Made by a program: the position numbers and the translations under genes. Source: Abditibacteriaceae bacterium (GTDB taxonomy: Bacteria; Armatimonadota; Abditibacteriia; Abditibacteriales; Abditibacteriaceae). From it: DNA of 32,000 nt. The DNA lies in the NCBI GenBank assembly GCA_965277285.1, contig OZ255721.1, positions 3,662,737 through 3,694,736 on the forward strand, written 5' to 3'. The notes under the pieces are model-generated. The model saw nothing but the letters and a program-made list of their open reading frames with translations. It was not told the DNA's origin and made no database searches. This document shows, one piece after another, positions 1 through 32,000 of the stretch (position 1 is its first letter; each line of letters begins with the position of its first letter).

Positions 1-414
1 TACACGTTGGACGGCTACGACATTCGCAAAAACGTGGTGCTTTTAGTTGGTGAACGCAAACGCGCGCGCGATTGGTTTCGGCGCGAAGAAAACGGCAATC
101 GAGTACTCGATAAAGAATTTCGCTGGCTCAGTGCGCGCGTTCAGCCGCGAATGGTTTATCATTTGAATCGCGCGCGTGGCGATGTCGAAGCGGCGGAATG
201 GTTCTGGAATCGTGTGTGTGAACTGGGCGTTGAAGACGCGCCGCCCGCGCCGCTGTTGATGGGACGGCATCTTTTGGAAATGGGATTGAAGCCTGGCCCA
301 CAAATCGGCCAAATCACGCAAACCGTTTATGCTGCGCAACTGGCGGGCGAACTTTCGACTTTAGAAGAAGCGAAAGCGTGCGCAATTCGAGTACTCGAAT
401 GCGCAAACATTTAG
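1..414 (+). CDS. C-terminal fragment of a CCA-adding tRNA nucleotidyltransferase / poly(A)-polymerase-family protein (5' end outside window)
   Basis: The frame is open from base 1 and ends at TAG 412-414. The tail 'LLMGRHLLEMGLKPGPQIGQITQTVYAAQLAGEL' fits the conserved C-terminal L..G.DL...G..PGP..G..L segment of class II CCA-adding enzymes. The call is from memory of that motif only. Confidence 0.55.
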   Translation, partial: YTLDGYDIRKNVVLLVGERKRARDWFRREENGNRVLDKEFRWLSARVQPRMVYHLNRARGDVEAAEWFWNRVCELGVEDAPPAPLLMGRHLLEMGLKPGPQIGQITQTVYAAQLAGELSTLEEAKACAIRVLECANI

Positions 415-466
415 TTCAGTGGAAATAAATTATGGTGGCGGTTCAATCGGGTTCGCCAAGCTCAAT

Positions 467-1372
467 TTACAAGCGCAGCCAGTTTTCGGGAACGACATCG
501 GAATAATCTTTGTCGTCGTTGAACCAGATGCGCGGTGCGTAAACGCGCTTGTGCGGATCGGGATTGAGCCACGCGCCCCACCAACTGAAAGTGCTGTTGG
601 CGATGATGTGATGACGGCAACTTTTCATCAAGTGCAATTCTTCAACGTCAGTGAGAACGCCGTCTTCATTGACGTAAACCATGCGATGCGGCGATTGAAA
701 ATGCTGTTTGACCCACGCCACATCGTCGCTGAAAACGTAAAACGTCGCGTCTTCGACGTGTTGCGCCATGTCTTTTACAGCATTCTGATAATAATCCAGC
801 GGATTGCGCATCTCGAATTTGTTCAATCCGACATAATCGCCGCGCCGAAAATGAACGGAAACGGCGCGCGTTCGACCAATCTTTTCCAGTACTCGATCGG
901 TGTTTTTCAGATATTCGGCTTTGATTTGCAGGTCGCGCCGGATGGTCGATTCGATGCCGAGAAAATACTTTTCGCTTTGCCAGAAACCTATCAGACGAAC
1001 CGGCGCTTCGAGATCGAGAAGCGCGGCATCGAAGCGCGGACTTTTTTCCCAGAACAAAGGCGCCGAAACCAAAGGCCGTCGCCACAAGCGAGAACGCAAC
1101 TGGCGCGCGACGCGGCGTGCCAGACTTCTCTGGGCTGGCGGCAATTTGAAATGCGAGCGCATCTCTGTTTCCGCCGATGAAGCGAAGTTCAAGTCGTCGA
1201 TTTCCCGACAATCGACATTGAAGTGGAATAATTGCGGATGCCGCTGCCGATGACATTGGAACAATCCGTAATCGACGGTCAACGTTTCGTTGTTGCGCAT
1301 GGCGAGATGTTTTCCAACGGCATATTGAAAAAGCTGATTGCCCAAACCGCCAACGATGCAAGAAATAATCAT
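467..1372 (-). CDS. GT11-family alpha-1,2-fucosyltransferase
   Basis: GT11 motifs are present: 'GGLGNQLFQYA' near the N-terminus, 'HFRRGDYV', and 'ANSTFSWWGAWL'. I place the start at the internal Met (MIISCIVGGLGNQ, codon 1370-1372) rather than the track start at 1441, because GT11 enzymes begin just before GGLGNQ. Confidence 0.85.
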   Translation of the reverse strand: MIISCIVGGLGNQLFQYAVGKHLAMRNNETLTVDYGLFQCHRQRHPQLFHFNVDCREIDDLNFASSAETEMRSHFKLPPAQRSLARRVARQLRSRLWRRPLVSAPLFWEKSPRFDAALLDLEAPVRLIGFWQSEKYFLGIESTIRRDLQIKAEYLKNTDRVLEKIGRTRAVSVHFRRGDYVGLNKFEMRNPLDYYQNAVKDMAQHVEDATFYVFSDDVAWVKQHFQSPHRMVYVNEDGVLTDVEELHLMKSCRHHIIANSTFSWWGAWLNPDPHKRVYAPRIWFNDDKDYSDVVPENWLRL

Positions 1373-1451
1373 AAACTGTCCATCACTCAAAAGAACGTCT
1401 TCGATGGTAACACTTTCAGGCACATCGAGTACTCGATTCAAGATAACTCAA

Positions 1452-2810
1452 ATGCGAAATCTTTCAATTATTGGCGGCGGTTTGGCGGGTTGCGAAGCCG
1501 CGTGGCAAGCCGCGCAAAACGGCGCGCAAGTCGTGCTGTATGAAATGCGTCCGACGCGGCAAACCAAAGTGCACCAAACCGGCGACCTGGCCGAACTGGT
1601 TTGCTCCAATTCGCTGAAATCGAACTTGTTGGACAAAGCAAGCGGACTTCTCAAATGGGAAATGCGGCAATTGGATTCGCTTCTTATTCGCTGCGCCGAC
1701 GAAAGTTCGGTCAATGCCGGAAGCGCGCTCGCCGTTGACCGCATCAAGTTCGCGCAACTGATTACACAACGTTTGGAAGCGCATCCCAGTATCGAAATTC
1801 GGCGCGAGGAAGTGACGCAAATTCCCGAAACGCCGTGCATTGTGGCGTCGGGGCCGCTGACTTCCGAAGCGTTAGCGGACAGCATTAATCGAGTACTCGA
1901 TGGCGAGTTTCTCAACTTCTTCGATGCGGTTTCGCCGATTGTCGACGCCGATACATTGGATTACGAAACGTTGTTTCTCGCCTCGCGCTACGAAAAAGGC
2001 GAAGCGGCGTATTGGAACGCGGCGCTTTCAGAAGAAAAATACGACGAATTGCGCGAGGCGATTTTGTCGGCGGAACTTGCGGAAAGTCACAACGAAGACG
2101 ACGTGCCGTATTTTGAAAGCTGTCTGCCGATTGAAGAACTGGCGCGGCGCGGGCGTTTGACGATGCGTTATGGCGCGTTGCGCGGCGCCGGCTTGACCGA
2201 CCCGGAAACCGGACGCTGGCCGTTCGCCTGCGTGCAATTGCGCTCCGAAAACGTGGAAAACACGATGTATAACCTGGTCGGCTTTCAAACGCGCTTGAAG
2301 TGGCCGGAACAAACGCGTATTTTGCGCTTGATTCCTGGCCTGCAAAACGTCGAAATTGTGCGCTTTGGTGTGATTCACAAAAATATTTTTATCAATTCGC
2401 CGCAGGTTTTGCGCGCGACGTTTCAATCGAAGATGCGCGACGATTTGTTCTTCGCCGGACAACTGACGGGCGTTGAAGGTTACGTCGAAAGCGCGGCGGC
2501 GGGACTTATGGCGGGAATCAACGCCGGTCGAATACTTGATGGGCGCCAAGCCTTAATTTTTCCACGCGAAACCGTTTTAGGTTCGCTGTCTCATTATATT
2601 ACGCAAGCCGATGCGAAACATTTTCAGCCAATGAACTCGAACTGGGCGTTGATGGCACCGCCCGAAAGTTGGTCGGACACGATGCCCAATGGCAAGAAAC
2701 GCAAGGTCAGCAAAGATCAAAAAGCCGAACATTTTGTGACGAGTTCGCAGCAAACGTTGCAGAACTTCATTGAAGAAAACCAGTTGCAACGTCAAAATGC
2801 GACGGTTTGA
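1452..2810 (+). CDS. trmFO: Methylenetetrahydrofolate--tRNA-(uracil-5-)-methyltransferase TrmFO (Gid)
   Basis: The FAD-binding N-terminus 'MRNLSIIGGGLAGCEAAWQAA', 'LVCSNSLKS' and 'FFAGQLTGVEGYVESAAAGLMAG' are typical of TrmFO. The start is taken at ATG 1452, immediately before the GGGLAG fold, and the stop is TGA 2808-2810. Confidence 0.9.
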   Translation: MRNLSIIGGGLAGCEAAWQAAQNGAQVVLYEMRPTRQTKVHQTGDLAELVCSNSLKSNLLDKASGLLKWEMRQLDSLLIRCADESSVNAGSALAVDRIKFAQLITQRLEAHPSIEIRREEVTQIPETPCIVASGPLTSEALADSINRVLDGEFLNFFDAVSPIVDADTLDYETLFLASRYEKGEAAYWNAALSEEKYDELREAILSAELAESHNEDDVPYFESCLPIEELARRGRLTMRYGALRGAGLTDPETGRWPFACVQLRSENVENTMYNLVGFQTRLKWPEQTRILRLIPGLQNVEIVRFGVIHKNIFINSPQVLRATFQSKMRDDLFFAGQLTGVEGYVESAAAGLMAGINAGRILDGRQALIFPRETVLGSLSHYITQADAKHFQPMNSNWALMAPPESWSDTMPNGKKRKVSKDQKAEHFVTSSQQTLQNFIEENQLQRQNATV

Positions 2811-2816
2811 ACGTTC

Positions 2817-2903
2817 GTAGAGCGCACGGCGTGCGTCCGTTAGTGGCAATGTTCACGGCGTTTGGGAAAGCGCAATGCTCAGGGCGCACGCCGTGCGCTC
2901 CCA
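2817..2903. repeat. Pair of self-complementary GAGCGCACGGCGTGCG elements in inverted orientation, in the trmFO-xerC spacer
   Basis: 'gtagagcgcacggcgtgcgtcc' (2817-2838) pairs with 'agggcgcacgccgtgcgctccc' (2881-2902). Each arm is itself a GCGCACG/CGTGCGC dyad. Confidence 0.7.
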
Positions 2904-2917
2904 CCTCAAAACTTCAA

Positions 2918-3973
2918 ATGCACTCTCATCTCGATCATTTCATGCGCTATCTTGAAGACGCCAAAGGCGCGTCGCCCCACACTTTGCGTTCGTATTCCTC
3001 CGATTTGAATCAGTTCATTGCGTGGCTGGAAGCTGAAAAACTGGTGCCCGCCGATGCCGCGCCCGACACCGTCTCATATCTGATGATTCGGCGTTATTTG
3101 GGACATTTGACGCAAAAAGGCTACGAGCGCCGCAGTGTTTTGCGCAAATTGTCGAGCATCAAGGCGTGGTTCAAATGGATGGAACGCGAGGGCGCGGTCG
3201 TCAATAATCCGGCGGATGCCGTGCTTTCTCCCAAAAGTTCGCGCGACTTGCCCGACGTTTTGACGATGAGCGAAGTCGAAGCGATGCTGGCATTGCCCAA
3301 TTCGAGTACTGGATTTGGCGTTCGTGACCGCGCTTTAATGGAAACGCTTTATGCGACGGGTTTGCGCGTGGCCGAATGCGCCGCGATGACCTTGGGCGAT
3401 GTCGATTGGCACATGGGCGAAGTGCGCGTCAAAGGCGGCAAAGGACAAAAAGAACGCATTGTTTTATTGGGACGACCCGCTGTAGCCGCCTTGAACCTTT
3501 ACTTGAACGGAGCGCGTCCGCAATTGATGGCGCGGCGCCAGGACGAACTCGCGGCGACGGCGGATGCGTTGTGGATCAACAGTCGCGGCACAAGGCTTTC
3601 GCCGCACGCGATTTATATTTTGGTTGTCGGATATGCTCGGCGCGCCGGAATTCATAAAAACGTGACGCCGCATACATTGCGCCATTCCTGCGCCACGCAT
3701 TTGCTGGAAGGGGGCGCTGATTTGCGCGTGGTGCAGGAAATTTTGGGACATACGTCGCTTTCGAGTACTCAAATTTATACGCACGTCGGCGCCTCGCATC
3801 TCAAAAAAGTTTATGCGCAAAGCCATCCGCGCGCCGCGCTTGAAAAATCAGCGAACACTTTGCCGCACCACGTTTTGCCGCACCACGTTTTGAATGAGGG
3901 TTCACCCGTTCCACCAACGACATATCCAACGACACCTTCAGCGACGCATGACGAAGATTTCAATTCGTTTTAA
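2918..3973 (+). CDS. xerC: XerC/XerD-type tyrosine site-specific recombinase
   Basis: The N-terminal SAM-like domain is 'YLEDAKGASPHTLRSYSSDLNQFIAWL'. The catalytic region is 'TPHTLRHSCATHLLEGGADLRVVQEILGHTSLSSTQIYTHV' (R..HxxR..Y). It lies directly downstream of trmFO, as in the gid-codV/xerC arrangement known from Firmicutes. The start at ATG 2918 is chosen by homology logic. XerC versus XerD cannot be resolved. Confidence 0.85.
   Translation: MHSHLDHFMRYLEDAKGASPHTLRSYSSDLNQFIAWLEAEKLVPADAAPDTVSYLMIRRYLGHLTQKGYERRSVLRKLSSIKAWFKWMEREGAVVNNPADAVLSPKSSRDLPDVLTMSEVEAMLALPNSSTGFGVRDRALMETLYATGLRVAECAAMTLGDVDWHMGEVRVKGGKGQKERIVLLGRPAVAALNLYLNGARPQLMARRQDELAATADALWINSRGTRLSPHAIYILVVGYARRAGIHKNVTPHTLRHSCATHLLEGGADLRVVQEILGHTSLSSTQIYTHVGASHLKKVYAQSHPRAALEKSANTLPHHVLPHHVLNEGSPVPPTTYPTTPSATHDEDFNSF
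3859..3888 (+). repeat. Perfect in-frame 15-bp tandem duplication (TTTGCCGCACCACGT x2) in the xerC C-terminal tail
   Basis: The units at 3859-3873 and 3874-3888 are identical. They translate as LPHHV-LPHHV in the non-conserved tail. Confidence 0.9.
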
Positions 3974-4058
3974 ATGGCGAAACGACGAAAGCTCAATGAA
4001 AGCCAAGAGCGTGCTATAATGCGTTGATATAACTTCATAAACCGACTGAGAATATTGG

Positions 4059-6395
4059 GTGTATGCGGGCAAAGCGGGAACAGTTGGCATCTTTGTGGTA
4101 AAGACAAAGTGCGGGTTCTCGGATGTCGTCGCGTTTCCGATGCTGCCAGTATTATTTCGCGTCGTTTTTCGAGTTGCTGTTTTCACTGTTATGGCTCAGT
4201 TTTCTTCCTTGTTGGTATCGCTGGGATTGCTTGATCTGCTGTTTGCTTCAGCGGGTCTGCTGCTCACATACTTCGACTGGAGCGCGGCGCGGCGGCGCGA
4301 ATTTCTTTATCTTTATCTCTCGGAAGACAAGCCGGGCGCCGGATATTTTTCGATGGCCCGTCGGCGTCGCGCGCAATATACGCGATTGTTGGTCGCGTTT
4401 TTCGTGCTTTTTTTTGCCGAGTTTTTGACGGTGAACTTGTTTTTTTCCAGCCGCGATGCCGCCAAGTTGGAAGTGTGGGTCGGCTGCTGGCATTTGTTGG
4501 GCCTGGCGTTGCTGGGACTGGGATTTCTCTACAATCCCGAATCGCGTCATAAAAACCGCGCCGATGTTGCTTTCGCCGTGTTCCTTGGGTTCTGGGCGAT
4601 TTATGTCTTGTTGTTGATGACAGGAGTGACGCGGCACTTTCAACAATTTACAGCGGTTGCATTGTATGGCGCGCGCGGTCTTTTGGTGCTGACGTTTATG
4701 CTGACGGCGTGGGCGCGGCGCGGCGCGGAATTGCCAGCGGGCTTGCTGCGCGTTTCTCCCAGTGGGCTGATGATCGCCTTTGGGGCGTGGGCTTTGGCGC
4801 CCGTGGTGGCTTTACTGGCGGGCAACAAGGATTTGCTACTGGTTTCCGAAGCGGCCACCTTGATGTCGTATGCGCTTTTAGTGAGCGCCGTGGCGCGCAA
4901 CACCTTGAGCGAATATGAAGCCATTGAAGGTTCGCGTCATCGTCTGGGGCGCGAACGCCAGGTCATCTTCAGCTTTCTGCAGCGTATCGGCGCGGCCTTT
5001 ACAACGGCGCTCGATCTGGATCAAGTACTCAAAATTATTCTTGAATCGGCGCTGGAAACGACCGAAGCTTCCGCCGGGTCGATCTATTTGTATGATGCGG
5101 AAACGAAAATTCTGGCGCCGCGCATCGTGCTAAATTTTTTTCCGCCGTTGCACGTCGATACGCCAGCCGCCAGTTCGGAACAGCGCACCGAAGAACTCGA
5201 AGCCGAAATGGTTGCGCAAAACTTTGCGCTTGGCGAAGGCGTGATCGGCCAAGTCGCCCAGGAAGGTCGCGCCCGCCTGATTCAAGATGTGCGCGCCGAA
5301 CATATTATGCTGGGCACGACGACCGATTTTATGCGCAATCGCTCGATGCTTTTGGTGCCTCTCAAAGTGCGCGACGAGCCGCTGGGCGTGATGGCTGTTT
5401 TGAACAAGCAGCGCGGTTCGTTCAGCCTTGAAGACCAGTTTTCGTTGCAGGCATTGGCCGATCAGGGCGCGCTTTCCATCAACAACGCGGTCTTGACGAT
5501 GGAAGTCGGAAAGCAAGAGCGCATTCGCCGCGAACTGCAAATCGCGCGCGATATTCAAAAAATGCTCCTGCCCGACAAGTGCCCGATTGTCAAAGGTTTC
5601 GACATCGCGGCGCGCGGCTCCAGCGCCACCGAAGTCGGCGGCGATTATTACGACTTTTTTTGGGTCGATGAAGACCGTTTGGGCATCGTCGTCGCCGATG
5701 TTTCGGGTAAAGGCGTTCCCGCCGCGCTCACTGTGGCGATGATGCGCAGCGTTTTTCGCACGCAGGCGACGGGCAATTGCGATGTGCGCGATGTCTTGTC
5801 GCGCGTCAACGCGTTTATGACTGGCGATATGCGCCGCGATATGTTCATTACGTGCATTTACGGCATTTTACAGATTTCGACGCGCCAGTTTTCCTGGTCG
5901 CGCGCGGGACACGAGCCGCTTTTAGTGGCGCACGATTCGGGCGAAATCGATGTCTTGAAGCCGGAAGGTTTCGCGCTGGGTATCATCGATTCACCGGATT
6001 TCGATCAACTGCTGGATGTCCATACGATTGATTTGCAGTCGGGCGATCGCGTCCTGATTTTTACCGACGGCCTGACCGAAGCGATGAACGCCAACGGCGA
6101 AGAGTTCGGCATGGAACGCATTTTGGGCATTCTGAAACACGACGACCCAATTTTCGCCGAAGTCGAACAACGCGCGCGCAATGGAAAACACCATGGCACA
6201 AACGCCGCTCAAGCTCTGGAAGACGAATTGAATGAAGAAACCGGCGCCACGAAAATTCACAAGCCGCCATGCGCTCCCGAACTGACATCAGAGGACCCGG
6301 ACGATCTGAAATGGATGGAATTGGCCGTCGAAAGCCACGTCGGCGGTGCCCCTCAAAGCGACGACCTGACCATTGTTTATTTCAGCGCAAAGTAA
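4059..6395 (+). CDS. Polytopic membrane GAF-domain PP2C (SpoIIE/RsbU-type) serine phosphatase
   Basis: The first 270 aa or so form multiple hydrophobic helices. A GAF-like segment follows ('LDQVLKIILESALETTEASAGSIYLYD...MLLVPLKVRDEPLGVMAVLN'). The SpoIIE/PP2C core is 'ELQIARDIQKMLLP...GGDYYDFF...VADVSGKGVPAAL...IFTDGLTEA...DDLTIVYF'. The start is uncertain (4059, 4140 or 4191). Confidence 0.85.
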   Translation: MYAGKAGTVGIFVVKTKCGFSDVVAFPMLPVLFRVVFRVAVFTVMAQFSSLLVSLGLLDLLFASAGLLLTYFDWSAARRREFLYLYLSEDKPGAGYFSMARRRRAQYTRLLVAFFVLFFAEFLTVNLFFSSRDAAKLEVWVGCWHLLGLALLGLGFLYNPESRHKNRADVAFAVFLGFWAIYVLLLMTGVTRHFQQFTAVALYGARGLLVLTFMLTAWARRGAELPAGLLRVSPSGLMIAFGAWALAPVVALLAGNKDLLLVSEAATLMSYALLVSAVARNTLSEYEAIEGSRHRLGRERQVIFSFLQRIGAAFTTALDLDQVLKIILESALETTEASAGSIYLYDAETKILAPRIVLNFFPPLHVDTPAASSEQRTEELEAEMVAQNFALGEGVIGQVAQEGRARLIQDVRAEHIMLGTTTDFMRNRSMLLVPLKVRDEPLGVMAVLNKQRGSFSLEDQFSLQALADQGALSINNAVLTMEVGKQERIRRELQIARDIQKMLLPDKCPIVKGFDIAARGSSATEVGGDYYDFFWVDEDRLGIVVADVSGKGVPAALTVAMMRSVFRTQATGNCDVRDVLSRVNAFMTGDMRRDMFITCIYGILQISTRQFSWSRAGHEPLLVAHDSGEIDVLKPEGFALGIIDSPDFDQLLDVHTIDLQSGDRVLIFTDGLTEAMNANGEEFGMERILGILKHDDPIFAEVEQRARNGKHHGTNAAQALEDELNEETGATKIHKPPCAPELTSEDPDDLKWMELAVESHVGGAPQSDDLTIVYFSAK

Positions 6396-6413
6396 GAATG
6401 TGGAAAAGCCGAA

Positions 6414-6450
6414 AGCGCACTATCAAGTACTCGATAGTGCGCTCTTTTTA
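6414..6450 (+). terminator. Rho-independent terminator whose loop is the iterated palindrome
   Basis: The stem 'agcgcactatc' (6414-6424) pairs with 'gatagtgcgct' (6433-6443) around 'aagtactc', followed by 'ctttttat'. It begins 19 nt after the phosphatase stop. Confidence 0.7.
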
Positions 6451-6535
6451 TGTATTCATAAACTGATTTCACTTGTTGCTGAAAGAGGTCTATAAGCAAT
6501 TCGGTGCAGAGGCTTATTGCGTTATGTTGGAAAAT

Positions 6536-7009
6536 TCAAGGGTTGTCTAAATCTTCCTCGAACTGGGTTGTGAGTACTTGTCGATCATCGTCTCGCGGAC
6601 GAAGTCCGATGCGATAATAGAGCGCTTTCGCCGCAGTGTTGGCAGGGCTAACCTCAACATGAAGCGCGAGGACTTTTCGCTGTTTGCACTCAGCAAAAAG
6701 TGCTTCTAATACAGCTTGTGCCAAACCTCGTTTACGATAGCTTGAACGAATGAACAAGTCATCAATGAAGGCATCAAGTCCACCATATTCCATGCTGAAG
6801 CGCACAGTGAGTACGGTGTATCCGGCTGGTTTGTCGTCGCAAAAAACAATCCATGACGCACCATGAACTTCATTGCCAAGAAGTGCGGTGAAGCTTTCAG
6901 TCGCCCATCAGTGATCGAGCGAATGAGCGGCTTCAGAGTAAAACTCCTGCATCATTTCAACGAGAAGAGCAATATCTTTTGTATTGGCTCTTCGGACTGA
7001 GATAGGCAT
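6536..7009 (-). pseudogene. GNAT-family N-acetyltransferase interrupted by one in-frame TGA
   Basis: The minus-strand reading from ATG (7007-7009) gives 'MPISVRRANTKDIALLVEMMQEFYSEAAHSLDH*WATESFTALLGNEVHGASWIVFCDDKPAGYTVLTVRFSMEYGG...'. It continues in the same frame into the track ORF 6536..6805, which carries the acetyl-CoA motif 'RKRGLAQAVLEAL'. The TGA is at 6908-6910 and there is no frameshift. Confidence 0.7.
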
Positions 7010-7097
7010 AAATAGAAAGTATCGAGTGTGACCAATCCGCCGCACAATGTTAATATCACAGCAGCGCAACGATAATGCGTAAGAGGCTCATCTGGTT

Positions 7098-8075
7098 TTA
7101 TCCAGAATCGGGCTGTCCTCCACTTGCGCGGTTAGACTTTCGAGTACTCGATTTCTTCGCTTTCGTTTCGATTGACACGTTTTGGCACGTCGGGCAAAAG
7201 TAGATGATGCGGGATTTTTCGTCGTCCTCGATGATGCGCGTAACCTGGCGCTTCTGGCGAATGGTGTCGCCGCAGAAAAGACATGGCAAGTTAGTGCGGC
7301 GAAACGCCAGGTGGCGCGTGCCGTATTCGCGTCCCGCAGCGTAAACCATGTTGTCGTTGGTGCGCATTCGTTCGCGTTGTTCGTCATCGGCTGTCGCACC
7401 GTTGTTTTCATAAGCGTAAGAAGCGATGCGCGGAATTTCTCGAACCAGGCAATCGAGTTCGTCGCGCGGAAGTTCGGCGATGCGCGCGAACGGATTGATC
7501 TTGCACAACAGCAAAATTTCGGCGCGCAGATAGTTGCCGATTCCAGCGCAAACTGTTTGGTCGAGCAGGGCAGCGCCAATTTCTCGCGCGCCGTCTTCGC
7601 TTTTTTCGCTCGACAACAAGCGTTTCAGAAACTCGTGTTCGTCGAAGGCGCCGTCGTCTTCATACGGCAAAATATCGGGGCCGAGATGACGCAGATATTC
7701 GACATCGCGGAACGGCTGACCGTGACCGATTTCAAAAACCGGCGCTGACATCAAAACCGCGTGATGATCGTTGGTCGTGATGCGCGCTCGTTCGCGGCGG
7801 TCACGTTCGAGTACTCGATGAACGTTTTCGACGATCTGCCAACGTCCCCACATCATCAAATGCGAGTAGAAATAAAAGCCGCCTTCAATCTGTGCGACCA
7901 GGTTTTTGCCATGCGCTCGCACGCGCGACACTTTGCGCCCGACCAACTCATCGGGATGTTCCAGCAGCCACGCTTTAGCGGCTTTGGTGCGCGCGCCGAT
8001 TTCGACGATGGCGCGCCCTTCCAAAACCTGCGCGAGTTGAACGGCATAACGCCGCACTTCAGGGCCTTCGGGCAT
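7098..8075 (-). CDS. nei: Endonuclease VIII-like (Nei/Fpg family) DNA glycosylase/AP lyase
   Basis: The N-terminal 'MPEGPEVRR' contains the catalytic Pro2/Glu3. 'YSHLMMWGRWQIV' resembles E. coli Nei 'YSHNQLYGVWRVV'. The H2TH segment 'AGIGNYLRAEILLL' and the C-terminal zinc finger 'CLFCGDTI...YFCPTCQ' are present. A GGAGAA RBS lies upstream. Confidence 0.85.
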   Translation of the reverse strand: MPEGPEVRRYAVQLAQVLEGRAIVEIGARTKAAKAWLLEHPDELVGRKVSRVRAHGKNLVAQIEGGFYFYSHLMMWGRWQIVENVHRVLERDRRERARITTNDHHAVLMSAPVFEIGHGQPFRDVEYLRHLGPDILPYEDDGAFDEHEFLKRLLSSEKSEDGAREIGAALLDQTVCAGIGNYLRAEILLLCKINPFARIAELPRDELDCLVREIPRIASYAYENNGATADDEQRERMRTNDNMVYAAGREYGTRHLAFRRTNLPCLFCGDTIRQKRQVTRIIEDDEKSRIIYFCPTCQNVSIETKAKKSSTRKSNRASGGQPDSG

Positions 8076-8082
8076 AAAGAAA

Positions 8083-8155
8083 GTTCTCCGTTTTAAGTTC
8101 TCCGTTTTAAGTTGAGGCCGACTTAACTCAAAATTGAGAACTTAAAACGGAGAAC
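8083..8155. repeat. Tandem 14-mer GTTCTCCGTTTTAA x2 plus an inverted third copy (hairpin between the DUF442 gene and nei)
   Basis: 8083-8096 and 8097-8110 are identical, and the reverse-complement copy lies at 8142-8155. The first copy supplies the nei GGAGAA ribosome-binding site on the minus strand. Confidence 0.8.
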
Positions 8156-8158
8156 TGA

Positions 8159-8617
8159 TTAACGTTCTCCCGCCGAGTGACGACGCAAGTAATCTTCAAA
8201 GAAAGCGCGATACGGCGAGGTTTCGGAGGGTGCGAGATCGCCCATTTCTTTTCCGGTTTGAAGAGCTTGCGCGATTGACCAGCCGTGTTTGACCGCGAGA
8301 TGCAACAGCGTCATCATGCTGGCGCGACCGGCGCTTTTGCAATGCACCAATGCGGGCGTGCCGTCCACGCTTTCCAAAGCCTGCGAAAAACGCGCGACGG
8401 CGGGATCGTCCAGCAAAGTCGGCGAAACCGGAATGGCGGCGTAATTCAAGGCGCGACTTTCAACTTCGCGCTCTTCGTCAGGCAAAATGCCGGGTTCGTC
8501 TTCGGTGCGCAAATTGACGACGGTACGAAAACCTTTCTCCACCAGAGAATCCAAATCTTCGGTGGTCGGCTGGCCGGAAATCGAAATTTGTGCGTTGATC
8601 TGTCGAAAGTTGTCCAT
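8159..8617 (-). CDS. DUF442 / beta-lactamase-hydrolase-like PTP-fold sulfurtransferase-phosphatase domain protein
   Basis: 'ISGQPTTEDLDSLVEKGFRTVVNLRTEDE' and the Cys loop 'VHCKSAGRAS' fit DUF442. The start is taken at Met18 (8615-8617), preceded by AAGGAG on the minus strand. Confidence 0.7.
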   Translation of the reverse strand: MDNFRQINAQISISGQPTTEDLDSLVEKGFRTVVNLRTEDEPGILPDEEREVESRALNYAAIPVSPTLLDDPAVARFSQALESVDGTPALVHCKSAGRASMMTLLHLAVKHGWSIAQALQTGKEMGDLAPSETSPYRAFFEDYLRRHSAGER

Positions 8618-8749
8618 GAAACTCCTTATCGAGTACTCGATTGTGTACGCGTGTGTGTGGGAACGCATTGCAGTTTAGCGTGCTTCCTATGATAGAATAA
8701 GAGCGCCGAAAACAGTTCGTCGTTGGTAATTTTGTTCGTGGAGAAACCT

Positions 8750-10456
8750 GTGAAACATCGCTCTTCGGTTCGCCTGTTGGCTGTTCGCCCTTTCGTCGTT
8801 CGTCCTTTGGCCTGCGCCACTTTGTCTTTGGCGCTGGGACTGACGGCCATTGTCGCGCCGACCTTGGTACACGCGCAAGACACGTCCATGACATCGAACG
8901 CGGGCAGCAGCAACGCATCTGGCAGCAACGCAGCCGCCGCGCCAACACCCGATGCTTCCGGCCTTGATAGTACGGGAACCGTCGGCGCCGCGGGAATGAC
9001 GGATTCAAGCGCCGCAACTCCCGCGCCAACACCTGATACATCTTCGATGACTTCGACCACGACCGATTCGACAACCGCCGATTCAACGGCAGTCGATTCG
9101 ACAAATACAATAGCGTCAACTTCCACCACGACGACAAGTACCACAACGACGACAACCGCAACGAACCAATCTAACGGCGGCGCGACTTCGATGACATCGG
9201 TTCCGATGGCTGCGTCACCGATGGCTTCGATGGACGCAACTGAAACCGATGTTCCCGAAATAGCGCCCGCCAATCCTGATCAAGTCGCGCGCGCCACGGG
9301 TTTCATCGCGCAGGCGATTTCGATTGCAGAAAGAAATCCAGAAGCTCTAATTTCGGTCGTGCGCCAATCGGCGTCGCTGATTCCGCGCACCGGAACGACA
9401 TGGCGCGAAGGTTTGACTTCGCGCTGGTTGAACCTGGTGCAAAACCCGAATGTGCCGCGCAACGTTCGCTTGGACGCGTATGCGGCGTTTTTCGATGCCG
9501 CGACACAAGTCAATCGCTCGTATGCGCGCCGCGTCGCATTGCAAGTTCCCGATGCCGCGGGGCGCGTCGGCGCTTTGCTCGCGCTCAGTCAGGACAACGG
9601 CGCCAACTGGACGCGCAGCGTCAATTACGTCGATATGGCGCGCCGTGCTGCGAGTCGGGAAAGCGATCCGCAGCAGAAAGCGCGCGCCCTCACTTTTATC
9701 GCGGTGCGCCTGGCGTCGCTCAATCCCGAGACACGCGAAACCGCCGCTTACAGCGCATGGACGCAAGTCAATCGTTTGCCTTCATCCCGTTCGCGCGATT
9801 ACTTGCTGGCCGAACTGACGGGCGCCGCCGCGCAATTCGATATGCCACTGGCGGGACGCATCGCAGGCGGAATCGGCAACGCCAGTTTGAAGAATCTGGC
9901 GCAGGCGCGCATCAACATGGCGGAATTATCGCAAACGTTGATTACCGGTTCCAGTACGGATCGCGTCGCAACTTTGGCAAAAGCCGCCGTGCGTTACGAT
10001 GTGCGCGCCGTGCCGATTTTGATTCAATTGCCGCCGCAAGCCGATGTTTTGAAAGCCTTGTCCGATTCGCTGCCACCAATTTACCCCAGCGCGCGTCCCG
10101 CTATTGACGTGAACCTTTTGGAACGCATGTGGGATTATTCGGGCAAAGCGCAGCCGAGCGTTCAGCGCGACGAATTGCAATCGCGCCTGGCGCGCCTGAT
10201 GGTGACGCAAGACATCTGGCGCGGTCGAACGTGGGGCAAATCTCTGGCGTGGAAAGGCGGACGCATTCAAGTCGGCGCCTTTATCAAAGCGGTTTTGCAA
10301 TCGCGCCGCGCGCAAGTTCACGCGATGTCGCTACAAGATGTCGCCAAGCGCAATGTGGACGTGGCGATTCGCCAGGCGCAAACCTTGCCGCCCGTCGCAC
10401 GCGCCGAAGCGTTGCTGTTGATTGCGGGACAATTGCTGGAAACTTCGACTTCGTAA
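8750..10456 (+). CDS. Secreted protein with a Ser/Thr/Ala-rich low-complexity linker and an alpha-helical C-terminal domain (unknown function)
   Basis: A GGAGAA RBS is followed by GTG 8750. The signal peptide is 'LACATLSLALGLTAIVAPTLVHA/QD'. About 130 aa of S/T-rich sequence follows (TSTTTTSTTTTTTAT), and the remainder is an Ala/Leu/Arg-rich helical region. I recognise no family motif. Confidence 0.6.
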   Translation: MKHRSSVRLLAVRPFVVRPLACATLSLALGLTAIVAPTLVHAQDTSMTSNAGSSNASGSNAAAAPTPDASGLDSTGTVGAAGMTDSSAATPAPTPDTSSMTSTTTDSTTADSTAVDSTNTIASTSTTTTSTTTTTTATNQSNGGATSMTSVPMAASPMASMDATETDVPEIAPANPDQVARATGFIAQAISIAERNPEALISVVRQSASLIPRTGTTWREGLTSRWLNLVQNPNVPRNVRLDAYAAFFDAATQVNRSYARRVALQVPDAAGRVGALLALSQDNGANWTRSVNYVDMARRAASRESDPQQKARALTFIAVRLASLNPETRETAAYSAWTQVNRLPSSRSRDYLLAELTGAAAQFDMPLAGRIAGGIGNASLKNLAQARINMAELSQTLITGSSTDRVATLAKAAVRYDVRAVPILIQLPPQADVLKALSDSLPPIYPSARPAIDVNLLERMWDYSGKAQPSVQRDELQSRLARLMVTQDIWRGRTWGKSLAWKGGRIQVGAFIKAVLQSRRAQVHAMSLQDVAKRNVDVAIRQAQTLPPVARAEALLLIAGQLLETSTS

Positions 10457-10473
10457 TGTGAAGTCATAAGAAA

Positions 10474-10511
10474 AGCGCCACCAATATCGAGTACTCGATA
10501 TTGGTGGCGCT
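10474..10511. terminator. 38-bp perfect palindrome centred on TCGAGTACTCGA (hairpin after the 8750..10456 gene)
   Basis: 'agcgccaccaatatcgagtactcgatattggtggcgct' equals its own reverse complement. It starts 18 nt after the stop. There is no clean T-run, so it could be a terminator or an RNA-stability hairpin. Confidence 0.55.
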
Positions 10512-10601
10512 GTCGATTTAACCTTGAATTCGTATTTACGACTTGAGAATCGAGTGTTTGACATACAACTGGCGGAGCCGCAGAAGCGTGGAGAAACTGT
10601 T

Positions 10602-11015
10602 ATGCGAAAGTTCTTACCGTTGATGCTTTTACTGCTCGTCGTGTCAACAGCCTGGCTTTCACGCACCAATGAGGTGAAAAAAAACGTCGTCAAAAGGCAA
10701 TCCATGCTGCGTGTCATTCAAAGAGATTTCTCGCCATCCGTCATGGCTGGCTGGAAAGATGACTCCGATAAATCGTGGCCGGTTGACGCGCACAAAACGC
10801 ATGTGACGTTGGCAGATACGGGGAACTCGCTGGCAGAAAAATATACTGTCATCTCCATTGTGAATCCGGAATATACACAGAAGCTGGCGACTGAAGATTT
10901 TGATACTTTTTTCGCTGGATCGAAATGGTTGGGCAACATAGAAAGTGCCGGATTTCAGAAAATCGTTTTTTCCAATGGCAAGCAAACGTGGGTATTTCCT
11001 GCCAGATTGCATTGA
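10602..11015 (+). CDS. Small exported hypothetical protein (AT-richer than its surroundings)
   Basis: A GGAGAA RBS lies 6 nt before ATG 10602. The signal-like N-terminus is 'MRKFLPLMLLLLVVSTAWLS'. No recognisable domain. Confidence 0.5.
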   Translation: MRKFLPLMLLLLVVSTAWLSRTNEVKKNVVKRQSMLRVIQRDFSPSVMAGWKDDSDKSWPVDAHKTHVTLADTGNSLAEKYTVISIVNPEYTQKLATEDFDTFFAGSKWLGNIESAGFQKIVFSNGKQTWVFPARLH

Positions 11016-11146
11016 AACAATTTGCTATCTACTGGCGCATTTTGCGACGAGGAAGGAAGTCAAAAACGTTTCGAGTACTCGATTGCGCTTCAGATTACTT
11101 TATTTTTGAGCACCTGAGCAAACCATCCTGAGAAGGCTTTTCGCGC

Positions 11147-11662
11147 ATGACAGAGAAAGTTGCACGCCCAATTATTTGTCCGGTTTGTGGCGGTGAAAAC
11201 GCGCACGACGCGGTTTTTTGCGCCAATCCCGCGTGTCATAAAGCTCTGGGCGATTTCAAATATGTGGCGGAAGAGTTGCGCGCTGAAATGCGCTGGCACG
11301 AAAGCGTGGCGGAACGCGTGACAGGTTTCATCGGCAAGCCGCATTTTCTGCTGGTGCATTGCATCTGGCTCGTCGTGTGGGTGATTGTCAACACCGGCGT
11401 CGTGATGATGCTGCGTCGTTTCGATGCGTATCCGTTCGGTTTATTGTCATTACTGCTGGCGATTGAAGCAATCTTCCTGACTGGCTTTCTGCTCATCAGT
11501 CAGAACCGCCAAAACGCGCACTCGGACAAGCGCGCCGAACTCGATTACGAAGTGAATGTGCGCACCTATCGAGAAATCGAAGACGTGAAAAACTCGCTGC
11601 ACAATCTGGAAGAAAAGCTACAAACCCTCGAAACGTTGCTGCGCGAAAAAGATGGGCGCTGA
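11147..11662 (+). CDS. DUF1003-family membrane protein with N-terminal zinc ribbon
   Basis: The zinc ribbon is 'CPVCGGENAHDAVFCANPAC'. The core 'FDAYPFGLLSLLLAIEAIFLTGFLLISQNRQNAHSDKRAELDYEVNVRTYREIE' matches the DUF1003 consensus (FDPYPF..LNL..S.EA......I.MSQNRQ...D...A..DY.VN). Confidence 0.75.
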   Translation: MTEKVARPIICPVCGGENAHDAVFCANPACHKALGDFKYVAEELRAEMRWHESVAERVTGFIGKPHFLLVHCIWLVVWVIVNTGVVMMLRRFDAYPFGLLSLLLAIEAIFLTGFLLISQNRQNAHSDKRAELDYEVNVRTYREIEDVKNSLHNLEEKLQTLETLLREKDGR

Positions 11663-11701
11663 GTTTGGAGACGGAACTGTCACGCAACGAACCCTGAGCG
11701 T

Positions 11702-11800
11702 CAATGTGGACGTTGCGATTCGCCAGGCGCAAACCTTGCCGGTCGCACCGCAGCGTTACTGTTGATTGCGGGACAATTGCCGAAAACCTCGGCTTCGTGA
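11702..11800 (+). repeat. Degenerate duplicate of the last ~105 bp (10351-10456) of the 8750..10456 gene
   Basis: 'caatgtggacgttgcgattcgccaggcgcaaaccttgccg...gttgattgcgggacaattgcc' aligns with 10351-10456 at an estimated 85-90% identity. Frame-breaking indels are present. A stop and an equivalent AGCGCCA...TGGCGCT hairpin follow. Confidence 0.85.
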
Positions 11801-11818
11801 TTTGCCGTAGAAACACAA

Positions 11819-11854
11819 AGCGCCATGACATTGAGTACTCGATGTCATGGCGCT
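11819..11854. terminator. Hairpin terminator built around TTGAGTACTCGA
   Basis: 'agcgccatgacat tgagtactcga tgtcatggcgct' is followed by 'atttta'. It sits between the convergent DUF1003 and caspase genes. Confidence 0.65.
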
Positions 11855-11951
11855 ATTTTATGGATTCCAAAGATAACACAGCGTTCGGATTTGGATTGTA
11901 GAGGTTCCTGCAGATTTTCAAATGTCAGGTTGAACCTTGTTAAGGCTTTCG

Positions 11952-14072
11952 CTAAAGAGTTGCCGGTACGACCTCAAAAGTCACTTGCGCTGTTGTCCAA
12001 TACGCCGGAGGCGCCAGGGCCGCGCCGCGTCGTCGTGTCGCCGAAGACAAGAGCATTTGCGACAGCGGATTGGAAGGTGCGCCGCCGCGCGATGAACTGC
12101 ACAAAATCTGGTTGTCGGCGCCGGGCACTTTTTGTACCCACAACGCGCTGAAATCTGCCGGTTGCTGCGTCGCAATGGCTTTCCAACGCTCGCGCCCATA
12201 CGGTTCGCTGGCGGTCGCAATCAAGCCTTTGATGACGTGCCATTGTCCATCCGCGGGAATGCGATTCAGTTCGCCAATCGGCTGGCGGTCGGGCGGCAAA
12301 ACCGGATTGATGCTGCCGTCGGGCGGCAAATCGAGAACAGTCACGTAAGCATCGACGGGCGACAAGTTGCGCAACTTCAACGTGTAACTGTCGCCTTCTT
12401 TGAAGACCAGATTGTTGCCGTCATTCGGTTTGATATCGCTGCGCGGCGTGGGATCGTTAGCGCCTTTAACGGGCACCAGTTGCATCTCGATTTGCAACAA
12501 AGATTGAGTGCTGGGCGAATTGCCCAGACGATTGAGAAATTGCCAGCGCCATTCGGCGTTGAGGGCTTTGCGCATTTCGTCGAACATTTTTTCGTCGTTG
12601 TTAATGCGCGCCACAATCTGATGATCGCTGCGCCGCTGCACTTCCAACTGATGTCCGACTTGAACAATTGAAACGTCGCAGTTCTGGCGCGTGGCGCTGT
12701 CGTCCATCACGCTCAGGCTTTCGTCTTCGTTGGCGCTCTTTTGCGCCGCTTTCAACTTTTGCACCCAATCGCCGCTGCCATCCAAAAATGCCTTGAGCCG
12801 ATTGTCGCCGTAATTGTGCGCGGTTTCAATGGCGCGCGCCGCCACCAAATCGGCGGACGGGACTTTCGAGTACTCGATGTCCAACTTCGCCTGCGAGGTG
12901 AAGTCATCAACGGATGTAATCGTCGCCGTGGCGAGAAGATTTTTGGCGTCGTTGACATCGCTTCCGGCGCGATACAGGTTGAACGTCGAGCCGACCGACG
13001 CGCCTTGAACGAAACCTGTCGGCAGCGTGACAAGTGTTCCATTTACCTGCGAGACGACCAAATATTTGCCTGCTGGGCGCGCTGTGCCGGAAAACAACAG
13101 TTTGTCGGCGTCACCTTCCATTTGCGGGTTTTGGTTGTCCACTGCGTTTTCGACTTGCGCGCTGACGGTCTCAAACAAGGCGCGATACGTCGTTTGCGGC
13201 GTGGCGTTTTCCAGGGCGCGCGTCAGATAAAGCGTCAAAGCGCCCATCGGCTGGTTTCTATCGTTGGCGGCTTCCTGCGCGATTTGGTCGCTGCGCGTCG
13301 CCGCGATAACGACGTAACCTTGCGCGACGGCCTCGTCTTTTCCCAACCAATCGCTGGCGTCCGCAACGTTGGCGCCGCGCGTTGGCTGTAGAGGTTTCGG
13401 GCCGTCAATTTTCGGGTTCCAGCCGCGCCCGCGTTTGGGCAAACCATTGCCGCCGCGCGTCGCCGTGCCGGAAAAACAACTGTCCAAAAACACCGTGATG
13501 TTGCCTTGAACCTGACCGTTTTTGTCCTGCATCTTCGCTTTCAAGCGGCGCAGCGAATCGCGGATGTCGTCATCCAAAACATCGGCTTTGAGGCCGCTTT
13601 GCGCGCTCTGATCGATGTAATCGAAGGGAATAATCGCCTGGTGCATTCCGCTCATTTTTCGATGTGTCGGGTCGGGCACTTCCTGGCCGTGACCGGAATA
13701 ATGAAAAACGATGATGTCGCCGGGTCGCGCCTGATCGATCAAGTGGTGTTGCCAGGCATCGAGAATGCCTTTTTTGGTCGCTTGCGCGTCTTCCAGCACC
13801 AGAATGTCTTTAGCGGCGAAGCCAAAGCGCGATTCGAGTACTCGTTTCATGGTGGCAATATCGGTCTGGCAATCGAGATTCCACCAATCTTTATCTTCGC
13901 CGCGCCCTCGGTCATAATGGCTGATGCCGACCAGCAGCGCCAGTTTGCGCGGCGTTTTTGTCGTCGCGGTCAGAGGTTTCGTGCTCGACGTTGGCGCGGC
14001 TTGAGCGACATGGCAAAAGTTCAAGGCGCACAAGACGCAAACGCTGATTTTGCTCCAAATGGTGCTTTTCAT
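11952..14072 (-). CDS. Exported caspase-family (peptidase C14) protease with C-terminal DUF4384-like domain
   Basis: The Sec signal is 'MKSTIWSKISVCVLCALNFCHVAQA/AP'. The caspase core is 'LALLVGISHYD...IIVFHYSGHGQ' (His138 in track numbering, codon 13689-13691) and 'VFLDSCFSG' (Cys209, codon 13476-13478). The C-terminal 'LVFKEGDSYTLKLRNLSPVDAYVTVLDLPPDGSINPVLPP' resembles DUF4384. The start is taken at Met11 (14070-14072) behind a GGAGAA RBS. Confidence 0.85.
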   Translation of the reverse strand: MKSTIWSKISVCVLCALNFCHVAQAAPTSSTKPLTATTKTPRKLALLVGISHYDRGRGEDKDWWNLDCQTDIATMKRVLESRFGFAAKDILVLEDAQATKKGILDAWQHHLIDQARPGDIIVFHYSGHGQEVPDPTHRKMSGMHQAIIPFDYIDQSAQSGLKADVLDDDIRDSLRRLKAKMQDKNGQVQGNITVFLDSCFSGTATRGGNGLPKRGRGWNPKIDGPKPLQPTRGANVADASDWLGKDEAVAQGYVVIAATRSDQIAQEAANDRNQPMGALTLYLTRALENATPQTTYRALFETVSAQVENAVDNQNPQMEGDADKLLFSGTARPAGKYLVVSQVNGTLVTLPTGFVQGASVGSTFNLYRAGSDVNDAKNLLATATITSVDDFTSQAKLDIEYSKVPSADLVAARAIETAHNYGDNRLKAFLDGSGDWVQKLKAAQKSANEDESLSVMDDSATRQNCDVSIVQVGHQLEVQRRSDHQIVARINNDEKMFDEMRKALNAEWRWQFLNRLGNSPSTQSLLQIEMQLVPVKGANDPTPRSDIKPNDGNNLVFKEGDSYTLKLRNLSPVDAYVTVLDLPPDGSINPVLPPDRQPIGELNRIPADGQWHVIKGLIATASEPYGRERWKAIATQQPADFSALWVQKVPGADNQILCSSSRGGAPSNPLSQMLLSSATRRRGAALAPPAYWTTAQVTFEVVPATL

Positions 14073-14248
14073 GGTGAAGAAAGTTCTCCGAACAGACGAC
14101 ATCTTTCGCGCTCATTGTGACATATTTTGCGAGAAATGAGAAAACCGCGCTGTCGCACACTTGACAGCCGCCTTGTCGATTTTGCGATATGTCGCGCTAA
14201 GGTTGTTTATATTCACTGAGTTATAAAGAAAGTGTGGAAGGCAAGTCC

Positions 14249-14363
14249 ACGGAATGCCCTGAAAGTAAGAGTGTGTCATTCTGAGCGCAGCGAAGAATCT
14301 AACTTGATGCCAGATTCTTCGCTGCGCTCAGAATGACACACTCTTACTTTCAGGGCATTCCGT
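14249..14363. repeat. Perfect 52-bp-arm inverted repeat (11-nt loop) containing GTCATTCTGAGCGCAGCGAAGAATCT
   Basis: 14249-14300 is the exact reverse complement of 14312-14363. It starts 7 nt downstream of the STAND gene stop and lies upstream of the caspase gene. The core is shared with the repeat at 22286-22373. Confidence 0.95.
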
Positions 14364-14369
14364 CAATTG

Positions 14370-17300
14370 CTATAACGTGTTTTGCGTCAATAATTGCGCG
14401 ATGCGCGCGGCTTCTTTGTCTTGTGCAGGCGACAAAAGTTTTTTATCGCGGAAGGCTTTGAAATCGTCCAGTGCGGTTTGCGCGAAGGTTTTTCCGGCGC
14501 TGATTTGGACGCGACGGTTTTCCAGATAAAGCACTTCGGCTTTGTCGTTTTGCCCCGACAGCAAATACGCGTGCGCCAGATTGACCTTGATCCAGCGTTG
14601 CGATGCGTCGGTTTGCAGGCCGCGCGAAGCCGAAACAACCGCGTCTTGCGGACGATGCGCCAGCAATTGCGCCCACGCCAAAGCACCATAAACTTGCGCT
14701 AAATATTGCGTGTTCACCGTTCGATCACGCTCGTTGGCGGCGCTGCGCACCAGCTCGGCGATGGTCGTCACTCCTTGTTGATACGACGCAATCGCGCGCG
14801 CATAATCGTTCTGCGCGACGTAAACATCCGCCATTTTGTTGAAGATGACAGCTAAATCGCGGCGCGCCTGCGAACTGAAAGGCGACAAATCGGTCAGGAT
14901 TTTGGCGGCTCGTGCGTCGAAATCCAGCGCTTCCTTCGCTTTGTTTTGCGCCAGTCGCAAGTCGCCCATGTTTTTCCACGCAATCGCCAGATCGCGCTGC
15001 GCTTCGGGCGTCGGATTTTGGTGCAGCAAGCGCACGCGCAAATCGAGGCTTTTCCCCAGCGCGTTCTGAGCGTCGCCGATTTTGCCGCCCAGCAACTGCA
15101 ACACGCCGATTTTTTCCAAACTCACCGCCAGGTCGCGCTGCGATTGAGTACTCGATAGAGCGTTTCCGTTCGAGGCCAGCGTTTCGCGGATGGCCAGACT
15201 TTTCTGGTACGAATCCAAGGCTTGCGCGGCCTGGTTGCCCAGAAATTGTGCGTCGCCGATTTTTTCGTAACTCACCGAAAGGCCGCGCTGCGCTTCGCGG
15301 TCGTCGCCATTGCGCGACAATTGAAGCCCGATTTGCAAACTCTTCTGGTAAGCATTGAGCGCACCCGCCGCATCGTTGGTTTCCACTAACAAATCGCCCA
15401 TTTTTTCGTAACTCGCCGCCAGATCGTTTTGCGCTTGGATGCTTGGTCGTTGTTGCGCCAGAGTTTGAAAAATGGCGAAACTTTTGTTGAATTGCTGCAA
15501 GGCCTGGGCGTCGTTGCCCAGCACGACGGCGGTCGAACCGCTGCGCTCGAAGTTGAGCGCCTTTTCGCGTTGCGCTTCGGGCGTGTCGGGGTTCAAGCGC
15601 AAAATTTTGTCGACGATCTGGTCGTTGGTGTCCTGAATCGTTTTCAGAACGGGCAAGCTGCCCGGCACATCTTTCAATTGATCGGGAATCGTATTCGTCC
15701 AAATGTTGATCGCTTGTAGCGCCAGATTTTTCTGCTTTTCGGCGCGCTGCCATTGCCCGAACGAGAACACGCCGAAACCTGTCACCAAAACGAAAAAACC
15801 TGCCGCCACTGATGAAATTGTAACCCGTCGAATGCGACGCGCGCGGCTTTGTTTGCGATGCGAAGATTCGATGTATTCGACCAGGTTTGCGTCGAGATCG
15901 TCGCGGCGCTTGAGCAAAATATCTTCGGCTTCGGCCAGAGGTTTTCCTGGCGGCAGCAATAAATCGGGGTTCTGGTTTTCGCTTTTCCAGCGCGCGGCGG
16001 ATTGTGCCACGCGGTCGCGGGCGCGCAGGAAATCGCGGTTTTCCTCGAGCCAGTTTTGCACGCGCGGCCAGCGTCGCAGCAGCGCTTCGTGTGCCACACC
16101 AACCACAGCGCGCCCATCATCCGCGCAATCCGTGACCAAAAGCCGCGCGGCGACAAACGCTTCCACCAGAGCGCGGCGCGGCGGCGTATCGCACAAGGTT
16201 TCCAGAGGCACGCGCTGTCCCGTCATTCCTGCCGCGTCGCTCTGCTTTCGAGTACTCGAATCGTTCACCGTCACCAGGCAACGCAACACCGATGGCAAGG
16301 CGTTGCGCGCGTCTTCATCCAACTGCGAAAAAACGTCTTCCGCGCGCCGCGCCAGAGCGCCTTCCGGCCCGCCCAGTTCATCGTAAGCCGCAAAAGTGAG
16401 AATGTTATCGGGCGTGCGGCGTTGCCACAATTCATCGAGCGTGAATTCCAAAAGCGGCAAGGCTTCGGGATCGCGCCAGGCGGCTTCGTGCAGCCGTTCG
16501 TCCAATCGCTCGCCAGTTTTCGGGTCGCTTTCAAAACGCAGGCCAGCGGCGCGCGAAGGATTGCGAATCATCTGCCCGACTTCGGCGAAGGTCGGCGGCA
16601 GCAAGTCGTAACTTCCGCTTCCTTCTTTCAAAGCGACAAGTGTCGGAACTTCGGCACACCGCGCATAAAAATCGCTGCGCATCGTCGCCACGACCCAGAC
16701 GGCGCCGCTGCGTGCCAAAGCCGCAATCGCTTCGATGAAACTGCGCCGCGCGTTGTCGCCGATCTTTTCCAGCGTCCACAATTCCTCGAGCTGATCCAGA
16801 ACTAAGAAAAAGCGCGCTTCGGGCGGCGAATCCAAACCTTCGCGCTTGCCCGTATCTTCCGCAGCGCGCTTCAAGGCGGCGCGAATTGGTGCAACCGCGC
16901 GTTCGGGCGCCTGACGCAAAAGCGCCGCGAGTTCCCTTTCGTCCAAGCCGTCTTTGCGCAGTTCTGGCAAGGCGCTTTTGTCCAACAACGACGCGGCCAA
17001 ACCCGCAATCAGGTCGTTCGTTTCGCCACTTTCGAGTACTCGATTGGCGTCTGAAGAAATGGCATCGGCTGCGCGCAAAATGCTCCAGCGCCACAAACCG
17101 ATGTGTTCGATGACGCCCGGCTGCGTGATCGTCGGCAAAACTCCGGCGCGCACCAAAGACGATTTGCCGCTGCCGCTGCGTCCAAAAACCAGCGTGAAGG
17201 CGCAATTTTCGCTCGCGCGCCGCACTAAAATATCGCGGATTTCTCCGATAGCGTGCGTGCGTCCGAAGAAAACCGGCGCGTGTTCCGGCTCGAAAACCGC

Positions 17301-18029
17301 CAGGCCGCGAAACGGCGAACCTCTGTGCCACGAAATCGGCGCCGCGCTTTCCTCGCCCGTCATGTGGCGTGGCAAGCGTTCTTCCACCAGGCGCCGCAAG
17401 TGGTTTTCCAGCATTTCCTCGAACTGATCGGGACTGGAAAAACCATGAAACGCCGCTTTGAACGAAGCCTGCGGGTTGCCAAACCAATGATCGATAAACG
17501 CTTCGAGCGCCTTTTTCTGCGCCAATCGGTCGAGCAAAGCTTGCTCGTTGGACAAAGGCGTGAAGGCTTCGCTGGTTTTGCGATAAACCATCAGGTCGGG
17601 CGCGCCGCGTTCCCGGAAAGCGCGCGCCGCGTCTTCAAATTCCCATTCGGTGCCCGAAGAAAACAGCGAACCGTCTTCGCGGTGGAATTGCGACGGCAAG
17701 CGCGTGCCCAGGCGCGACCACAAGATGCAAATCACGATGTCGGTTTGCGACGGCGGAATGATTTGTTCTTGGAAATGGCCGGTCGCGCGCAACGGCTCGT
17801 GTTCCCATAAAATTGGCTCGAGCCGGATGCAACCCGCGAACTCGCCGTTGATGCGCTCCATCACGCGCGTGGCGATGAGTCTTTCCTGACCGACATCGCC
17901 GGGCGACGAAAGAAAGACGCGCAACGTCCGTTCAACAGCGCATTGCGGTGCCGAATCGAGTACTCGATTCGGCGCTTCGGGCGTTGAAGAGGCGATTTCA
18001 GGCTGAGTTTCGGGAGCGGAAATGGACAT
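14370..18029 (-). CDS. DUF4062 (TIR/deoxyribosyltransferase-like) + nSTAND-type P-loop NTPase + single TM helix + TPR-repeat protein (1219 aa)
   Basis: The N-terminus 'RVFLSSPGDVGQER...DIVICILWSRLGT...GTEWEFEDA' resembles DUF4062. 'SPFRGLAVFEPEHAPVFFGR', Walker A 'FGRSGSGKSSLVRAGVLP' (17157-17183) and Walker B 'FFLVLDQLEELW' are typical of nSTAND1-like NTPases. 'RARRIRRVTISSVAAGFFVLVTGFGVFSFGQW' is a predicted TM helix. Six to seven 42-aa TPR units of the form 'AQRDL[AS]VS[YL]EK[IM]GD...YQKSL' follow. Confidence 0.85.
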   Translation of the reverse strand: MSISAPETQPEIASSTPEAPNRVLDSAPQCAVERTLRVFLSSPGDVGQERLIATRVMERINGEFAGCIRLEPILWEHEPLRATGHFQEQIIPPSQTDIVICILWSRLGTRLPSQFHREDGSLFSSGTEWEFEDAARAFRERGAPDLMVYRKTSEAFTPLSNEQALLDRLAQKKALEAFIDHWFGNPQASFKAAFHGFSSPDQFEEMLENHLRRLVEERLPRHMTGEESAAPISWHRGSPFRGLAVFEPEHAPVFFGRTHAIGEIRDILVRRASENCAFTLVFGRSGSGKSSLVRAGVLPTITQPGVIEHIGLWRWSILRAADAISSDANRVLESGETNDLIAGLAASLLDKSALPELRKDGLDERELAALLRQAPERAVAPIRAALKRAAEDTGKREGLDSPPEARFFLVLDQLEELWTLEKIGDNARRSFIEAIAALARSGAVWVVATMRSDFYARCAEVPTLVALKEGSGSYDLLPPTFAEVGQMIRNPSRAAGLRFESDPKTGERLDERLHEAAWRDPEALPLLEFTLDELWQRRTPDNILTFAAYDELGGPEGALARRAEDVFSQLDEDARNALPSVLRCLVTVNDSSTRKQSDAAGMTGQRVPLETLCDTPPRRALVEAFVAARLLVTDCADDGRAVVGVAHEALLRRWPRVQNWLEENRDFLRARDRVAQSAARWKSENQNPDLLLPPGKPLAEAEDILLKRRDDLDANLVEYIESSHRKQSRARRIRRVTISSVAAGFFVLVTGFGVFSFGQWQRAEKQKNLALQAINIWTNTIPDQLKDVPGSLPVLKTIQDTNDQIVDKILRLNPDTPEAQREKALNFERSGSTAVVLGNDAQALQQFNKSFAIFQTLAQQRPSIQAQNDLAASYEKMGDLLVETNDAAGALNAYQKSLQIGLQLSRNGDDREAQRGLSVSYEKIGDAQFLGNQAAQALDSYQKSLAIRETLASNGNALSSTQSQRDLAVSLEKIGVLQLLGGKIGDAQNALGKSLDLRVRLLHQNPTPEAQRDLAIAWKNMGDLRLAQNKAKEALDFDARAAKILTDLSPFSSQARRDLAVIFNKMADVYVAQNDYARAIASYQQGVTTIAELVRSAANERDRTVNTQYLAQVYGALAWAQLLAHRPQDAVVSASRGLQTDASQRWIKVNLAHAYLLSGQNDKAEVLYLENRRVQISAGKTFAQTALDDFKAFRDKKLLSPAQDKEAARIAQLLTQNTL

Positions 18030-18061
18030 CGCAAAAGGTTCGATAAGGTTGTTAAGTCATT

Positions 18062-18142
18062 TCGTAGGGGCGTGGTTTCCCCGTCCTGTCGATGAAGGCA
18101 ATCGGGCAAGGCGATGGGGCGGGAAAACCCCGCCCCTACGAA
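18062..18142. repeat. Imperfect GTAGGGGCG...CGCCCCTAC hairpin element
   Basis: 'tcgtaggggcgtggtttccccg' pairs with 'cgggaaaaccccgcccctacga'. It lies between the RyR-gene stop and the STAND-gene start. Confidence 0.8.
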
Positions 18143-18205
18143 CGGCAGAAATGATACGTTGAAACTCTCACTTTGTCATTCTGACGGGCGTTGATTCTGT
18201 CCTTA

Positions 18206-20101
18206 TCATAACCGGAAAACCTGAAAACCGGCGCGCGCCAGAAATTGCGGCAGTTGGCGCGCCGTTTGGCGGTTCATTTCCTGAACATTTGGCGGCAGCT
18301 GTTCCCACGGCAAAAGGTTGGGATTGGTTTTGCGTGCGGCATCGCGCGCGCCCAGCGTCCAGCCGCCGCTTTGCTGTTCTTGCAGCCAGCGCGCGTGTTC
18401 GCGTTGTGCCATGCGTTCGGTTTCCTCGGGCGTGAAAGCGAACGGTTTGGCTTCCCAATCGGCGATGGGCGCGATGTCGCAACCTTCCAAGCGCAATTGC
18501 GTGCCGATAAAATCGGCCTGGCGTCGGTTCTTTTCCTTGATCAATTCCGACAAATCGTCCCATTGCGCCAGCGCTGGATTGTTTTCGTCCGGCGCCAAAC
18601 GTTTTTGTTCGCGCAGATAATTGTCGTGCAGCGAGCGCGCCAGAACTTCGCTGGTGCCGCCCAACACCAGTTCGGGATGACACGAGTACTCGAGAAGCCC
18701 GAAGGCGCGCAAATCGGCGTTCGATGTTGGCGATGAGTCCACGTCGGTGTTTTTTTCGATGACCGAGTTGCTGATGAGCGCGGCGACGCCGTTGCTTTCT
18801 CCGGTGCGCATCAGGATGGGAACGGTCTTCTGCCAGCCGCGCGTTTCCAAACGGTGGCGCAATAAAAGCGCGGCGCCCAAACCTTGCGCTTCATCGCCTA
18901 CGCAAATGTAAATCGCGCTCAAGTGATGGTTTTTATCGTTATCAAAAAGATCGGCGCTTTGAAACGCCGTCGAACCGATTTGTAAATCGCGCGCCTCGAT
19001 TTCGCACGACGCGAACAATCCCGCGTGACGTTGACGCAACAACTCGCACACCGAAGACGCATCACGATCCACCAGAACGATCTTCAAGACTAGCGCCGTT
19101 GCATTGTTGAGGTTTTCTCGATGTTCCTGCCATTGTTGCACGGCGCGCAAAACGACGCGTTGCGCCAATCGTCCGGCGCCGATTACCAGCAAATACGGCG
19201 CTTGCATCGTTGGTTGAAGCGTCGTCGCGTCCGTTGGCGAAGGTTCCGGCGCTGCGAGCAAAGCACTTGTCCAGGGCGGTTGAGCGGAAAGCAGACCACG
19301 CGCGCCGATGTCGAAGACATCGAAAAGCTGCAAGCGAAAGGCGCTGTTGCCACTCACTTCCCAGCGCCGCAACAAGCGCCACAACTCGGAATCCATGATG
19401 TGCGCCGCGCAGGTGAGAACGTGACCGTTGTCATCCTTTGAGGCGGACATTATGTCGCGTGCATGGGCGATAACGGCGGCGTTGACGGCATCGTCGGAGA
19501 CCGCGAACAAGTATTTGGCGTGAGCGATGCGCGCCGCGCGAAGGGTTTCACGGCGCGTGACATCGCCGATCAAGGCGTAAATGCCGCTTTCTTTGCACGC
19601 CGCCAGCAAGTCGTGGTTCGGCTTGTTTTCGACAACGAGTACTCGATAACCTCTTTCGCGGAACGAGCGCGCCAGCAGCAAACCTTTCTGGCTTAGTCCA
19701 CAAATCACAACGTGATCACGCAAAGCGCGCGACTGCACTTCGCGCACGCGGTCGCGGAAGACGGCGCCAAAGGCTTCAAAGGCCGCGAAGCCAGTCACGA
19801 CCGGCATCAACCAGCGCGCGATTTCCAGCGGCCAAGGTAATGTGCCAATTGTGCTGCCACCGAAACTACGGAACTGAAAGGCCGAATAAAAAACGTCGAT
19901 CAGACGCCGCGACGGGAAAAAAAGATGCAGGCCAATGCAGCCCAGTGTGTAGCCGGTCAGCCATAATCCCAGCAAAACGAACCAGCGCCATTGCTGCCAC
20001 CAAGATGCCACGCGCTGCATCACTTCCTGTCGTCGCGCGGCAGAAGCGCCGCGATTTTTCAGGTTGATGCCACTATTTTGAAGTAAAAGGTTTTCGTTCA
20101 T
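18206..20101 (-). CDS. Membrane protein: 2 TM helices + tandem RCK/TrkA_N Rossmann domains + C-terminal RyR domains
   Basis: The TM segments are 'WRWFVLLGLWLTGYTLGCIGLHLFF' and 'WPLEIARWLMPVVTGFAAFEAFGAVF'. The Rossmann segments are 'HVVICGLSQKGLLLARSFRERGYRVLVVE' and 'YLLVIGAGRLAQRVV'. The C-terminal 'MAQREHARWLQEQQSGGWTLGARDAARKTNPNLLPWEQLPPNVQEMNRQTARQLPQFL' fits the RyR consensus (H..W......GW..G......K..P.L.PW..LP), and a second half-repeat 'LARSLHDNYLREQ...WDDLSELIKEKNRRQADFI' precedes it. The start is uncertain (20101, or 20209 as in the track). Confidence 0.8.
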   Translation of the reverse strand: MNENLLLQNSGINLKNRGASAARRQEVMQRVASWWQQWRWFVLLGLWLTGYTLGCIGLHLFFPSRRLIDVFYSAFQFRSFGGSTIGTLPWPLEIARWLMPVVTGFAAFEAFGAVFRDRVREVQSRALRDHVVICGLSQKGLLLARSFRERGYRVLVVENKPNHDLLAACKESGIYALIGDVTRRETLRAARIAHAKYLFAVSDDAVNAAVIAHARDIMSASKDDNGHVLTCAAHIMDSELWRLLRRWEVSGNSAFRLQLFDVFDIGARGLLSAQPPWTSALLAAPEPSPTDATTLQPTMQAPYLLVIGAGRLAQRVVLRAVQQWQEHRENLNNATALVLKIVLVDRDASSVCELLRQRHAGLFASCEIEARDLQIGSTAFQSADLFDNDKNHHLSAIYICVGDEAQGLGAALLLRHRLETRGWQKTVPILMRTGESNGVAALISNSVIEKNTDVDSSPTSNADLRAFGLLEYSCHPELVLGGTSEVLARSLHDNYLREQKRLAPDENNPALAQWDDLSELIKEKNRRQADFIGTQLRLEGCDIAPIADWEAKPFAFTPEETERMAQREHARWLQEQQSGGWTLGARDAARKTNPNLLPWEQLPPNVQEMNRQTARQLPQFLARAGFQVFRL

Positions 20102-20281
20102 TGAAGAAGAGAAAACGAAAACTTCCGCTTTCAATCCTGTTATTGTGATTAACCAACGGCGCGGCGGCAAGTCAGGAAGGAAACCTTGGCGTTGTCGGTC
20201 TGGTTGCATTCAGAGCGAAAACGGAAACCTGAGAGAAGGTTCAAAAGGTTTTGAACCTGGCTGAATGTAATAATAAATAGA

Positions 20282-20785
20282 ATGGAAAGAATTGTTGTGA
20301 TCGGCTCGGGAGGTTCAGGAAAATCCACCTTGGCCTGTCAGATCGCCAACATTCGTGGTATTAAGGTTGTGCATTTGGATGCATTCTATTGGCGGTCGGG
20401 TTGGGTCGCTACACCTGAAGACGAGTGGCAAAACATCGTTAAAGGTTTGGTCGTGGAAAATTAATGGGTGATGGATGGAAACTTTGGTGGAACTCGTCGA
20501 TTGCGTTTTGAGGCTTCGGATACCATTATTTTTCTTGACTTTACTCGCGCACTTTGTATCCGTCGTGTGTTATGGCGGCGTTGGCGCTACCGAAGCAAAA
20601 CAAGACCTGACATGGGCGCAGGATGTACGGAGAAGATTGATGGGGAATTCCTCAAGTGGATATGGAATTTCCCCAACAACAGCAGGCCAAAGATTATGAA
20701 GGAAATTGAAGACTATAAACAAGGTCGCAATGTCTTCATTTTGCGTCACCCCAATCAAGTGAAACGATTTATAAAGCACCTGTAA
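20282..20785 (+). pseudogene. Adenylate-kinase-like P-loop protein ('topology modulation protein' family) broken by one in-frame TAA
   Basis: 'MERIVVIGSGGSGKSTLA...WQNIVKGLVVEN*WVMDGNFGGTRRLRFEASDTIIFLD' reads through in one frame, and track ORFs 20282..20464 and 20468..20785 share that frame. The TAA is at 20462-20464. Local GC is about 43-48% on two 60-nt lines I counted, against 67% on one line at 16021 (bulk about 60% by eye). Confidence 0.7.
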
Positions 20786-21120
20786 AAGCACCCGCAAGCG
20801 TATACAAGCCATTTTGCTGACAAGGACACCAGAGCAGCAAAGTAACATATTCAACCTTCATGCTTTCGAGTACTCGAGTAGTCTTAAGTGGCACAACTTC
20901 AAGCGGCGGTAGTTTGCACATTGGTGCGGTCGCGGACACGATGTTGCGTGATGTCGTGACTTCGGATTTCAGTGCGCGATTGACGGCGGAAGATTGGAAT
21001 CGCATTCTCGATCCGGTTTGCACAATCGCCTCCGACGAACTATTTTAAAGAATTTTCGCAGGACGCAAGCTCGTATCGAGGCGTCGCGGCACGTCCCGAA
21101 CTGCTACAAAACATAGAGCG

Positions 21121-21411
21121 TTGGGGTACGACACCAATGTGAATCTTTCGACGGGTTTAGCGAACTCGATTGCCGCGATGCGTTCGAGTAGTCGCGTCGC
21201 CTTGCGCGTTGATCCCCAAGCGTTTGCGGTGCAGGTCGAAGGTCAGACGACGCGCGAAAAGAAGTGGAATTGCCGCCATCGTGGTTGCGCGGTTCTCTCA
21301 ACGTGCAAACACATTCTTGCGTTACGAGGACAAATCATAAGTGCGGACGCGACTTCTCACCGCGAAATGCCAAGTGCCTCCGACAACGTTGCGACCACCG
21401 AAGACGAGTAG
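21121..21411 (+). CDS. Possible small SWIM-zinc-finger-like protein or gene remnant
   Basis: 'VQVEGQTTREKKWNCRHRGCAVLSTCKHILAL' loosely resembles the SWIM C-x-C-x(n)-C-x-H signature. It has an alternative start codon, no RBS, and sits in an AT-richer gene-poor stretch. The evidence is weak. Confidence 0.25.
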   Translation: MGYDTNVNLSTGLANSIAAMRSSSRVALRVDPQAFAVQVEGQTTREKKWNCRHRGCAVLSTCKHILALRGQIISADATSHREMPSASDNVATTEDE

Positions 21412-21588
21412 TGGAAAGTTTTGGTGTGAATTGGGACGTTGACATCTCAAAAGAAAGCACGCTTTAGCGGCAGTTGAGAAAACATGCTTTCTTTTTGTTG
21501 CGGTCGTGGTTAGGTATTGTATTAAGGAGTACTCGATTGCGGTTTTTCCTCTATAATGCGGCGACTTTTAGTAAAATGAAGGCGCACT

Positions 21589-22161
21589 ATGAACGAACTT
21601 CCTCTGAAAACGCCCGTTTCCGCCGAACGTTGGGCGCGCATCAAACTTCTCGCGCTCGATGTCGATGGAACGCTGACTGATGGCTCGCTGACTTTCGATG
21701 AAAGCGGGAGTTTGTTGCAGACCTTTCATGTGCGCGATGGTTTTGCGCTGGTTGCGGCGCGCAAAATGGGAATTCAGGTCGCGTGGATTTCGGGACGCGC
21801 GTCGCGTGTTGCGCAAAAGCGTTTCGCTGAATTGAAGCTCCATCATTGTTTGCTCGATTGCGCCGACAAAGCGCAGGCGATGCGCGATTTGCAAAAAGAA
21901 CACGGTTTTTCGCGTGAGGAATGCTGTTTCGTGGGCGACGATTTGCCCGATTTACCAGCCTTTCGAGAATGTGGCATCACCGTCGCCGTCGCCGATTCGG
22001 TAAACGAAGTTTTAGAACGCGCTGATTATATTACGCAAGAACGCGGCGGGCGCGGCGCGGCGCGCGAAGTCGTTGAATTAATTTTGGACGCGCAAGGTCA
22101 TTGGGCGAAACTTGTCAATAGTTACGTTGAAGAAACACAAACCGAAAACTTGCAAAAGTAG
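21589..22161 (+). CDS. kdsC: 3-deoxy-D-manno-octulosonate 8-phosphate phosphatase (HAD-IIIA)
   Basis: 'LLALDVDGTLTDG', 'FHVRDGFAL', 'ISGR', 'FVGDDLPDLPAF...GITVAVADS...ADYITQERGGRGAAREVVELIL' is collinear with E. coli KdsC. Confidence 0.9.
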   Translation: MNELPLKTPVSAERWARIKLLALDVDGTLTDGSLTFDESGSLLQTFHVRDGFALVAARKMGIQVAWISGRASRVAQKRFAELKLHHCLLDCADKAQAMRDLQKEHGFSREECCFVGDDLPDLPAFRECGITVAVADSVNEVLERADYITQERGGRGAAREVVELILDAQGHWAKLVNSYVEETQTENLQK

Positions 22162-22165
22162 ATTT

Positions 22166-22524
22166 GAACCGCCAAGACGCGAAGACACGCAGAGAAGGAA
22201 GAATGAATATCGAGTACTTGAAGTTGCAACTTTGTCATTCTGAGAGGGTGTATAGGAAAGCCGAAAAGCAACAGAAAAAGCTCGAAACTATCAGTTTGGT
22301 CATTCTGAGCGCAGCGAAGAATCTAATTGCAGTTAGATTCTTCGCTGCGCTCAGAATGACCAAACTGATAGTTTAACGGCCCATTTTACAATTCCTATGC
22401 ACCTCTCAGAATGACAAACTGCGAGTTTGACGGTTGTTTGGCTACATCTTTCTATGACTTTCTCCACACAGTGTTACAACAATCCCGATTTTCTCTCCTG
22501 GCGTTTTTGGCGTCTTGGCGGTTC
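22166..22524. repeat. Three-layer nested inverted-repeat structure (~360 bp)
   Basis: Outer arms: 'gaaccgccaagacgc' 22166-22180 with 'gcgtcttggcggttc' 22510-22524. Middle arms: 'tttgtcattctgagagggtgtatagga' 22231-22257 with 'tcctatgcacctctcagaatgacaaa' 22393-22418. Inner arms are a perfect 40-bp pair at 22286-22325 and 22334-22373, containing GTCATTCTGAGCGCAGCGAAGAATCTA. Confidence 0.9.
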
Positions 22525-22669
22525 ACAATTCTCATTATGTCTTCTCAACTTAAAGATGTTTTGGCGGCGGCCTTTATCGCGCTTTGTTTTCTAACCTGGT
22601 TTTGGCACGCGGGCGTTTTGTTTTCTTTTTAAGATCGCTCTGATTTTCGCCTTTTCGAGTACTCGATTC

Positions 22670-24604
22670 ATGTTCTACGCGCGCGATGTGCTGATTTTTA
22701 TTGGATTTCTTGCGGTTCTCGGTCTTTTGTCGTGGCGCGTGTGGCGGCGAGCGGAAACGCTGAGCGGACTGGAATCGGTTGTTCTCACAACGGGTTTTGT
22801 GCTGGGAAGTTGCAGCCTCCTGGTTTGGCTTTGCGGCTTGCTGGTCGGCGTCGGAATGTTGTCGATTGGGTGTTTTCTGGCGCCGTGCAGCGTAGTTTTG
22901 TGGTGGAGCCGCGCGAGTCGACGAACTTCGTCAAGCGCGTTCTGGCGAAAGCTTCCAATTGTCGAAAAGTTGCTGGCGTTTTATCTGGCGGCGGTTTTTG
23001 CCCTCACGTTTGTGTTGTCGCTGGCGCCGCCGGTCGGCAACGATTACGATTCGCTGATGTATCATTTGGCGGCGCCAGCGCAGTATTTGCGGCACGGCAG
23101 AATCGTTCCTCTTGCTTACGATCATCACACGTTTTTTCCGCTGGCGACGGAAATGCTATTCCTGCTCGGCTTGAAACTGAGCGGGCCCGTGTTGGCGAAA
23201 TTGTTTCATTGGCTGATGCTGCCGTTGTGTTGCGCGACGATTCTCGCGGTCGCAGAACGTCAGGGTTCGCGGCGCGCTGGATGGCTGGGAGCGGCGTTGT
23301 TTGCGTCGTTGCCGTTGGTGCAAGTCGAAGCGATAACGGCTTATATTGATCTATCGTTGGTCGCTTTCACTTTACTTTCTGTGTTGTGCTTTCTGCGCTG
23401 GATGAATGAACGTGACAATCGTTGGTTGCTCTTTTGTGGCGTCTTCTGCGGCGTTTGTCTGGGCACCAAATACTTTGGCTTGATTCCCTTTGGCTGGCTT
23501 TTTGTCGCTGCACTCTTCGTAATTTTTCGGCAAAGAAAAGAATTCAAAAAGCCATTCGTCGCGCTGAGTACCTTTGTTGTGGTAGCGCTCGTTGTCGGCG
23601 GCGGATGGTACGCGCGCAACGCCTTATGGACGGGAAATCCGGTTTATCCGTTTGCTTATGGCATTTTCGGCGGGCGCGGCTGGACAAAGCCATTGGCCGA
23701 TGAATATACGCGCTCGGTTTCGGCGTTCGGCTTCGACAAAAGCCCGACCGATTTGGCATGGCTGCCGTGGCGCCTTTCGATGACGCCGCTCAATGTCGCT
23801 GTGAATTTGCAAAATCAGCCCGTTGGACAACCGTTTTGGCCGCTCAACCCCGCGCCGCTCGATTCGAGTACTCACACTGGCTTGTTTGAAGTCAATGGCT
23901 TGCTCGCTAATTCGTTTTTGGGGCCAGCGCTTTTGGCGTTCGGTGCGCCGCTGCTTTTCGCGCGCCGCAAGCCGCGCTGGATCAGTTTCGTTGGCTGGAG
24001 CATTCTCTTTTTCGGGCTAATTTGGACATTCAGCAGCCAGACGATTCGCTATGCTTTGCCACTTTTCGCGCTCATTTGTTGGCCATGCGGCTGGGCAATC
24101 GAACTGTATACAAAACGTTCCGCACTTTTGAAATGGACGACGTGCGGTTTTTTCGTGGCGTGGATTTTGTGGTCTCCTGCGGTCGTGGCGTGGCAAAGTC
24201 GCACAGTCTGGCCAGTTATTATGGGACAACAAACGTCGGACGATTATTTGACGAGACGCGCGCCAGGCTACGCCGCCATGAAGTGCATCAACCAGAAAAC
24301 GCCGCCGAATGCGCGCATCGCGGTTTATGGCGAGCCGCGCTGCTTTTACCTTGAGCGCGATTATTTCTGGGCTGATGCCGCCAACAACACCTTGATCGAT
24401 TACTCCACGATTCACAACGCACGCGATTGGATTAGTGCTTTACGGAAATTGGGCGCAACTCACGTTTTGATTAACCTTGTGCCGGGCGAAAATGCCGGTT
24501 ATGGCGTTGTTCCACCGCAACTGACAGAAGCGCAAACACAAGGTTTGGTACGCGAACTTTTCCACACGCGCAGTTATCTTGTGCTCGAAATTGTGGCGAA
24601 ATGA
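22670..24604 (+). CDS. Polytopic membrane protein, putative GT-C-fold (ArnT/PMT-like) glycosyltransferase
   Basis: There are more than 10 hydrophobic helices. An acidic first-loop motif 'PPVGNDYDSLMYHLAAP' is present, and a soluble C-terminal domain of about 140 aa follows. It is paired with a GT2 polyprenyl-phosphate-sugar-synthase-like gene downstream. The family assignment is tentative. Confidence 0.5.
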   Translation: MFYARDVLIFIGFLAVLGLLSWRVWRRAETLSGLESVVLTTGFVLGSCSLLVWLCGLLVGVGMLSIGCFLAPCSVVLWWSRASRRTSSSAFWRKLPIVEKLLAFYLAAVFALTFVLSLAPPVGNDYDSLMYHLAAPAQYLRHGRIVPLAYDHHTFFPLATEMLFLLGLKLSGPVLAKLFHWLMLPLCCATILAVAERQGSRRAGWLGAALFASLPLVQVEAITAYIDLSLVAFTLLSVLCFLRWMNERDNRWLLFCGVFCGVCLGTKYFGLIPFGWLFVAALFVIFRQRKEFKKPFVALSTFVVVALVVGGGWYARNALWTGNPVYPFAYGIFGGRGWTKPLADEYTRSVSAFGFDKSPTDLAWLPWRLSMTPLNVAVNLQNQPVGQPFWPLNPAPLDSSTHTGLFEVNGLLANSFLGPALLAFGAPLLFARRKPRWISFVGWSILFFGLIWTFSSQTIRYALPLFALICWPCGWAIELYTKRSALLKWTTCGFFVAWILWSPAVVAWQSRTVWPVIMGQQTSDDYLTRRAPGYAAMKCINQKTPPNARIAVYGEPRCFYLERDYFWADAANNTLIDYSTIHNARDWISALRKLGATHVLINLVPGENAGYGVVPPQLTEAQTQGLVRELFHTRSYLVLEIVAK

Positions 24605-24612
24605 ATTTGGCC

Positions 24613-24723
24613 AGTGAATGAATTCGCCGCCAGAGAAAAGTGTTGGCCTACGCCGACGCAATACCATTAAGAGTCGTGTCGGGTTCAGCCCAACACTTTT
24701 CTCTGGCGGCGAATTCATTCACT
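24613..24723. repeat. Perfect 34-bp-arm inverted repeat with 43-nt loop
   Basis: 'agtgaatgaattcgccgccagagaaaagtgttgg' (24613-24646) is the exact reverse complement of 24690-24723. It starts 9 nt after the GT-C gene stop. Confidence 0.9.
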
Positions 24724-24812
24724 AACCATCGTTTCAAGTTCGATTTCATTTATCAGGCGCCTGTTTTTGTTAGGATAGAAAGGACTTTTCGCCGCGAAAA
24801 CGAGAACTTTGC

Positions 24813-25559
24813 ATGAAACTGAGTGTGTTGATGCCGGTGTGGAACGAGGGCGCGACGTTGCTCGAAATCTTGGAGCAAGTGCGCGCCGTGCCAGTCGAAA
24901 AAGAAATCATTCTGGTTGATGACGGTTCGACCGACGGAACGCGCGAACTCTTGCAATCTCTCATCGACGATGGTCGCGCTTGTGGCGAAAGCGCGCAAGG
25001 CGAAACTGGCGACTCCGAGGTACGCGTTGTTTTTCAGGAACATGGCGGCAAAGGCGTGGCGGTGCGGCGTGCTTTGGGTTTGGCGCGCGGCGAATGGACG
25101 ATTGTGCAGGACGCCGATTTGGAATATGACCCGCACGATTTTTTGAAGTTGCTGGCGTTCGCTGAAAAGAAACGAAACCGTTGTCAGTGCGTCTTTGGAA
25201 CGCGCTTGCTCAAAGGCAGTCCGTCGCGCGCGAATCAGGCGAAAAACAGCCGCACTTCGTTTTACTACGGGCGCATCGGGCTTTCGATCTGGTTTCGCAT
25301 TTTGTATGGCGCGCCCGTCAGCGATGTAGCGACGTGCTACAAAATGGTGCGCCGCGAACTGCTGCAAAGCCTCGATTTGCAAGGCCACGGTTTTGAACTC
25401 GACTTTGAAATCGCCGCGAAAGTGGCGCGGCGCGGCCATCGTATCTGGGAAGTGCCCGTTTATTATCAACCGCGCAGCGTTTTGGAAGGCAAGAAGATCA
25501 AAGCCGTGCGAGACGGAATTCGCGCCGCCTGGACATTGTTGAAACTGCGCTTTGTGTGA
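24813..25559 (+). CDS. GT2-family glycosyltransferase (polyprenyl-phosphate hexose synthase-like)
   Basis: 'LSVLMPVWNE...EIILVDDGSTDGT...QDADLEYDP' is the GT-A fold with the DxD motif. The 248-aa size is typical of DPM1/ArnC-like enzymes. Confidence 0.8.
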   Translation: MKLSVLMPVWNEGATLLEILEQVRAVPVEKEIILVDDGSTDGTRELLQSLIDDGRACGESAQGETGDSEVRVVFQEHGGKGVAVRRALGLARGEWTIVQDADLEYDPHDFLKLLAFAEKKRNRCQCVFGTRLLKGSPSRANQAKNSRTSFYYGRIGLSIWFRILYGAPVSDVATCYKMVRRELLQSLDLQGHGFELDFEIAAKVARRGHRIWEVPVYYQPRSVLEGKKIKAVRDGIRAAWTLLKLRFV

Positions 25560-25569
25560 AGTTCGGCTC

Positions 25570-25655
25570 AAGAACCCGAAGCGTAAGCGACGGGTGTGGC
25601 GTAAGAGTGCGAGATTTCTTTTACTTTTTACCCATCGCTTACGCTTCGGGTTCTT
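25570..25655. repeat. 25-bp-arm inverted repeat (1 mismatch) directly after the GT2 stop
   Basis: 'aagaacccgaagcgtaagcgacggg' (25570-25594) pairs with 'cccatcgcttacgcttcgggttctt' (25631-25655). Confidence 0.85.
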
Positions 25656-25723
25656 TGGTCTGGATGCAGCAACGCGTTGTAGGCGCGGTTTCTGATTTCG
25701 AGTACTCGATTGTGGTGAAACCT

Positions 25724-25882
25724 ATGGCGAAACGTCAATCTCTCAAAGGCTGGCTCAAACAGCCCGATAATCGTTTCAAGATAAATGTTTGCCTGAGTAT
25801 TTTCGTTCTTATTGTGATTGGCACGGGAGCAGTTAACCTACTCCTGGCATATCTGCTTTTTCTTTTTGGCATCGAGTTGTAA
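25724..25882 (+). CDS. Possible 52-aa single-pass membrane peptide
   Basis: ATG 25724 gives 'MAKRQSLKGWLKQPDNRFKINVCLSIFVLIVIGTGAVNLLLAYLLFLFGIEL'. It has a basic N-terminus and a long hydrophobic stretch. There is no homology evidence. Confidence 0.25.
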   Translation: MAKRQSLKGWLKQPDNRFKINVCLSIFVLIVIGTGAVNLLLAYLLFLFGIEL

Positions 25883-25898
25883 TTGTGCAGGCCTTTTA

Positions 25899-27968
25899 AT
25901 GATTTTTTCGCGGCGCGTAGCGCTTGGAACCTTGTGCAGCCTGCTCGCTTTAGCGGGTTGTCATCAGCCGTCGGCGACCGATGTGGTGCGCGAGCGCGTG
26001 CAGAACGCGGTCGAGAAAAACAAAGATGCCATCCAGGATTTCGGCACGCTCGTCACCAAGAATTCCAAACTCACCGGCAACGACGCGCAAGGCCGTCCTT
26101 TGTGGAGTTTGCAATTCAAGCTGGGGCAAATTCACAACGAAAGCGACGCCAATTCCAATGCGACGCGTCATGGCGATTTGCAAAACGCGCACGCCACGTT
26201 GTACCGCGACGGCAAACCAGAAACGACCTTCAGCGCCCAGAAGATCAAGTTCTCCGATTCGCCGCACGGCTTGCTGATGACGCTCAGCGACGGCGTGCAG
26301 GCAACGACACAACCAAGCGCGCTGACCAACGCCAAACCAAACGCCAAACCCGACGCGAAATCGAGTACTCGAAGCGCGACATTGCCCGTTCAGACGTTGC
26401 CGGTTCAAATGAAAACCGCGCAACTGCAGATTGATGTCGGGGCGCGGCATTTAAGTTCCGACTCGCTGGTCACGATGACGCAAGGACAAACGGTCGTCGT
26501 CGCGCAAAAAATGACGGCGGACACGTCTTTAGCCGTCGCGCACGCCACGAATGGCGTGGTTGCGACAAGCCCGCAAGGTCGCATCACGGCGCAAAACGCG
26601 GTCTGGTCGTGGGGCAAAGGTCGCGCGCAGGCGACGGGAAATGTCACGATTTCGCACAACCAAACGCAGCTCGTCGGGCAAACTTTAGATGCTGATTCCA
26701 CTGGCGGGCGTGGCGCCTTGAGCGGAAAAAATGGCGTGACGGCGACTTCGCCGCAGGGCGCGGCCAAAGCGGATCGAGTACTCTACAATTGGAATGCGGG
26801 GCGCGTTTCCGCTGTCGGCGGCGTCACGATGCAGAAAGAAGGTTCGACGTTGCGCGCGTCGCAGATCGATTCCGACGACAAATTGAACGCCGCGACTGCC
26901 AGCGGCGAAGTCGTGCTGACGCGCGGCGACGCGACGGTTCGTGCGACGCACTTGCAAGCCTTCGATAAAATGACGCGCGTAGTTGCGACAAATGGCACGA
27001 CCGTTCAGCGTCCCGGAGAAACGCTCAACGCCGACAACGCGACCGTCTGGTTGAATGAAAAACGCGCGACGGCCAACGGCAATGTGAGCTTGACGCGCGC
27101 CGATGGTACCTTGACCGCGAATCGCGCCGATTACGATTCGGCGTCCGCTTATGCGACCGCAAGCGGCGATGTCGTGATCCGTCATCAGGGTGCCACGCTC
27201 AAAGCCGATCACGCCGAATACTGGACGCAAAGCGGTCGCGCGATTGGAACTGGAAACGTTTCTCTGCTGCGCCGCGATGTCACGGTGGACGCCAATCGCG
27301 TCGAAGCCGAAAACGTTTCCGACCAGAACAAAACGCAAATCGTGGCGACCGGCGATGTCCACGCGCGCGCCAATCAAGGCACGATTCGCGGGCAGCGCGT
27401 GACGTGGAACAATCGCGGCGCGGTGGCGACGGGCGATGTCACTTTGCAGCGCAGCGGCAACACTTTGCGCGGGCAGCGTTTGGAAACTGATGCGCAATTC
27501 AACAGCGCGACCTTGAGCGGCGGCGTCAGCGGCGACTTGAGCAGCGGCGGCACGTTTTCGGGCAACGCGATGCACTGGGTTCGCGTACTCGATGGACGAA
27601 TTTTGCCGCAGAACGGGCGCGTCACGGCGCGTGGCGGCGTGGAAATGCGGCGTCAAGGCGTAGTTTTGCGCGCCCCGGATTTGGATGCGTCGGGCGATGG
27701 GAAAAACGTGCTGATGTCGGGCGGCGTGGTTGCGACCGGCAAAGATGGTGCGGAAGTGCGTTCGCAGACAGCGCGTTACGATGCGTCGCGCCAAACGATT
27801 GTCGCGCAGGGCGATGTCTGGTACAAAGACGCTGGCGGCAATCGCTTGCATGGCACCAATCTGGTGGCGCGCCTGGTTGGAAACACCTTCAAGGACGCGA
27901 CTCTGGACAACGTGCGCGGCAAAGGTCATTCTCAGATTTTTAGCGGCAAAACTTTGTTCGGCGATTGA
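25899..27968 (+). CDS. Lipoprotein made of many tandem LptC/LptA (OstA-like) beta-jellyroll repeats
   Basis: The lipobox signal is 'MIFSRRVALGTLCSLLALAG/C'. At least 8 iterations follow of the OstA-like unit, e.g. 'TLTANRADYDSASAYATASGDVVIRHQGATLKADHAEYWTQSGRAIGTGNVSLLRRDVTVDANRVE'. It lies upstream of an lptA-like gene and lptB. Confidence 0.7.
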   Translation: MIFSRRVALGTLCSLLALAGCHQPSATDVVRERVQNAVEKNKDAIQDFGTLVTKNSKLTGNDAQGRPLWSLQFKLGQIHNESDANSNATRHGDLQNAHATLYRDGKPETTFSAQKIKFSDSPHGLLMTLSDGVQATTQPSALTNAKPNAKPDAKSSTRSATLPVQTLPVQMKTAQLQIDVGARHLSSDSLVTMTQGQTVVVAQKMTADTSLAVAHATNGVVATSPQGRITAQNAVWSWGKGRAQATGNVTISHNQTQLVGQTLDADSTGGRGALSGKNGVTATSPQGAAKADRVLYNWNAGRVSAVGGVTMQKEGSTLRASQIDSDDKLNAATASGEVVLTRGDATVRATHLQAFDKMTRVVATNGTTVQRPGETLNADNATVWLNEKRATANGNVSLTRADGTLTANRADYDSASAYATASGDVVIRHQGATLKADHAEYWTQSGRAIGTGNVSLLRRDVTVDANRVEAENVSDQNKTQIVATGDVHARANQGTIRGQRVTWNNRGAVATGDVTLQRSGNTLRGQRLETDAQFNSATLSGGVSGDLSSGGTFSGNAMHWVRVLDGRILPQNGRVTARGGVEMRRQGVVLRAPDLDASGDGKNVLMSGGVVATGKDGAEVRSQTARYDASRQTIVAQGDVWYKDAGGNRLHGTNLVARLVGNTFKDATLDNVRGKGHSQIFSGKTLFGD

Positions 27969-27975
27969 AAATCGT

Positions 27976-28041
27976 GTAGGGGCGTCAGCTTGCTGCGCCC
28001 AACGTTTCACAAACACGGGCGCAGCAAGCTGACGCCCCTAC
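27976..28041. repeat. Perfect 25-bp-arm GTAGGGGC...GCCCCTAC hairpin
   Basis: 'gtaggggcgtcagcttgctgcgccc' (27976-28000) is the exact reverse complement of 28017-28041. The loop is 16 nt. Confidence 0.95.
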
Positions 28042-28069
28042 GATAACGTTTGAACTTAGGAAAACGATC

Positions 28070-29239
28070 ATGCAATTGAAAAATAGGAAACATCCGCGCG
28101 CGACTTTGCGAACCATCAATCGAGTACTCGAATCGGCGCTGTGGAGCGGCGCTTTGTTGCTTTCGCTGAGTGTTGCGGCGCACACTCAACCTACGGCGCG
28201 CGCTGGCTTCGATTTCGGCGGCAAAAAATTCTCGAAGCGCGACAATGGTGTGCGATTAGACGGCGATGCTTATATCAAATCGCCGCAATTGGACGCACGT
28301 GCCAACACCATCGCCTTCGATTTCGAGGGTCGTCAGGTCACTTCGGTGCGCGCCGTTGGTGGCGTCAATTTGAAGATTAACATGGTGCCGCGCGGTGGCG
28401 GCGCTCCGGCGCGCATCGAAACCACCAGCGACAACGCCAGCCTCGATCCGGTCAATCGCGTTCTAATTTTGACGGGCAATGTCGATGGTTTTTACCAATT
28501 GCAGGGCGGCGCCAGAAACACCTTGAAAGGCAGCAAAGCGACCATCAATTATTCGGTGGCGAAACAATTTTCGGCCAATGTCGAAGGCGGTAGCGGCGGC
28601 GTGCAACTCGTTATTCCTGCGCCGGAAACGCCTGCGGGAACGACGCAGCAAATCGGCGCCATTACAGTTACGGGACAAAACCTAAACGTGGACAGCGCGC
28701 AATCGACGGCGGTTGTGACGGGCAACGCGCACGCATTTTCGACGGGCGGCGCCACGCGCTTTGATTTTACCGGCCCTAATTTCACTGTCACGCGCGAAGC
28801 CGCGACTGGCGCGATGACCAATCTTCGCTCCAGCGGACGCTCGTTGCTCAAAGTGAATTTGCCCGTCGCGCCTGTCAGTACAACAACGGCAACGCCAGTC
28901 GCGCCCACGACTTCGAGTACTGGAAACGTTGTGGGGACGAACAATCCGGGTCGCCCGACTTATCTCGAAGTGGCGGGCGATGCCGTTACGATCAACGTGG
29001 CGCGCGATGCGAGCGGCGCGATGCAATTGAGCACGTTGACTTTCGACGGCAACGTCACCGGTTTTTATCGCCTGCAAACGCCGGACGGCAAAACGACCGA
29101 CAACCGTTTTACGGGCGATCATGCGGTTATCCAAAACGTCGGAAGCAGCGCAAGTGGTGCATCGAACGCCGCCAATTTCCAGATCGAAGTGACGGGCGCG
29201 CCAGTCAATATCCAAACGCCGTTTGAACTGGGCTTTTAA
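28070..29239 (+). CDS. LptA/OstA-like periplasmic LPS-transport protein (extended, 389 aa)
   Basis: The signal or anchor is 'ALWSGALLLSLSVAAHT'. OstA-like units are present ('DGDAYIKSPQLDARANTIAFDF...VRAVGGVNLKI', 'ASLDPVNRVLILTGNVDGFYQL'). It lies immediately upstream of lptB. Confidence 0.65.
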   Translation: MQLKNRKHPRATLRTINRVLESALWSGALLLSLSVAAHTQPTARAGFDFGGKKFSKRDNGVRLDGDAYIKSPQLDARANTIAFDFEGRQVTSVRAVGGVNLKINMVPRGGGAPARIETTSDNASLDPVNRVLILTGNVDGFYQLQGGARNTLKGSKATINYSVAKQFSANVEGGSGGVQLVIPAPETPAGTTQQIGAITVTGQNLNVDSAQSTAVVTGNAHAFSTGGATRFDFTGPNFTVTREAATGAMTNLRSSGRSLLKVNLPVAPVSTTTATPVAPTTSSTGNVVGTNNPGRPTYLEVAGDAVTINVARDASGAMQLSTLTFDGNVTGFYRLQTPDGKTTDNRFTGDHAVIQNVGSSASGASNAANFQIEVTGAPVNIQTPFELGF

Positions 29240-29257
29240 GCCCAAACTCGATGAGAT

Positions 29258-29327
29258 TGTAGGGGCTTAGCGTGCCAAGCCCTTGTCTCGATGCGGCGCT
29301 GCGGGCTTGGCACGCCAAGCCCCTACA
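29258..29327. repeat. GTAGGGGC...GCCCCTAC hairpin (25-bp arms, 1 mismatch)
   Basis: 'tgtaggggcttagcgtgccaagccc' (29258-29282) pairs with 'gggcttggcacgccaagcccctaca' (29303-29327). Confidence 0.9.
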
Positions 29328-29367
29328 CAACGCGCGCGGTTAGTTAAGGTGTCGGCCACTGGAAATT

Positions 29368-30255
29368 ATGAACATCATGCCCGATTCTTCGGCCACTCAA
29401 AACGATTCTCTGAGCGCGCCCGCGAGCGATTCCGCAAACGCGAGCGCGAGCGTTCCAGTACTCGATGCGGCGCGCAAAGTTGCGGTGGAAATTCGCGGGC
29501 CGGAATTTATTACGGCGCGCGGGCTGCAAAAAAGTTACGGCGGGCGCATGGTTGTCAACGGCGTGGACATCGAAGTTCGTCGCGGCGAAGTCGTCGGACT
29601 TTTGGGGCCAAACGGCGCTGGCAAAACAACTTCGTTTTATATGATTATGGGTTTGGTGCGCCCCAATGCGGGTGTCGTGCGCTTGGGCGACAAAAACATC
29701 ACGCACTGGCCGATGCACAAGCGCGCGCGTGCAGGAATTGGTTATCTGGCGCAGGAACCATCGGTTTTTCGCCAGTTGAGCGTGGAAGACAACATCCGCG
29801 CCGTCCTGGAATTGATGCCGCTTTCGCCAGCACAGCAGGCCGAACGCTTGGAAGAATTATTGGATGACCTCGATTTGACGGAGCGCCGCCGTTCGCGCGG
29901 CTTGTCTTTGTCGGGCGGCGAGCGACGACGCACAGAAATCGCGCGCACATTGGCGCGTGATCCGGCTTTTATTTTGTTGGACGAACCTTTCACGGGCGTT
30001 GATCCGATTGCGCGGCGCGACATCCAGCGCACGGTGATTCGCTTGAAACATCGCGGCATTGGCATTTTGATTACCGACCAGAACGAACGCGATACACTGG
30101 ACATCGTGGATCGTGGCTACATCGTCAGCGGCGGCCAGATTTTGACGCAGGGCACGGCGGATGAATTGTTGCAAGACGAGCAAGCGCGCGCTGTTTATTT
30201 TGGCGAACGCTTCGAGCGACCTTTCAATTCTTCCGAACCCTCTGAACCTTCCTGA
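29368..30255 (+). CDS. lptB: LPS export ABC transporter ATP-binding protein LptB
   Basis: 'GLQKSYGGRMVVNGVDIEVRRGEVVGLLGPNGAGKTTSFYMIMGLV...GIGYLAQEPSVFRQLSVEDNI...LSGGERRRTEIARTLA..FILLDEPFTGVDPIA...ITDQNERDTL' is collinear with E. coli LptB. A low-complexity N-terminal extension of about 45 aa makes the true start uncertain. Confidence 0.9.
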   Translation: MNIMPDSSATQNDSLSAPASDSANASASVPVLDAARKVAVEIRGPEFITARGLQKSYGGRMVVNGVDIEVRRGEVVGLLGPNGAGKTTSFYMIMGLVRPNAGVVRLGDKNITHWPMHKRARAGIGYLAQEPSVFRQLSVEDNIRAVLELMPLSPAQQAERLEELLDDLDLTERRRSRGLSLSGGERRRTEIARTLARDPAFILLDEPFTGVDPIARRDIQRTVIRLKHRGIGILITDQNERDTLDIVDRGYIVSGGQILTQGTADELLQDEQARAVYFGERFERPFNSSEPSEPS

Positions 30256-30316
30256 CGATCCTGCAAACGCGATTCGAGTACTCGAATTATGATCTCGGCT
30301 TCTTTTTCTCCGCGCG

Positions 30317-32000
30317 ATGTTCAAGTATCAAACCATCATTATTCTGTTGCTCGTGCTGGGCGCGGCGACGTGTTTCATCGCCTATATGTCTGACCAGTTG
30401 GGCATGAAGCTGGGCAAAAAGCGCATTTCTCTGAATGTCGGGCGTTTCAGTTTGCGTCCGCGCCAGACGGCGACCGCGCTGTCGATGGCTTCCAGCCTGG
30501 CCGTGATGATCGTGACGATGCTGGTGCTTTTGGCGATTAATCCGTCGCTGCGCCAAGGCTTGCTTTATTACGATGAAGCGCGCCGCGAAAACGCGCGGCT
30601 GAGCGGTCTCAATGCAGAACTCAAAACTCAATCCGATCAGCAAAGCAACGCGATCAAAAAGCAAACGCAATCCAATCAACAGCTCGAAAATTCGTTGCGC
30701 GGCAAAAACCTGCAACTCGTCGGCTTGAACAATCGCGTCAGCCAAACGCAGCAACAAGTCAACGCCGCGCAACAGCAATTGGACGCGGCGCAACACAATT
30801 TACATAGTGCGCAATCCGAACGCGAAGCGGCACAACACGCGCGTGACGCCGCTCAGTCGGCGCGCGATGCGGCGCAAGCGGCGCAGAATCGGGCGCAAGC
30901 CGGACAGCAGCAAGCGCGTCAGGGTGAAGCGCAGGCGCGCGCCGGTTTCCAAGAAGCTCAGTCGCGTTTTCAAGCGGCGCAAGCGCGCTTTGTGCAGGCG
31001 CAGCAACAGGAAAAAATCGCGCGGCAACGTGTTACGACCGCGCGCACGGAGTTGCATAGCGCCAACGCGCAGCTTTCGAGTACTCAATCAAAATTGGCGA
31101 ATGCGCGCGTTCTTCTCAACGCAGCGAAGCAGCAAACGGCGACGGCTCAACGTCAAGCCGCCAATGCGCAACGCCAGACTTTGGATGCGCAACGACAAAC
31201 AGCGGAAACCATGCGCCTGAAAGCCAATGCCAATGCTCAACTGGCGATAGCCGCTCAGAACTTGAGCATCGCCAAAGGTGTTTTGTCGGGCGAGATCAAA
31301 GTCATTGTTCCCGCCGGTCAAGTTTTTAGCGCCGCGACCATTCCCGCGCAAACCAACTCCGCGCAAGTTTTGGATATTTTGCATAAATTGCTCGCGCAAG
31401 CCGCACAAAACGCCAGGGCAATGAATTTTCAGTCGATCAATCTGGACATGACTTCCTTCCGCCAGGACGATCCAATTGCGGACTTGAGCGAAGAACAACA
31501 ATTGAAGTTGGCGGCGGACGTTTATGCGGCTCAAACGCCTATTTCAGTGCGAATCGTCGCCGCGCGCGATCATCCTGAAGGCGAAACCGAGCTTGTGGTG
31601 CGACCTTTTGGCGTCGAGGTGCATTCGGCTTTCACGTCCGGCGAAGTCATTGCTCAGACCACCATTAACGGAAGTCAAAGCGGTGCGCAAGGCGATGCGC
31701 AAGTTTTTAATCGCTTGCTCAGCTTGCTCGATGAAGGTCAGAAAGTCGCGGCAGCACGCGGCGTGGCGCCGATTCCTTCCACAGCGGAACCCAATATCTA
31801 TGCTTCTGATACGCGATTGAGCATCTTCCAAGCGCTGCGCCAGATCCAGCAAAAAGGTGGCGAAGTTCCGGTTCGTCTGGTCGCTGCAACTGCACTTTCC
31901 ACGATTGAACCTGTTCATATACGCATCGAAGTCGGCGATGCAACTTCAACTTCCGATGCGACACCAGGCATAACGCCAGACAAGGTTTCCGGCGCGCCAC
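30317..32000 (+). CDS. DUF3084-like membrane-anchored coiled-coil protein (3' end outside window; absent from the supplied ORF track)
   Basis: My own translation from ATG 30317 is open to base 32000 (561 codons). It reads 'MFKYQTIIILLLVLGAATCFIAYMSDQLGMKLGKKRISLNVGRFSLRPRQTATALSM...', followed by about 200 aa of Q/A-rich heptad-like coiled coil and then a globular region. The N-terminal 'GxKxGKKRxSLxxxxLRPRQTA' is the DUF3084 hallmark as I recall it. Confidence 0.75.
   Translation, partial: MFKYQTIIILLLVLGAATCFIAYMSDQLGMKLGKKRISLNVGRFSLRPRQTATALSMASSLAVMIVTMLVLLAINPSLRQGLLYYDEARRENARLSGLNAELKTQSDQQSNAIKKQTQSNQQLENSLRGKNLQLVGLNNRVSQTQQQVNAAQQQLDAAQHNLHSAQSEREAAQHARDAAQSARDAAQAAQNRAQAGQQQARQGEAQARAGFQEAQSRFQAAQARFVQAQQQEKIARQRVTTARTELHSANAQLSSTQSKLANARVLLNAAKQQTATAQRQAANAQRQTLDAQRQTAETMRLKANANAQLAIAAQNLSIAKGVLSGEIKVIVPAGQVFSAATIPAQTNSAQVLDILHKLLAQAAQNARAMNFQSINLDMTSFRQDDPIADLSEEQQLKLAADVYAAQTPISVRIVAARDHPEGETELVVRPFGVEVHSAFTSGEVIAQTTINGSQSGAQGDAQVFNRLLSLLDEGQKVAAARGVAPIPSTAEPNIYASDTRLSIFQALRQIQQKGGEVPVRLVAATALSTIEPVHIRIEVGDATSTSDATPGITPDKVSGAP

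Follow-up and report, generated by a model that had tools for sequence, protein, structure and literature searches.

DUF4062, a domain now named NIR, has been shown to act as a TIR-like NADase. It possesses a catalytic glutamate and functions in anti-phage defense, including in an Avs2 STAND protein whose N-terminal effector it forms (bioRxiv 10.64898/2026.09.04.749371, 10.64898/2026.05.01.722283, and 10.64898/2026.06.25.731849). According to the same three 2026 preprints, the glutamate is required experimentally in PsAvs2 (E108), KpSwz (E97), Vulcan (E98), and Vesta (E103), and NAD+ depletion in anti-phage defense has been seen for every NIR protein tested to date. PsAvs2-type proteins share with the protein described here the order of parts (NIR, STAND, and repeats), TPR-type C-terminal repeats, and a conserved Glu approximately 100 residues into the NIR domain (Le Mouellic et al., bioRxiv 10.64898/2026.09.04.749371). 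However, PsAvs2 is a cytoplasmic detector of phage terminase, and the word "transmembrane" is absent from that report, whereas here a membrane helix parts the NTPase from the repeats, the NTPase is of the nSTAND1 type and is matched by no Avs-type model of PADLOC, and the NIR domain is divergent, scoring under the Pfam cutoff. The NTPase belongs to the same clade (PF20703) as the nSTAND1 conflict systems of Kaur, Iyer, Burroughs, and Aravind (eLife 2021, PMC8195603), in which the NTPase is predicted to be the switch of a counter-invader system that carries effectors at its N-terminal end and repeats at its C-terminal end. The effectors described there include EADs, death-like domains, TIR, caspase, and others but not DUF4062, and, unlike here, that text describes no membrane helix after the NTPase.

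The idea of a transmembrane STAND protein is already touched on in the literature. "Transmembrane STAND ATPases" fused to Pepco-associated proteases are mentioned in passing, without analysis, by Evans et al. (bioRxiv 10.1101/2025.11.14.688446), and a passing mention by Dore et al. (bioRxiv 10.1101/2023.09.22.558884) predicts periplasmic sensor domains for one DGR-diversified NACHT protein, the nSTAND1 examples of that study being predicted to be cytoplasmic. Like the present protein, these STAND proteins are predicted to span the membrane with possibly extracytoplasmic sensors, but they carry other effectors (a protease with the Pepco pore, and others) and C-type-lectin-fold sensors (NACHT-CLec). 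A CBASS/CRISPR island is controlled by DdvA (PMC11506125), a transmembrane anti-sigma factor that bears a TPR-CHAT module in the periplasm. It is a single-pass N-in/C-out protein, as is predicted here, and likewise combines periplasmic TPRs with a protease of the caspase family, the two together being proposed to sense the signal in a defense pathway (PMC11506125). However, its output is the release of an ECF sigma factor through regulated proteolysis instead of an NTPase-NADase, and its protease is fused, whereas here the protease is secreted on its own. Toll-like receptors and bacterial TIR-TM-TPR and kinase-TM-sensor proteins (e.g., PknB/PknD) also place a repeat sensor outside, one helix in the membrane, and a TIR-like or kinase domain inside, and the TIR-TM-TPR and Pkinase-TM-TPR proteins have the same TPR type. 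In contrast to the present protein, no STAND NTPase separates their helix from their effector, and the polarity of Toll-like receptors is the opposite, with the N terminus outside.

Gene and domain organization

The gene occupies positions 14370..18029 (reverse strand) of the window, i.e., the whole 32,000-nucleotide stretch of DNA that was analyzed; both ends match the listed open reading frame exactly, and the ATG-initiated product of 1219 amino acids is identical to a protein (P0001) encoded on a 3.83-Mb contig in a public collection. From the N to the C terminus, the protein contains a divergent DUF4062 (NIR) domain, an nSTAND1 NTPase, a basic stretch, a single helix of 23 uncharged residues, and approximately 6 to 8 kinesin light chain (KLC)-type TPRs. 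All of the strings quoted in the preliminary description (VFLSSPGDVGQER, DIVICILWSRLGT, GTEWEFEDA, SPFRGL...FFGR, GRSGSGKSS, LVLDQLEE, HRKQSRARRIRR, and VTISSVAAGFFVLVTGFGVFSFG) were recovered in the translation, and its assignment of DUF4062-like, nSTAND1, and KLC-type TPR regions was borne out by profile searches. The first 33 residues (17931..18029, reverse strand) form a hydrophilic extension, with the homologues mostly starting at approximately residues 31 to 36 of the query. A hydrophobicity scan of these 33 residues revealed no hydrophobic segment and hence no signal peptide.

NIR domain and nSTAND1 NTPase

Residues 34 to 158 (17556..17930, reverse strand) form the DUF4062-like core, a predicted cytoplasmic NADase effector. 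The single sequence matches the whole 82-position Pfam profile with 18.8 bits (E value, 0.0018), which falls under the cutoff of 24.7 bits. Across the family, DUF4062 is the sole domain family matched in 30 of 31 members (best E value, 2.5e-6), and hhalign aligned the family profile to a domain above the Pfam DUF4062 cutoff with 99.8% probability (E value, 4.3e-29), consistent with the preliminary placement of such a domain in approximately residues 1 to 150. The N terminus also matches that of the PADLOC candidate defense protein PDC-S60 (E value, 6.2e-9). The AF2 model of the domain is a beta-alpha-beta sandwich (pLDDT, 83.7). A Foldseek search with the 210-residue N-terminal model placed the RPS4 TIR domain at rank 2 as a weak match (E value, 3e-3), and no TIR fold was among the top 50 when the 128-residue core was the query. 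The predicted assignment to DUF4062 is based on sequence profiles. The preliminary statement that DUF4062 has no established activity has been overtaken by the three 2026 preprints, in which NADase activity is demonstrated.

A candidate catalytic residue is Glu130 (codon 17640..17642, reverse strand), which lies in the motif T127-x-x-E130-x-x-x-A134 within SGTEWEFEDA (GTEWEFEDA being residues 126 to 134). Both its column (E100 in A1/A2 numbering) and the T-x-x-E-x-x-x-A motif are invariant among the 31 aligned sequences. In an alignment with a bona fide DUF4062 domain, Glu130 is matched by Glu; at approximately 100 residues into the domain, it is placed similarly to the required Glu of PsAvs2, KpSwz, Vulcan, and Vesta. 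The core is joined to the NTPase by a helical extension (residues 159 to 238; 17316..17555, reverse strand), which is conserved in all of the best 120 homologues and is modeled by AF2 with helices at 132 to 153 and 170 to 187 (A1 numbering).

The nSTAND1 module comprises residues 239 to 688 (15966..17315, reverse strand) and matches positions 1 to 378 of the 379-position PF20703 profile with 312.6 bits (cutoff, 27.1; E value, 7.5e-93), compared with approximately residues 235 to 470 in the preliminary description. Walker A (GRSGSGKSS, residues 283 to 291; 17157..17183, reverse strand) is conserved in at least 95% of 106 aligned relatives, as are the D, Q, and E-E residues of Walker B (LVLDQLEE, residues 409 to 416; 16782..16805, reverse strand).

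Membrane helix and predicted topology

The basic juxtamembrane stretch HRKQSRARRIRR (residues 724 to 735; 15825..15860, reverse strand), predicted to lie on the cytoplasmic face, precedes a predicted single transmembrane helix, VTISSVAAGFFVLVTGFGVFSFG (residues 736 to 758; 15756..15824, reverse strand). Of all 19-mers in the protein, the one with the highest hydrophobicity lies in this segment (Kyte-Doolittle, 1.95; runner-up, 1.48), and 7 K/R residues occur in the 15 residues on the N-terminal side of the helix, compared with 3 in the 15 residues on its C-terminal side. By an approximate Hessa-scale sum, its insertion energy is slightly unfavorable (+1.5 kcal/mol; family median, -0.1).

The same features were found throughout the family, which contains approximately 2,000 or more clusters at 50% identity. 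Among 162 unique family segments, the Kyte-Doolittle value is at least 1.6 in 157, K/R residues are in excess on the N-terminal flank in 156 (family means of 6.1 and 2.95 on the N- and C-terminal sides), and the uncharged run is 19 to 29 residues long (median, 22). Further cluster representatives reached at least 1.6 in 92 of 100 cases and 1.47 to 1.59 in 5 more, and approximately 97% of about 260 relatives have a hydrophobic run of about 22 residues at the equivalent position. Across the aligned relatives, hydrophobicity is kept at this position but residue identity is not. The recurrence in nearly all relatives indicates that the segment is more than a chance feature and, as judged from these comparisons, the helix characterizes the family as a whole and is not an oddity of one protein. 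The preliminary reading of a hydrophobic segment after a basic stretch as a single-pass helix with a positive-inside bias is thus supported, as is the predicted layout of a transmembrane STAND variant, but this variant is not peculiar to the protein and is the rule in its family.

The positive-inside bias implies an N-in/C-out topology. This prediction is the most likely one given the family-wide helix and K/R bias together with the domains of relatives and the secreted neighbors. The module after the helix may be TPR, WD40, RHS, PDZ, or CHASE2, and the helix is present regardless. CHASE2 is an established extracytoplasmic sensor; in P0089, it (residues 699 to 966) immediately follows the helix and precedes three more membrane helices. 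The two helix-less relatives that were domain scanned have cytoplasmic domains instead, namely, HisKA and HATPase_c in P0297 and a second DUF4062 (NIR) domain in P0184. The N-terminal part is expected to be cytoplasmic since it has no signal peptide and its NTPase and predicted NADase would depend on the ATP and NAD+ of the cytoplasm. Lpt genes in the host genome indicate an outer membrane (diderm), and all of the 80 best loci with a named phylum belong to diderm phyla.

C-terminal TPR domain

The C-terminal domain (residues 759 to 1219; 14373..15755, reverse strand) consists of a linker and the KLC-type TPRs and is a predicted periplasmic sensor. TPR_12 matched with 56.3 bits (cutoff, 30.1), TPR_1 and TPR_2 matched too, and four more regular repeats of 44 to 47 residues start by pattern at residues 865, 912, 1009, and 1054. 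In all, approximately 6 to 8 repeats are legible in the sequence, the preliminary count being 6 to 7. Identity decreases from the NIR domain through the NTPase to the C terminus: the C-terminal domain shares 76%, 53%, and 43% identity with P0002, P0003, and P0004, respectively, compared with 94%, 76%, and 75% for the NIR domain. Such fast divergence and the swapping of modules behind an unchanging N-terminal cassette usually mark a sensor and suggest that this part evolves as one. The domain contains no Cys, and Cys-count parity gave no export signature in the C-terminal parts. Related TPR arrays also occur in TIR-TM-TPR, kinase-TM-TPR, and signal-peptide-TPR proteins, and the same kind is found in clearly cytosolic TIR-TPR proteins.

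Neighboring genes

The downstream gene (11952..14102, reverse strand) encodes a secreted caspase-like peptidase (Peptidase_C14; E value, 1.2e-21) that also matches DUF4384 weakly. This peptidase carries the His/Cys motifs HYSGHG and DSCFSG and a signal-peptide-like N terminus ending in ...HVAQA followed by AP, and it is a probable periplasmic partner of the receptor. The adjacency is repeated in Abditibacteriota IAD-21 (48-bp gap) and L006 with differing flanking genes but is limited to an Abditibacteriota-like clade (approximately 6 of roughly 76 distinct loci); most family members have other neighbors or none. A signal-peptide protein is encoded next downstream in two clades, being a caspase or DUF4384 protein in the Abditibacteriota clade, with TPR-CHAT proteins nearby, and a Cys-rich protein of approximately 490 residues at approximately 15 gammaproteobacterial loci. 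Secreted TPR-CHAT and C14-PEGA-TPR proteins are present in L006, L014, and L015, a caspase domain is fused C-terminal to the transmembrane helix in P0109, and a possible SLOG-SLATT protein is paired with the family member at approximately 18 loci. Several paralogues occur per genome.

The interval from the STAND stop codon to the caspase gene contains a 52-bp perfect inverted repeat with an 11-nt spacer (14249..14363), which has a related copy at 22295-22364. The repeat may terminate or stabilize the STAND transcript, which makes cotranscription of the two genes uncertain, and a hairpin this strong speaks against tight cotranscription. The other neighbors in the window have housekeeping or envelope functions (Lpt, glycosyltransferases, Fpg, and TrmFO); no known defense gene was found near the STAND gene in the window, and no defense island is evident.

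Proposed mechanism and alternative explanations

The reading that we favor, with a slightly better than even chance, is that the protein is an NLR-like receptor that crosses the membrane once (N-in/C-out) and has a cytoplasmic TIR-like NADase effector, an nSTAND1 switch, and periplasmic TPRs. This predicted layout is typical of a large family that may sense envelope threats. The TPRs would bind an envelope cue, such as a protein from a phage or competitor, damage to the envelope, or the state of a partner protein that is secreted. In STAND proteins of the Apaf-1 or MalT type, the sensor folds back on the NTPase. Here, the membrane would prevent this, and the signal would therefore be relayed when a ligand clusters the ectodomains together with the membrane helices. 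Toll-like receptors and receptor kinases are activated by ligand-induced clustering, and the same logic may apply. Following established STAND behavior, the clustered cytoplasmic nSTAND1 modules would oligomerize as an ATP-driven switch and gather the NIR domains, which, on the model of NIR proteins with demonstrated activity, would hydrolyze NAD+ and arrest or kill the cell. The secreted caspase probably acts on the periplasmic side of this system.

The caspase could have a more direct role under the same topology. On a periplasmic cue, it would clip the linker or TPR domain and free the NTPase-NADase to assemble, with secreted TPR-CHAT proteins as the protease in relatives, the model being that proposed for DdvA (PMC11506125). 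This regulated proteolysis is unlikely but the strongest of the alternatives: the DdvA precedent, the caspase fusion in P0109, the secreted TPR-CHAT and C14-PEGA-TPR proteins, and the adjacent caspase in three differing contexts favor it, whereas the restriction of that adjacency to one clade, the other or absent neighbors of most members, and the hairpin between the two genes argue against it.

It is rather improbable that the protein is a non-immune transmembrane signaling STAND that serves envelope homeostasis, cell-cell recognition, or development and uses NIR as a regulated metabolic or signaling enzyme instead of a suicide effector. The housekeeping and envelope gene context without a nearby known defense gene and the histidine-kinase output of P0297 are consistent with such a role, and the possible SLOG-SLATT partner hints at a nucleotide signal over plain NAD+ depletion. 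However, all NIR proteins tested to date deplete NAD+ against phage, paralogue expansion with sensor swapping is typical of immune receptors, and the N terminus matches a PADLOC candidate defense protein.

Still less probable is an inside-out arrangement, an outward-facing apoptosome in which cytoplasmic sensing and NTPase oligomerization would cluster the periplasmic TPRs, activate the secreted caspase by proximity, and lead to degradation of envelope proteins. TPRs are common protein-recruitment scaffolds and Apaf-1 oligomers activate caspase-9 by proximity, an analogy that suits the adjacent and fused caspases. Nevertheless, the NIR domain is the constant and best conserved part and comes from a family shown to act as effector, not sensor, the C-terminal part is variable and swapped as sensors usually are, and most relatives have no caspase nearby.

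A monotopic or re-entrant anchor or buried helix, with both halves cytoplasmic and the TPRs sensing a cytoplasmic event close to the membrane (e.g., the entry of phage DNA), would suit the marginal insertion energy, the cytosolic TIR-TPR proteins, and the characterized bacterial STAND sensors, all cytosolic to our knowledge, but it is the least probable explanation, given an uncharged run that fits one membrane span and is under hairpin length, a near-universal K/R asymmetry unexpected between two cytoplasmic sides, the lack of the residue-level conservation that a packed helix would show, the secreted neighbor proteins, and the CHASE2 variant alongside cytoplasmic domains in the helix-less variants.

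Domain organization of the STAND protein

The STAND gene lies at positions 14370 to 18029 on the reverse strand, as placed in the preliminary description, and encodes a protein of 1,219 amino acids from an ATG start; all of the peptides quoted in that description are found in its translation. The NTPase described there as nSTAND1-like was confirmed by a Pfam match to PF20703 at residues 239 to 688 (E value of 7.5e-93; 312.6 bits versus a cut-off of 27.1), which covers positions 1 to 378 of the 379-position profile. The Walker A motif (GxxGxGKS type; GRSGSGKSS, residues 283 to 291) and the Walker B motif (hhhhD-x-x-E type; LVLDQLEE, residues 409 to 416) are at least 95% conserved in an alignment of 106 relatives, as are other NTPase positions. 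These sequence features identify the protein as a STAND NTPase of the nSTAND1 clade of Kaur et al. 2021 (PMC8195603). In the C-terminal part, Pfam detects TPR_12 in two stretches (56.3 bits versus a cut-off of 30.1) and TPR_1 and TPR_2 at residues 1061 to 1086, and regular repeat units of 44 to 47 amino acids start at residues 865, 912, 1009, and 1054. About six to eight repeats are counted when flanking units are included, so the earlier estimate of six to seven kinesin light chain-type TPRs is fair, and by sequence this part of the protein belongs to the TPR family (TPR_12, or kinesin light chain, type).

The N-terminal domain was proposed to resemble DUF4062 (PF13271), a family now named NIR. 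This assignment is borne out by sequence and family-level profile evidence, with the single-sequence score below the Pfam cut-off: the STAND protein alone matches DUF4062 with 18.8 to 19.2 bits versus a cut-off of 24.7 (E value of 0.0018), and this weak match spans the full 82-position profile from end to end. The domain is common to all of the best 120 full-length homologues, with identities ranging from 40% to 94%, and DUF4062 is the sole Pfam family matched in 30 of 31 aligned members (best E value of 2.5e-6). The second NIR copy of one relative, P0184, exceeds the Pfam cut-off with 42.6 bits, and the family profile aligns with this copy at a probability of 99.8% (E value of 4.3e-29). In addition, 120 positions at the N terminus of the PADLOC candidate defense protein PDC-S60 match the domain with an E value of 6.2e-9, and the invariant columns include SSPGDV, W-E, L-W-x-R-x-G-T, and T127-x-x-E130-F-E-x-A134. 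Taken at the family level, this evidence supports the assignment of the domain to DUF4062. Some close relatives (P0009, P0013 to P0017, P0020, and P0022) carry an extra 260 to 390 residues ahead of the NIR domain; a Pfam scan of this region of P0013 gave no match.

An AF2 model of the N-terminal domain has a beta-alpha-beta three-layer sandwich fold (pLDDT, 83.7; pTM, 0.80). Foldseek placed the TIR domain of RPS4 at rank 2 (E value of 3e-3; TM scores of 0.43/0.53) and that of Cat1 at rank 5, among flavodoxins, and a trimmed 128-amino-acid core model (pLDDT, 74) had no TIR among its top 50 matches. Neither model enabled Foldseek to tell TIR from generic flavodoxin-like folds, and trimming to the core worsened the outcome; a search of the PDB with the sequence profile of the domain returned no meaningful match. 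The earlier view that no activity is established for DUF4062 has been overtaken, since 2026 preprints report NADase activity that depends on a Glu located approximately 100 residues into the domain (bioRxiv 10.64898/2026.09.04.749371, 10.64898/2026.05.01.722283, and 10.64898/2026.06.25.731849). NIR is the NADase effector of STAND proteins, located at the N terminus of an Avs2 STAND protein (10.64898/2026.09.04.749371), and according to the same three preprints it is also the effector of the Vulcan, Vesta, Swarozyc, and Evangelion systems and is present in human TEP1. In the STAND protein, Glu130 lies in the motif T-x-x-E-x-x-x-A and occurs without exception in 31 aligned sequences. It falls in the same alignment column as the Glu of a bona fide DUF4062 domain and matches in position the required Glu (E97 to E108) of the experimentally tested NIR proteins. 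Glu130 is therefore a candidate catalytic residue.

A predicted membrane helix characterizes the family

The most hydrophobic 19-mer of the STAND protein starts at residue 736, with a Kyte-Doolittle score of 1.95; the runner-up (1.48) is a strand of the NTPase core. The uncharged run comprises 23 residues (736 to 758) and is directly preceded by HRKQSRARRIRR, and the 15-residue flanks contain seven K/R residues before and three after the run, in agreement with the earlier report of a 23-residue hydrophobic segment following a very basic stretch. To place this segment in its family, the most hydrophobic 19-mer just past the NTPase module was surveyed in 189 family proteins, representing 162 unique segments. 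Scores of at least 1.6 were obtained for 157 of the 162, and the uncharged runs had a median length of 22 amino acids (range, 19 to 29). The mean number of K/R residues in the 15-residue flanks was 6.1 on the N-terminal side and 2.95 on the C-terminal side, with the N-terminal side higher in 156 of the 162 segments. A crude Hessa-scale sum gave a family median of -0.1 and a value of +1.5 kcal/mol for the STAND protein, which is marginal yet within the range of real helices. Among a further 100 cluster representatives, 92 scored at least 1.6 and 5 more scored 1.47 to 1.59. Across the 106 aligned relatives, hydrophobicity is conserved in this segment and residue identity is conserved at no position, which is the appearance of a lipid-facing span and not that of a packed soluble helix. 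The predicted post-NTPase helix is thus characteristic of the family and not an isolated oddity, and the STAND protein has the single hydrophobic helix, long enough to span a membrane, and the positive-inside charge bias expected of a type II-like (N-in/C-out) receptor.

The family is large. A homologue search with the STAND protein retrieved more than 5,000 proteins at an E value of <=1e-5, and the N-domain profile matched 8,231, 4,199, and 1,961 representatives of 50%-identity clusters among 1.84 billion at E values of <=1e-3, <=1e-10, and <=1e-30, respectively. Because the NIR clade of this family falls below the Pfam cut-off, it is invisible to censuses based on PF13271, an annotation gap that concerns approximately 2,000 clusters at 50% identity (E value of <=1e-30). 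The STAND protein typifies a large and under-annotated family.

Predicted orientation of the STAND protein

The N terminus of the STAND protein has no signal peptide, the substrates of the NTPase and the NADase are cytoplasmic, and there is a single predicted span, which together would place the C terminus outside. The C-out orientation is also favored by four independent lines of evidence, from variant relatives, related TPR arrays, neighboring genes, and the host envelope. Among relatives with unusual C termini that were scanned for domains, P0089 has its helix at residue 678, followed by CHASE2 (residues 699 to 966) and three more hydrophobic helices in the standard CHASE2 layout; CHASE2 is an established extracytoplasmic sensor. 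P0109 has its helix at residue 679, followed by a caspase domain that would be located outside. P0297 and P0184 have no helix, and the domains following their NTPases, HisKA plus HATPase_c and the second NIR domain, respectively, are read as cytoplasmic. Related TPR arrays occur in TIR-TM-TPR, Pkinase-TM-TPR, and signal-peptide-TPR proteins and also in some cytosolic TIR-TPR proteins.

In two distinct clades of family loci, the product of the next downstream gene carries a signal peptide. This product is a secreted C14 caspase in the window, Abditibacteriota IAD-21, and two other loci (L004 and L006), a DUF4384 protein at loci L014 and L015, and a Cys-rich protein of approximately 490 amino acids at about 15 gammaproteobacterial loci. 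Genes for LptC/LptA/LptD-type and LptB-like proteins in the window indicate that an outer membrane and a periplasm are present in the host, and every one of the best 80 genomic loci with a named phylum comes from a diderm phylum. An even/odd test of Cys counts in the C-terminal parts gave no export signal (85 of 164 nonzero counts even; P = 0.70). The predicted N-in/C-out topology is well supported in silico.

A variable, sensor-like C terminus and comparison with known systems

Identity to the three closest relatives (P0002, P0003, and P0004) declines from the effector toward the C terminus, being 94%, 76%, and 75% in the NIR domain, 84%, 69%, and 55% in the NTPase, and 76%, 53%, and 43% in the C terminus. 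Throughout the family, a constant cassette of approximately 700 residues (NIR-nSTAND1-helix) is followed by TPRs, WD40 propellers, RHS, PDZ, or CHASE2. Several genomes contain at least two paralogues, such as IAD21_04495 and IAD21_06150, and contigs JBBSTH010000003.1 and JANPJS010000084.1 contain two copies each. Such a combination, in which the effector is constant, the far end varies, and paralogues have multiplied, usually marks an immune receptor repertoire.

By analogy, the STAND protein would work like PsAvs2, an Avs/NLR-type STAND protein with a NIR effector. The layout is like that of Avs, yet the protein is not filed as Avs; PADLOC matched it to PDC-S60 only, with no Avs family model and no system-level assignment. 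Sensing beyond the membrane has been touched on previously. A single passing mention of "transmembrane STAND ATPases" presents them as sensors for Pepco-associated proteases (bioRxiv 10.1101/2025.11.14.688446), and a periplasmic sensor was predicted for one DGR-diversified NACHT-CLec protein (10.1101/2023.09.22.558884). The word "transmembrane" is absent from the three preprints on NIR (10.64898/2026.09.04.749371, 10.64898/2026.05.01.722283, and 10.64898/2026.06.25.731849), and no analysis of or experiment on membrane-spanning STAND proteins was found in the literature searched. The concept of a transmembrane STAND protein has thus been raised before, and the effector activity of NIR is already known. 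The STAND protein is best described as a NIR-STAND defense-type protein whose sensor has moved across the membrane, a predicted arrangement that is well supported in silico.

To our knowledge, every characterized bacterial STAND/NLR-like defense protein senses its trigger in the cytoplasm, and a sensor-NTPase contact is believed to keep such proteins inactive. If the sensor lies beyond the membrane in a large family, NLR-type switches could be driven from outside the cytoplasm, and their activation logic would differ, relying on clustering or proteolysis. A single polypeptide would then combine Toll-like receptor-type outside sensing with NLR-type oligomerization, and bacteria would possess thousands of such variants that differ in swappable ectodomains. 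The family would also offer a practical means of asking what bacteria can perceive at their envelope, either ahead of an invasion or as it proceeds.

Proposed signaling mechanism

STAND NTPases switch by nucleotide-dependent oligomerization. In the STAND protein, the predicted periplasmic TPRs would bind a cue, and the membrane would stop the sensor from folding back onto the NTPase, so that activation would proceed by clustering of the ectodomains and helices. The NTPase modules would then assemble and bring the NIR domains together, NAD+ would be depleted, and the cell would be arrested. Candidate cues are the phage machinery for adsorption or ejection, an incoming toxin, and damage to a "guarded" partner that is secreted, for example, the caspase encoded downstream. 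The protein would be a STAND NTPase without a direct autoinhibitory contact between sensor and NTPase, and its logic would resemble that of Toll-like receptors, the receptor kinases PknB and PknD, and DdvA. That it is a true transmembrane NLR, in which periplasmic repeats detect an extracytoplasmic cue and signal through one helix to the STAND NTPase and TIR-like NAD+ depletion, is a tentative proposal to which we give somewhat less than an even chance.

The main alternative is that the signal is transmitted by proteolytic release, with the secreted caspase as the putative cleaving enzyme. The analogy is with the transmembrane anti-sigma factor DdvA, for which proteolytic release has been proposed and whose periplasmic TPR-CHAT module is believed to cleave its own linker (PMC11506125). 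Inside-out signaling, in which the periplasmic TPRs would form a platform that activates the caspase, is a weaker alternative.

Genomic context

The STAND gene is flanked on the same strand by an upstream gene encoding a 2TM-TrkA_N-RyR protein (18206 to 20209, reverse strand; 176-bp gap) and by the downstream caspase gene (11952 to 14102, reverse strand; 267-bp gap), whose product has a signal peptide. A promoter-like site is located upstream of the STAND gene (18179 to 18151, reverse strand). Much of the gap that separates the STAND stop codon from the caspase start is taken up by a perfect inverted repeat of 52 bp (11-nt spacer; 14249 to 14363), which may mark the end of the STAND transcript. 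A related palindromic copy (22295 to 22364), with the common core GTCATTCTGAGCGCAGCGAAGAATCT, is located in the interval that separates the HAD gene from the PMT gene. The palindrome looks like a repeated extragenic palindrome and could be a terminator or a mobile miniature element.

The caspase was considered as a universal partner of the family and rejected, because its adjacency is clade specific. An EACC1-caspase two-gene system (Kaur et al. 2020) was also rejected: the NCBIfam model caspase_w_EACC1 scored 39.4 bits versus a cut-off of 140, no EACC1-like small gene was seen beside the caspase gene, and the caspase itself carries the signal peptide. Large signal-peptide proteins adjoin family members in Abditibacteriota-like genomes at L006 (15907 to 19074), L015 (14549 to 18343), and L014 (7391 to 9871). 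They combine TPR with CHAT, or a C14 caspase with PEGA and TPR, an arrangement suggestive of a network of TPR proteins and caspase-family proteins in the periplasm of these bacteria.

The upstream 2TM-TrkA_N-RyR product has two N-terminal hydrophobic helices, a TrkA_N domain (NAD-binding RCK), and a C-terminal RyR domain. At loci L004, L010, L058, L064, and L054, family members have homologues of this gene nearby (Abditibacteriales and two Bacteroidales MAGs) or a RyR-only match beside them (a Verrucomicrobia MAG). A role for this protein as an NAD(H)- or nucleotide-gated membrane effector is pure speculation, and a literature search on the bacterial pairing of RyR and TrkA found nothing relevant. 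At L010 and L058, the TrkA_N-RyR homologue adjoins a SLOG-like gene of the type present at gammaproteobacterial loci. The latter (L030 to L055) have a conserved three-gene layout, in which the family gene (NIR-nSTAND1-TM-TPR) is followed by a gene for the secreted Cys-rich protein, which has no Pfam match, and by a gene for a protein of approximately 590 amino acids that starts with a VAVTGHRDL motif and weakly matches SLATT (E value of 1e-4, below the cut-off). If this third product is a SLOG-SLATT pore-former, the NIR domain at these loci might make a nucleotide signal and not only deplete NAD+.

The remaining genes of the window encode TrmFO/GidA, an XerC-type recombinase, a GAF-SpoIIE phosphatase, Fpg, a DUF1003 protein, glycosyltransferases, and the Lpt proteins. 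The window thus contains housekeeping and envelope genes, with no evident defense island and no tRNA genes. A gene for a small P-loop kinase-like protein of approximately 168 amino acids (GSGGSGKST...; 20282 to 20788, forward strand) lies in a stretch of lower G+C content (0.47) and contains a single in-frame TAA at 20462 to 20464, being either a nonsense pseudogene or the result of a sequencing error. The tyrosine recombinase gene (2807 to 3973, forward strand), which encodes a Phage_integrase domain and a SAM-like N-terminal domain, directly follows TrmFO/GidA and is, given this position, most simply a housekeeping gene of the XerC/D type.

Follow-up and report, generated by a model that had tools for sequence, protein, structure and literature searches.

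A tandem RyR domain on a GsuK-like RCK protein with a degenerate filter loop: a probable signal-gated membrane effector of a bacterial conflict locus

The closest described structural relative of the protein reported here is GsuK, the multi-ligand-gated K+ channel of Geobacter sulfurreducens (PDB identifiers 4GX0-4GX5), each chain of which combines a 2TM pore with two tandem RCK/Rossmann modules, as does the protein described below, and whose RCK modules contain NAD and ADP in the crystals; the likeness to MthK, the TrkA ring and Slo1 is more distant. The C-terminal region is related, by profile and by its tandem fold, to the RyR Repeat12 family (PF02026), which includes the R12 domains of animal RyR1-3, a B. 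thetaiotaomicron protein and the phage proteins RyDEP and RyR Tad. In RyR domains, H75, W78, H100 and D117 (RyDEP numbering) serve to bind or cleave 2'/3'-cADPR (bioRxiv 10.64898/2026.05.28.727677; 10.64898/2026.06.04.730250). Since these two 2026 preprints describe phage RyR domains that bind or hydrolyse 2'/3'-cADPR, the remark in an earlier sequence-only reading of this locus that bacterial RyR function is essentially unknown is outdated.

Two described groups of defence genes resemble the surroundings of the gene. DUF4062 (NIR) has NADase activity, with ADPR as the product (10.64898/2026.09.04.749371; 10.64898/2026.05.01.722283), and the described NIR-Avs proteins act alone through NAD depletion, with no need of a second effector. 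In Thoeris type X (ThsB TIR with ThsK 'ion channel'; Yirmiya et al., bioRxiv 10.64898/2025.12.03.692087), a TIR and ion-channel system that defends against phage, and in type VII (TIR with SLATT), a NAD-consuming TIR gene lies beside a membrane effector of K+-channel-pore origin. A literature search found no paper on a bacterial RyR domain combined with TrkA; RyR, TrkA and channels are all unmentioned in Kaur et al. 2020 (eLife), as they are, together with any channel-like or RyR partner, in the two papers on DUF4062.

Architecture of the RCK-RyR protein

The window analysed here is a stretch of 32,000 nucleotides from an Abditibacteriaceae bacterium (contig OZ255721.1, positions 3,662,737 to 3,694,736). 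The RCK-RyR gene occupies positions 18206-20101 of its minus strand and encodes 631 amino acids. The open reading frame at 18206..20209 (minus strand, 667 aa) claimed by the sequence-only reading is present and is the longest for this gene, and the start codon is likely the ATG at 20101: a public gene call from the same genome (P0001, 631 aa) is 100% identical to the protein, the closest homologue has the same MNE- N-terminus, and residues 1-35 of the 631-aa form are nearly neutral (dN/dS 0.82), the whole gene having a dN/dS of 0.27 against its counterpart in the locus L083. The gene and its parts are as follows.

18206..20101, minus strand: RCK-RyR gene, stop codon at 18206-18208 (open reading frame, P0001, MNE- start, dN/dS)
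19919..19987, minus strand: TM1, residues 39-61 (hydropathy peak at residues 49-53; within AF2 helix 11-61)
19826..19918, minus strand: pore helix and degenerate filter loop, residues 62-92, ...DVFYSAFQFRSFGGSTIGTLPWP (alignment to TMTT[IV]GYGD of nine canonical relatives)
19757..19825, minus strand: TM2 or inner helix, residues 93-115 (hydropathy peak at residue 106; within AF2 helix 90-125)
19247..19720, minus strand: RCK1 or KTN Rossmann module, residues 128-285 (G135-x-S-x-x-G140, E158; TrkA_N E 2.9e-15)
18662..19204, minus strand: second Rossmann (RCK2-like) module, residues 300-480 (G308-x-G310-x-x-A313, D345; AF2 beta-alpha pattern over residues 301-479)
18461..18661, minus strand: RyR repeat 1, residues 481-547 (H492-x-x-Y495 ... 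N508-P ... K-N525-R; Foldseek match to RyR3 Repeat12)
18209..18430, minus strand: RyR repeat 2, residues 558-631 (H569-x-x-W572 ... K591-T-N593-P ... M-N610-R; Pfam RyR)

The protein consists of a 2TM pore-like module, two Rossmann RCK modules and a tandem RyR domain of the Repeat12 type, so that the architecture proposed from sequence alone, a 2TM segment without a K+ filter followed by two RCK modules and two RyR repeats, was right. The profile searches suggested there for TrkA_N and RyR gave significant matches to both: in the 667-aa ORF, Pfam TrkA_N matches residues 167-256 (E 2.9e-15) and RyR matches residues 597-664, corresponding to repeat 2 (E 4.7e-12; 46.4 bits against a cut-off of 27.4), each exceeding its curated cut-off. 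The second Rossmann module and RyR repeat 1 are not called by Pfam in the window protein; the former is supported by the AF2 model, by Foldseek and by conservation of GxGxxG...D, the latter by the same model, by the Foldseek match to RyR3 Repeat12 and by conservation of H-x-x-Y. No PADLOC model matches the protein, and its NCBIfam matches to Kch, KefC and TrkA are weak.

The AF2 single-chain model (pLDDT 87.7, pTM 0.81) finds as its best Foldseek match GsuK bound to NAD or ADP (E 3e-11 over 543 columns), followed by TrkA, MthK and Slo1, with a sequence identity to GsuK of only ~14%. RCK1 matches GsuK, TrkA and MthK in fold, and the RCK2-like module aligns with the tandem RCK modules of GsuK and TrkA. 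The dinucleotide motif of GsuK is conserved in the window protein too, and both modules have the GxGxxG motif and the acidic residue after strand 2 that characterize cytoplasmic RCK/KTN domains. Across 78 aligned family members, the RCK1 motif positions are G in 78/78, G/S in 78/78, G in 76/78 and E/D in 77/78; those of the RCK2-like motif are kept in 77/78, 71/78 and 75/78, with the Asp in 71/78. As aligned and modelled, the RCK-RyR protein is a GsuK-type channel chassis with an added C-terminal tandem RyR domain of the Repeat12 type, which GsuK does not have.

Human RyR3 Repeat12 with AMP-PCP (PDB identifier 9ls7) matches the C-terminal tail across both repeats over ~190 columns, with a TM score of 0.57 and an rmsd of 3.5 Å, and this Foldseek comparison reveals a pseudo-symmetric R12 fold built from the two repeats. 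Sequence matches of repeat 2 in the PDB are the B. thetaiotaomicron RyR-like protein and RyR1-3, and phage RyR-domain proteins also match the tail (Foldseek against BFVD). The domain differs from these in its setting, the tail of a bacterial membrane protein; it belongs neither to a soluble protein of phage nor to a giant channel for Ca2+ release, and its repeat 1 lacks the GW.YG hairpin. The ligand-contacting His and aromatic residue of RyDEP and RyR Tad (H75/W78 in RyDEP) are conserved in both repeats as H492/Y495 and H569/W572. In the family alignment, the His of repeat 1 is invariant (78/78), its partner being Tyr in 76/78 and aromatic in 78/78, and the corresponding residues of repeat 2 are His in 76/78 and aromatic in 77/78.

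RyDEP has a catalytic Asp where both window repeats have Asn: the D117-equivalents are N525 in repeat 1 and N610 in repeat 2, and the H100-equivalents are N508 and N593. From these residues, ligand binding rather than hydrolysis is to be expected. That the tandem might instead be a RyDEP-like glycosidase, which degrades cADPR-type signals and so switches signalling off, is suggested by RyDEP itself, which proves that the fold can be catalytic (10.64898/2026.05.28.727677), and by the Asp that 37 of the 78 family members keep at the D117-equivalent of repeat 2. We consider this extremely improbable, given the Asn at both the D117- and H100-equivalents of either repeat and the predominance of binders over enzymes among the phage homologues tested (10.64898/2026.05.28.727677). 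For the window protein itself we rejected a RyDEP-type glycosidase reading on account of the Asn at the catalytic Asp position in both repeats.

The membrane module and its filter loop

Hydropathy analysis of the 631-aa form reveals two hydrophobic segments, centred on residues ~50 and ~106, and between them lies 'FYSAFQFRSFGGSTIGTLPWP'. The topology of TM1, pore helix and loop, and TM2 is supported by hydropathy, by the AF2 helices at residues 11-61, 67-75 and 90-125, the middle one being the pore helix and followed by a loop at residues 81-89, and by Foldseek matches to full-length GsuK and MthK. In an alignment, 'FYSAFQFRSFGGSTIGTLPWP' corresponds column for column to 'WWxxVTMTT[IV]GYGD' of nine relatives that score with Ion_trans_2. 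The K+ signature T-[VI]-G-[YF]-G-D, present in GsuK as TVGYG, is absent from the window protein, which has R-S-F-G-G-S-T at the aligned columns, and Ion_trans_2 has no Pfam match in its ORF. The description of two hydrophobic helices around a loop without T-V-G-Y-G is thus borne out, the filter region being RSFGGSTIG.

At least 240 relatives of the RCK-RyR protein were found in species-representative genomes, in a patchy spread over many phyla and one archaeon; the plasmid and phage collections contained no full-length relative. A canonical TxTT[IV]GYGD filter is present in 9 of 78 relatives, which carry Ion_trans_2 where precomputed Pfam annotation came with them. These nine form a single clade (SH-aLRT 99), of which the window protein and P0002 together are the sister (SH-aLRT 89). 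Judging from the alignment and tree, RCK-RyR proteins are of channel ancestry, and the K+ signature lost here is kept by the sister clade.

Within the two-member clade the filter loop is unconserved, reading RSFGGSTIG in the window protein and HSFNNSVFG in the closest homologue, which has no glycine at all in the filter-equivalent stretch. By sequence, the glycines that a K+ filter requires are gone from the loop in this small clade, and the glycine-free stretch of the homologue is difficult to square with a defined selectivity filter there. The membrane module nevertheless appears to be under constraint: dN/dS is 0.15-0.26 over TM1, P-loop and TM2, with the P-loop at 0.25 and TM2 within 0.25-0.26, values indicative of purifying selection on these two elements. 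In the main degenerate clade, mean pairwise identity is 0.45-0.48 over P-loop and TM2 as against 0.42-0.51 over the RCK and RyR modules, and a polar motif, QLF.L.SG...WELE.AR, is fixed.

These observations bear on whether the pore has decayed altogether, leaving a non-conducting, membrane-anchored nucleotide sensor that buffers or reports NAD(H) or ADPR-type molecules and maybe restrains or recruits the STAND and caspase proteins encoded next to it. Such a sensor would agree with the dismantled filter loop that differs between the two closest homologues, with the catalytic Asp missing from both RyR repeats and with the fact that phage RyR domains can be pure sponges (10.64898/2026.05.28.727677; 10.64898/2026.06.04.730250); the STAND neighbour has a TM helix of its own, which makes a membrane complex conceivable. 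However, purifying selection on P-loop and TM2 (dN/dS 0.25-0.26) speaks against it, conservation of these elements in the main clade at the level of the soluble domains, together with the fixed polar motif, exceeds what an anchor needs, and in the sister clade, which occupies TIR/SLOG loci of the same type, the K+ filter is intact. We therefore regard a non-conducting sensor as a serious alternative that is, on balance, unlikely.

Genomic context in the window and across the family

Downstream of the RCK-RyR gene and on the same strand lie both members of the STAND/caspase pair that had been claimed to adjoin it, the first of them separated from it by a spacer of 176 bp.

18062..18142, minus strand: long imperfect hairpin within the 176 bp that separate RCK-RyR from STAND (z -4.3 at an RNA fold energy of -62.4 kcal/mol)
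14370..18029, minus strand: partner protein of 1219 aa, DUF4062(NIR)-like region, nSTAND1 NTPase, TM helix and TPR (Pfam nSTAND1 E 7.5e-93, TPR)
11952..14102, minus strand: partner protein, caspase-family protease (Peptidase_C14) with a DUF4384-like tail (Pfam E 1.2e-21; PADLOC caspase E 4e-19)

The N-terminus of the STAND protein scores 19.4-20.7 bits against DUF4062 over the full model length, below the Pfam cut-off of 24.7, and a BLASTP comparison with a bona fide DUF4062 domain gave no significant match; PADLOC matches the gene to PDC-S60 (E 6e-9). The order of NIR-like region, STAND NTPase and TPR is that of the NIR(DUF4062)-STAND-repeat proteins of the PsAvs2 type (bioRxiv 10.64898/2026.09.04.749371), but the window STAND gene adjoins RCK-RyR, whereas the described NIR-Avs proteins work by themselves. 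The spacer hairpin is not followed by a U-tract, and a promoter-like site lies at 18179-18151 of the spacer (10/12 match); both features suggest that RCK-RyR and STAND may be transcribed independently of each other. The window lacks a TIR gene; its genome has two TIR_2 matches, both at other positions.

The link to the STAND/caspase pair proposed from the sequence is strengthened by the closest relative, in L083, where the trio of RCK-RyR, NIR-like nSTAND1-TPR and caspase recurs behind an unrelated upstream flank; the STAND gene is 80.5% identical to its orthologue there, and the caspase orthologue then follows. True STAND and caspase orthologues occur only in L083: a tblastn search of the window STAND and caspase against 80 relatives' loci gave a single TPR match, and beyond this small clade the resemblance of the partners is thus one of analogous domains (TIR, NIR, STAND, CHAT), not of orthology.

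A scan for relatives' loci with a 12-sequence alignment shows that RCK-RyR genes adjoin TIR, DUF4062(NIR)-STAND, SLOG and other RyR-tailed genes far above chance. The top families among same-strand neighbours (n=81) are TIR_2 (13), AAA_16 (10), NACHT (5), DUF4062 (4) and nSTAND1 (4). A TIR gene is present in 32/80 loci, and a TIR or DUF4062 gene in 38/80 loci and in 29 of the 50 loci of at least 12 kb. In four genomes taken together, 6 of 11 genome-wide TIR_2 matches fall inside the 21-kb locus, and in one 3-Mb genome 3 of 3. A bona fide DUF4062-STAND gene abuts RCK-RyR in L010, L002, L008 and other loci, and L010 repeats the window order, with DUF4062-nSTAND1-TPR beginning 19 bp after RCK-RyR. 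In 19 loci the gene has a neighbour that encodes a SLOG-fold protein; a small neighbour with the motif 'GVTGHR..LAEGADRL..GGTAEIV' is assigned to SLOG by fold alone, Pfam and PDB profile searches having found nothing and PADLOC having no model for it. The neighbourhood survey for STAND or caspase partners that had been suggested thus yields TIR, STAND/NACHT and DUF4062 as the commonest same-strand neighbours, and ion-transport families are absent from the 25 commonest, with no ion-homeostasis operons seen at the relatives' loci. With these neighbours, the ion-homeostasis setting that the sequence-only reading had named as evidence against itself is not what the family presents.

The same data weigh on the possibility that the protein is an ordinary RCK-regulated cation channel, serving ion homeostasis or metabolic sensing, and that the STAND/caspase vicinity is coincidental. 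Its best structural match is the housekeeping-type GsuK, the weak NCBIfam matches are to Kch, KefC and TrkA, some sources label relatives 'voltage-gated potassium channel Kch', and marker neighbours are missing altogether from 12 of the 50 longer loci. Yet TIR, STAND and NACHT genes dominate the neighbourhoods to the exclusion of ion transport from the commonest families, genome-wide TIR genes are concentrated in RCK-RyR loci, the trio travels as a unit between different flanks, and the taxonomic spread is patchy. The genomic context of the window gene is of a conflict type, not housekeeping as for GsuK, and an ordinary channel is quite unlikely.

The RyR tandem also forms the C-terminal end of an AAA ATPase and of a RelA_SpoT protein in relatives' loci, where there are small stand-alone RyR proteins as well. 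That the channel-like protein and these others share the tandem within one locus would suit a homotypic adaptor (cf. Death-fold or effector-associated domains) that pairs with other RyR tails and has no ligand pocket, and single RyR domains are known to dimerise (10.64898/2026.05.28.727677; 10.64898/2026.06.04.730250). We find an adaptor role very unlikely: the tandem already provides an intramolecular pseudo-dimer, as in RyR3 Repeat12, conservation is highest at the ligand-contacting His and aromatic residue and not on a surface, and no second RyR-tailed partner is encoded near the gene in the window's genome, whose only other RyR gene is ~2.2 Mb away.

The RCK-RyR relatives are Thoeris-like in their adjacent TIR and SLOG genes, with the difference that a NIR-like STAND and a caspase replace the ThsB TIR in the window. 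The RCK-RyR family is, nevertheless, ruled out as the type X Thoeris 'ion channel' effector: the candidate gene between two ThsB genes in Vibrio sp. JCM 19052 encodes 208 aa with a weak Ion_trans_2 match, has no RCK or RyR and is without similarity to the window protein (BLASTP E 0.11).

Proposed mechanism and implications

Because the gene and its relatives adjoin NAD-cleaving immune-type genes, the RCK-RyR protein probably acts, on this sequence evidence, as a membrane effector gated by a signal, within a bacterial module for defence or cell death, and not as a housekeeping channel. The 2026 preprints on RyR-cADPR and on the DUF4062 NADase make a nucleotide-gated effector or sensor of a NAD-based conflict module the best reading. 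As a whole, our best explanation, to which we give a probability of about one half, is a NAD-signal-gated, cation-leaking membrane effector, or co-effector with the caspase, of a conflict or defence cassette. The protein would form a tetramer in the inner membrane, where each subunit would monitor the NAD pool through two Rossmann sites of the dinucleotide type and two RyR pockets with His and an aromatic residue. The NIR-like STAND NTPase encoded next to it would be a TIR-like NADase module, its place being taken in relatives by a TIR protein. Once triggered, the NIR or TIR enzyme would lower NAD+ and raise ADP-ribose or an ADPR-derived signal; binding of this signal to the RyR and RCK modules would alter the membrane module and let cations leak, with poor selectivity because the filter is degenerate. 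The leak would in turn collapse the membrane potential and lead to arrest or death of the cell.

More tentatively, the family may be a bacterial ion channel whose RyR Repeat12 domain gates it in response to ADPR or cADPR isomers, signals that TIR or NIR enzymes produce from NAD. Gating through Repeat12 would make it a prokaryotic counterpart of the cADPR control of animal RyR, and possibly its source, in parallel to the SLOG-TRPM2 link; in the window variant, ADPR from the NIR-type STAND would be a second messenger and not only a by-product of NAD depletion.

RCK-RyR genes should not be annotated with Kch- or TrkA-like K+ transporter names. If the proposed effector function is true, RyR-type repeats, whose only known roles so far are those of sponges or enzymes in phage counter-defence, would act on the host side as receptors for immune signals derived from NAD, and a K+-channel chassis with an RCK ring would constitute a new kind of signal-gated effector. 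The two Ca2+ channels of animals that have been linked to cADPR and ADPR are RyR and TRPM2, and the nucleotide-binding domains of both, R12 of RyR and SLOG of TRPM2, lie side by side in bacterial TIR loci, each on membrane modules. The control of animal RyR channels by cADPR has long been disputed, and a small, expressible bacterial R12 channel, if this is what the family provides, would make a direct action of cADPR on the RyR R12 domain testable.

Architecture of the RCK-RyR protein and its nucleotide sites

The RCK-RyR gene likely starts at the ATG at 20101 and encodes a 631-aa product, since the public gene call from the same genome (P0001; 631 aa, 100% identical to the window protein) has the same length, the MNE- N-terminus is common to the closest homologue (P0002), and residues 1-35 of the 631-aa form are near-neutral (dN/dS 0.82). 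Purifying selection acts on the remainder (dN/dS 0.27 overall). Two hydrophobic segments, centred on residues ~50 and ~106, lie on either side of DVFYSAFQFRSFGGSTIGTLPWP. Pfam identifies TrkA_N (E 2.9e-15) and RyR (E 4.7e-12), both exceeding curated cut-offs, and no ion-channel model in the window protein; NCBIfam matches to Kch, KefC and TrkA are weak and sub-threshold. The AlphaFold2 model, computed from the 78-sequence family alignment, is of high confidence (pLDDT 87.7, pTM 0.81).

RCK-RyR open frame and elements of the AlphaFold2 model
18206-20209, minus strand: open frame, 667 codons
N-terminal-most element: long TM1 helix
Residues 67-75: short pore-type helix
Residues 81-89: loop after the pore-type helix
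Residues 90-125: TM2
Residues 131-282 and 301-479: two Rossmann modules
Residues 483-545 and 558-630: two helical repeats

The top structural matches in the PDB are chains of GsuK (E 3e-11 over 543 aligned columns), a K+ channel from Geobacter that has a tandem pair of RCK domains and was crystallised with NAD or ADP, followed by the TrkA ring, MthK and Slo1. The tail matches Repeat12 of human RyR3 with AMP-PCP (TM 0.57, rmsd 3.5 Å), and the viral models matched are phage 'RyR domain' proteins. Pfam calls one domain of each kind, but the modules of the model together with the GsuK and RyR3 matches bear out the double RCK and the two RyR repeats proposed in the sequence-only reading.

The dinucleotide fingerprint is kept in both Rossmann modules across the 78-sequence alignment.

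Dinucleotide fingerprint in the family alignment
Rossmann module 1: G1 = G 78/78; G2 = G/S 78/78; G3 = G 76/78; acidic E/D 77/78
Rossmann module 2: G1 = G 77/78; G2 = G 71/78; G3 = G/A 75/78; acidic D 71/78

Phage RyDEP hydrolyses 2'/3'-cADPR and thereby defeats Thoeris (10.64898/2026.05.28.727677), while RyR Tad and several RyDEP homologues do so by sequestering it, and the phage RyR pocket is common to the R12 domain of RyR3 (10.64898/2026.05.28.727677; 10.64898/2026.06.04.730250). Ligand positions were transferred by alignment from the contacts of RyDEP (H75, W78, H100, D117; 10.64898/2026.05.28.727677) and of RyR Tad (H129/W132, K147/H154, K170/D171; 10.64898/2026.06.04.730250). The ligand-contact His is present in 78/78 members in repeat 1 and 76/78 in repeat 2, the aromatic in 78/78 and 77/78, respectively, and H492 is among only eight invariant columns in the entire protein. 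Both repeats of the window protein carry Asn at the H100- and D117-equivalents, so that glycosidase chemistry of the RyDEP type is unlikely and ligand binding is the expected activity; the same H/W/N/N pattern aligns in repeat 2 of human RyR3. We consider it highly improbable that the tandem is a RyDEP-like hydrolase. Elsewhere in the family, the D117-equivalent of repeat 2 is Asp in about half of the members (37/78) and the H100-equivalent is His in 19 of 78, so some members might hydrolyse a signal beyond merely binding it.

The only other RyR gene of the window's genome (locus L081, 1492-1779, minus strand; G000:C1:1452199-1452471) adjoins a 324-aa ORF. Its product is a RyR domain of 95 aa on its own (118 bits) that has all four RyDEP ligand/catalytic positions (H, W, H, D) and might bind or hydrolyse cADPR on the host side.

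The pore region across the family

A database search returned ~30 full-length relatives, and a scan of species representatives (one genome per species) found at least 240, of which the best 80 of 240 were retrieved. They come from many phyla, including Chloroflexota, Armatimonadota, Acidobacteriota, Bacteroidota, Gemmatimonadota, Actinomycetota and Planctomycetota, and from the archaeon Methanoperedens. One contig (locus L072) bears the title of a Bifidobacterium breve MAG but is probably mis-binned, because its gene order and coordinates equal those of L055 and L065 from Acidobacteriota/Vicinamibacterales.

Nine members of the 78-sequence alignment carry T-x-T-T-[IV]-G-Y-G-D, where the window protein has F-R-S-F-G-G-S-T in exactly those columns; those of the nine returned by the database search have a precomputed Pfam Ion_trans_2 match. 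The K+ filter signature is absent from the other 69/78, of which 62 share a well-conserved motif, D.xY..LQLF.L.SG.V.gP..WELE.AR.LaP..AAYTA, and a TM2 segment four residues shorter. In a maximum-likelihood tree (unrooted, quick search) the nine form a single clade (SH-aLRT 99), to which the window protein and P0002 (67% identical) are sister (SH-aLRT 89). Given homology to K+ channels along the entire chassis, the simplest reading of this unrooted tree makes the canonical filter ancestral, and it was probably lost more than once.

Within the main degenerate clade, conservation of the P-loop and TM2 (mean pairwise identity 0.45-0.48) is on a par with that of the RCK and RyR modules (0.42-0.51), and the membrane part is thus more than an anchor. 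The window protein and P0002 are less reassuring in this respect: the loop reads RSFGGSTIG in the window protein and HSFNNSVFG in P0002, and the filter-equivalent stretch of P0002 is devoid of glycine, though dN/dS in this region is still 0.25. That the pore is dead, with the protein acting at the membrane solely as a sensor, buffer or scaffold, we regard as possible but doubtful.

NAD-cleaving immune-type genes as non-random company

Downstream of the RCK-RyR gene, on the same strand, lie a gene for an nSTAND1-TPR NTPase of 1219 aa (E 7.5e-93) and then one for a caspase-family protease. Neither a TIR nor a SLOG gene is present in the window, where the NIR-like STAND and the caspase take the place of a TIR. 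The N-terminal domain of the STAND protein aligns with DUF4062 over the full model length at 19-21 bits, below the cut-off. DUF4062 (NIR) domains, those in STAND proteins included, are TIR-like NADases with ADPR and nicotinamide as products (10.64898/2026.09.04.749371; 10.64898/2026.05.01.722283). The 176-bp RCK-RyR/STAND spacer holds a hairpin and a promoter-like site, which make co-transcription uncertain.

Hairpin in the spacer
18062-18142: imperfect 81-nt hairpin, CGUAGGGGCG...CGCCCCUACG, z -4.3, no U-tract

On the contig of the closest relative (L083) all three genes recur in unchanged order (identities of 67% for RCK-RyR, 80.5% for STAND and 69% for caspase) behind an unrelated upstream flank, rpsF-ssb-rpsR, which indicates from gene order that the trio travels as a unit. 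A P-loop kinase-like gene at 20282-20788 (plus strand; MERIVVIGSGGSGKST...) is oriented divergently to the RCK-RyR gene and has an in-frame TAA at codon 61, beyond which conserved sequence resumes in the same frame (WVMDGNFGGT...); either a nonsense mutation has made it a pseudogene or the stop is an error of sequencing.

A Pfam scan of 81 same-strand adjacent ORFs from 80 loci (best-scoring of 240, a non-random sample with crude ORF calling) found most commonly TIR_2 (13), TIR (12), AAA_16 (10), NACHT (5), DUF4062 (4) and nSTAND1 (4), with no ion-transport family in the top 25. Locus-wide counts used HMMs built from the data set's own TIR and DUF4062 matches.

Loci with each type of neighbour (all loci; the subset 12 kb or longer)
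TIR: 32/80; 23/50
DUF4062: 10/80; 9/50
TIR or DUF4062: 38/80; 29/50
TIR, DUF4062, SLOG-like or further RyR protein: 52/80; 38/50

As a background control, TIR_2 was searched in five whole genomes: in the four with a TIR-holding locus, 6/11 genome-wide matches fall inside the 21-kb locus, including 3/3 in a 3.0-Mb Chloroflexota genome (L015; G001:C1:648227-670002). The window's arrangement recurs in L010, where a DUF4062-nSTAND1/NACHT-TPR gene follows RCK-RyR after 19 bp, and further partner architectures are TIR-CHAT-AAA_16, TIR-STAND-TPR, TIR-WD40 and MshEN-TIR. An ordinary housekeeping channel is unlikely in such company. The canonical-filter members occupy the same type of locus; in L009, for example, genes separated by 43-123 bp run TIR, small RyR, K+ channel-RCK-RyR, SLOG-TM.

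A ClpB-like double-AAA protein, matching DolB and PDC-M37B of PADLOC (E 1e-33 to 1e-35), adjoins the RCK-RyR gene in 7 loci.

ClpB-like double-AAA genes
L014 7295-9475
L017 11555-13744
L027 1786-3984
L041 6402-8483

'Type X' Thoeris, verified in a systematic survey, pairs TIR with an 'ion channel' effector and an unknown signal (10.64898/2025.12.03.692087). We rejected the RCK-RyR family as this effector: the Vibrio sp. JCM 19052 candidate, a 208-aa product encoded between two ThsB genes, matches Ion_trans_2 weakly, lacks both RCK and RyR, and does not resemble the window protein in sequence. The RyR, DUF4062 and Thoeris papers cited here, like Kaur et al. 2020, do not mention host proteins of such loci that contain RyR or TrkA.

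Sensor folds in RCK-RyR loci and a proposed mechanism

The same RyR tandem forms the C-terminus of another, unrelated protein in 18 loci. This protein is usually an AAA/nSTAND5-like ATPase of ~860 aa, and in one locus it is of the RelA_SpoT-TPR type. Small RyR proteins that stand alone are present as well. A SLOG-like neighbour lies directly beside the RCK-RyR gene in 19 loci, either as a small protein or as the N-terminal part of a larger membrane protein (630-720 aa) that matches DUF4231 weakly and has C-terminal TM helices.

RyR-tailed and SLOG-like genes
L002 2222-4936, L014 10227-12809, L045 11852-14443, L071 4550-7183; L031 11442-14330: RyR-tailed AAA/nSTAND5-like ATPase or RelA_SpoT-TPR
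L016 629-1303, L071 7208-7789, L009 10943-12862: SLOG-like neighbours (examples)

The SLOG-like neighbour, which has the motifs GVTGHR, LAEGADRL and GGTAEIV, finds no match by Pfam, PDB profile search or PADLOC, and its AlphaFold2 model (pLDDT 87) matches YpsA (E 1e-6), the SLOG domain of ThsA with 3'cADPR (E 9e-4), LOG and TRPM2/4. Recurrence of the RyR tail on unrelated proteins would suit a homotypic adaptor, a role we consider very unlikely for a tandem with such conserved ligand contacts.

What the analysis shows is the architecture, constraint on every module, conserved nucleotide fingerprints and a non-random association with NAD-cleaving immune-type genes. Beyond this we propose, with a probability of about one half for the whole, that the RCK-RyR protein forms a tetrameric GsuK-like membrane module, whose cytoplasmic RCK and R12 parts would sense NAD+ loss, ADPR-type molecules made by the adjacent NIR/TIR enzyme, or both, and that cations would in response pass via a non-selective pore remnant and depolarise the cell. 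Taken together, these loci bring NAD-consuming enzymes (TIR, NIR) alongside several proteins in which an ADPR-type sensor fold (RyR or SLOG) is joined to one of various output modules.
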